From assembly GCA_947627375.1 (NCBI GenBank), contig CANQVR010000003.1, positions 1 through 40,802 on the forward strand: DNA of 40,802 nucleotides, in the 5' to 3' direction. Positions within the stretch are counted from its first letter, which is position 1. The number at the start of each line of letters is the position of its first letter. Made by a program: the position numbers and the translations under genes. Source of the stretch: an uncultured Bacilli bacterium (GTDB taxonomy: Bacteria > Bacillota_I > Bacilli_A > RF39 > UBA660). Under the pieces are notes generated by a model that worked only from the letters and a program-made list of their open reading frames with translations, did no database searches and was not told the DNA's origin. Positions 1-40,802 of the stretch are shown here, piece by piece.

Positions 1-163
1 ACATAATATATATTATACTATAATTAGACTTATTTCCGTTAATTTATTTAAAACGAACTTCCAAATAAAAATTCGGATAAATATACTTTTTTCGTTTAAA
101 ACCATTTTCAATTATTCTATTTTTTGATACAATATTATAAGTAGAAAAAGAAAGGTGATAAAT

Positions 164-949
164 ATGGGAAAGGTAATATCTTTAGTAAATCAAAAAGGTG
201 GAGTGGGAAAGACTACAACTAGTATAAACCTTTCTGCATCTTTAGCTTTATTAGGAAAAAAAGTATTGTTAATAGATTTAGATCCTCAAGGAAATACAAC
301 GACTGGTGTTGGAATTAATAAAGGTGATATTGATAAAAGTATTTATGATGTATTAATTTCTAAATGTTCAATTAATGAATCTATTATTAAAACTAAATAT
401 AAAAATTTATTTGTGATACCTGCTACAATTAATTTGGCAGGACTTGATTTAGAATTGATCGAAAAGAGTAGAACTTCTAAGGATTTTTCAAAAGGTAATC
501 AATTAAAAAAACATTTAGATACAATTAGAGAATCTTTTGATTTTATAATTCTAGATTGTCCACCTTCACTTGGATTAATTACAACTAATGCTTTAAGTGC
601 TTCTAATTCTGTAATAATACCTGTACAATGTGAATTCTTCGCATTAGAAGGAATAATGCAACTTTTAAATACTATTATGATGGCTCAAAAAAGTTTGAAT
701 CCAAATTTAGATATAGAAGGAGTTTTATTAACTATGTTAGATTCTAGAACTAATTTAGGTTTTGAAGTTGTAGATGATATTAGAAAATTCTTTAAGGAAA
801 GAGTTTATAATACTATAATTCCTAGACTTATAAGACTTACAGAAGCACCTTCGCATGGAGAACCAATTATTGCTTATGATCCAAAAAGTAGAGGTAGTGA
901 AGCTTATATAAATTTGGCTAAGGAAGTGATAGAAAGAAATGGAAACTAA
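164..949 (+). CDS. soj: ParA/Soj partitioning ATPase
   Basis: Deviant Walker A KGGVGKTT, DLDPQGN, DCPPSLG, EAPSHG; SD AAAGGTGA 151-158 favours ATG164. Confidence 0.97.
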   Translation: MGKVISLVNQKGGVGKTTTSINLSASLALLGKKVLLIDLDPQGNTTTGVGINKGDIDKSIYDVLISKCSINESIIKTKYKNLFVIPATINLAGLDLELIEKSRTSKDFSKGNQLKKHLDTIRESFDFIILDCPPSLGLITTNALSASNSVIIPVQCEFFALEGIMQLLNTIMMAQKSLNPNLDIEGVLLTMLDSRTNLGFEVVDDIRKFFKERVYNTIIPRLIRLTEAPSHGEPIIAYDPKSRGSEAYINLAKEVIERNGN

Positions 950-1826
950 TAGGAGAAAAGCGCTAGGGCGTGGTTTAGAAGAATTATTTAATAATGAACC
1001 AATGGATTATAATAAAGTAGAAGAAAAGATTATTACTGAAACGCCAAAAGATGCAATTCAAAAGATTTCTATATCTGATTTACGTAGTAATCCATATCAG
1101 CCTAGGCAAAAATTTGAAGAGAATGCTTTACGAGAATTATCTGAATCTATCAAGGAACATGGTGTTTTTCAACCGATAATTGTGAAAAAAAGTATAAAAG
1201 GTTATGAAATAATAGCTGGTGAGAGAAGAGTTAAAGCATCTACTATGGCAGGTCTTAAAGAAATTCCTGCAATAATTAGAGATTTTACGGATGATGAAAT
1301 GATGGAAATAGCTCTACTTGAGAATTTACAAAGAGAAAATTTAACAGCTTTAGAAGAGGCAACAGCTTATAAAAAAATGTTAGATCATTTAAAAATAACG
1401 CAAGAAGCTTTAGCAAAACGTCTTGGTAAAAGTAGAAGTCATATTACAAATATGCTTGGTATTTTACATTTACCATCATCAGTTAAAAATTTGATAACTG
1501 ATAAAAAAATTAGTATGGGACATGCTAGAGTTCTTAGTAAATTAGAAGATGAAAATCAAATCAAATCTCTAGCAGATAAAATTGTTAGTGAAGGATTAAG
1601 TGTTAGACAACTAGAAGAAAAAACAAAAGAAACTACAAAATTTGTAAGAAAAAATAAAGTAAATAATACCAAAAATATTCAATCTTCAGAATATAAATAT
1701 TTAGAAGAAGTTTTATGTGAAAAATTTGGTACTAAAGTAAAAATAAAGAATAATCGTTTAGAAATTCAATTTGTAAATAAAAATGATTTTAATAGAATAT
1801 TAGAAATAATGAATTTGAATAATTAA
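939..1826 (+). CDS. spo0J: ParB/Spo0J partitioning protein
   Basis: LGRGL N-terminal peptide, NPYQPR, GERR, ENLQRE, HTH GKSRSHITN; overlaps soj. Confidence 0.97.
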   Translation: METNRRKALGRGLEELFNNEPMDYNKVEEKIITETPKDAIQKISISDLRSNPYQPRQKFEENALRELSESIKEHGVFQPIIVKKSIKGYEIIAGERRVKASTMAGLKEIPAIIRDFTDDEMMEIALLENLQRENLTALEEATAYKKMLDHLKITQEALAKRLGKSRSHITNMLGILHLPSSVKNLITDKKISMGHARVLSKLEDENQIKSLADKIVSEGLSVRQLEEKTKETTKFVRKNKVNNTKNIQSSEYKYLEEVLCEKFGTKVKIKNNRLEIQFVNKNDFNRILEIMNLNN

Positions 1827-1842
1827 AAAAGAGGGTGGTCTA

Positions 1843-2658
1843 ATGGCGATATTTGGCATTGATTTATGGTTAATTGTAAGTAAGATTTTAAAGTGTGTTA
1901 TAAGTATTTCAATAGGGATAATAATATATAAATTCATTAAAAAAACGATAATTAAGTTAACTACTAAAAGTAAGACAAGATCTAAATATAAGCAAAAGAG
2001 ATTACAAACCATACAATCTTTACTTAAAAATTTAACTAAATATATTATATATATCTTTGTATTTTTATATATTTTATCAATCTTTGGAGTAAATGTAAGT
2101 GGAATAGTGGCAGGACTTGGTGTTTCTGCAGCTTTGATTGGACTTGCATTTCAAGATACAGCTAAAGATATAATAGCTGGTGTTTCGATGATAACTGATG
2201 ATGAATTTGAGATAGGAGATACAGTAAAAATCGATGGTTTTATGGGAGAAGTTGTTTTTATTGGTCTTCGTTCTACTAAGATAAGAGATTATAAAGGTGC
2301 TACTATGATTATTGCAAATCATTCTATTAACAAAGTTATAAATTATAATCTTCATGATTCTCTAGCTGTTGTAGATGTATCGGTAGCTTATGAAAGTGAT
2401 TTAAATGAAGTGGAGAAAGTTTTAAATAATTTAGCTAAAAAATTAGAGAAAAAATTAGATTATTTAAAAGGTGATATCGAAATTTTAGGTATTGACAATT
2501 TAGATGATTCTGCAATAGTATATAGAGTGACTGCTTTAGTGGAACCAATGAAGCATATTATTACTCAAAGAACTTTGAGAAAAGAAATTGCTGAGGCATT
2601 TAAAAAGTCATCAGTAAAAATACCATATAAACAAATAGAGGTACATAATGCAAAATGA
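1843..2658 (+). CDS. Small-conductance mechanosensitive channel (MscS family)
   Basis: TM helices with AGLGVSAALIGLAFQD, FEIGDTV, GLRST, IPYKQ. Confidence 0.93.
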   Translation: MAIFGIDLWLIVSKILKCVISISIGIIIYKFIKKTIIKLTTKSKTRSKYKQKRLQTIQSLLKNLTKYIIYIFVFLYILSIFGVNVSGIVAGLGVSAALIGLAFQDTAKDIIAGVSMITDDEFEIGDTVKIDGFMGEVVFIGLRSTKIRDYKGATMIIANHSINKVINYNLHDSLAVVDVSVAYESDLNEVEKVLNNLAKKLEKKLDYLKGDIEILGIDNLDDSAIVYRVTALVEPMKHIITQRTLRKEIAEAFKKSSVKIPYKQIEVHNAK

Positions 2659-2836
2659 TTTTAATTATAAGTTAGGAAGTAAAGTAGTAATGAAAAAACA
2701 ACATCCTTGTGGTAATAATGAATTTGAGATTACTAGGTTAGGAGCAGATATTAAGATAAAATGTCTTAATTGTGGAAGATCTATTTTACTACCAAGAATA
2801 GAATTTAATAAAAAAGTGAAAAAAGTAATCTCTTAG
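2648..2836 (+). CDS. DUF951 (YyzM-like) small protein
   Basis: MKKQHPCG..GADIKIKCLNCGR; usual position upstream of ychF. Confidence 0.9.
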   Translation: MQNDFNYKLGSKVVMKKQHPCGNNEFEITRLGADIKIKCLNCGRSILLPRIEFNKKVKKVIS

Positions 2837-2849
2837 GAGTGATTTAAAT

Positions 2850-4448
2850 ATGAGAAAAGAAAAAAGAAAACTAAAACTGAAAAAGTTTTATTTTCATCCA
2901 ATTACTATGTTTTTAGTTTGTAGTGTTGTAGTAGTATTGTTAAGTGCAGTTCTTGAAAAGTTACAAGTTCAAAGTACTTATCAATTAGTAAGTGACAGCG
3001 TTAATGATTTAGAAACGACAGTAGTTGCGGTTGAAAATCTTTTGAACTTTGATGGTATGAAATATATAATTAGTAATTCTACTAAAAACTTTATGAGTTT
3101 TGCTCCATTGGCATCTTTACTTATTTCTTTAATTGGAATAAGTGTTGCTGAGGCAACTGGTTTTTTAGAAGCTTTTAGTAAAAAATATTTAAGAAAATTA
3201 ACTAAACCAAAACTTACATTTATTATTCTTTTTATAGGAATAATCTCTTCATTAATTAATGATGTTGGATATGCTATATTAATTCCATTATCAGCTATGA
3301 TATATAAAATTTTAAAGAGAAATCCATCCCTCGGAATTATTACGGCTTTTTGTGGAGTAGCCTTTGGGTATGGGGTATCGGTTTTTATTGGATCGATGGA
3401 GGTTTCTTTAATTCCTTATACTACTAGTGCAGCTCATTTAGTCGATGAAGCAGTTCATGTTAGTTTAAGTTCTAATTTATTTATAATAATAGTAAGTGTA
3501 TTTTTGTTGACTATTTTTGGTACTTTTGTAATAGAAAAACTTATCGCACCAAAACTTAGTGCATATAAAGAAGAAAAGAATTTTAGTAGGACACAAGAAA
3601 TTGATATAATCGATATAGAAGAATTTGAACAACAAAAAATTGAAAAAGAAAAAAATCAAAAACGTGGTTTAAGATATTCTCTTTTTGCCGGTATTATTGT
3701 TATTTCAATATTTATTTATATGTTAATACCTAATTTACCTTGGTCAGGATTACTTCTTGATATGAAACAAAAAACTTATTTAAATCAAATATTTGGTGAT
3801 AGTGCTTATTTCCAAGATGGATTTACTTATATGATTAGTTTATTGTTTTTAGTTGTTGGACTTGCATACGGAATAGGAGCAAATTCTGTAAAAAATGATA
3901 AAGATATTATTGAAAAAGCTACTACTAATTTTGAAAAAATAGGTAGTATAATCTTACTTATGTTTGTAGCGTCTCAATTTTTATCTATATTTAAGAAAAC
4001 TGAAATAGGAACAGTTATTGCCGGTAATTTAGCAAATTTAATAGAATCACTTAAGTTTACAGGTATACCACTGATTATAATTGTTATTGTTGCTATTGCG
4101 GTATCTAATTTGTTTTTAACATCACCATCTATAAAATGGCAAATATTTTCTCCAGTAGTGGTACCACTTTTAATGGAATCTAATATTTCACCACAATTTG
4201 CTCAATTTATAATGAGAGCATCTGATTCTATGACAAATGGTATAACACCATTACTGGCGGCATTTACAATTTATTTAGGATATTTAAATATTTATAATAA
4301 AGATAAATCCAAACCGATAGTTATTACAAAAGCTATAAAGATGATAATGCCTTACTTTGTAGTTAGTGTTGGAGTATGGTTATTAATTATATTTGGATGG
4401 TATTTATTGGGTCTTCCAATTGGACCTAATGTTTATCCAACAATTTAA
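2850..4448 (+). CDS. AbgT family transporter
   Basis: Polytopic membrane protein; FHP, NLLNFDG, FAPL, GYG, DSMTNGITP and C-terminal GLPIGP motifs. Confidence 0.85.
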   Translation: MRKEKRKLKLKKFYFHPITMFLVCSVVVVLLSAVLEKLQVQSTYQLVSDSVNDLETTVVAVENLLNFDGMKYIISNSTKNFMSFAPLASLLISLIGISVAEATGFLEAFSKKYLRKLTKPKLTFIILFIGIISSLINDVGYAILIPLSAMIYKILKRNPSLGIITAFCGVAFGYGVSVFIGSMEVSLIPYTTSAAHLVDEAVHVSLSSNLFIIIVSVFLLTIFGTFVIEKLIAPKLSAYKEEKNFSRTQEIDIIDIEEFEQQKIEKEKNQKRGLRYSLFAGIIVISIFIYMLIPNLPWSGLLLDMKQKTYLNQIFGDSAYFQDGFTYMISLLFLVVGLAYGIGANSVKNDKDIIEKATTNFEKIGSIILLMFVASQFLSIFKKTEIGTVIAGNLANLIESLKFTGIPLIIIVIVAIAVSNLFLTSPSIKWQIFSPVVVPLLMESNISPQFAQFIMRASDSMTNGITPLLAAFTIYLGYLNIYNKDKSKPIVITKAIKMIMPYFVVSVGVWLLIIFGWYLLGLPIGPNVYPTI

Positions 4449-4482
4449 AAGTGTTGAAATACACTTTTTCTATTGGTATAAT
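4447..4482 (+). promoter_or_regulatory. Terminator hairpin of the AbgT gene overlapping the sigma-A promoter of ychF
   Basis: AAAAGTGT-TGAAAT-ACACTTTT hairpin; TTGAAA 4454-4459, 17 nt, TG-n-TATAAT 4477-4482. Confidence 0.65.
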
Positions 4483-4504
4483 ATAAAAAGAAATGAGGGA
4501 TATT

Positions 4505-5605
4505 ATGAGTTTATGCACTGGAATTGTTGGACTTCCAAATGTCGGAAAGTCAACGTTATTTAATGCTATTACGAAACAAAAGATTTTAGCTGAAAATTAC
4601 CCTTTTGCAACAATCGATCCTAATGTAGGTGTGGTGGTAGTACCTGATGAGAGGATAGAAAAATTAAATCAGATGTATCAACCTAAGAGAAAAATACCTA
4701 CAACTTATGAATTTACGGATATAGCTGGTCTTGTAAAAGGAGCTTCAACTGGAGAAGGACTTGGTAATAAATTTTTATCTCATATTAGAGAGGTAGATGC
4801 TATTGTCGAGGTAGTTCGTTGTTTTAATGATGGTAATATTATTCATGTAGATGGAGAAATAGATCCAATTAGAGATATTGAAACAATTAATTTAGAACTT
4901 GCTATTGCCGATTTAGAAATTGTTCAAAACAGGTTGGAAAAAGTCTCTAAAAAAGCTAGGACAACTAAACAAAAAGAGGAACTTTTAGAACTTGAAGCAC
5001 TTGATAAAGCTTGTGCAACTTTAAAGGAAAATAAACCGCTTCGTTTAGTTGATTTTAGTGAAGAAGAAAAACTAGCTTTAAAATCATATAATTTTTTAAC
5101 TTTGAAGCCTATGATATATCTTGCTAATATAGCAGAAGATATGGTAGGTCAAAAAGATAATGTATATGTTCAAAAGGTAAAAGAATACGCTGAGAAGGAA
5201 GAAGCTAAAGTTGTTACAGTTTGTGCTAAATTAGAGGAAGATTTGTCTGAATTAGAAGATGTAGAAAGAAAAGAATTGTTAGAAGGACTTGATTTAAAAA
5301 CTTCAGGTCTTGATGATTTGATTCAAGCTACATATGATTTACTTGGTTTAGAAACTTATTTTACAGTAGGAAAAGATGAAGTTAGAGCGTGGACTTTTAG
5401 AAAGGGAATGAATGCTAAAAAGTGTGCAGGTATTATTCATACTGATTTTGAAAAAGGTTTTATTCGTGCAGAAGTTATGTCTTATGATGATTTGATTGAT
5501 TGTGGGAGTGAATTGGCAGTAAGAGAAGCTGGTAAAATGAGACTTGAAGGAAAAGATTATTTAATGCAAGATGGTGATATTTGTCATTTTAGATTTAATG
5601 TTTAA
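4505..5605 (+). CDS. ychF: Redox-regulated ATPase YchF
   Basis: GLPNVGKST, NYPFATI, DIAGLV, C-terminal DGDICHFRFNV; SD GAGGGA before ATG4505. Confidence 0.97.
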   Translation: MSLCTGIVGLPNVGKSTLFNAITKQKILAENYPFATIDPNVGVVVVPDERIEKLNQMYQPKRKIPTTYEFTDIAGLVKGASTGEGLGNKFLSHIREVDAIVEVVRCFNDGNIIHVDGEIDPIRDIETINLELAIADLEIVQNRLEKVSKKARTTKQKEELLELEALDKACATLKENKPLRLVDFSEEEKLALKSYNFLTLKPMIYLANIAEDMVGQKDNVYVQKVKEYAEKEEAKVVTVCAKLEEDLSELEDVERKELLEGLDLKTSGLDDLIQATYDLLGLETYFTVGKDEVRAWTFRKGMNAKKCAGIIHTDFEKGFIRAEVMSYDDLIDCGSELAVREAGKMRLEGKDYLMQDGDICHFRFNV

Positions 5606-5621
5606 ATAAAATATTATAAAT

Positions 5622-5672
5622 ACTAAGTAATTTTATTTACATATGTAATTAATATATTTACTTAGTTTTTTA
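5622..5672 (+). terminator. Intrinsic terminator after ychF
   Basis: ACTAAGTAA(5622-5630)...TTACTTAGT(5658-5666) followed by a T-run. Confidence 0.55.
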
Positions 5673-5821
5673 CATTTTTATATTTGTTTAATTCCTTAAT
5701 GTGTTTTTTAAATACAAAAAAAATAATTAATATTTGTAATTGCTTGACATATTATTATTTGTTTTAAATATAAAAATAAATTTAATAAAGATTTTTCCTA
5801 AAAGAAGATTAGATTAATATC

Positions 5822-5850
5822 TTGATAGTTAAAGAAAAATTTGTTATAAT
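5822..5850 (+). promoter_or_regulatory. Sigma-A promoter of rpsF-ssb-rpsR
   Basis: TTGATA, 17 nt, TG-n-TATAAT. Confidence 0.75.
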
Positions 5851-5856
5851 ACATAC

Positions 5857-5910
5857 GAGTATTTTTAATACTCCTTGCCTATATTAGGCCTTATGTCCAA
5901 AAGGAGGTGT
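5857..5910 (+). ncRNA. S6:S18 ribosomal protein leader (cis-regulatory RNA)
   Basis: CTCCTT pairs with SD AAGGAG; inner GCCTA-TAT-TAGGC hairpin; closely resembles the Bacillus rpsF leader. Confidence 0.8.
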
Positions 5911-5914
5911 ACAA

Positions 5915-6202
5915 ATGAGAAAATATGAATTAATGTTTATCGTTAAAACTGATATTGAAGAAAGCGCAGTTAATAGTGTTGTTGATTCATTAAAGAAAGT
6001 ACTTAAATCTCATAAAGCTAAAATACTAGAGGAAAAAGCTTTAGGTCAAAAAGAATTAGCTTATGAAATTAAAAAACATAAAATAGGTTATTACTTTCTA
6101 TTAACAGTTGAAGCTGATAGTGCAGCAATCGATGAATTTGAAAGAGTAATATTAATTAATGAAAACGTTCTACGTCATATTGTTGTTAGAGTAGAAGATT
6201 AA
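5915..6202 (+). CDS. rpsF: 30S ribosomal protein S6
   Basis: MRKYELMFI, LAYEIKK, GYY, VLRH. Confidence 0.97.
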   Translation: MRKYELMFIVKTDIEESAVNSVVDSLKKVLKSHKAKILEEKALGQKELAYEIKKHKIGYYFLLTVEADSAAIDEFERVILINENVLRHIVVRVED

Positions 6203-6213
6203 GAGAGGTTATT

Positions 6214-6705
6214 ATGAATAAGGTATTTTTAATTGGAAGACTTACTAGAGATCCAGAACTTAGATATACATCTAGTAATATTGCTGTTGCTACTTTTTTT
6301 CTTGCAGTAAATAGAACTTTTACTAACAGTTCAGGAGAAAGAGAAGCAGATTTTATTAACATTGTTGTTTGGAGAAAACAAGCAGAAAATGTAAAAAATT
6401 ATTTATCACAAGGAAGTCAAGTAGCTATTGATGGACGTATTCAAAGTAGAAGTTATGAAACTGAGGAAGGAAAAAGACGTTATATTACTGAGGTAGTAGC
6501 TGATAATGTAGAATTTATTAGTTCTAAAAGAGATAATAATGATAATAAACCTTCACAGAATAATACTAAATCTGTTTCATCAAAAGAAGAAGTTACTCCA
6601 TATGATTTTCCTGATGAACAAGCTAAAACTACTGATGTAGATAATAATCCTTTTGCAGATTTTGGTGCAAATGTAGAAATTAGTGATGATGAATTACCAT
6701 TTTAA
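6214..6705 (+). CDS. ssb: Single-stranded DNA-binding protein
   Basis: LIGRLTRDPELR, ADFINIVVW, acidic tail DDELPF. Confidence 0.98.
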   Translation: MNKVFLIGRLTRDPELRYTSSNIAVATFFLAVNRTFTNSSGEREADFINIVVWRKQAENVKNYLSQGSQVAIDGRIQSRSYETEEGKRRYITEVVADNVEFISSKRDNNDNKPSQNNTKSVSSKEEVTPYDFPDEQAKTTDVDNNPFADFGANVEISDDELPF

Positions 6706-6744
6706 AATAACGTAGAGTGTATTTTTAGAAAAAGGAGGAGAATT

Positions 6745-6960
6745 ATGGCAGATTTTTATCGTAAAAAGAAAAAAGTATGTAGAATGTGTACAGGAGCAAC
6801 TGTTGATTATAAAGATATAGATACTTTAAAAAGATATATTAATGAGAAAGGTAAAATTTTACCTAGACGTGTTACTGGAAATTGCGCTCGTCATCAAAGA
6901 GTTATTGCAACACAAATCAAAAGAGCTCGTGCAATTGGTTTACTTCCATATACAAAATAA
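6745..6960 (+). CDS. rpsR: 30S ribosomal protein S18 (Zn-binding type)
   Basis: Cxx[25 protein letters not shown]. Confidence 0.98.
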
Positions 6961-6966
6961 GATTTT

Positions 6967-6995
6967 AAGAGTGATTTATTCATTCTTTTTCTTTT
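6967..6995 (+). terminator. Intrinsic terminator after rpsR
   Basis: AAGAGTGA-TTTAT-TCATTCTT followed by a T-rich tract. Confidence 0.6.
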
Positions 6996-7004
6996 GTATT
7001 TTAT

Positions 7005-7033
7005 TAGACATTAGTTATATTTTATTATATAAT
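7005..7033 (+). promoter_or_regulatory. Sigma-A promoter of the DHH-rplI-dnaB operon
   Basis: TAGACA, 17 nt, TATAAT. Confidence 0.65.
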
Positions 7034-7060
7034 AAAGAAGAGATGGAAGGGATGGCAATA

Positions 7061-8050
7061 ATGGTTATTTTAGAAAATAGTAAAGAAATAATAAAAGAAA
7101 TTAAAAAGTCCAAAAAGATATTTATTATGGGACATAAAGATTTAGATCTAGATGCTTTAGGTAGTTCAATTGGAATGGCACTTATTGCGAAACATTATAA
7201 TAAGGAATGTTTTATTATAATAGATGATAAAAACCATGAAATGGGTGTTAGTAAAATTTTAGAGGAACAAGAAGGATGCTTTAATATTATTAAAAGTAAT
7301 GAAGTAGATAATAATTTATATTCTCATCATAAAAAAAATTTACTTATAGTTTTAGATACTAGTAAAAGTGATTTAGTTCAAAGTTCTGATGTATTAGGAA
7401 AAATAACGAGAAAAATTATAATTGATCATCATGAATATGATGATAAATCTATTAAAGATGGTTTGCTTGTTATCGATAATAATGTTTCTTCTACTTGTGA
7501 GATGCTTACTACTTTAGTAGAAAAATTAAAGATAGATTTAGAATCATATTATGCGACATTGCTTCTTTCAGGAATTGTACTTGATACTAATAATTTTACA
7601 TTAAAAACAAATGCTGAAACTTATTATACTGCTTATTATTTAGCGTGTCTTGGTGCTAGTACTAAGAAAGTACAATATTTGTTGAAACAAGATTTGAAAG
7701 AATATATTGAACGTCAAAAATTATTTACTGATATTACTATTATTGATAAAATAGCAGTTTCAAAAGGTACTAGTTATGCTAAGTATCGAAGAGAAGATTT
7801 AGCAAAAGTTGCAGATATTTTATTATTCTTTAATGGAGTAGAAGCATCATTTGTTATTGGTAAACTTGGTGATAAAGTTGTTGGCGTAAGCGCTAGAAGT
7901 ATGGGTAATTATGATATTAATAATATTTTAAAAGAATTTAATGGTGGAGGAGACCAATATAACGGAGCAGCTCGTATCGAAGATGATACTGTTAGTAAAA
8001 TCAATCAAAAATTAGTTAAATTATTAAAAGAAAAAAATCAGGAGGGTTAA
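7061..8050 (+). CDS. DHH/DHHA1 phosphoesterase, GdpP-like catalytic domain only
   Basis: MGH..DLDALGS, IIDHH, SSTCE, GIVLDT, SARS; occupies the gdpP position before rplI; start moved downstream of terminator/promoter (ATG 7043, 7052 or 7061). Confidence 0.85.
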   Translation: MVILENSKEIIKEIKKSKKIFIMGHKDLDLDALGSSIGMALIAKHYNKECFIIIDDKNHEMGVSKILEEQEGCFNIIKSNEVDNNLYSHHKKNLLIVLDTSKSDLVQSSDVLGKITRKIIIDHHEYDDKSIKDGLLVIDNNVSSTCEMLTTLVEKLKIDLESYYATLLLSGIVLDTNNFTLKTNAETYYTAYYLACLGASTKKVQYLLKQDLKEYIERQKLFTDITIIDKIAVSKGTSYAKYRREDLAKVADILLFFNGVEASFVIGKLGDKVVGVSARSMGNYDINNILKEFNGGGDQYNGAARIEDDTVSKINQKLVKLLKEKNQEG

Positions 8051-8051
8051 A

Positions 8052-8492
8052 ATGCAAGTTATTTTAATAAAAGATGTAAGAAAACTTGGTAAAAAAGGTG
8101 AAATTAAGACTGTTAAGGATGGTTATGGTCAAAATTATTTAATAAAAAATGGTTTGGCTAAACCAGCTAATCAGAAGAATCTAGCTGAGTTGGAACATCA
8201 AAAGAAAAAAGAGAAAAAGTTAGATGCTGAAAACAAAGAGAAAGCTTTAGAAATTGCTAAAAAACTAGAAAAAACTAAATTTAAATTTGTTGTTAAAACT
8301 GGAGCAAATGATAAAATGTTTGGAAGTGTTTCAGTAAAGCAAATAAAAGAAAAATTAGAAGAAAAAGGTTTTTCAATTGATAAAACTAAAATAGAATTAG
8401 ATCATCCTATTACTAACTTAGGATTTCATGATATTATAATTCATCTTTATCATGGAGTAGATGCAAAAATAAAAATAGAAATAACAAAGTAG
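8052..8492 (+). CDS. rplI: 50S ribosomal protein L9
   Basis: MQVILIKDV..GKKGE..VKDGYGQNYLI, FGSVS. Confidence 0.97.
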   Translation: MQVILIKDVRKLGKKGEIKTVKDGYGQNYLIKNGLAKPANQKNLAELEHQKKKEKKLDAENKEKALEIAKKLEKTKFKFVVKTGANDKMFGSVSVKQIKEKLEEKGFSIDKTKIELDHPITNLGFHDIIIHLYHGVDAKIKIEITK

Positions 8493-8501
8493 GTGATATA
8501 T

Positions 8502-9854
8502 ATGCCAGGAAGAGTAATGCCTAACAATATTGAAGCAGAGCAATCAGTTTTAGGAGCATGTTTTTTAAGTAAATCGGCTTTACAAAAAACATGTGATATT
8601 TTAAATCCTGATTATTTTTATGATGATAAAAATAGTGAAATTTTCAAAGCTATGCAAGAACTAGTTGATGAAAAAACACCAATTGATTTAACTACTATTA
8701 CTGGTAAACTTAAGAAAAAAAATAAATTGAAAGAAGTAGGAGGAGTAGAATATTTAACTGAACTTTTAAATTTTGTTCCTACTGCTGCTAATATTGATTA
8801 TTATATTAAAAATGTAGAAGATGCTGCTATTACTAGAAATTTAATAGATACAGCTACTGATATTGTTACAAGCGGTTATCAAAATGAAGATGATGTTAAT
8901 ACTTTACTTGATGAATCAGAAAAGAAAATTTTAAATATAAAGAAAAGACAAACTAGTGAATTTCGTTCTATTAAAGATGTTATAAATAAAGCTCAGGCTA
9001 ATTTGGAAAAACTTGCAGATACTAAAAACGAAATTACAGGACTTGCAACAGGTTTTTATGAAATTGATAAAATAACTAGTGGTTTTCATGAAAATGAGTT
9101 TATAGTTATCGCTGCACGTCCAGCAATGGGTAAAACTGCTTTTGCTCTTAATATGGCTACTTCTATGGCTAATTCTACTGATAAAGCCATTGCTTTATTT
9201 AATTTGGAAATGGGAGCTGAACAACTTGCTAATAGAATACTTTCATCACTTGGACAAGTCGAAGGATATAAACTTCGTACTGGTAAACTTTTAAATGATG
9301 ATTGGAAAAGAGTAAATGAAGCTGTTTCTCAAATTGAAGGAACAAATATTTTTATAGATGATACACCTGGTATAACTATTGGTGAAATAAGAGCTAAATG
9401 TCGAAGACTTGCTAGTAGTGATAAAGGATTAGGTATAGTTATAATAGATTATTTACAACTTATTTCAGGTGGTAAAAATTATGGTAGTAATCGTCAACAG
9501 GAAGTATCTGATATTTCTAGGAGTTTAAAGACACTTGCAATGGAGTTACATGTTCCTATTATCGCTTTAGCGCAACTTTCTCGTGCTGTTGAGAGTCGTG
9601 AGGATAAAAGACCTCTTATGAGTGATTTACGTGAATCTGGTTCTATTGAACAAGATGCTGATATTGTTTCATTCTTATATCGTGATGATTATTATAACAA
9701 AGAAGCTAGAAGAGAAGATGATATTAGTATCAGTGAATTCATTATTGGAAAACATCGTAATGGACCTACTGCAACTATAGAATTATTATTTAAAAAGAAT
9801 ACTTCAACTTTTGTTAATATGCAAAAAGGATTTAAAAAAGAGGAGGAACAGTAG
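8502..9854 (+). CDS. dnaB: Replicative DNA helicase
   Basis: EAEQSVLG, AARPAMGKT, IDYLQL, DLRESGSIEQDAD, KHRNGP. Confidence 0.98.
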   Translation: MPGRVMPNNIEAEQSVLGACFLSKSALQKTCDILNPDYFYDDKNSEIFKAMQELVDEKTPIDLTTITGKLKKKNKLKEVGGVEYLTELLNFVPTAANIDYYIKNVEDAAITRNLIDTATDIVTSGYQNEDDVNTLLDESEKKILNIKKRQTSEFRSIKDVINKAQANLEKLADTKNEITGLATGFYEIDKITSGFHENEFIVIAARPAMGKTAFALNMATSMANSTDKAIALFNLEMGAEQLANRILSSLGQVEGYKLRTGKLLNDDWKRVNEAVSQIEGTNIFIDDTPGITIGEIRAKCRRLASSDKGLGIVIIDYLQLISGGKNYGSNRQQEVSDISRSLKTLAMELHVPIIALAQLSRAVESREDKRPLMSDLRESGSIEQDADIVSFLYRDDYYNKEARREDDISISEFIIGKHRNGPTATIELLFKKNTSTFVNMQKGFKKEEEQ

Positions 9855-11347
9855 TGAAGAATAAAATTTTAATGATAAGTTTTTTATTAATTGTTTCGAT
9901 TTTTAGTGTAGGGTATAAATCTTATTCAGAGACTCCTCAAAAAGTATATAGAGTTTACTTAGGAGGAAAGTCTTTAGGAATTATAAAATCTTCTAAAGCA
10001 TTAGAAAATTATATTGATAAGAAACAAGAACGTTTAAAGAAAAAATATAAAGTAGATAAAATTTATGCTCCTGATACACTTGATATCAGAAAAGAAATTA
10101 CTTATAATGAGGATTTATCTACTATAAAAGAAATATATGAAAAAATAGAAGATAAAGCACCATTTACTGTTGATGGTTTTGCAATTAAGATAAAAGGAAT
10201 TGAGACTGTAACTAATGAAAGTAAAAAGAAAAAGAGTAAAGATCAAATTTTATATGTTTTGGATAAAAAAGTATTTACTGATTCCGTAGATAATACTATT
10301 AAATCTTTTGTTGATTCTGATAAATATAAAGCTTATAAGGAAAATACTCAAACTAAGATAAAAGATACTGGTTCTATTATTGAAAATATTTATATCAAAA
10401 ATAATGTTTCTATTAGTAAGCAAAAAATTCCTGTTAATAAAAAGATATATATGAGTAAAGAATCATTAAGTAAATATTTGTTATTTGGAACTACTAAGGA
10501 ACAACAAAAATATACTGTTAAAGAAGGAGATACGATCTCTGATATATCTTTTAATAATAAAATTTCAACTGAAGAATTTTTAATTGCTAATACTGATTTT
10601 CAAGATGATAAAGCTCTACTTTATGCAGGGCAAGAAGTTACTATTGGTATTTTAAAACCACAAATCAGTTTAGTAGAAGAAGATCATACAGTTATAAAAG
10701 AAGAAAAAAATTATGAAACTGAAACGACTTATGATCCTGATAAACCAATTGGAACAACCGAAGTTGTCCAAGAAGGGGTAAAAGGAGAAAATAAAGTAAC
10801 TCAAAAAATTCAAAAGGTTAATGGTGAAACTACTAGTGTTGTAACTGTTAATACTGAAGTTATTAAAGAACCAATTAAAGAAAAAATAGTTAAAGGTGGA
10901 AAAGAAGAAAATTATAAAGGTGGCGGATATGGTCAAGTAGTAGCAACCCGTGGAGAATGGGGTTGGCCTGCATCTTGTTCAACAACGTCATCAGGATTTG
11001 GATATCGCTGGGGAAGTTTACATGATGGAATGGATATAGCTGGTTGTGGTTATGGATCTAATATTTTTGCAGCCCAAAGTGGTACAGTAGTAGCGGCAGG
11101 TTCTGGTATATTTATCGGAAGTGGTGAAGCTGTATTAATCGATCATCATAATGGTTACTATACAATGTATGCTCACATGTGCAAAGGTTGTCTTCGTGTT
11201 TCAGCCGGGGCAAATGTTGTCAAAGGACAAGTAATTGGTGGTATGGGACAAACAGGAAATGCTACCGGAGTTCACTTACATTTTTCATTATGGACTGGTT
11301 ATCCTTATAGAAATGGAACGGCATTAAATCCAGCAAGTTTATATTAA
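9854..11347 (+). CDS. LysM-G5-M23 peptidoglycan endopeptidase
   Basis: Signal/TM segment, LysM YTVKEGDT, G5-like QEGVKG, intact M23 HDGMD / YAHM / HLH. Confidence 0.9.
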   Translation: MKNKILMISFLLIVSIFSVGYKSYSETPQKVYRVYLGGKSLGIIKSSKALENYIDKKQERLKKKYKVDKIYAPDTLDIRKEITYNEDLSTIKEIYEKIEDKAPFTVDGFAIKIKGIETVTNESKKKKSKDQILYVLDKKVFTDSVDNTIKSFVDSDKYKAYKENTQTKIKDTGSIIENIYIKNNVSISKQKIPVNKKIYMSKESLSKYLLFGTTKEQQKYTVKEGDTISDISFNNKISTEEFLIANTDFQDDKALLYAGQEVTIGILKPQISLVEEDHTVIKEEKNYETETTYDPDKPIGTTEVVQEGVKGENKVTQKIQKVNGETTSVVTVNTEVIKEPIKEKIVKGGKEENYKGGGYGQVVATRGEWGWPASCSTTSSGFGYRWGSLHDGMDIAGCGYGSNIFAAQSGTVVAAGSGIFIGSGEAVLIDHHNGYYTMYAHMCKGCLRVSAGANVVKGQVIGGMGQTGNATGVHLHFSLWTGYPYRNGTALNPASLY

Positions 11348-11348
11348 A

Positions 11349-12113
11349 ATGAAGTTTCAATCTTTAGCAAGCGGTTCCAAAGGTAATTGTTCAATTGTTA
11401 TAAGTGATAATACTAAAATTATTATTGATTTAGGTATTTCTCATTTGCAATTGAAAAGAAAGCTTGAAAAAAATAAGTTAAAAGTAGATGATTTTGCTGC
11501 TATTTTAATTACTCATTGTCATAATGATCATATTAAAGGATTATCATCTACTTTGAAACATAATAAAATTAATGTTTATGCCCCAGTTGATATGATAAAA
11601 GAATTAAGTGAACTTATCCCAAAGGAGAGAATAGTAGCTATACCTGTAGAATATAATATTGGAGATTTTGATATTAATTATATAAAAACTTCTCATGATG
11701 CAGATTATTCAGTTGGTTATATTCTAACTTGTAATAATAAATCTATAGTATATGTTACTGATACAGGATATATTAATCGTAAATATTTTAAAAGAATTAA
11801 AGGTAAAGAAATATATTTAATAGAAAGTAATCATGATGAAGAAATGTTAATGAATGGGCCTTATCCATATTATTTAAAACAAAGAGTTATTTCGGATAAA
11901 GGACATTTATCTAATGAAACAACTGCCAAATATTTAAAAGAGTTGGTAGGAGATAAGACTAAATATGTTTTTTTAGCGCATTTAAGTGAAAAAAATAATA
12001 CTCCAACTTTAGCTATGGCGGCTACTGAACAAAAATTAAAAGAAATAAATAAAGATGATATTGAAATAATAATTGCTAATCAAGAAGAAGAAAGTCCGTT
12101 TGTAGAGGTATAA
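11349..12113 (+). CDS. yycJ: Metallo-beta-lactamase fold hydrolase YycJ/WalJ
   Basis: LASGSKGN, THCHNDH, SHDA, TDTG, ESNHD, GHLSN, HLSEKNN. Confidence 0.92.
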   Translation: MKFQSLASGSKGNCSIVISDNTKIIIDLGISHLQLKRKLEKNKLKVDDFAAILITHCHNDHIKGLSSTLKHNKINVYAPVDMIKELSELIPKERIVAIPVEYNIGDFDINYIKTSHDADYSVGYILTCNNKSIVYVTDTGYINRKYFKRIKGKEIYLIESNHDEEMLMNGPYPYYLKQRVISDKGHLSNETTAKYLKELVGDKTKYVFLAHLSEKNNTPTLAMAATEQKLKEINKDDIEIIIANQEEESPFVEV

Positions 12114-12114
12114 T

Positions 12115-12570
12115 ATGATTAGAATAATATGTGTAGGAAAAATAAAGAAACAATTCTTAAAAGATGCTATAGCTGATTATAGTAAAAGAATATCTAAATA
12201 TACTAAATTTGAAATTATCGAAGTAAAAGATGAATCTATAGGAACAATAAAAGAAATACAGAAGAAAGAAGCTTTAAATATTAAAAAATATATCAAAGAT
12301 AAAGATTATAATATTTCCCTTGTAATAGAAGGAGAAATGTTACCATCTATAGATTTTGCTTTAAAAATCGAAAAAGTATTTAATAATTATAGTAATATAA
12401 ATTTCATTATAGGTGGGAGTTATGGTTTGGATGAAGAAATTAAAAAAATTTCAAATTTACAATTATCTTTTTCTAAATTAACTTTTCCACACCAATTATT
12501 TAGAGTTATGTTATTAGAACAAATATATAGGGCTTTTAAAATAATTAATAAAGAGAGTTATCATAAGTAG
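12115..12570 (+). CDS. rlmH: 23S rRNA m3Psi1915 methyltransferase
   Basis: VGKIK, FIIGGSYG, TFPHQL, LEQIYRA, C-terminal YHK. Confidence 0.97.
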   Translation: MIRIICVGKIKKQFLKDAIADYSKRISKYTKFEIIEVKDESIGTIKEIQKKEALNIKKYIKDKDYNISLVIEGEMLPSIDFALKIEKVFNNYSNINFIIGGSYGLDEEIKKISNLQLSFSKLTFPHQLFRVMLLEQIYRAFKIINKESYHK

Positions 12571-12575
12571 TAGAG

Positions 12576-13247
12576 GTGAAGTATATGATAGGAAATGATT
12601 GGGATTATTATTTAGAAGAGGAATATGATAAAGAATATTTTAAAGAATTAATTAAGTACATTTCAAAAGAATATAAGGAAAAGGTAGTATATCCAAAACA
12701 AAATGAAGTTTTTAATGCTTTTAGATATACTGATTTTGATAATGTTAAAGTAGTTATTTTGGGACAAGATCCATATCATGGTCCTAATCAAGCCGAGGGT
12801 CTTTCTTTTTCAGTTAGTAATAGTGTTTTAAAACCTCCTTCTTTAAAAAATATTTTTAAGGAATTAGAGGATGATTTAGGGATTCCTTTTCCTGAAAAAA
12901 ATTCTTTAAAGCCATGGGCAAAAGAGGGAGTTTTGTTATTAAATTCAGTGTTAACAGTAGAAGAACATAATCCAACTTCCCATAAAGATAAAGGTTGGGA
13001 AAAATTCACTGATGAAGTTATTAAAATTATTAATAGAAAGAAAACTCCTGTTGTATTTATACTTTGGGGGAGTTATGCAAGAAATAAGAGATCTTTAATT
13101 ACTAATGATATTCATTATGTTATAGAGTCACCTCATCCTTCGCCTTTTTCTGCAAATAATGGTTTTTTTGGAAGTAAACCATTTTCAAAAGCTAATAATT
13201 TTTTAAAATCTAAAGGTATAGAAGAAGTAAATTGGAAAATAGAATAA
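12576..13247 (+). CDS. ung: Uracil-DNA glycosylase
   Basis: GQDPYH, PPSL, GVLLLN, HPSP. Confidence 0.97.
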   Translation: MKYMIGNDWDYYLEEEYDKEYFKELIKYISKEYKEKVVYPKQNEVFNAFRYTDFDNVKVVILGQDPYHGPNQAEGLSFSVSNSVLKPPSLKNIFKELEDDLGIPFPEKNSLKPWAKEGVLLLNSVLTVEEHNPTSHKDKGWEKFTDEVIKIINRKKTPVVFILWGSYARNKRSLITNDIHYVIESPHPSPFSANNGFFGSKPFSKANNFLKSKGIEEVNWKIE

Positions 13248-13248
13248 G

Positions 13249-13276
13249 AAAACTGAAGATTGATTCTTCAGTTTTT
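13249..13276. terminator. Bidirectional terminator between convergent ung and pta
   Basis: AAAACTGAAGA-TTGAT-TCTTCAGTTTT perfect 11-bp stem overlapping the pta stop codon. Confidence 0.75.
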
Positions 13277-14263
13277 ATCTTTTTGAGCTTGAACAGCAGT
13301 AATAGCTACGACTCCTACAATATCATCTATGCTACAACCTCTAGATAAATCATTAATAGGTGCGGCAATTCCTTGACATATAGGACCATATGCTTCAGCT
13401 TTAGCTAATCTTTGGACTAATTTATAACCAATATTTCCAGCATCTAAATTTGGAAAAATTAATACATTTGCTTTGCCAGCAACGTTACTTTTAGGTGCTT
13501 TTATTTTTGCAATTTCTGGATCAATAGCAGCATCTAATTGTAATTCACCATCTATTTTTAAATTTGGATTTTTCTTTTTGGTTATTTTGACAGCTTCTAT
13601 TATATTATCGATTATTTTGTGTTTAGCACTACCTAAAGTAGAATGTGATAATAAAGCAACTTTAGGTTCTTTTTGAACTAATTTTTTAAATGTTTCTGCA
13701 CTAGTTTCTGCGATTGTTACTAATTCATCTTTAGTTGGATATTGAATAAGTCCTGCATCAGCAAAGATAAAGACACCTTTTTCGCCATATTCACAATTTG
13801 GAACAATCATTAAAAAGAAAGCTGATACAATAGGAGTTTTAGGTTTTGTTTTAATGATCTGCAGAGCAGGTCTTAGAGTATCAGAAGTAAAATGACATGC
13901 TCCTGAAACTACTCCGTCGGCATAACCTTCTTTTACAAGCATACAAGCATAATACATATAGTCTTCTAATAAAAATTTTCGAGCTTTCGCATAAGTCATA
14001 CCTTTATCTTTTCTAATAGTAACTAATTTTTCTATAAATTTTTCAGTTAAACCACTCATAGATGGATCTATAATAATAGCTTGATCAAGCTTTAAATTAC
14101 TTTTCTTTATTTCTTTTATTTTTCCAATAAGAATAATTTTAGCAATACCTTCTTTTAAAATAATTTCAGCAGCTTTTAAGACTCTTTGATCCATCGATTC
14201 TGGTAATACAATTGTTTTTAAATCTTGTTTGGCTCTTGTTTTTATATTTTTTATAAAATCCAT
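13268..14263 (-). CDS. pta: Phosphate acetyltransferase
   Basis: IVLPE, DGELQLDAA, FPNLDAGNIGYK, NDLSRG. Confidence 0.96.
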   Translation of the reverse strand: MDFIKNIKTRAKQDLKTIVLPESMDQRVLKAAEIILKEGIAKIILIGKIKEIKKSNLKLDQAIIIDPSMSGLTEKFIEKLVTIRKDKGMTYAKARKFLLEDYMYYACMLVKEGYADGVVSGACHFTSDTLRPALQIIKTKPKTPIVSAFFLMIVPNCEYGEKGVFIFADAGLIQYPTKDELVTIAETSAETFKKLVQKEPKVALLSHSTLGSAKHKIIDNIIEAVKITKKKNPNLKIDGELQLDAAIDPEIAKIKAPKSNVAGKANVLIFPNLDAGNIGYKLVQRLAKAEAYGPICQGIAAPINDLSRGCSIDDIVGVVAITAVQAQKDKN

Positions 14264-14275
14264 AATTCTTACTTC

Positions 14276-14815
14276 CTATTTATCATTTAAAATTTCATAC
14301 ATTTCTCTTTTTTCATCTTTATAGAATTCTTTCTTCTTATATCTAAAGAAAATTCTAATAATATTAGATGGAAAAGAGACAATTAATTTATTAAATTCAA
14401 CGACGTTATCATTATAATATTTTATTGATGCGATCAGATCTAATTCATTATCACTTAAATCTTCAATTAGGTTTGCTATTTGCTCATTATTAAGTAATTT
14501 CTCATTTTCATCAATTGTTTTCATAAGTTCAATATAAAAATCAGCAAGTATAGAATTAGTTTGAAAATGATTTTCTTTTTTTATATCTAGTTCTTCTAAG
14601 TTATTTAAAAAGTTTTTTTCATCTATTTCTTCTTTGATTAGAGGTTTTAATCTATCTAAATATTCTTTTTTCTTTTCTAAAACTAAATCAGTATTTTTTT
14701 CTGCTTCATTAATTTTGATGATTGCAAACTGAAATTTGTTATAACATGATATTACTGTTATAGCAATAATAACTATTAATAATAAACTTATTCCTATTAT
14801 AATTCCTATTATCAT
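14276..14815 (-). CDS. LemA family protein (divergent)
   Basis: N-terminal TM, YN, YYNDNV..FN..I..FPSNII; SD AAGGTGG favours ATG14815. Confidence 0.8.
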   Translation of the reverse strand: MIIGIIIGISLLLIVIIAITVISCYNKFQFAIIKINEAEKNTDLVLEKKKEYLDRLKPLIKEEIDEKNFLNNLEELDIKKENHFQTNSILADFYIELMKTIDENEKLLNNEQIANLIEDLSDNELDLIASIKYYNDNVVEFNKLIVSFPSNIIRIFFRYKKKEFYKDEKREMYEILNDK

Positions 14816-14890
14816 ATAAACCACCTTCTACTTTACAATTATAACAAAAGAATGATTTATATACAATTATTGTGACAAAATATTTTAATT

Positions 14891-16858
14891 TTATGTTGGA
14901 TTAGCATTCTCTAATTTTTCATCAAAGACAGTATCAGTATCTTTTGGTTCACTCCCCTTGATGAAATACATTAGTTTTTTTCTTTCACTTGCCTCATTTA
15001 CTGGTTTTCCTGATATAGGATCTACTAAAACTCCTGTGACGTTATCAGGTATTTGATACCAATCATCTTCTTTATTTTTTTCATAGTTTTCAATCGTTTG
15101 ATACCAAATATTTTGTCCATATTTATAATCAGATGATAGTAAAGTTTTGTTATTATCATAACCTACCCAACTTGCTACTAAAATATCTTTATTATAACCA
15201 ATATACCAGTTATCTGTATCAGTTGTACCACTTTTTAAAGCATATTTATGAGTTAATTTAGAAGCAAGTCCAATAGCTGTAGGATAATTATAATCAATGT
15301 AATCTTTATCGTATGTTGCAGTTAACATGTTATTTAAAATAAAAGTTAAACTTGAGTCTAATACTTTATTTTTTTCTTGTTTGGCACTATATAGAACGTT
15401 ACCATTAGAGTCTTCTATTTTTTTTATAAAATGAGGTTTAACTTTATAACCTTCATTGGCAAAAGCACAATATCCACCAGCAAATTCTAACATATTTATT
15501 TCTTTAGTACCAAGAGGAAGAGAAGCAACATTTTCTAATTTAGTAGTAATTCCTGTTCTTCTAGCGGTATTTATTAAGGCATCACTTCCTAAAAACATAT
15601 GTGTTTTTACTGCAAAAACATTTTCTGAATAAGCTATAGCTGTAGCCATAGATATAGGTTTGTTTCCATATTTGTCGTTATAATTTTTAGGAGAATAGGT
15701 GGTGTTATTTGAGAAATTAAAGGTAGTTTGTTCACTGGTAAAAGCAGTACTTGAAGTAAAACCATTTTCTAAAGCAGCGTAATAAAGAAAAGGTTTCATA
15801 GTAGAACCTACTTGGCGAGCAGCACTGGTTGCACGATTAAATTCAGAAATATTATAATTTCTACCACCAACTAAAGCAATTACTTCTCCAGTGGTCGGTT
15901 TAATCATAACACTGGCAGTTTGTAATTCTTCGTTATCTTCAGGCATTGTGTTTTTTACATTTTCTTCTAGATTACTTTGCGCATCGGGATCTAAAGTAGT
16001 ATATATTTTTAAACCATTGGTTTCAGTATATGATTCAGGGATATTTTCTATTGTCTTTAATTCTTTTAAAACAGCATCGTGAAAATACATTTCAGTATTT
16101 AATTTTTCTAAGTTATTTTTTCCGACTAAATTTAATTTTTCATTATAAGAGGCATTTTTTTCTTCTTCAGTTATCATACCTGCTTTTTGCATGTTCTCTA
16201 AAATAATAAGTTGTCTTTCTTTAGCTGTTGTATAATCCGCAAGAGGGGAAAAGTTAGCTGGCGATTTAGGAATTCCAGCAAGTATCGTAGCTTCTGCAAG
16301 AGTTAACTGAGAAGCACTTTTATCAAAATAAAATTTACTAGCGTTTTCTATTCCATACATTCCGTGTCCGTAGTTAATGGTATTTAAGTATCCTTCTAAG
16401 ATTTCTTCTTTACTATAATGAGTTTCAAGTTCTATGGTATACCACATTTCTTTCCATTTTCTTTGCCATGTTTTATCAAAGTCTAAAAATAAATTTTTAG
16501 CATATTGTTGAGTAATGGTTGATGCTCCTTGAAGTTTATCATGTTTAGTAATATTTGTATAACTAGCTTTTAGGATTCTTAAATAGTCAAAACCATTATG
16601 TTTATAAAAATTTTTATCTTCGGTAACTAAAGTAGCATTAATTAGATTTTGAGATATTTTTTTTAAAGGTATCCATTCTTTAGAACCAGTACCTTGAAAA
16701 AACAAATTATTATTGCTATCATATAGTGAAATACTATTAGCGTTTTTTATTTCTAATTTTGGTGTTATTTTAGCATATGTAAAAATTCCTATGTTTAAAA
16801 CAACAATTAAAATGATTATAGCAAAAAAAGTTTTTAATAGTCGTTTTAAAAATTTCAT
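14891..16858 (-). CDS. Class A penicillin-binding protein (PbpG/YwhE-like)
   Basis: GT motifs EDKNF..HNG and GASTITQQ; TP motifs STMK, SEN, KSG; reverse orientation upstream of ywiB/rpoE as for Bacillus pbpG. Confidence 0.92.
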   Translation of the reverse strand: MKFLKRLLKTFFAIIILIVVLNIGIFTYAKITPKLEIKNANSISLYDSNNNLFFQGTGSKEWIPLKKISQNLINATLVTEDKNFYKHNGFDYLRILKASYTNITKHDKLQGASTITQQYAKNLFLDFDKTWQRKWKEMWYTIELETHYSKEEILEGYLNTINYGHGMYGIENASKFYFDKSASQLTLAEATILAGIPKSPANFSPLADYTTAKERQLIILENMQKAGMITEEEKNASYNEKLNLVGKNNLEKLNTEMYFHDAVLKELKTIENIPESYTETNGLKIYTTLDPDAQSNLEENVKNTMPEDNEELQTASVMIKPTTGEVIALVGGRNYNISEFNRATSAARQVGSTMKPFLYYAALENGFTSSTAFTSEQTTFNFSNNTTYSPKNYNDKYGNKPISMATAIAYSENVFAVKTHMFLGSDALINTARRTGITTKLENVASLPLGTKEINMLEFAGGYCAFANEGYKVKPHFIKKIEDSNGNVLYSAKQEKNKVLDSSLTFILNNMLTATYDKDYIDYNYPTAIGLASKLTHKYALKSGTTDTDNWYIGYNKDILVASWVGYDNNKTLLSSDYKYGQNIWYQTIENYEKNKEDDWYQIPDNVTGVLVDPISGKPVNEASERKKLMYFIKGSEPKDTDTVFDEKLENANPT

Positions 16859-16880
16859 ATTTCCACACCTTTCTAAGTTT

Positions 16881-16910
16881 TAGTATGAAAAATAAGTTTA
16901 AAAATTATGT
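16881..16910 (-). promoter_or_regulatory. Candidate sigma-G/sigma-F promoter of the PBP gene
   Basis: Minus strand ACATA-N18-CATACTA, directly before SD GAAAGGTG. Confidence 0.55.
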
Positions 16911-16958
16911 ATATAAAAAATTAATTTTGTATTATAATCATCTAAAGGAGTAAATTTT

Positions 16959-17318
16959 ATGAAAAATTTAAAAGCTAGAATAATACTTAAAACAGAAAAT
17001 GAAGAATCTGTTTATGATGTGGATATTTTTATTAATAAAAAAGAAACCGAAATAACATATATTGAAAAAGATAAAGAAAAGACTTTTGTAAGTTATAATT
17101 ATATGAATAATATTTTAAAAAGGGATAATAATAGTTTGTATATGGAATTTGATTTTAATAATTCCATTGGATCTATTTTGTTTAAAGAAATTAATCAAAA
17201 GACAAAAATTTCTTTACAAGTTGAAAAAATTATTAAAACTAATGATATTATTAGTGTAAAGTACTATTATGATGGTAAAAATTATGAATATAAAATAACA
17301 AAAACTTTAGAAAAATAG
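16959..17318 (+). CDS. Hypothetical protein, probable divergent YwiB/DUF1934
   Basis: SD AAGGAG; beta-rich sequence with YIE and LKR; syntenic with ywiB. Confidence 0.55.
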   Translation: MKNLKARIILKTENEESVYDVDIFINKKETEITYIEKDKEKTFVSYNYMNNILKRDNNSLYMEFDFNNSIGSILFKEINQKTKISLQVEKIIKTNDIISVKYYYDGKNYEYKITKTLEK

Positions 17319-17431
17319 CAAAAATTATTGCATTTATATTTATTTCATGTTATAAGTTTGTTTGTGATAATAAACAAAATTTATTTTCTATCATATAGTA
17401 TTTAGAAAATATTACAGGAGGAAGTATTAGT

Positions 17432-17872
17432 ATGAATAAGAAAAAATTAGAAGATTTAGAGTTAATGTCTAATAAAGATATTGCGTATATGATTTTAAAT
17501 GAAAGAAAAAGATCTATAAGTACAGCAGCTCTTTTTAAAAAAATAATTGATATGTTAAAGTTACCTGAATCTACATTTGAAGAAAAAATTGCGGATTTTT
17601 ATACTACTTTATCTACTGACAAAAGATTTATTTTACTTGATAATGGTAATTGGGATTTAAAAAATAGACATAGTTCAGATAAAGTTAAACAAAATATAGC
17701 AGAAGAAGAGGAAGATGATGATCTAGCAGATCAAGAAGTAGAAGAAGAGGAAGATGATGAAGTAATAGAAGATAATTATGATGCTACTGATGATAACGAT
17801 GATTATGTAGATCCTAATGAAGATATAAAAGATTTAGTAATATTAGATGAAAATGAATTAGAACAAGATTAA
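17432..17872 (+). CDS. rpoE: RNA polymerase delta subunit
   Basis: IADFYTTLSTDKRF..L..GNWDL, acidic C-terminal tail. Confidence 0.93.
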   Translation: MNKKKLEDLELMSNKDIAYMILNERKRSISTAALFKKIIDMLKLPESTFEEKIADFYTTLSTDKRFILLDNGNWDLKNRHSSDKVKQNIAEEEEDDDLADQEVEEEEDDEVIEDNYDATDDNDDYVDPNEDIKDLVILDENELEQD

Positions 17873-17884
17873 TTGTTCTTTTTT
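17860..17884 (+). terminator. Intrinsic terminator after rpoE
   Basis: AGAACAA-GATTAA-TTGTTCT followed by a T-run. Confidence 0.6.
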
Positions 17885-17951
17885 GTTTTAAAGAGTTTGT
17901 ACAAAATATTAAACTCATGTTATAATACTGTTGCAGAAAGGAGTGTATATA

Positions 17952-19013
17952 ATGATTGAGAGATTAGAAGTAATTGAAAAAAAGTATGATGATTTACAAA
18001 GAAAACTTACAACTCCGGAAGTATTAAATGATTTTAATAAAACGAAAGAAATATCTAAGAAAATTTCAGAAATTGAAGAAGTAGTTAGTGTTTTTAAAAA
18101 ATATAAAAAATTATTAGAAAATATTAATGATACTAGAGAAATGCTTAAAGATCCTGAACTAGGAGAAATGGCTAAAGAGGATATTTCTAATTTAGAAGAA
18201 GAAAAAGAGACTTTAGAAAAAGAACTTGAAATATTACTTATTCCTAAAGATCCGAATGATGATAAAAATGTTATTATGGAAATAAGAGGAGCAGCAGGAG
18301 GAGATGAAGCAAATATTTTTGCGGGGGATCTATTTAGAATGTATACTAGATACGCTGAAAAACAAGGATTTACTTATCAAGTATATAATGCAGTCGAAGG
18401 AAGTGCTGGAGGGTATAGTCAAATAGAATTTATTATTAAAGGTAAAAATATTTATTCCAAACTTAAATATGAAAGTGGATCTCATAGAGTACAGAGGGTG
18501 CCTGTTACAGAATCTAATGGAAGAATTCAAACTTCGACAGCTACAGTTTTAGTTATTCCAGAAGAAGATGATAGTATAGATATTAATATTAATCCAAGTG
18601 ATTTAAGAATAGATATCTTTAGATCGAGTGGTTGTGGAGGACAAGGAGTTAATACTACTGATTCTGCGGTGAGAATTACACATCTGCCGACAAATACAGT
18701 TGTTACTTGTCAAAATGAAAGAAGTCAAATTCAAAATAAAGAACAGGCAATGAAAGTTTTAAAGGCAAGACTTTATGAACAAGAAAGACAAAAAATCGAA
18801 GCTGAACAAGGCGATGTTAGAAGAATGAAAATTGGTACTGGAGATAGAGCAGAAAAGATTAGAACTTATAATTATCCTCAAAATAGAGTTACTGATCATA
18901 GAATTGGATTTACAACTAAAAATTTAGATAGAGTAATGGATGGAGACTTAGAAGATATTATTGAGGCTTTGATTAGCGAAGACCAAAAAAGAAAATTAGA
19001 AGAACAAGAATAG
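17952..19013 (+). CDS. prfA: Peptide chain release factor 1
   Basis: GGQ motif, PVT recognition loop, IRTYNYPQNRVTDHR. Confidence 0.98.
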   Translation: MIERLEVIEKKYDDLQRKLTTPEVLNDFNKTKEISKKISEIEEVVSVFKKYKKLLENINDTREMLKDPELGEMAKEDISNLEEEKETLEKELEILLIPKDPNDDKNVIMEIRGAAGGDEANIFAGDLFRMYTRYAEKQGFTYQVYNAVEGSAGGYSQIEFIIKGKNIYSKLKYESGSHRVQRVPVTESNGRIQTSTATVLVIPEEDDSIDININPSDLRIDIFRSSGCGGQGVNTTDSAVRITHLPTNTVVTCQNERSQIQNKEQAMKVLKARLYEQERQKIEAEQGDVRRMKIGTGDRAEKIRTYNYPQNRVTDHRIGFTTKNLDRVMDGDLEDIIEALISEDQKRKLEEQE

Positions 19014-19022
19014 GGGTTAGTT

Positions 19023-19856
19023 ATGACTGTAGAAGAATTATTAATTTATGGAAAAAAACATTGTCATTCTGATCATGCTAAATTTTTACTTTCAGATATT
19101 TTAGGTTGTAATCCACTTGAACTTTTAAATTATCTAAATAAAGAAATAAATGAAGAAAAAAGTAATTTATATAAAGCAGAAATAAAAGCTTTGGAAGAAG
19201 GAAATCCAATTCAATATGTGACAGGGAAAACAAATTTTTATGGTTATCAGTTTTTAGTTAATAAAGATGTTTTAATTCCTAGATTTGAAACTGAACAACT
19301 TGTCGAGAAAACTATCGAATATGTTAATAAGTATTTTGATGATAAGATAGACGTTATTGATCTTGGCTGTGGAAGTGGTGCGATAGGAATTACTCTTGCT
19401 AAAAAGTTAAAAAATATTGATTTAACTTTACTAGATATAAGTAAACAAGCTTTAAACGTTTCATATCGTAATGCTTTATATCAAGAAGTTGATGCATCTT
19501 TTATTGAAAGTGATATGTTTTCTAATGTTAAAAAGAAATATGATGTGATAATTAGTAATCCTCCTTATATTAAAGAAGATGAGGAAATAGAAGATATAGT
19601 TAAAAATAATGAACCGAGTATTGCTTTATATGGAGGAAAAGATGGACTTTGTTTTTATGATAAGATTTTAAAAGATATAAAAGACCATATGAAAACAAAG
19701 TGTTTAGTAGCATTTGAAATAGGTGCAACACAAGGACAAGATGTTTATAATTTAATTCAAAAATATTTACCTGGTGCTATAGTTGAAGTAAAAAAAGATT
19801 TAGCGGGACGTGATAGAATGGTATTTATTTTTCATAATTTAGAAAAAAATATTTAA
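19023..19856 (+). CDS. prmC: Release factor glutamine methyltransferase
   Basis: VLIPRFETE, DLGCGSG, SNPPY, FEIG. Confidence 0.96.
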   Translation: MTVEELLIYGKKHCHSDHAKFLLSDILGCNPLELLNYLNKEINEEKSNLYKAEIKALEEGNPIQYVTGKTNFYGYQFLVNKDVLIPRFETEQLVEKTIEYVNKYFDDKIDVIDLGCGSGAIGITLAKKLKNIDLTLLDISKQALNVSYRNALYQEVDASFIESDMFSNVKKKYDVIISNPPYIKEDEEIEDIVKNNEPSIALYGGKDGLCFYDKILKDIKDHMKTKCLVAFEIGATQGQDVYNLIQKYLPGAIVEVKKDLAGRDRMVFIFHNLEKNI

Positions 19857-19861
19857 AAATT

Positions 19862-19890
19862 GTATAAAAATATAACCACCAATCATTATA
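19862..19890 (+). promoter_or_regulatory. Candidate sigma-F/G promoter of spoIIR
   Basis: GTATA-N17-CATTATA. Confidence 0.55.
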
Positions 19891-19893
19891 GAA

Positions 19894-20445
19894 GTGAAAG
19901 GTGGTTTTATTATTAAAAAAACTATAATTATTGGAACAATTATTTTAATTTTAGTTTCTCTTTTAAATAATGTATCAGAGGAAGTTATCATTCCCAAAAG
20001 TGCGATTAGATTTAGAGTGATTGCTAATAGTAATTCGACATTTGATCAAAATATAAAATTAAAAGTTAGAGATAATTTACAAAAACAGATGAATAGTGTT
20101 TTAAAGGAATCTGATTCAATTGAGACTTCTAGAAATATTTTAAAAAATAATACTTTATTATTTGAAGAAAATGTTAATAATACTTTGAAAAATTTAAATG
20201 TTAAACAAAAAGTAGATGTTAATTATGGAATGAATTATTTTCCTGAAAAAGTATATAAAGGAGTTACTTATAAAAAAGGAAATTATGAATCATTAGTAGT
20301 AAAACTTGGAGAAGGAAAAGGAGATAATTGGTGGTGTGTTTTATTTCCTCCACTTTGTCTTTTAGAAGCAGAAGAAGATGAAGCAAAAGAAAAAGTTGAG
20401 TATAAATTTTTTGTCAAAGAATTGATCGATAAGTATTTTAAGTAA
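19894..20445 (+). CDS. spoIIR: Stage II sporulation protein R (start uncertain: GTG19894 or ATT19912)
   Basis: IRFRVIANSNS..DQ..KLKVRD, FPEKVY, GEGKGDNWWCVLFPPLC; follows prmC as in Bacillus. Confidence 0.95.
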   Translation: MKGGFIIKKTIIIGTIILILVSLLNNVSEEVIIPKSAIRFRVIANSNSTFDQNIKLKVRDNLQKQMNSVLKESDSIETSRNILKNNTLLFEENVNNTLKNLNVKQKVDVNYGMNYFPEKVYKGVTYKKGNYESLVVKLGEGKGDNWWCVLFPPLCLLEAEEDEAKEKVEYKFFVKELIDKYFK

Positions 20446-20473
20446 AGGTTATTAATAAAATATATAAGGTGAT

Positions 20474-21016
20474 ATGATGAGAGATATCCTTATATATTTT
20501 TTTGTGGCTTTAGGTCTTAGTATGGATGCATTTTCTTTGGCAATAGTTTATGGAGTTAGTAAAATTACTTTTATGAAAATGTTACTTCTTTCCTTATGTG
20601 TTGGAGTTTTTCATTTTTTTATGCCGATATTGGGTGGAAGTGTTGGTGTTTTGTTTCAAAAGCAATTGATTTTTAGCGCTAATATAATAGTTAGTGTTGT
20701 CTTTTTTATAATTGCTATTTCCATGATTAGATCTTTAAATGAAGATGAGGAAGTAATCTTACTTTCTAAGTTTTATCATTTTTTATTTTTTGCTTTTACT
20801 GTAAGTTTAGATAGTTTATCAGTTGGTATTGCTTATGGTATTTTAAAAGAGGAGATGCTGCTTGCAGCTTTAATATTTTCGATAATTAGTTTTATCTTTA
20901 CTTTCTTAGGAGTTTTAATAGGTAATTATTTTGGAAAGAAATTTGGTAAGTGTTCTAAAGTTATAGGAGCTTTAATTTTATTTTTTTTGGGTCTTAAATA
21001 TCTTATTTTGTCTTAG
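20474..21016 (+). CDS. mntP: Manganese efflux pump MntP (YwlD-like)
   Basis: LSMDAF, HFFMP, SLDSLSVG; six TM segments. Confidence 0.85.
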   Translation: MMRDILIYFFVALGLSMDAFSLAIVYGVSKITFMKMLLLSLCVGVFHFFMPILGGSVGVLFQKQLIFSANIIVSVVFFIIAISMIRSLNEDEEVILLSKFYHFLFFAFTVSLDSLSVGIAYGILKEEMLLAALIFSIISFIFTFLGVLIGNYFGKKFGKCSKVIGALILFFLGLKYLILS

Positions 21017-21022
21017 TATTTT

Positions 21023-21051
21023 TTGACTTTTTTTAAAATTCATGTTAAAAT
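21023..21051 (+). promoter_or_regulatory. Sigma-A promoter of the second DHH gene
   Basis: TTGACT, 17 nt, TG-n-TAAAAT. Confidence 0.65.
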
Positions 21052-21086
21052 ATAGCTGCTTTTAAAGTATTGAGGGAGGCTTTAGA

Positions 21087-22124
21087 ATGTATTTTGATAT
21101 TTCTAATTTTGAAGTTGATTTAAAAAATGCTATAAAAAAAGCAACTAATATTATAATTACGCCACATGTATATCCTGATTTTGATGCTATAGGTTCTGCT
21201 CTTGGTATTGCAACTTTATGTAATCATTATGGAGGAAAACCTTATATTTTAATAAATGATAATTTAGATAACTTAGATTATAAAGTTACTGAAATAATCA
21301 ATGAAGCAAAAGAAGATTATAATTTTATTACTTTAGAAGAATACAATCAAATTAAAAGTGATAATGATACGTTAATCACTACCGATGTTAATAAGAAAAA
21401 TATTGTGCATGTGGAAAATGATCTTAAAAGTTTTAAAGATATATTTATCATAGACCATCATCAAGTTGATAATAATACTATTGTTACTGATCCAGAAAAA
21501 ATGTATATAAATGTTTTTTCATCTAGTGCTAGTGAGATAGTTACTAATATTTTACTTGATAATGATATTAAATTTGATGCTAAAATTGCAACTTATTTAT
21601 ATACGGGAATAGTATTAGATACTAATAGATTTATGAAAGATACAACATCTCAAACTTTAACAATTGCGGCAGAACTTTTAAAAAGAGGTGCTAGTATAGA
21701 AAGAGCAAATAATTTATTGAAAAGTAATAATATTCAGAATTTAAAAATATATAAATTAGTTAATTCTGCTAAATTTATGAATTATAATTTAGGAATTGCT
21801 GGACTTGCTAAAGAAAATAGACAAGTTTATGAAATAAAAGAAATTGCTATTGCTGCAGATAGAATTTTAAATGGTGATATGGCTTCTAATCAAATGTCTA
21901 AAAATTTATCATTAGAAAATTTAAATGTTTCTATTGCCATGGGACCAATTGATAAAAATAGATATCGTATAAGTGCTAGAAGTAGTGAAAATGGATTAGA
22001 TGTGTGTGAAATAATGAAAAAAATTGGTGGAGGAGGCAATACCCATAGTGCAGCTGCTGAAGTTAATCGAAAAAATTCTTATAAGGCATTAGTTAAAATA
22101 AAGGATATTATCAAAAAACAATAA
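21087..22124 (+). CDS. Second DHH/DHHA1 phosphoesterase (GdpP/NrnA-like)
   Basis: H..PDFDAIGS, IDHH, SSASE, GIVLDT, SARS, GGGG. Confidence 0.88.
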   Translation: MYFDISNFEVDLKNAIKKATNIIITPHVYPDFDAIGSALGIATLCNHYGGKPYILINDNLDNLDYKVTEIINEAKEDYNFITLEEYNQIKSDNDTLITTDVNKKNIVHVENDLKSFKDIFIIDHHQVDNNTIVTDPEKMYINVFSSSASEIVTNILLDNDIKFDAKIATYLYTGIVLDTNRFMKDTTSQTLTIAAELLKRGASIERANNLLKSNNIQNLKIYKLVNSAKFMNYNLGIAGLAKENRQVYEIKEIAIAADRILNGDMASNQMSKNLSLENLNVSIAMGPIDKNRYRISARSSENGLDVCEIMKKIGGGGNTHSAAAEVNRKNSYKALVKIKDIIKKQ

Positions 22125-22157
22125 TATCTTTTTTCTTTTTTCTTTTAAGCAGTTTAA

Positions 22158-22186
22158 TTGACAAGTTATCATAAATTTTATATGAT
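22158..22186 (+). promoter_or_regulatory. Sigma-A promoter of fba-murA
   Basis: TTGACA, 17 nt, TATGAT. Confidence 0.7.
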
Positions 22187-22202
22187 ATAGTTGGTGATAA
22201 TA

Positions 22203-23051
22203 ATGTTAGTTAATTTTAAAGAAATGATGCATGAGGCAAAACAAAAAAAATATGCTGTTCCACAGTTTAATATTAATAATTTAGAGTGGACAAAGTATAT
22301 TTTGGAAGAATGTCAAAAGCTTAATATACCTGTAATTTTAGGAGTAAGTGAAGGTGCAGTAAGATATATGGGAGGATACCATATAGTAGTAGCATTAGTT
22401 GAGTCTCTTATTAAAGATTTAAGAATAACTATTCCTGTATGTCTTCATTTAGATCATGGAACTTTTGAAGGATGTTTTAAAGCAGTAGATGCTGGATTTA
22501 GTTCAGTTATGATAGATGCTTCCCGTGAAGAGTTAAATAAAAATATTGAAATAACAAAAAAAGTGGTAGAATATGCTCATCCTAAAGGTGTTAGCGTCGA
22601 AGCTGAAATTGGTCATATTGGTGGAGTAGAAGATGATATAAGTGGAAAGTTGTTTTATGCAAGAGTAGATGAATGTAAAACACTTTATAATGAAACGAAT
22701 ATTGATTCTATTGCACCGGCTTTAGGTAGTGTTCATGGTCCATATAAAGGAGAACCTAAACTTGATTTTAAAACCATGAGAGAAATAGATGAGGCTTTGG
22801 AAATCCCTTTAGTTTTGCATGGAGGTTCAGGAATACCTGATTATCAAATTAAAGAAGCTATTTCTTGTGGAATTGCTAAAATTAATGTTAATACGGATTT
22901 ACAAATTGTTTGGTCAAAAGCTGTTCGTGAATTTTTAAATAGTGATAGTAAAGTTTATGATCCACGAAAAATTATTGGAAGTGGAGAGAACGCTATAAAA
23001 ACTAAAATAGAAGAATTAGTTTACATTTTTGGAACAAAATCTATGAAATAA
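22203..23051 (+). CDS. fba: Class II fructose-bisphosphate aldolase
   Basis: FNINNLE, LHLDHG, SVMIDAS, VHG, LVLHGGSG, KINVNT. Confidence 0.97.
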   Translation: MLVNFKEMMHEAKQKKYAVPQFNINNLEWTKYILEECQKLNIPVILGVSEGAVRYMGGYHIVVALVESLIKDLRITIPVCLHLDHGTFEGCFKAVDAGFSSVMIDASREELNKNIEITKKVVEYAHPKGVSVEAEIGHIGGVEDDISGKLFYARVDECKTLYNETNIDSIAPALGSVHGPYKGEPKLDFKTMREIDEALEIPLVLHGGSGIPDYQIKEAISCGIAKINVNTDLQIVWSKAVREFLNSDSKVYDPRKIIGSGENAIKTKIEELVYIFGTKSMK

Positions 23052-23075
23052 AAATATAATAAATTGGAGGAAATA

Positions 23076-24329
23076 ATGAAAGTATTAGAAATAACAGGAG
23101 GTCAAACTCTATCTGGAACTATACGAATAAGTGGGGCAAAAAATAGTGTTGTAGCTTTAATTCCAGCGGCTATTTTAGCAGATGAAGATGTTACTATTTG
23201 TAATGTTCCTGAGATTACGGATACTGATGCTTTATGTGAAGCTTTAGAATATTTAAATGTTTCAGTAAAAAGAGCTAGTGAAAGTTTAGTTATAAATGCT
23301 AGTAAATTACAAAACAAAGAAATAACTATTCACTATTCTCAAAAGTTGAGAGCGTCATATTATTTTATGGGAGCACTTCTTGGTAAATATAAAAAAGTAA
23401 CTATGTATTTTCCTGGAGGTTGTGCTATTGGAAAAAGACCTATTAATTTACATTTAAAAGGATTTGAATCTCTTGGAGCAACAGTTACAAGTGATGATAA
23501 TAAATATACAGTGGCAGCAGATGAGCTTAAAGGCGCTAATATTTATTTAGATATAGCTTCAGTTGGAGCTACAGTAAATATTATGTTGGCTGCAGTTTAT
23601 GCAAAAGGTAAAACGGTAATTGAAAATGCTGCTAAAGAGCCTGAGATTGTTAATATTGCTACCTTTTTAAATAATATGGGAGCAAAAATTACAGGAGCAG
23701 GTACTTCTACGATAACGATAGTTGGAGTAGATAAACTTCACGGATGTTTCCATGAAGTTATACCTGATAGAATTGAAGCAGGAACTTATTTGATTGCTGG
23801 GGCTTTAGTTGGAAAGTATTTAAAAATAGATAATATTATTCCAGAACATTTAGAAAGTCTTACTTCTAAATTAGAAGAAATAGGTGCCGAACTGGAAATA
23901 GGAGCTGATTATATTATTGTTAATAAAGGTAATCATTATAAAGCAACTAATATAAAAACGCTTGTATATCCTGGCTTTCCAACGGACCTACAACAACCTT
24001 TTACGACTCTTTTAACTCAATGTAAAGGAAAAAGTAAGGTCGAAGAAACAATTTGGGAAAATCGTTTTATGCATGTTCCATATTTAGAAAAGATGGGAGC
24101 TGATATAGAAGTTAGAGATACTACAGCTATTGTTTTAAGAAATACTCCTCTTGTTGGTTGTCGAGTTACTGCTACTGATTTACGTGCAGGAGCTGCTTTG
24201 GTAGTGGCAGGACTTGTAGCAAGTGGTACTACTATAATAGATAATATTGATCATATTTTAAGAGGATATGAACAAATAATTGAAAAATTAACCGGTGTCG
24301 GTGCTAAAATAACATTAAAAGAAATATAG
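23076..24329 (+). CDS. murA: UDP-N-acetylglucosamine 1-carboxyvinyltransferase (in the murAB position)
   Basis: SGAKN, RAS, PGGCAIGKRP, DRIEAGT, YPGFPTDLQ, DLRAG. Confidence 0.97.
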   Translation: MKVLEITGGQTLSGTIRISGAKNSVVALIPAAILADEDVTICNVPEITDTDALCEALEYLNVSVKRASESLVINASKLQNKEITIHYSQKLRASYYFMGALLGKYKKVTMYFPGGCAIGKRPINLHLKGFESLGATVTSDDNKYTVAADELKGANIYLDIASVGATVNIMLAAVYAKGKTVIENAAKEPEIVNIATFLNNMGAKITGAGTSTITIVGVDKLHGCFHEVIPDRIEAGTYLIAGALVGKYLKIDNIIPEHLESLTSKLEEIGAELEIGADYIIVNKGNHYKATNIKTLVYPGFPTDLQQPFTTLLTQCKGKSKVEETIWENRFMHVPYLEKMGADIEVRDTTAIVLRNTPLVGCRVTATDLRAGAALVVAGLVASGTTIIDNIDHILRGYEQIIEKLTGVGAKITLKEI

Positions 24330-24365
24330 TATTATATATTCTTTTTTTGTATGGAGGCATACATC

Positions 24366-25064
24366 ATGAAATATAAAAAAATACTATTCTTTGTATTAGT
24401 GATTATAATTATTTATTTAATTTATTTTTTTTACCATGGTAAAACTATTTCTTATATTGCTTTAGGAGACTCTTTTGCATTAGGAGAAAATCCTTATGGA
24501 GAAGTTGGTTATAGTTATGCTGATTATTTAAGAGATGATTTAAGTAAAAATAAAAATATAAAATTATATACTAAAGAATTTACTAAAAAAAATTATTATA
24601 TCCAAGATTTATATGAAGATATTATTTTTAATAAAAAAATTTTGATTGATGGAAAGACATTATCTCTAAAAAGTACTTTAAGAGATGCTAATTTAATTAC
24701 TATTTCTATAGGAAAAGATGATTTGTTTTCCAAGATTTCTTTTCAACAATCTAAAAATATAAGTGATGATGATATAGTTGATAATATTTCTCATGAGATG
24801 AATTTATTAATAAAAGAAATTATGAAATATAATAGTAATATTATTTTAGTTGGATATTATAATTTATTTTATGATAAGAATGATTCTAAAATATTTGAAA
24901 AGTTAAATGAAGAATATAAAAGTATTGCTAAAAAACATGGTATTACTTATATAGATATTTATAATAAAATGAATTATGATAATCTTTCTAATCCTAATAG
25001 TTATTATCCAAATGTAGAAGGATATAGATTTATAGAAAGTGAAATAATGAAGAGTTTTAAGTAA
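24366..25064 (+). CDS. SGNH/GDSL-fold protein (YpmR-like), catalytic His apparently absent
   Basis: N-terminal TM, YIALGDS, ITISIGKDD, YPNVEGY. Confidence 0.75.
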   Translation: MKYKKILFFVLVIIIIYLIYFFYHGKTISYIALGDSFALGENPYGEVGYSYADYLRDDLSKNKNIKLYTKEFTKKNYYIQDLYEDIIFNKKILIDGKTLSLKSTLRDANLITISIGKDDLFSKISFQQSKNISDDDIVDNISHEMNLLIKEIMKYNSNIILVGYYNLFYDKNDSKIFEKLNEEYKSIAKKHGITYIDIYNKMNYDNLSNPNSYYPNVEGYRFIESEIMKSFK

Positions 25065-25074
25065 AGTTTTTTAA

Positions 25075-25103
25075 TTGATTTTTATAATTCTCAGTGCTAT
25101 AAT
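25075..25103 (+). promoter_or_regulatory. Sigma-A promoter of the orphan membrane protein gene
   Basis: TTGATT, 17 nt, TG-n-TATAAT. Confidence 0.7.
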
Positions 25104-25129
25104 AGAGATTATTAAAAAGGAGAAGGATT

Positions 25130-25600
25130 ATGAAAAAACGAAAAAAAGAACTTTCTAGAAGTGAAAAAATGATTGTTGCTGCACAAGGAACAATGCTTTG
25201 TTTTCTCGCACCTTTTTTTGTTTGTTTTGGTGCAAATGCAACTTTTAGTCTTTTTTCTGCTGCTCTTACTTTGGGAAGTGGTTTAGGATCTGGTATTTGT
25301 CTTGGTGTAGGAATATTTTCTTTTTTGGCTTTGGTTGTGGCGCCAATACAGATTTCTATGTGGGCAGTTAAAAATATATGTTCATTTTTGAAAGAAAGTA
25401 AAAAAGGTAATAATGAAAAAGTTACTGAAAAAAATAATGAAAAATTACATGATAAAAAAGTTACTATAGGAAAAGATAATAATAAGGTTAAAAAGACAGA
25501 ATTTATTTTAGGTGATAATAAAAAGAACAATCATACTAGTTGTTATGATGACTATGTTTATGATGCTAAAGCAAAAGGAAAACAAAAAGTGAAAAAATAA
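25130..25600 (+). CDS. Hypothetical membrane protein
   Basis: Strong SD AAAGGAG, own promoter, long Gly/Ala/Phe-rich hydrophobic segment, Lys-rich tail. Confidence 0.75.
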   Translation: MKKRKKELSRSEKMIVAAQGTMLCFLAPFFVCFGANATFSLFSAALTLGSGLGSGICLGVGIFSFLALVVAPIQISMWAVKNICSFLKESKKGNNEKVTEKNNEKLHDKKVTIGKDNNKVKKTEFILGDNKKNNHTSCYDDYVYDAKAKGKQKVKK

Positions 25601-25616
25601 TTTTATTGTTAAAAAT

Positions 25617-25645
25617 TTGCGTATTTTTGGAAAGTTTGCTATACT
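25617..25645 (+). promoter_or_regulatory. Sigma-A promoter of rpmE
   Basis: TTGCGT, 17 nt, TG-n-TATACT. Confidence 0.7.
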
Positions 25646-25650
25646 ATCTA

Positions 25651-25700
25651 TGCTTGTTTATATTTCTATGACAAATAATTTGTCATGGCGGAAGGAGTGA
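25651..25700 (+). ncRNA. Putative L31 leader hairpin (L31-Firmicutes-like)
   Basis: CTATGACAAA-TAA-TTTGTCATGG hairpin followed by CGGAAGGAG, between promoter and rpmE start. Confidence 0.55.
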
Positions 25701-25705
25701 AACTT

Positions 25706-25921
25706 ATGAAAAAAGGAATTCATCCAGAAGTTAAGGATTGTACTGTTACTTGTGTTTGTGGTGAAACTTTTACTACAAAATCAGTAAAGGATGAAATTAA
25801 TGTTGAAGTTTGTTCTAAGTGTCATCCATTTTATACAGGAGAACAAAATAGAGCATCACGTGCTGGACGTGTAGATAAATTCAACAAAAAATATGGATTC
25901 GATAAAAAAGAAGCTGCTTAA
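25706..25921 (+). CDS. rpmE: 50S ribosomal protein L31 (Zn-binding type A)
   Basis: [32 protein letters not shown]. Confidence 0.97.
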
Positions 25922-25974
25922 TTTAAGTAGTTTTTTCTTTTTTGTGATATACTTATAATAGAAAGGGTGATTTG

Positions 25975-26421
25975 ATGAAAGTAGGTATAGCTAGTGATCA
26001 TAGAGGTTATGATTTAAAAAAATATTTGAAAGAAAATTTAAATGATTATGAAATAATTGATTATGGTACTTATTCAAATGAAGCAGTAGATTATCCTGAT
26101 TATGGTTTTTTACTTGGAGAAAAAGTATCAGAACAAGAAGTAGATTATGGAATTGCAATATGTGGTTCTGGTATTGGTATCAGCATTGCCTGCAATAAAG
26201 TTAAAGGAATACGTTGTGCAAAAGTATCTAGTGTAAGTGATGCACGAATGACAAGAATTGATAATGATGCTAATATTGTAGCGATTTCTTCAAATACTAA
26301 AAACGAGGAAGCATTAGAAATTGTAAATGTGTTTTTAACTACTGCTTTTTCACAAGAAGAAAGACATCATCGAAGAGTTGAAAAAATAAAAAAATATGAG
26401 GAAGAACATTATGAGTGTTAA
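25975..26421 (+). CDS. rpiB: Ribose-5-phosphate isomerase B
   Basis: ASDHRG, DYPD, CGSGIG, NDAN, RHHRRVEKI. Confidence 0.95.
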   Translation: MKVGIASDHRGYDLKKYLKENLNDYEIIDYGTYSNEAVDYPDYGFLLGEKVSEQEVDYGIAICGSGIGISIACNKVKGIRCAKVSSVSDARMTRIDNDANIVAISSNTKNEEALEIVNVFLTTAFSQEERHHRRVEKIKKYEEEHYEC

Positions 26422-26608
26422 GTTTTTTATTTATATTTTTGTCACAATACTTGTGATTTGGGCGATGGATTCTTTAAATATTAATAGATTTTTTAAAAAA
26501 AATAAAGTTATTCAAGCACAAGTGTTTTATGTTTTACTTGGACTTTCAATGATTTATTTAATTACTAATTTTATTTTTGATTTATTTACTTCATATAAAA
26601 TTTTTTAA
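26411..26608 (+). CDS. DUF1146 (YwzB-like) membrane protein
   Basis: Two TM segments, WAMDSLN..FFKKNK..QA. Confidence 0.8.
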   Translation: MSVKFFIYIFVTILVIWAMDSLNINRFFKKNKVIQAQVFYVLLGLSMIYLITNFIFDLFTSYKIF

Positions 26609-26613
26609 AAATA

Positions 26614-26642
26614 GTATAAAAAATATTATTTGTGCCAAACTC
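26614..26642 (+). promoter_or_regulatory. Candidate sigma-F promoter of spoIIQ
   Basis: GTATA-N17-CAAACTC, same geometry as upstream of spoIIR. Confidence 0.5.
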
Positions 26643-26658
26643 TTAATGAGGTGAAAAA

Positions 26659-27372
26659 ATGAAAAGAAGAAAATTAAAACAAGGAGTTTGGATTAGTCTT
26701 TATCTAGTATTAATAGTAGGTTTAGTTTTTAGTGCTTATGCATTAAGGAACGCTATGAGATCATCTACTAATGATAATGATGATAAAAATCAATATGTTT
26801 CTAGTTCGATAGTAGATGAAGATGTACCTGTTATTAATGAAGTTACAAAAATCATTAATCCTTATAATGCAGAAGGTGTAAGTATTGCTAAGACTTATTA
26901 TGATTATCAAGCAGAAGCTGCTGAACAAGAAAAATCAATTATTTATCATGATAATACTTATATGCAAAACTCAGGAGTTGATTATGTTTTAAATACAACT
27001 TTTGATGTCTTAAGTGTAATGGATGGTACTGTTACTAGTGTTAAAGATGATGAGCTTGTTGGAAAAACAATCGAAATAAAACATGATAATGATTATGTTA
27101 GTGTTTATCAAAGTTTATCAGAAGTATCTTTGAAAAAAGGAGATACTGTTAAACAAGGTGATGTAATTGGTAAGAGTGGTACTAATAAACTTGATGGAGA
27201 CTTAGGAAATCATTTACATTTTGAACTTTATGTTAATGGTCAAGTTGTTAATCCAGTAAATTATGTAGATAAAGAAATCAAAAAAGATAATAGTTCTACA
27301 ACTAATAAAACAAACGAAGAGAATAATTCTAATAATACGACAACTGAAGAAAATAAAAATAATCAAGAATAG
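26659..27372 (+). CDS. spoIIQ: SpoIIQ-like degenerate M23 protein
   Basis: N-terminal TM, YYD..A...EQE, NTY.QNSGVD (first Zn-binding His replaced), YQSL, HLHFE; directly before spoIIID-mbl. Confidence 0.85.
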   Translation: MKRRKLKQGVWISLYLVLIVGLVFSAYALRNAMRSSTNDNDDKNQYVSSSIVDEDVPVINEVTKIINPYNAEGVSIAKTYYDYQAEAAEQEKSIIYHDNTYMQNSGVDYVLNTTFDVLSVMDGTVTSVKDDELVGKTIEIKHDNDYVSVYQSLSEVSLKKGDTVKQGDVIGKSGTNKLDGDLGNHLHFELYVNGQVVNPVNYVDKEIKKDNSSTTNKTNEENNSNNTTTEENKNNQE

Positions 27373-27392
27373 GAAGCGGAAGCTTCTTTTTT
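27371..27392 (+). terminator. Intrinsic terminator after spoIIQ
   Basis: GGAAGC-GGAA-GCTTCT followed by a T-run. Confidence 0.65.
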
Positions 27393-27437
27393 CATAAAAA
27401 AATTTCTTTTTTATATAATTAAACAGGAAGGAGTTAT

Positions 27438-27683
27438 ATGAAAGAGAAATTAAAAACTAGGATCTTAAATGAAGGAAATAGAATTGTGGAAACTGGGAAA
27501 ACTTTAAGAGAATTAGCGCTTGAATTTGGTGTTAGTAAAAGTACTATTCATAAAGATATGCAGACTAAACTAATTCATTTAGATGAAGATTTATATAGGA
27601 AAGTTCAAAAGGTATTTTGGGAACATTTGGAGTCTAGATATTACTTAGGAGGAGAAAACTCTAAAAAAAATATAAAAAAATAA
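27438..27683 (+). CDS. spoIIID: Sporulation transcriptional regulator SpoIIID
   Basis: TLRELA..FGVSKSTIHKD, C-terminal R...GGE; upstream of mbl. Confidence 0.9.
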   Translation: MKEKLKTRILNEGNRIVETGKTLRELALEFGVSKSTIHKDMQTKLIHLDEDLYRKVQKVFWEHLESRYYLGGENSKKNIKK

Positions 27684-27735
27684 TATAAAATCTAGATTTT
27701 ATGGTAAAATAATAAGGAGAAAGAGGAGGAAGAAG

Positions 27736-28731
27736 ATGTTAGCAAAAAATATAGGTATTGACTTAGGAACAGCCAATGTATTAATTTATGTAAAAGATCA
27801 AGGGATTGTGCTAAATGAGCCTAGCATTGTAGCAATAGATACTGAAACAAAAAGAGTAATTGCCGTTGGACGTGAAGCAAATGATATGTTAGGGAGAACT
27901 CCAGGAAAAGTAAAAGCTATTAAGCCTATGAAAGACGGAGTTATTGCGGATTTTGAAATCACTGAAATAATGTTAAATACTTTTATTAAAAAGATTAAAG
28001 CTAAATCTATTTTCACTCGTCCTAAAATATTAATATGTTGTCCATCTAATATTACTCCTGTTGAAAAAAATGCTATACGTGAAGCAGCAGAAAGAACAGG
28101 AGCTAAAAAAGTTTATATTGAAGAAGAACCTAAAGTTGCAGCTATAGGGGCAGGTATGGATATTTCTAAACCAACTGCTAATATGGTTATCGATATCGGT
28201 GGAGGAACTACTGATATTGCAATACTTTCACTTGATGATATAGTAAATTCTACATCTATTAGATGTGCTGGTAATGTATTTGATCAAGATATTATTAAAT
28301 ATATTAAGGATAAGTACAAATTACTTATTGGAGATCCAACAGCTGAAGATATTAAGATTAATTTTGGTAATGTATTTAATCCTAGTAAAAAGGAAACTAT
28401 GGAGATTAAAGGAAGAAATTTAGTTACTGGTCTTCCACATACTATAACTATTACTCAAAATGAAACTTTAGATGCTTTACGTGAAAGTATTTATAAAATT
28501 ATCAAGGCAACTACTAATGTTTTAGAACAAACACCTCCTGAGTTATCTGCAGATATTGTCGATAAAGGCATTGTTTTAACTGGAGGAGGAGCAATGATAA
28601 AGGGGTTACCAGAACTTTTGTCGAAAGAATTAGAAGTACCTGTATTTATTGCAGATGATCCACTAACTTGTGTTGCAAATGGAACAGGTGTACTTTTAGA
28701 AAATGTTGGTAAATTAGAAGAAGAAAATTAA
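27736..28731 (+). CDS. mbl: MreB-like rod shape protein Mbl
   Basis: GIDLGTAN, NEPS, DIGGGTT, TPPELSADI, LTGGG; follows spoIIID. Confidence 0.93.
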   Translation: MLAKNIGIDLGTANVLIYVKDQGIVLNEPSIVAIDTETKRVIAVGREANDMLGRTPGKVKAIKPMKDGVIADFEITEIMLNTFIKKIKAKSIFTRPKILICCPSNITPVEKNAIREAAERTGAKKVYIEEEPKVAAIGAGMDISKPTANMVIDIGGGTTDIAILSLDDIVNSTSIRCAGNVFDQDIIKYIKDKYKLLIGDPTAEDIKINFGNVFNPSKKETMEIKGRNLVTGLPHTITITQNETLDALRESIYKIIKATTNVLEQTPPELSADIVDKGIVLTGGGAMIKGLPELLSKELEVPVFIADDPLTCVANGTGVLLENVGKLEEEN

Positions 28732-28924
28732 TATAAATTTGATTTGTTTTGAAGGAATTTGGTAAAAAAAACCAAAAAAAATAAATTTTTTTCAAAAAAC
28801 ACTTGATTTTTAGGCAGAAGTTTTGTACTATATGTAAACTTCTGTAATTTTTTTGTTTTATTATAGAATTTTATTTGATATAATTTATTTAGATTATATT
28901 AAATAAAAGAAATGAGGTATCGAT

Positions 28925-30022
28925 ATGCAATATGAAGTTTTAAATGCACTAAGAATAGTCGGAATTACATTTTTATTTTCGGTTGCAATCATGCCCTTAA
29001 TGAAGAAAATTGCAGTCCATATTGGAGCACTTGATGTTCCAAGGAGTGAAGAAGGACATAGACATATTCATAAAAAGACCGTGCCTAAACTTGGAGGTGT
29101 CGGTATTTTCTTGTCGTTCCTTCTTGGTTATATGCTATTTGGCGAACAAAGTTTACGTATGAATTCTATTTTAATAGGAAGTTTTATTGTCGTTTTAACG
29201 GGCATCATTGATGATATTAAACCTATAAGAGCTTATCAAAAACTACTCGGTCACTTAATTGCAGCTTGTGTGATTGTTTTTTATGGAGGAATATTATTAA
29301 GTGATATTACAGCTTTTGGATTTTATATTAATTTTGGTAAATGGGCTTATCCTATAACAATATTTTTTATTGTAGCTTGTACCAATATTATTAATCTTAT
29401 CGATGGTCTCGATGGCTTAAGTGGCGGAATTTGTTGTATATTTTATTTGACAATAGGTATAATCGGATTTTATCAAGCAAGATATGGGAGTTTGGTAATG
29501 TTACTAACTTTTATTATGCTAGGCTCTACATTTGGCTTTTTGATGCATAATTTTTATCCTGCGAAAATTTTTGCTGGAGATTGTGCTACATTTATGGGAT
29601 TTATTATTTCTATTATAACTTTATTGGAATTTAAGGGAGCCGCACTTACTTCACTTTTTGTTCCGTTAATGATTTTGGGAATACCTATATTAGATACATC
29701 TTTTGCTATAATTAGGAGGTTATTAAAAGGACAGCCTATTTTTGCGCCGGATAAAGAGCATATTCACCACCAATTGTTAGGGATGAATTTTTCTCAGAAA
29801 ACTACAGTACTGATTATTTACGGTATAAATATTTTATTTGCTCTGGCATCTATCTTTTATATATTAAAAGATCCGATGCTTGGTAGGATTATTTATATTA
29901 TATTATTTATAATAGTAGCTTGGTTTGTCTTTAGAACAACGATTATTTCTGAAAAAAATAAAAAGATAACTGATAGAATTAAGTCTAAATTGAGAGCTTT
30001 TAGGCATGATATTAAGAAGTAA
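28925..30022 (+). CDS. tagO: Undecaprenyl-phosphate GlcNAc-1-phosphate transferase (TagO/WecA)
   Basis: HIH..P.LGG, GIIDD, NLIDGLDGL, PAKIFAGD, PDKEHIHH. Confidence 0.92.
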   Translation: MQYEVLNALRIVGITFLFSVAIMPLMKKIAVHIGALDVPRSEEGHRHIHKKTVPKLGGVGIFLSFLLGYMLFGEQSLRMNSILIGSFIVVLTGIIDDIKPIRAYQKLLGHLIAACVIVFYGGILLSDITAFGFYINFGKWAYPITIFFIVACTNIINLIDGLDGLSGGICCIFYLTIGIIGFYQARYGSLVMLLTFIMLGSTFGFLMHNFYPAKIFAGDCATFMGFIISIITLLEFKGAALTSLFVPLMILGIPILDTSFAIIRRLLKGQPIFAPDKEHIHHQLLGMNFSQKTTVLIIYGINILFALASIFYILKDPMLGRIIYIILFIIVAWFVFRTTIISEKNKKITDRIKSKLRAFRHDIKK

Positions 30023-30056
30023 CTACATCCCAAAAATAAAGTAGTTACTTTTTATT
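30017..30056 (+). terminator. Intrinsic terminator after tagO
   Basis: AAGTAACTAC...GTAGTTACTT 10-bp stem followed by a T-run. Confidence 0.65.
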
Positions 30057-30100
30057 TGAATTAAAGGAGTAGTAAAAAATAATGTAGGAAGGGTGAGATA

Positions 30101-30829
30101 ATGATCAATTTCATAGTAGTTGATGATGATAGAACATATTTAAAGAATATGTGTAATATCATTGAAAAATTTATTGTTAATTATGATTTTGATTACGAAA
30201 TTTTTACTTTTACTAAGTATGATGATGAGTTTGAAAAGATAGTTAAAAGTGATAGAGGTTTTAAAATTTATTTACTTGATATTGAAACTCCTAATGGTAC
30301 TGGTCTTGATGCTTCTAGAATGATTAGAGAAGATTATGACGATTGGATTTCAATTATTTTAATAGTTACTTCTTATGGTGAGTATAAAATGGAAGTTTTC
30401 GCTAAGAGACTTTATATATCATCTTTTATTCATAAGAGTGAAGACGGAAAAGAAGTTATTATTGAAGAATTAGGAAAAGCTATAAAGAATTATGATAATA
30501 GACCTAAAAGTATAAGAGTAAAATCTCATAACGTTGTTAGTACTATTGAATACAGAAATATAATTAATATTGAGAAAATAATCGATAGTAAAAAATGTCT
30601 TATCAGAACTACTTCAGGTAATAAAATTTATCAAGGAAGTTTAAAAACAATTATGAAAAAGTTAGATGATAAAAGATTTATTCAAGTTCATAAAAGTTTA
30701 ATTGTCAATGAGGATTATATTGATTATTTTCTTAAAAAAGAGAATAAATTGGTTTTTAAGAATGGTAGTTTTACTTATGATGTTTCTAGAGATAAGAAGA
30801 AGGAGTTGAAACAGTATGTTAATGACTAA
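30101..30829 (+). CDS. LytTR (AgrA-like) response regulator
   Basis: VVDDD, LLDIE, TS, conserved K; LytTR motif FIQVHKSLIVN and VSR. Confidence 0.9.
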   Translation: MINFIVVDDDRTYLKNMCNIIEKFIVNYDFDYEIFTFTKYDDEFEKIVKSDRGFKIYLLDIETPNGTGLDASRMIREDYDDWISIILIVTSYGEYKMEVFAKRLYISSFIHKSEDGKEVIIEELGKAIKNYDNRPKSIRVKSHNVVSTIEYRNIINIEKIIDSKKCLIRTTSGNKIYQGSLKTIMKKLDDKRFIQVHKSLIVNEDYIDYFLKKENKLVFKNGSFTYDVSRDKKKELKQYVND

Positions 30830-32078
30830 TATTATTTGTTGTGTATTAAATACGATTTTGGGTTTTATAATTATTAGAGATTTAACTAATAATTCATGTA
30901 AGTTATTTAATATTAATAATTTAATACAAATAAGTATTTTAGTAATTCTATCAGTTCTTTTATATAGTGTTCGGTATAATCCTATTTATACTTTGAGTGT
31001 TTATGTCTTTTCTATTATTATATATAAATATATATTTGATGAAGATCTTTTTAATATAATTATTTTAGTCAGTATATTTTTTCTCTTAATGTTGATGTCT
31101 GATATTATAGTATCATGTTTATCGATGTATTTTATAAATATTAAATCAGTACGAGGTGTATGGTATTTAAAACTATTTGGTAATATTGCAGTAGTAGTGT
31201 TAACTTTTTTAGTTTATAATATCCATGCAGTTAAAATTTATTTTAAAAGTTATATTTCTAAACTTGATAATAATAAGAAAACATCGACCATTATATTTTT
31301 TTTACTACTTATGATTATATGTGTTTATATGTTGTATAATATTTCTGTTGTACATGGATTTGATAGTAATTATTTAGTTGATTTGATTGTTTTAAGTGCA
31401 TTTTTCTTTTTAGTAATTATTTTTATAAATGAAAAGAATAATTATTATAAATTAGAATCTGAATATGAAAATTTATTTAATTTTGCACAGGAATTTGAAG
31501 AAAGAATAGAAAACGAGGAGTATAAAAATCATGAATATAAAAACCAGTTAGCAATTTTAATTGGTTTAAGTGATGATAAAGAAGTAATAGATGCTATTCA
31601 CAGTTTTATAGAAAAAAATAAATTTGTAGAAGAAGAATGGATTAAAGGACTTAGATATCTTCCTAAAAGTATATTAAAAGGATTAATTTTTTATAAGTTT
31701 TCTATTGCTAAGAAGAATAATATTAATATTGCAATCGATGTAAGTCATAAAGCTATATCTTTAGTTGAAAAATTAAATGATCAACAATTACAAGTTTTAT
31801 GTAGTTTACTTAATATTTATTTTGATAAAGCCATAGATAATGCTACTAAGACTGAGGATAAAAATATATTATTAGAAATATATATTAAAAAGGGTAAATT
31901 AAATATTACTATTACTAGTAGTATTTTAGAAAATATGAAGATTGATAAAATATATATAAGGAAAAAAGGGTTTAAACTTTTAGAACAGATTCTTTATAGA
32001 AATTATGAATGGATTAACATTGGTCAAAAGATAATTGATGATAATTATTATGTTCAAGAAATTGAAATAAAAAATTAA
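30816..32078 (+). CDS. AgrC-like membrane sensor kinase with degenerate ATP-binding domain
   Basis: 6-7 TM segments, H-box HEYKNQL, GLIFYK, altered N-box FDKAID, no clear G boxes. Confidence 0.8.
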   Translation: MLMTNIICCVLNTILGFIIIRDLTNNSCKLFNINNLIQISILVILSVLLYSVRYNPIYTLSVYVFSIIIYKYIFDEDLFNIIILVSIFFLLMLMSDIIVSCLSMYFINIKSVRGVWYLKLFGNIAVVVLTFLVYNIHAVKIYFKSYISKLDNNKKTSTIIFFLLLMIICVYMLYNISVVHGFDSNYLVDLIVLSAFFFLVIIFINEKNNYYKLESEYENLFNFAQEFEERIENEEYKNHEYKNQLAILIGLSDDKEVIDAIHSFIEKNKFVEEEWIKGLRYLPKSILKGLIFYKFSIAKKNNINIAIDVSHKAISLVEKLNDQQLQVLCSLLNIYFDKAIDNATKTEDKNILLEIYIKKGKLNITITSSILENMKIDKIYIRKKGFKLLEQILYRNYEWINIGQKIIDDNYYVQEIEIKN

Positions 32079-32222
32079 AAAAATGCATTTCGCGGCCTAA
32101 AAACGACAATTGAGGGAAAAATTATTTTTTTAGCTTATTCATATGATAAAGTGATAATAACATCTGAGAAGAAAGCATATCTAGAAAAAAAGCAAAAAAA
32201 ATAATAGAAGGTGAGGTGCGAA

Positions 32223-32441
32223 GTGATTAGTAGAGTCAAGTGGTTCAATAACGAAAAAGGTTATGGCTTTATTGAATATAAAGATAATCAAGATGTCTTT
32301 GTGCATTATTCTGCAATTCAAACTGATGGTTATAAAACTTTATCTGAGGGACAATTAGTTAGTTTCAAGATGATAGAAACAGTTAAAGGATTACAAGCTT
32401 TGAATGTAACTTTAGTCGAAGACAATATGACTACAAACTAG
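32223..32441 (+). CDS. Cold-shock domain protein
   Basis: [27 protein letters not shown]; SD GAGGTG before GTG32223. Confidence 0.95.
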
Positions 32442-32533
32442 TGTAGTCTTTTTTTATTAAATAATAAATTTTAGTTTATTGATTTATCCATTTATTCTAT
32501 GTTATAATTGGTCTATATATAGGAGGGATTTTT

Positions 32534-33064
32534 ATGGAAATCGTAATAAGAGGTGACAAATTAAAAGTTACCGATTCAATGAAAAAATATATTGAAGAGA
32601 AAATAAGTAAGCTTGAAAAATATTTACAAAAAAGTGAAGATGTAAGAGCGATGGTAGTAGTAAAGATTAGAAATCACAAACAAGTAATAGAAGTTACTAT
32701 TCCTTTAAAATCTTTAATCTTAAGAAGTGAAGAAGCTCAAGAAGATATTTATGCTGCAGTTGATGTGGCTATTGATAAACTAGAAAGACAAATTAGAAAA
32801 AATAAAACTAAATTAATGGCAAGACAAACTAAAAATGTACAACCTGAGTTTTATATGGAAAAAATAGAAGATGAAGAAAGAGAAAAAAGTGTAGTTGTTA
32901 AAAGAAAATTAATCGAGGTAAAACCTATGAGTGAAGAGGAAGCTATTTTACAACTAGAACTTTTAGGACATCAGTTTTATATGTATAAAGATAGTGATAC
33001 TATGAAACCAGTTGTTGTTTATAAGAGAAAAGATGGAGGATATGGGATAATTGAATCAGAATAG
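32534..33064 (+). CDS. hpf: Long ribosome hibernation promoting factor
   Basis: EVTIP, DIYAAVD..DKLERQIRKNK, PMSEEEAILQ, YKRKDG.YG. Confidence 0.96.
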   Translation: MEIVIRGDKLKVTDSMKKYIEEKISKLEKYLQKSEDVRAMVVVKIRNHKQVIEVTIPLKSLILRSEEAQEDIYAAVDVAIDKLERQIRKNKTKLMARQTKNVQPEFYMEKIEDEEREKSVVVKRKLIEVKPMSEEEAILQLELLGHQFYMYKDSDTMKPVVVYKRKDGGYGIIESE

Positions 33065-33126
33065 AAGAAATATCTTTTATTCTTTTTTCTTTTTTGTTAT
33101 AATATCTAAATGAGGAGATGATTCTT

Positions 33127-35616
33127 ATGAACATGTTAAAAAAGTTATTTGATCATGAATATAAAGAATTAAAGAAATTTACAAAGATTGCAGATTCTAT
33201 AGTAGCACTTGATAATGAAATGCAAAAACTTACTGATACTGAATTGGTTGCTAAAACTGAAGAATTTAAAAATAGGCTACAAAATAATGAAACATTAGAT
33301 GATATTTTAGTAGAAGCTTTTGCTGTAGCAAGAGAGGCTGCTTTTCGTGTTATTGGAGAGAAACCTTTTTATGTTCAAATACTAGGAGCACTTGCTATTC
33401 ATTATGGTAATATTGCTGAAATGAAAACTGGTGAAGGTAAAACATTGACTAGTGTACTTCCTGCTTATTTGAATGCTTTAACAGGAGAAGGAGTTCATAT
33501 TGTTACTGTAAATGAATACTTGGCAGGACGTGATGCTGAATGGATGGGAGGAATCCATCGTTTTTTAGGACTTACTGTAGGAGTTAATACTAGAGATTTG
33601 AGTCCAAAAGAAAAACAAGAGCAATATGCATGTGATATTTTATATTCTACTAATAATGAAATTGGTTTTGATTATTTAAGAGATAATATGGTTGTAAAAA
33701 GTGAAGATAGAGTTCAAAGACCGCTTAACTTTGCTATTATCGATGAGGTTGATTCGGTTTTAATTGATGAAGCTCGTACACCACTTATTATTTCAGGTGG
33801 ACAAATGTCTAGTGCTAATCTTTATCAAGAAGCAGATAGATTTTCAAAAGGGTTGAAAGAGAATGAAGATTACATTTACGATGAAAAAACAAAAAGCGTT
33901 AGTTTGACTGAAAACGGAAGCGATAAAGCTGAAAAAATGTTTGGAATAAACAATTTATATGATTTAAGCAATGCAACTCTTGTTCATTATATTAATCAAG
34001 CATTACGTGCTAATTATTCTATGGTAAGAGATGTTGATTATGTAGTACAAGATGGAGAGATTGTAATAGTTGATCAATTTACTGGACGTCTTATGAAAGG
34101 ACGTGCTTATTCTGATGGTCTTCATCAAGCAATTGAAGCTAAAGAAGGTGTTGAAATTAACGAAGAGACTAAGACACTTGCAACTATAACTTTCCAAAAC
34201 TTATTTAGAATGTATAAAAAACTTTCAGGTATGACTGGTACTGCTAAGACTGAAGAAGAAGAATTTAGAAATATTTATAATATGTATGTTATTGAAATAC
34301 CAACTAATAAACCTGTAATTCGTATTGATGCGCCTGATTTAGTTTATGCAACAAAAGAAGCTAAATATAAAGCCATCATAGAAACTGTTAAAGAATGTTA
34401 TACTAAAGGACAACCTGTATTAATTGGTACAATTGCTATTGAGACAAGTGAACTTATTAGTAGTTTATTAAAAAAAGCAGGTATTCCACATGAAGTATTG
34501 AATGCTAAAAATCATGCTCGTGAAGCAGATATCATTGCGGGTATTGGATTACATAAATCAGTAACAATAGCTACTAATATGGCTGGTCGTGGTACTGATA
34601 TTAAACTTTCAGATGAAATTAGAGCGTTAGGAGGACTTTTTGTACTAGGTACTGAGCGTCACGAATCTCGTCGTATCGACAATCAGTTACGTGGACGTTC
34701 TGGTCGTCAAGGAGATCCTGGATATACACAATTTTTCGTATCTATGCAAGATGATTTAATGATTCGTTTCGGTTCTGATAGAATTATGAATTTAATGCAA
34801 ACAATGGGCTTAGGAGATCAAGCGATTCAAAGTAAAACATTTACTAAATCAATAGGTACTGCTCAAACTCGTGTTGAAGGAAATAACTTTGATATTCGTA
34901 AACAATTACTTCAATATGATGATGTTATGAATAATCAAAGAGAAATTATTTATCGTAAAAGAAATGAAATCTTAGATAATGAATCTATTCATGAGACTAC
35001 TCTTGATTCTATGAGACATCATATTGAAGATTTAGTAAAATCACATTTAATGCCTGAAGGAGAAATTACTGAGGATGATATTAAAGAAATAATTGAAGCT
35101 GCTAATGAAAATTTACTTAAAAAAGATGTTAAAAGAAGTGATTTTGAAAATTTAGATGCAGAAGATATTATCGATAAACTTTATAAATTAATTTCAGCTG
35201 AGTATGAGGAAAAGGTTAGTGAAATACCTGATGAAGTAAAAGATGAATTTGAAAAAGCAATTTCTCTTCAAGTAATTGATCGTTATTGGATGGAACATAT
35301 TAATACAATGTCTCATTTAAGAGAAGGAATACATTTACGTGGTTATGCTCAAGAAGATCCTCTTCGTGCATATACTATGGAAGGTTTTGAAATGTTTGAT
35401 GGAATGATGCAAAATATTGATAAAGATATTACGATATTTTTACTTAAAGCAGAAATACATCAAAATATAGAAAGAAAGGCTGTGGCAAAGAAAACTACTA
35501 CTAATGAAGCAAAAGAAGATCATAAACAAAGACCTAAAAGAGTTAAAAAAGTAGGAAGAAATGAACCTTGTCCATGTGGGTCAGGGAAGAAATATAAACA
35601 TTGTCATGGGAAATAA
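33127..35616 (+). CDS. secA: Preprotein translocase ATPase SecA
   Basis: MKTGEGKT, DEVD, ATNMAGRGTDI, QLRGRSGRQGDPG, SEC-C CPCGSGKKYKHCH. Confidence 0.98.
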   Translation: MNMLKKLFDHEYKELKKFTKIADSIVALDNEMQKLTDTELVAKTEEFKNRLQNNETLDDILVEAFAVAREAAFRVIGEKPFYVQILGALAIHYGNIAEMKTGEGKTLTSVLPAYLNALTGEGVHIVTVNEYLAGRDAEWMGGIHRFLGLTVGVNTRDLSPKEKQEQYACDILYSTNNEIGFDYLRDNMVVKSEDRVQRPLNFAIIDEVDSVLIDEARTPLIISGGQMSSANLYQEADRFSKGLKENEDYIYDEKTKSVSLTENGSDKAEKMFGINNLYDLSNATLVHYINQALRANYSMVRDVDYVVQDGEIVIVDQFTGRLMKGRAYSDGLHQAIEAKEGVEINEETKTLATITFQNLFRMYKKLSGMTGTAKTEEEEFRNIYNMYVIEIPTNKPVIRIDAPDLVYATKEAKYKAIIETVKECYTKGQPVLIGTIAIETSELISSLLKKAGIPHEVLNAKNHAREADIIAGIGLHKSVTIATNMAGRGTDIKLSDEIRALGGLFVLGTERHESRRIDNQLRGRSGRQGDPGYTQFFVSMQDDLMIRFGSDRIMNLMQTMGLGDQAIQSKTFTKSIGTAQTRVEGNNFDIRKQLLQYDDVMNNQREIIYRKRNEILDNESIHETTLDSMRHHIEDLVKSHLMPEGEITEDDIKEIIEAANENLLKKDVKRSDFENLDAEDIIDKLYKLISAEYEEKVSEIPDEVKDEFEKAISLQVIDRYWMEHINTMSHLREGIHLRGYAQEDPLRAYTMEGFEMFDGMMQNIDKDITIFLLKAEIHQNIERKAVAKKTTTNEAKEDHKQRPKRVKKVGRNEPCPCGSGKKYKHCHGK

Positions 35617-35622
35617 GATAAA

Positions 35623-35660
35623 AAAAGAATGTCACTAATTATAAATAGTTGACATCTTTT
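35623..35660 (+). terminator. Intrinsic terminator after secA
   Basis: AAAAGA-ATGTCA-CTA...TAG-TTGACAT-CTTTT imperfect stem. Confidence 0.55.
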
Positions 35661-35681
35661 ATGTTTTAGGAGGTTTAATAA

Positions 35682-35993
35682 ATGGATAATAGAGATAATT
35701 CTAATAATGTTGTTATTTATCAATCAGATGATGGAGTTACAAAAATTGATGTTAAATTAGAAAAAGAAACAGTTTGGTTATCTCAACAACAAATGGCATT
35801 ACTTTTTAAAACTTCAAGAATAAATATTATTGAACATATAAACAATATATATTTAGAAGAAGAATTGGATAAAAGTTCAACATGTCAAAATTTCCGACAG
35901 GTTCGAAAAGAAGTAAGTGAAAAATTCGAACAAACAATTTCTTCAAAAGTTATTAAACAAATTATAAATAAAAGGATTAAAGTCATTGACTAA
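35682..35993 (+). pseudogene. Truncated RhuM-family (virulence RhuM-like) N-terminal fragment
   Basis: IYQSDDG..I.V..E.ETVWLSQQQMA.LF..EHI.NIY.E.EL; similarity ends near FRQVRKE, before the usual YNLD..ISVGYRV motif. Confidence 0.75.
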
Positions 35994-36014
35994 AGATACC
36001 GTTTGCGGTACAAT
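35986..36014 (+). promoter_or_regulatory. Sigma-A promoter of the Fic gene with an internal palindromic operator
   Basis: TTGACT, 17 nt, TACAAT; TACCG-TTTG-CGGTA at 35997-36010. Confidence 0.7.
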
Positions 36015-36034
36015 TATTTTGAGAGGTGATATCT

Positions 36035-36958
36035 ATGGAATTTATGACTACAAAAGAGGCTACCCAAAAATGGAATATTAGTGAAAGAAGAATAAGAAAA
36101 TTATTAAAAGAGGGAAGAATAGAAGGTGCAGTCAAAAACGGAAATAGTTGGAATATTCCAATTGATGCATTAAAACCAGTTGATAAAAGGATTATAAAAC
36201 CTAATCATAATGATTTTATTATTAATTTACCAAATAACTTTTTTGATGAAGTAGACAATTTAAAAAAAGAACTTGATAATAAAAGACCTATACCAAAAGA
36301 TACACTTAGAACTCTACAAGAAAAAATCAATTTGGAATGGACTTATAACAGTAATGGTATAGAAGGAAATACTTTGACGCTTAGAGAAACTCAAGTAGTT
36401 TTAGAAGGAATTACTGTTGGAGGTAAATCGATAAAGGAACACTTAGAAGCTATAAATCACGAACACGCAATTTTATTTTTAAATGATTTAGTAAAGGATG
36501 ATAACCCAATTACTGAATTGAACATTAAAAATATACACACTCTTATATTAAAGGAAATTGATGAAAACGCAGGAAGATATAGAAATGAAAATGTAACTAT
36601 AAAAGGAGCAACTCATATTCCTCCAGATTTTGTAAAAGTGCCTGAGTTAATGGAAAAATTAATTTTAAATTATAAAACTTGGAATAAATATCATCCAATA
36701 ATTCAAGCTACGCTATTGCATGGTGAACTTGTTAAAATTCATCCTTTTGTTGATGGAAATGGAAGAACATCAAGATTAATTATGAATTTAGATTTAATGA
36801 AGCATGGGTTTAACCCTGTAATTATAAAAAAAGAAAATAGGCTACAATATTATGAAGCTTTAGATAAAGCTCATACAACGAAAGATTATACTGATTTTAT
36901 CAAATTGATAAATGGATTAGAGATAGAAATGTTAAAGAAATATTTAGAATTATTGTAA
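36035..36958 (+). CDS. HTH-Fic fusion protein (class II Fic)
   Basis: N-terminal excisionase-like HTH (TTKEA..W.ISERRI..GRI.GA.K.G..W.IP), inhibitory SNGIEGN, catalytic HPFVDGNGRTSR. Confidence 0.93.
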   Translation: MEFMTTKEATQKWNISERRIRKLLKEGRIEGAVKNGNSWNIPIDALKPVDKRIIKPNHNDFIINLPNNFFDEVDNLKKELDNKRPIPKDTLRTLQEKINLEWTYNSNGIEGNTLTLRETQVVLEGITVGGKSIKEHLEAINHEHAILFLNDLVKDDNPITELNIKNIHTLILKEIDENAGRYRNENVTIKGATHIPPDFVKVPELMEKLILNYKTWNKYHPIIQATLLHGELVKIHPFVDGNGRTSRLIMNLDLMKHGFNPVIIKKENRLQYYEALDKAHTTKDYTDFIKLINGLEIEMLKKYLELL

Positions 36959-36970
36959 GAGGAGTTTTTA

Positions 36971-37071
36971 ATGAATCAAACCAAAGAAAAAAACAAAATA
37001 AGATATTAAAAGTTATTTATTATGATGAAAATGCTGCTATGGATTATGTAACAATAAGTAATAATAAATAA
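36971..37071 (+). pseudogene. Frameshifted 5' gene remnant
   Basis: SD GAGGAG + ATG; frameshift in the A7 run 36987-36993; restored peptide MNQTKEKKQNKILKVIYYDENAAMDYVTISNNK*. Confidence 0.45.
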
Positions 37072-37223
37072 TCGGAAAATAGTAATCTTACGATGTGATT
37101 AGATTTAGAAAAACTATGATATAATTTATATAATTTTGCCATTAACTTAGAAACTTTACAAAATCAAATAAATGCTAAAGATAAAATTTTAATTGATTAA
37201 AATACAAATAAGATATAGTCATA

Positions 37224-37273
37224 TCAATAAATAGATGTGATCATACTATAAATGATTAACATCTATTTATTGA
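37224..37273. repeat. Long inverted repeat / hairpin
   Basis: TCAATAAATAGATGT / ACATCTATTTATTGA perfect 15 bp plus inner GATCAT/ATGATT. Confidence 0.85.
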
Positions 37274-37339
37274 GTATATAAAAATTATAAAAAAAATGTT
37301 ATAATTATATGGAATTATAAATTAATGGAGTGATAATGA

Positions 37340-38986
37340 ATGAAAAAGAATTCATTTTTAGAAGGAAGTTTTATTGCAACAGCATCTATTATTTTTGTAA
37401 AAATTCTTGGAATGCTTTATGTTATTCCTTTTTATGCAATAGTCGGTGTTAAGGGAGCAAGTTTATATGCTTATGCTTATACAATTTATAATATATTTTT
37501 AGATATAGCATCAGCAGGGTTGCCAGTTGCAATAAGTAAACTTATAAATGAGTATAATACATTAGGAAAAAAAGAAGCTAAGGTTCGTACCTATAAGATT
37601 GGAATTATTATAGTGGGAATTCTTTCTTTAATATCTTTTCTAATTGTCTTCTTTTTTGCAAAATATATTGCGATTGCGATACTTGGTGATTTATCAGGTG
37701 GAAATACAATAAAAGATGTAACTTTAGTTATACGTTCAATTTCATTTGCTATATTAGTAATTCCATACCTTGCTATTTCTAAAGGATATTTACAAGGACA
37801 TCATTTTATTGGACCTCCTTCAGTTAGTCAAGTTTTAGAACAAATTGTAAGAATTTTAGTTTTACTTGGTGGTTCATTTATTATTATAAAACTATTAGGT
37901 TTTGATGTATCTATTGGTGTTGCAGTTTCTTTACTTGGAGCGTTTATTGGTGGAATAGTTGCTTACTTATATATTCGTGGTAAAATAAGTAAAAATAAAG
38001 ATCAATTAGATTTAGATGAAGATTTACCAAGAGATAATGTAGAAAGTAAAGAAATTATAAAAAAAATAATTGTTTATTCATTACCTTTAATAATAATGGA
38101 TACAGCAATAAGTATTTATCATTTTATAGATATGGTTTTAATTATTAGAACACTTGATTATTTAAAATTTACAGCTCATGATGTTGAAATGATTACTAGT
38201 TCAATAGTAACTTATGCTCCAAAAATTAATATGATTATAGCCAGTATGGCTACTGGTATGTCAGTTAGTTTAATTCCAACAATAGTATCTAGTTATGTTA
38301 AAAAAGATTGGAAAGATGTAAATGATAAACTTAATAAAGCATTACAAATAATACTTATTATTTCTATTCCAATGGCAGTTGGTATTTCCTTACTTGCAAA
38401 ACCAATATGGGCACTTTTCTATCAACCAAATAATTATGGAACTTTGATTTTAGCGCTTTCTATATTTGTAGCAATACTTACTAATGTTTTTGTTATTACT
38501 AATTCAGTATTACAAGGACTTAATAAATTTAGAGTATTATATATATGTATATTTACAGGATTTATTACTAATGGTTTATTAGATGTTCCTTTGATGCTTT
38601 TATTTAATAAGTTAGGACTTCCTGTTTATTATGGAGCGATTGTTGCGACTATAATAGGATATAGTTTGACTATATTTATGGTCTTAACTACATTACATCA
38701 AAAAGAAAAACTTACTTATCGAAAAACATTTAAAGTTTTAGGAAAAACAATAGTACCACTTATTTTCATGATTGGAGTTGTATTGATACTTAAGTTAATT
38801 ATTCCATTAAATATAGCAAGTAAAATAAGTTGTATTGTATATATTGCTATTATTTCAATAGTGGGAGCAGTAGTATTCTTATATACTTCTTATAAGATGA
38901 ATATTTTACAAGAGATATTTGGATTTAAGTTTTTAAATAATTTTGTGCAAAAGATGACTTTTGGAAAATTAAAATTAAAAAAATAA
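37340..38986 (+). CDS. MOP-family flippase (YtgP/MurJ-like)
   Basis: KILGMLYVIPF, Y.YAY..Y, GLPVAISK, SQVLEQIVR, LQG; about 14 TM segments. Confidence 0.9.
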   Translation: MKKNSFLEGSFIATASIIFVKILGMLYVIPFYAIVGVKGASLYAYAYTIYNIFLDIASAGLPVAISKLINEYNTLGKKEAKVRTYKIGIIIVGILSLISFLIVFFFAKYIAIAILGDLSGGNTIKDVTLVIRSISFAILVIPYLAISKGYLQGHHFIGPPSVSQVLEQIVRILVLLGGSFIIIKLLGFDVSIGVAVSLLGAFIGGIVAYLYIRGKISKNKDQLDLDEDLPRDNVESKEIIKKIIVYSLPLIIMDTAISIYHFIDMVLIIRTLDYLKFTAHDVEMITSSIVTYAPKINMIIASMATGMSVSLIPTIVSSYVKKDWKDVNDKLNKALQIILIISIPMAVGISLLAKPIWALFYQPNNYGTLILALSIFVAILTNVFVITNSVLQGLNKFRVLYICIFTGFITNGLLDVPLMLLFNKLGLPVYYGAIVATIIGYSLTIFMVLTTLHQKEKLTYRKTFKVLGKTIVPLIFMIGVVLILKLIIPLNIASKISCIVYIAIISIVGAVVFLYTSYKMNILQEIFGFKFLNNFVQKMTFGKLKLKK

Positions 38987-39030
38987 TTTTAAGTGTTTGT
39001 GTTATAATATAGGTAGTTGGAGATGTTATT

Positions 39031-40413
39031 ATGTCAGATAAAGAATTATATTTAAATTATGAAAAATATTTAGATAAAGAAGTTGTATTAGAAGGATGGA
39101 TAAGAAATCATAGAAAACAAAAAGAATTTGGATTTATTTCGTTTTCTGATGGAACTTATTTTCCACAGATTCAAATTGTTTATGATAATAAGTTAGATAA
39201 TTTTTCTACTATTACAAAATTTCATATAGGTAGTTCAATAAGAGTAAGAGGAATTGTGGTTAAATCACCTAAGGAAAATCAAGCTTTTGAGATACATGCT
39301 TTAGAAATAGTTTTATTAGGAGATTGTCCTGAAGATTATCCGATTCAACCTAAAAGACATTCTCGTGAATTTCTAAGAGAACAAGCTTATCTTAGACCTA
39401 GAACTAATTTGTTTCAAGCAGTTTTTAAAGTAAGAAGTAAAGCAGCTTTTGCAATTCATGAATATTTTCAAAATAAAGATTTTGTTTATCTTCATGCTCC
39501 TTTGATTACTGCGAGTGATTGTGAAGGAGCAGGAGAGATGTTTCATGTTACTAGTTTTGATCTAGAAAATATTCCAAAAGATGAAAATGGTAATGTTGAT
39601 TATAGTAAAGATTTCTTTGGTAAAATGGCTTCTCTAACTGTATCTGGACAACTTCAAGCAGAAACTTTTGCTTTAGCTTATAAAAATGTTTATACTTTTG
39701 GACCTACATTTAGAGCAGAGAACTCTAATACTAAAACACATGCTTCTGAATTTTGGATGATCGAGCCTGAAATGGCATTTTGTGATTTAGAAAAAGATAT
39801 GGATGTTATGGAAGATATGTTAAAGTATATAGTTAATTATGTACTTAAAAATTGTAAAGAAGAACTTAAATTCTTAAATAATTTTGTAGAAAAAGGTTTA
39901 ATAGAGAAACTTGAAAAATTAGTTAATTCTAAAGCAGTGAGAATTACTCATCATGAAGCGATAGAAATTTTAAAAAATTCTGGAAAAGACTTCGAATTCA
40001 CGCCTGAGTTTTCTGAAGATTTAGCCCGTGAACATGAAAAGTATTTAACTGAAGAAAAATATCATTGTCCAGTATTTGTTTATGATTGGCCTAAAGATAT
40101 TAAAGCATTTTATATGAGACTTAATGATGATTTAGAAACAGTTGGAGCAGTAGATTTACTTGTACCAGGTTCAGGTGAATTAATGGGAGGTTCACAAAGA
40201 GAAGAAAGATATGATGTTTTGATGCATCGTATGGAAGAAATGAATGTTTCACGTGATGAACTTTCTTGGTATTTAAAACTTAGAGAATATGGTGGATGTA
40301 TTCATTCAGGATTTGGTATGGGATTTGAAAGATTAATTATGTATTTAACTGGAGTTGAAAATATAAGAGATGTTATACCATATCCAAGAACTCCAAAGTC
40401 TTGTGATTTTTAA
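39031..40413 (+). CDS. asnS: Asparagine--tRNA ligase
   Basis: DCEGAGE, LTVSGQL, GPTFRAENSNT..H.SEFWMIEPE, GGSQREER, GFGMGFER. Confidence 0.97.
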   Translation: MSDKELYLNYEKYLDKEVVLEGWIRNHRKQKEFGFISFSDGTYFPQIQIVYDNKLDNFSTITKFHIGSSIRVRGIVVKSPKENQAFEIHALEIVLLGDCPEDYPIQPKRHSREFLREQAYLRPRTNLFQAVFKVRSKAAFAIHEYFQNKDFVYLHAPLITASDCEGAGEMFHVTSFDLENIPKDENGNVDYSKDFFGKMASLTVSGQLQAETFALAYKNVYTFGPTFRAENSNTKTHASEFWMIEPEMAFCDLEKDMDVMEDMLKYIVNYVLKNCKEELKFLNNFVEKGLIEKLEKLVNSKAVRITHHEAIEILKNSGKDFEFTPEFSEDLAREHEKYLTEEKYHCPVFVYDWPKDIKAFYMRLNDDLETVGAVDLLVPGSGELMGGSQREERYDVLMHRMEEMNVSRDELSWYLKLREYGGCIHSGFGMGFERLIMYLTGVENIRDVIPYPRTPKSCDF

Positions 40414-40423
40414 AATAATTATA

Positions 40424-40452
40424 TTGAAAAAAATATAAATTAATGATATGAT
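40424..40452 (+). promoter_or_regulatory. Sigma-A promoter driving a short non-coding unit
   Basis: TTGAAA, 17 nt, TG-n-TATGAT. Confidence 0.7.
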
Positions 40453-40458
40453 TAATTT

Positions 40459-40553
40459 ATCAAGGAAACTTGAATAATATATTGTAAGAAGACTCAAAGT
40501 CAGGTTGAGCACTTACCATTTAGTATGCACTCAAGATGATTGAGTGCTCTTTT
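40459..40553 (+). ncRNA. Putative small RNA resembling a type III TA antitoxin (ToxI-like), orphan
   Basis: GAAA-tetraloop hairpin, pseudoknot-capable core with partial ~36-nt repeat, terminator GCACTCAA-GATGA-TTGAGTGC-TCTTTT; no ORF. Confidence 0.55.
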
Positions 40554-40595
40554 ATTAATAATTTAATTAAATACTATCAATAAAAGATTATTAGT

Positions 40596-40640
40596 AAAAA
40601 AGATAGCTATTATTTTTTGTTTAATAATAACTATCTTTTT
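40596..40640. terminator. Bidirectional terminator-like inverted repeat
   Basis: AAAAAGATAG.TATTATT...AATAATA.CTATCTTTTT. Confidence 0.65.
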
Positions 40641-40802
40641 ATATTATTTTAATTTAACAATTTGATTTGTATTGTCTTTTCGATCTTTTAATACTTCTTT
40701 CCAATTAATTGGGACAACATCTTTTAAGAGAGTGTAAAAAACTTTGTGTAAAGTTACCATCTATGGTAATAAAGATATTAGAGACTAGAGAATCAGTCTC
40801 TT

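What the first reader, a model, noticed from the sequence alone, without database searches (positions are those of the whole stretch)
40424..40553. Stand-alone ToxI-like small RNA with no toxin gene next to it
Seen: a complete ~95-nt transcription unit with no ORF. It has a promoter (TTGAAA-17-TGnTATGAT), a TCAAG-GAAA-CTTGA hairpin, a GC-enriched core and an 8-bp terminator with a T-tract. ACTCAA recurs after 37 nt and TTGAG after 35 nt. CTC/GAG plus GGT/ACC can form an H-type pseudoknot, and GAGCACT (40507-40513) can alternatively pair with the terminator's 3' arm AGTGCTC (40543-40549). Knowledge: type III TA loci are promoter, ~36-nt pseudoknot repeats, terminator, toxin; the core TCAGGT..TACC.TT.AGT..GCA resembles ToxI as I recall it. 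Here only AT-rich DNA and a second terminator follow. Inference: an orphan antitoxin that could neutralise incoming or distant ToxN/AbiQ RNases in trans, a relic after toxin loss, or a new sRNA class.
Basis: partly seen in the sequence, partly recalled or inferred. Interest (0 to 1): 0.75.

Follow-up and report, generated by a model that had tools for sequence, protein, structure and literature searches.

The report
Orphan type I antitoxin-like small RNA
This short RNA gene is real, but it is not ToxI-like: it belongs to a large, apparently undescribed family of small RNAs that normally sit tail-to-tail with a tiny hydrophobic "toxin" peptide gene, and here that peptide gene has decayed.

Summary
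The promoter, 5' hairpin, second hairpin and terminator at 40424-40556 are all present. Nothing links the element to ToxI. Rfam gives no match, there is no tandem repeat, and the proposed pseudoknot has no support. The genome's real ToxN gene, on contig C52, has its own unrelated array of 3.3 x 36-nt repeats.

The element is one of 6 copies in this genome of a small-RNA family. The family was found in 52 of 101 sampled genera of the same bacterial family, and in 0 of 137 genomes from 25 other families of the class. Its two hairpins covary.

In 36 of 50 copies, and in 57 of 77 independently chosen copies (mirrored control 0 of 81), the RNA converges on a 21-30 aa hydrophobic ORF with a Shine-Dalgarno site, and it overlaps that ORF's 3' end. 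This is the type I toxin-antitoxin layout.

In the window the opposite strand holds only a relic: ATG has become ATT, the SD is lost, 6 nt are deleted and the 5'UTR is gone. Verdict: an orphan type I antitoxin-like RNA from a new family of a known kind. Expression and toxicity are untested.

The parts
40424..40452 (+). Sigma-70-type promoter of the small RNA: -35 TTGAAA, 17-nt spacer, extended -10 TGaTATGAT
   Evidence: 10 of 12, TG present. A TTGnnn-16..18-TAnnnT site ends at the same position relative to the RNA in 48 of 51 family copies, against 4 of 51 control windows.
40460..40473 (+). 5' hairpin TCAAG-GAAA-CTTGA; the predicted transcript starts about 40458-40460
   Evidence: In the family the inner four pairs are kept in 39-50 of 50 distinct sequences (the outermost pair in 11), and 76% of cells pair overall, against 5-58% for slid controls. 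Support is modest.
40474..40491 (+). Linker. In intact units this is the A-rich complement (ATAAAATAAAAAAGGAAG) of the T-tract that ends the toxin mRNA. Here it is eroded to ATAATATATTGTAAGAAG.
   Evidence: Alignment A2: the window row is the only one of 17 that departs from the A-run.
40493..40509 (+). Hairpin H1: CTCAA / TTGAG with loop AGTCAGG. Read on the minus strand in intact units, it is the terminator hairpin of the toxin mRNA.
   Evidence: RNAalifold consensus. 99.2% of cells pair, and 3 of 5 pairs show changes on both sides.
40510..40526 (+). Core CACTTACCATTTAGTAT between the two hairpins. The CTT(A/G)CC motif is conserved.
40527..40556 (+). Intrinsic terminator GCACTCAA-GATGA-TTGAGTGC plus TCTTTTATT. 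It probably also ends asnS read-through, because asnS (stop 40411-40413) has no terminator of its own.
   Evidence: 99.4% of cells pair, and 7 of 7 pairs show changes on both sides. G001 asnS has its own terminator instead.
40563..40625 (-). Relic of the convergent toxin ORF: ATT-KQKIIAIFFTNNLLLIVFN-stop. It aligns with MRKNEILIFFLLIIIVLLIVFK of same-genus genomes. ATG is now ATT, SD AAAGGGG is now AAAAGAT, 6 nt are deleted in the hydrophobic core, and the polar residues TNN are inserted there.
   Evidence: No start codon or SD.
40597..40640 (.). One arm is the 5' part of the toxin relic.
   Evidence: alignment of the palindrome. Its function was not tested.
40641..40700 (-). The position where the toxin promoter and 5'UTR lie in intact units. 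No recognisable copy of the 5'UTR element (TTGAGCGCTTGCCC-like) remains.
   Evidence: alignment A4.

Best explanation
The element at about 40458-40556 (+) is a promoter-to-terminator small-RNA gene. It belongs to a multi-copy family confined, among the genomes sampled, to one family of small-genome, AT-rich, uncultured gut Bacilli.

In intact units the RNA is transcribed towards a 21-30 aa, strongly hydrophobic peptide gene with a strong Shine-Dalgarno site (consensus M-x-K-K-D-F/L-L-I followed by a membrane-spanning stretch). The two transcripts overlap by roughly 75-80 nt at their 3' ends. The RNA's terminator sits at the peptide gene's stop codon. The RNA's first hairpin plus A-rich linker, read on the other strand, form the terminator of the peptide mRNA. 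This is the architecture of Gram-positive type I toxin-antitoxin systems.

Inferred mechanism: the small RNA pairs perfectly with the 3' end of the toxin mRNA, and the duplex is cut (by RNase III in the characterised Bacillus systems), which keeps the toxin silent. The toxin mRNA is additionally predicted to be closed by a conserved helix between its 5'UTR and its own 3' end. The 5'UTR is a same-sense copy of part of the small RNA, so the antitoxin and the mRNA's 5' end would compete for the same 3' sequence.

In the window the toxin half has decayed: the start codon, SD, hydrophobic core, 5'UTR and terminator T-tract are all damaged. The small RNA keeps its promoter, hairpins and terminator. 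It is therefore an orphan antitoxin-like RNA. It may still act in trans on the paralogous toxin mRNA on contig C10, and its terminator probably also ends asnS transcription.

Shown: homology, covariation, conserved promoter, the convergent ORFs and their coding-type constraint, decay of the window's ORF, and predicted pairings. Inferred: transcription, toxicity, antitoxin action, RNase III involvement and trans action.
For: The anatomy is confirmed.

Family and distribution:
- There are 6 copies in this genome: C10, C7, C3 (the window), C63, C48 and C1.
- 52 of 101 genomes, one per genus of family f1, have a match at E<=0.001, with up to 13 per genome.
- In a class-wide sample 5 of 151 genomes match, all in f1; 0 of 137 genomes from 25 other families match.

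Structure and transcription signals:
- On 50 distinct sequences 99.3% of cells pair, 10 of 12 pairs change on both sides, 0 of 500 shuffles reach this, and slid controls pair in 25-43% of cells. This alignment was fitted to the model.
- A promoter lies at a fixed distance in 48 of 51 copies, against 4 of 51 control windows.

Convergent ORF:
- An ORF with SD, start codon and a hydrophobic 18-45 aa product, whose stop lies at the RNA's 3' end, is present in 36 of 50 covariance-model hits with flank.
- It is present in 57 of 77 loci picked only by a 24-nt motif of the RNA's 5' end. A mirrored upstream control gives 0 of 81.
- Differences between ORFs fall 311:120:441 on codon positions 1:2:3, and 375 of 687 differing codons are synonymous (73 non-independent pairs).

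Toxin mRNA folding:
- Complementarity between the 5'UTR and the mRNA's own 3' end is median -34.6 kcal/mol, against -13.5 for shuffles, with z<-3 in 35 of 36 units.
- Cognate pairs have a median of -34.6 and non-cognate pairs -24.1.
- A closing helix appears in 7 of 8 minimum-energy folds.

Window copy:
- Homology extends through the toxin region, but ATG is now ATT, the SD is lost, 6 nt are deleted and the 5'UTR element is lost.
- The linker is eroded in the window row only, 1 of 17.
- The window RNA against the C10 toxin mRNA 3' region gives -54.9 kcal/mol, z -5.8, with 0 of 200 shuffles as low.

Literature: the layout matches the published description of Gram-positive type I families, with the antisense RNA on the 3' side and partly overlapping, SD/anti-SD pairing and 5'-3' long-distance interactions (PMC8594479, passages read).
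Against: There is no expression evidence. The only RNA run that shared any words covers just the conserved asnS 3' end of related organisms and nothing at 40412-40802. These are contigs, so this says little either way.

The peptides match no Pfam or NCBIfam type I toxin family, and neither the window RNA nor three loci (L007, L002, L026) holding five intact units match any Rfam antitoxin family. The 'type I' label therefore rests on architecture only.

AT-rich DNA readily yields I/L/K/F-rich frames, although the SD, start and position criteria and the 0 of 81 control argue against chance.

Folding does not show that RNA binding changes SD accessibility. The mean unpaired probability is 0.19 free and 0.23 bound; the SD is less accessible in 6 and more accessible in 14 of 36 units.

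14 of 50 and 20 of 77 copies lack an ORF that passes my criteria, and some of these are artefacts of the criteria. The window ends at 40802, inside a repeat, so the far side of the locus is unseen.
Confidence: 0.77

Rival explanations
1. Orphan type III (ToxI-like) antitoxin: a pseudoknotted RNA that binds and neutralises ToxN/AbiQ-type RNases in trans.
For: The genome does encode a ToxN-family protein (G000:C52:4493-4957, 147.7 bits, cut-off 25). The window RNA has two similar half-sites 35-37 nt apart.
Against: ToxN has its own promoter, 3.3 x 36-nt repeats (98% matches) and terminator directly upstream. That repeat unit shows no meaningful similarity to the window RNA (best local score 8, gapped). 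There is no tandem repeat in 40380-40700, and the self-offset identity is at most 18 of 40. There is no Rfam ToxI or other hit even at E<=10. The pseudoknot pairs are not conserved (54.6% paired; 129 of 500 shuffles do as well). Homologues were not seen to precede a toxN-like gene; instead 36 of 50 and 57 of 77 converge on a tiny hydrophobic ORF.
Confidence: 0.02
2. The hairpins are only the 3'UTR and terminator of asnS, and the promoter-like site is chance in AT-rich DNA.
For: asnS stops at 40413 with no terminator before 40527, so read-through probably ends at this terminator. Over the whole 1.9-kb region promoter-like sites are no more frequent than in shuffles (9 found, 11.8 expected).
Against: Fifty other copies of the same RNA lie at unrelated loci, with covarying stems and a promoter at a fixed distance in 48 of 51. 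asnS of the same-genus genome inspected (G001) has its own terminator and no such element. Homology continues past the terminator into the toxin relic.
Confidence: 0.04
3. The pair is not a toxin-antitoxin system. The small ORF encodes a harmless small membrane protein, or a peptide with another role, and the convergent RNA merely tunes it or is a by-product of bidirectional termination. On this reading the window copy is a dead remnant with no function.
For: There are no toxicity data and no match to known toxin families. Many small membrane proteins are not toxic. 14 of 50 copies have lost the ORF without obvious consequence.
Against: Several features are those listed for type I toxin loci (PMC8594479; PMC2887945, passages). 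These are: multi-copy and tandem arrays (three units in a row in G001 and G002; up to 13 copies in about 1.2 Mb); frequent pseudogenisation; an SD buried in local helices (mean unpaired probability 0.19); a 5'-3' lock; and 3'-overlapping antisense RNAs with their own promoters.
Confidence: 0.15

Closest known systems
Bacillus subtilis type I systems with 3'-overlapping antitoxins (bsrG/SR4, txpA/RatA, bsrE/SR5, yonT/SR6)
   Same: The toxin and RNA genes converge, and the RNA overlaps the 3' end of the toxin mRNA including the end of the ORF. The toxin is small and hydrophobic. The SD lies in a helix. A perfect duplex is available for RNase III. (PMC8594479 passages; PMC3834814 abstract; PMC3531473 and PMC5848175 search listings.)
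   Different: The peptides are shorter (21-30 aa, against 38 aa for BsrG and 58-59 aa for TxpA/YonT; those lengths are recalled, except YonT at 58 aa, which is in the PMC5848175 listing). There is no sequence or Rfam/Pfam match. The 5'UTR is a same-sense copy of the antitoxin, giving a predicted 5'-3' lock. An SR4-like tightening of the SD helix on binding was not reproduced in silico.
hok/Sok and AapA1/IsoA1 (toxin mRNAs locked by a 5'-3' long-distance interaction)
   Same: The predicted full-length toxin mRNA is closed by pairing of its two ends, with the SD sequestered. This is a general type I theme (PMC8594479).
   Different: In those Gram-negative families the antisense RNA lies within or at the 5' part of the mRNA. 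Here it covers the 3' partner of the lock itself, so it would compete with the mRNA's 5' end. Details of hok fbi/tac are recalled, not read here.
Fst / RNA I-RNA II (par of pAD1) family
   Same: A Gram-positive system with convergent transcripts that share terminator sequence, repeated sequence elements in both RNAs, and a roughly 30-aa hydrophobic toxin (layout from PMC8594479; other details recalled).
   Different: No Pfam family (the scan covers all of Pfam-A) matched above noise. Fst-type interaction occurs outside the overlap, at the 5' repeats. Here the shared element is same-sense, not complementary, between the two RNAs.
ToxI/ToxN type III toxin-antitoxin
   Same: A small structured RNA with its own promoter and terminator that serves as antitoxin. 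The same genome holds one such locus.
   Different: ToxI is an array of 36-nt direct repeats followed by a protein RNase gene on the same strand. The window RNA has no repeats, no downstream toxin and no similarity.

Membership tests
ToxI / type III antitoxin RNA | Array of near-identical ~36-nt direct repeats | tested here: not met
   TRF finds none in 40380-40700. Best self-offset identity is 18 of 40. Positive control: 3.3 x 36 nt at 98% identity upstream of toxN on C52.
ToxI / type III antitoxin RNA | Followed on the same strand by a ToxN/AbiQ/CptN-type toxin gene (or homologues so placed) | tested here: not met
   No ORF follows. The only ToxN gene over the family's cut-off lies on C52 with its own array. 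36 of 50 and 57 of 77 homologues face a 21-30 aa ORF instead.
ToxI / type III antitoxin RNA | Match to the curated RNA model, or to the resident ToxN-linked repeat | tested here: not met
   No Rfam hit at gathering score or at E<=10. No similarity to the C52 unit.
ToxI / type III antitoxin RNA | Conserved pseudoknot | tested here: not met
   The proposed GG/CC pairs are paired in 54.6% of cells, and 129 of 500 shuffles do as well. The covariation supports two plain hairpins.
Type I toxin-antitoxin system (the class) | Small hydrophobic peptide gene with a translation signal | tested here: met
   Met for the family: 36 of 50 and 57 of 77 copies, control 0 of 81; GRAVY about 1.5-2.5; codon-position bias 311:120:441. 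For the window copy itself it is not met, because only a relic remains.
Type I toxin-antitoxin system (the class) | Antisense RNA with its own promoter and terminator, complementary to the toxin mRNA | tested here: met
   Promoter in 48 of 51 copies. The terminator covaries. Convergent overlap with the ORF's 3' end. Transcription itself is not shown.
Type I toxin-antitoxin system (the class) | Toxin mRNA held inactive by SD sequestration and/or a 5'-3' interaction | tested here: met
   By prediction only: SD unpaired probability 0.19 on average; 5'-3' helix with z<-3 in 35 of 36 units; closing helix in 7 of 8 minimum-energy folds.
Type I toxin-antitoxin system (the class) | Peptide toxic on overexpression; RNA prevents toxin synthesis | not testable with these tools
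   This needs expression assays. No RNA data cover the locus.
Known type I families (Fst/RNAII, TxpA/RatA, BsrE-G-H, YonT, SprA1, SprG, and the Rfam antitoxin families) | Sequence or profile match of the peptide or the RNA | tested here: not met
   Pfam and NCBIfam give only noise (E>=0.38, far below cut-offs) for 5 peptides. Rfam gives nothing for the window or for three loci holding five intact units, apart from tRNAs.

The most novel reading that the evidence does not exclude
The family is a previously undescribed kind of type I toxin-antitoxin module in which the antitoxin RNA mimics the toxin mRNA's own 5' end. Both carry the same element, and both pair with the mRNA's 3' end. The antitoxin would then work by competing with, and opening, a 5'-3' lock, exposing the mRNA to decay.

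Orphan copies such as the one in the window would be kept as trans-acting 'immunity' RNAs. They would buffer paralogous toxins (here the C10 toxin, predicted duplex -54.9 kcal/mol) or incoming copies, in genomes of about 1 Mb that carry up to 13 such modules.
Probability: 0.22. Interest if true: 0.72.

Novelty: new member of a known kind. Interest (0 to 1): 0.55.

Why it matters

This work gives a covariance model, a peptide motif and about 90 paired loci for a family that is abundant in an uncultured, small-genome gut lineage: 52 of 101 genera, with up to 13 copies per roughly 1.2-Mb genome. It also shows a conserved architecture that can be tested directly, in which the antitoxin shares sequence with the toxin's 5'UTR.

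For annotation, about a quarter of the copies, including the window's, are orphan antitoxin-like RNAs beside toxin relics. That makes the family a natural series for asking whether such RNAs persist by selection (cross-protection) or only by slow decay.

Tried and rejected
1. Rfam. The whole window at gathering score, 40350-40802 at E<=10, and three loci with intact units at E<=1 gave no relevant family.
2. Pfam and NCBIfam on five peptides gave noise only.
4. Expression. Of the 20 runs listed, the 4 that hold half or more of the stretch's words are DNA runs, 3 of them marked as a possible source of this DNA. The single RNA run (0.04 of words) covers only 40148-40435, with diverged asnS contigs of relatives, and gives no cover of the RNA. 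This is not evidence either way.
5. An SR4-like model, in which antitoxin binding tightens SD sequestration, was tested by folding with the 3' region blocked. The result was inconsistent: less accessible in 6, more accessible in 14, unchanged in 16 of 36. I dropped it as the preferred mechanism.
6. The alternative pairing GAGCACT/AGTGCTC is paired in 86% of cells. That is barely above shuffles (84.9%), though 8 cells change on both sides against 4.2 expected. The potential is conserved but the covariation is not convincing.
7. Synteny. asnS in G001 is followed by its own terminator and a 186-aa gene, with no RNA, so there is no orthologous intact unit to compare at this locus. G002 and G013 loci were fetched but not inspected.
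8. Earlier notes of this scan gave nothing by place or by sequence. A third look-up failed on a word limit.
9. Literature. Four searches found no description of this family or of type I systems in metagenome-assembled Bacilli. Supplementary tables of PMC2887945 and PMC8594479, which list thousands of candidate ORFs, were not opened and could contain related peptides.

Full report
**1. The observation**

- Promoter: -35 TTGAAA at 40424-40429, a 17-nt spacer, and -10 TATGAT at 40447-40452 preceded by TG. It scores 10 of 12 and is the best promoter-like site in 38900-40802.
- 5' hairpin: TCAAG-GAAA-CTTGA at 40460-40473.
- Second hairpin: CTCAA/TTGAG at 40493-40509.
- Terminator: an 8-bp stem GCACTCAA/TTGAGTGC with a T-run at 40527-40556. 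Two terminator-like sites were found in the region, against 0.2 expected.

The 104-nt RNA folds better than its shuffles (-23.6 against -16.3 kcal/mol, z -2.7). No ATG/GTG/TTG ORF of substance lies in or after it. asnS ends at 40413 and has no terminator of its own before 40527.

The window is a whole contig (C3) of a 1.24-Mb, 27% G+C, 91-contig assembly that is 85% complete.

**2. It is not ToxI-like**

Rfam gives no match for the window at gathering score, and only noise at E<=10 for 40350-40802. Tandem Repeats Finder sees no repeat in 40380-40700. The 35-37-nt recurrence of ACTCAA and TTGAG reflects two hairpins with similar arms, and the best self-offset identity is 18 of 40. The proposed pseudoknot pairs are paired in 54.6% of cells across the family, which is no better than shuffled or slid controls.

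The genome does have a ToxN-family gene (C52:4493-4957, 147.7 bits against a cut-off of 25). That gene is preceded by its own promoter, 3.3 copies of an unrelated 36-nt repeat at 98% identity, and a terminator. This is a built-in positive control for what a type III locus looks like in this organism. The window RNA shares nothing with it.

**3. What it is: a member of a large small-RNA family**

A search of the own genome found a 70%-identical paralogue on C10. BLAST in relatives then found many more, some in tandem. A covariance model built from 17 copies finds the following.
- 6 copies in this genome: C10, C7, C3, C63, C48 and C1.
- Matches at E<=0.001 in 52 of 101 genomes, one per genus of the same bacterial family (43 of 80 among high-quality genomes), with up to 13 per genome.
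- In a class-wide sample, matches in 5 of 151 genomes, all in that family, and in none of 137 genomes from 25 other families.

The record titles read uncultured Bacilli, Tenericutes, Mollicutes, Erysipelotrichaceae or Candidatus Ventrenecus, with a few other labels.

On 50 distinct sequences the two hairpins pair in 99.3% of cells. 10 of 12 pairs show changes on both sides, no shuffle out of 500 reaches this, and slid controls pair in 25-43% of cells. That alignment was fitted to the model, which favours it. RNAalifold on the independent MAFFT alignment gave the same two helices, with 9 of 12 pairs compensated.

A TTGnnn-16..18-TAnnnT site ends at the same position relative to the RNA in 48 of 51 copies, against 4 of 51 control windows. 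This argues for an independent transcription unit.

**4. The partner gene**

In paralogues and relatives the RNA is transcribed towards a tiny ORF on the other strand.
- C10: AAAGGAGG, 8 nt, ATG, then MKKKDLLISFLILIIILLIVSLMILSIKK.
- C7: MKKAKKYLCTIIILLIIVILIILIK.
- Same-genus genomes: MRKNEILIFFLLIIIVLLIVFK and MSKKDLLVVLLIVVIILLIIYN, in three tandem units.

The ORF's stop lies at the RNA's 3' end. I applied fixed criteria: an SD-like motif, a start codon, 18-45 aa, GRAVY above 1.4, and the stop near the RNA's end.
- 36 of 50 covariance-model hits with flank have such an ORF.
- 57 of 77 loci chosen only by the RNA's 5' motif have one.
- The same test on the mirrored upstream flank passes 0 of 81.
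- Some failures are artefacts of the criteria. Others are real decay, such as C48 with an in-frame stop and C63 with an 11-aa stub.

Differences among ORFs fall 311:120:441 on codon positions 1:2:3, and 375 of 687 differing codons are synonymous (73 pairs, not independent). This is what a coding, hydrophobicity-preserving constraint gives.

Read on the toxin strand, the RNA's first hairpin plus its A-rich linker form a hairpin followed by a T-run, which is the toxin mRNA's terminator. The two transcripts would therefore overlap by roughly 75-80 nt. This is the layout described for Gram-positive type I families (PMC8594479, passages).

Neither the peptides (Pfam and NCBIfam) nor the RNAs (Rfam) match a known family.

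**5. A conserved extra feature**

The toxin 5'UTR carries a same-sense copy of the RNA's first hairpin and core. It is therefore complementary to the toxin mRNA's own 3' end.
- Predicted duplexes between the 5'UTR (-70 to -22) and the 3' end have a median of -34.6 kcal/mol, against -13.5 for dinucleotide shuffles, with z<-3 in 35 of 36 units.
- Cognate pairs beat non-cognate ones (-34.6 against -24.1), and a divergent subfamily keeps the pairing with different letters.
- In 7 of 8 full-length folds this helix closes the molecule. The transcription starts used were guessed from -10 boxes.
- The SD is mostly paired, with a mean unpaired probability of 0.19.
- Blocking the 3' region, to mimic antitoxin binding, does not change SD accessibility consistently (6 down, 14 up, of 36). 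I therefore do not claim an SR4-type translational effect (PMC3834814 abstract).

My preferred mechanism is duplex formation at the 3' end followed by cleavage and decay, as in the Bacillus systems. The competition between the antitoxin and the mRNA's 5' end remains an untested twist.

**6. The window copy**

Homology to intact units of same-genus genomes runs past the terminator into 40563-40640. On the minus strand the frame reads YKKIVIIKQKIIAIFFTNNLLLIVFN-stop, which aligns with MRKNEILIFFLLIIIVLLIVFK. The damage is as follows.
- ATG is ATT.
- The SD AAAGGGG is AAAAGAT.
- 6 nt are missing from the hydrophobic core, and the polar residues TNN now interrupt it.
- The 5'UTR element is unrecognisable.
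- The window is also the only one of 17 aligned copies whose A-rich linker, the complement of the toxin terminator's T-run, is eroded.

The RNA's own promoter, hairpins and terminator are intact, and it scores 88.9 bits against the model. The toxin half is therefore a relic and the RNA half is not.

asnS in the same-genus genome G001 has its own terminator and no such element, so the module is an accessory insertion here. Three of the six copies in this genome lie 46-224 nt downstream of tRNA genes.

The orphan RNA is predicted to pair strongly with the antitoxin-binding 3' region of the C10 toxin mRNA (-54.9 kcal/mol, z -5.8, 0 of 200 shuffles). It does not pair with the C7 or C1 mRNAs. Trans action on a paralogue is therefore possible but unproven.

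**7. Limits**

- No transcript evidence could be obtained.
- Toxicity and antitoxin activity are inferred from architecture alone.
- Counts across relatives are not independent.
- The contig ends at 40802 inside a repeat.
- Four literature searches found no description of this family. The large supplementary ORF lists of PMC2887945 and PMC8594479 were not examined.

**8. Verdict**

The element is an orphan antitoxin-like RNA beside a decayed toxin gene, from an abundant and apparently undescribed type I toxin-antitoxin-like family: a new member of a known kind, with one architectural feature worth testing.

Noticed in passing
G000:C52:4200-4960 (locus L189 900-1660); not in the window: A complete type III toxin-antitoxin locus: promoter, 3.3 copies of a 36-nt repeat (98% matches), terminator, then a ToxN-family gene (147.7 bits). 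Rfam's models do not recognise its repeat RNA at E<=1.
   Followed up: partly
window 40728-40802: The last 75 nt of the contig are identical to the ends of contigs C8 and C62. In one DNA run they sit at 57-110x depth, against about 8x for the rest. This is the edge of a multi-copy repeat that breaks the assembly, so what follows the toxin relic is unknown.
   Followed up: partly
G000:C10 (L002 1710-1786), C7 (L026 343-429), C48 (L005 1754-1829): Three of the six copies of the module in this genome lie 46-224 nt downstream of tRNA genes (Arg-TCT, Leu-CAA, Phe-GAA) in the same orientation. C7 and C48 share a conserved stretch between the tRNA and the RNA promoter. This may be a preferred insertion context.
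   Followed up: no
G000:C1:~1000-1330 (L190): This copy has an SD and ATG opening a 12-aa ORF (MPHYIFLTLRYF) whose stop abuts the ATG of a 23-aa hydrophobic ORF (MEYLIVAVIILVVILLMIIAVKK). It is either a nonsense-split toxin or a leader-plus-toxin arrangement reminiscent of mok/hok.
   Followed up: no
L007 1144-1960 and L008 1146-1960 (same-genus genomes G001, G002); L045 977-2780; L136: Modules occur in tandem arrays of three to five units about 320-480 nt apart, with different toxin subfamilies side by side.
   Followed up: partly
window 25666-25697: The only Rfam gathering-score hit in the window is an L31-Firmicutes ribosomal protein leader (37.1 bits).
   Followed up: no
window 40597-40640: An 18-bp AT-rich inverted repeat with T-runs on both sides overlies the 5' half of the toxin relic. 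It could be a bidirectional terminator, or an inverted duplication that destroyed the toxin start.
   Followed up: no
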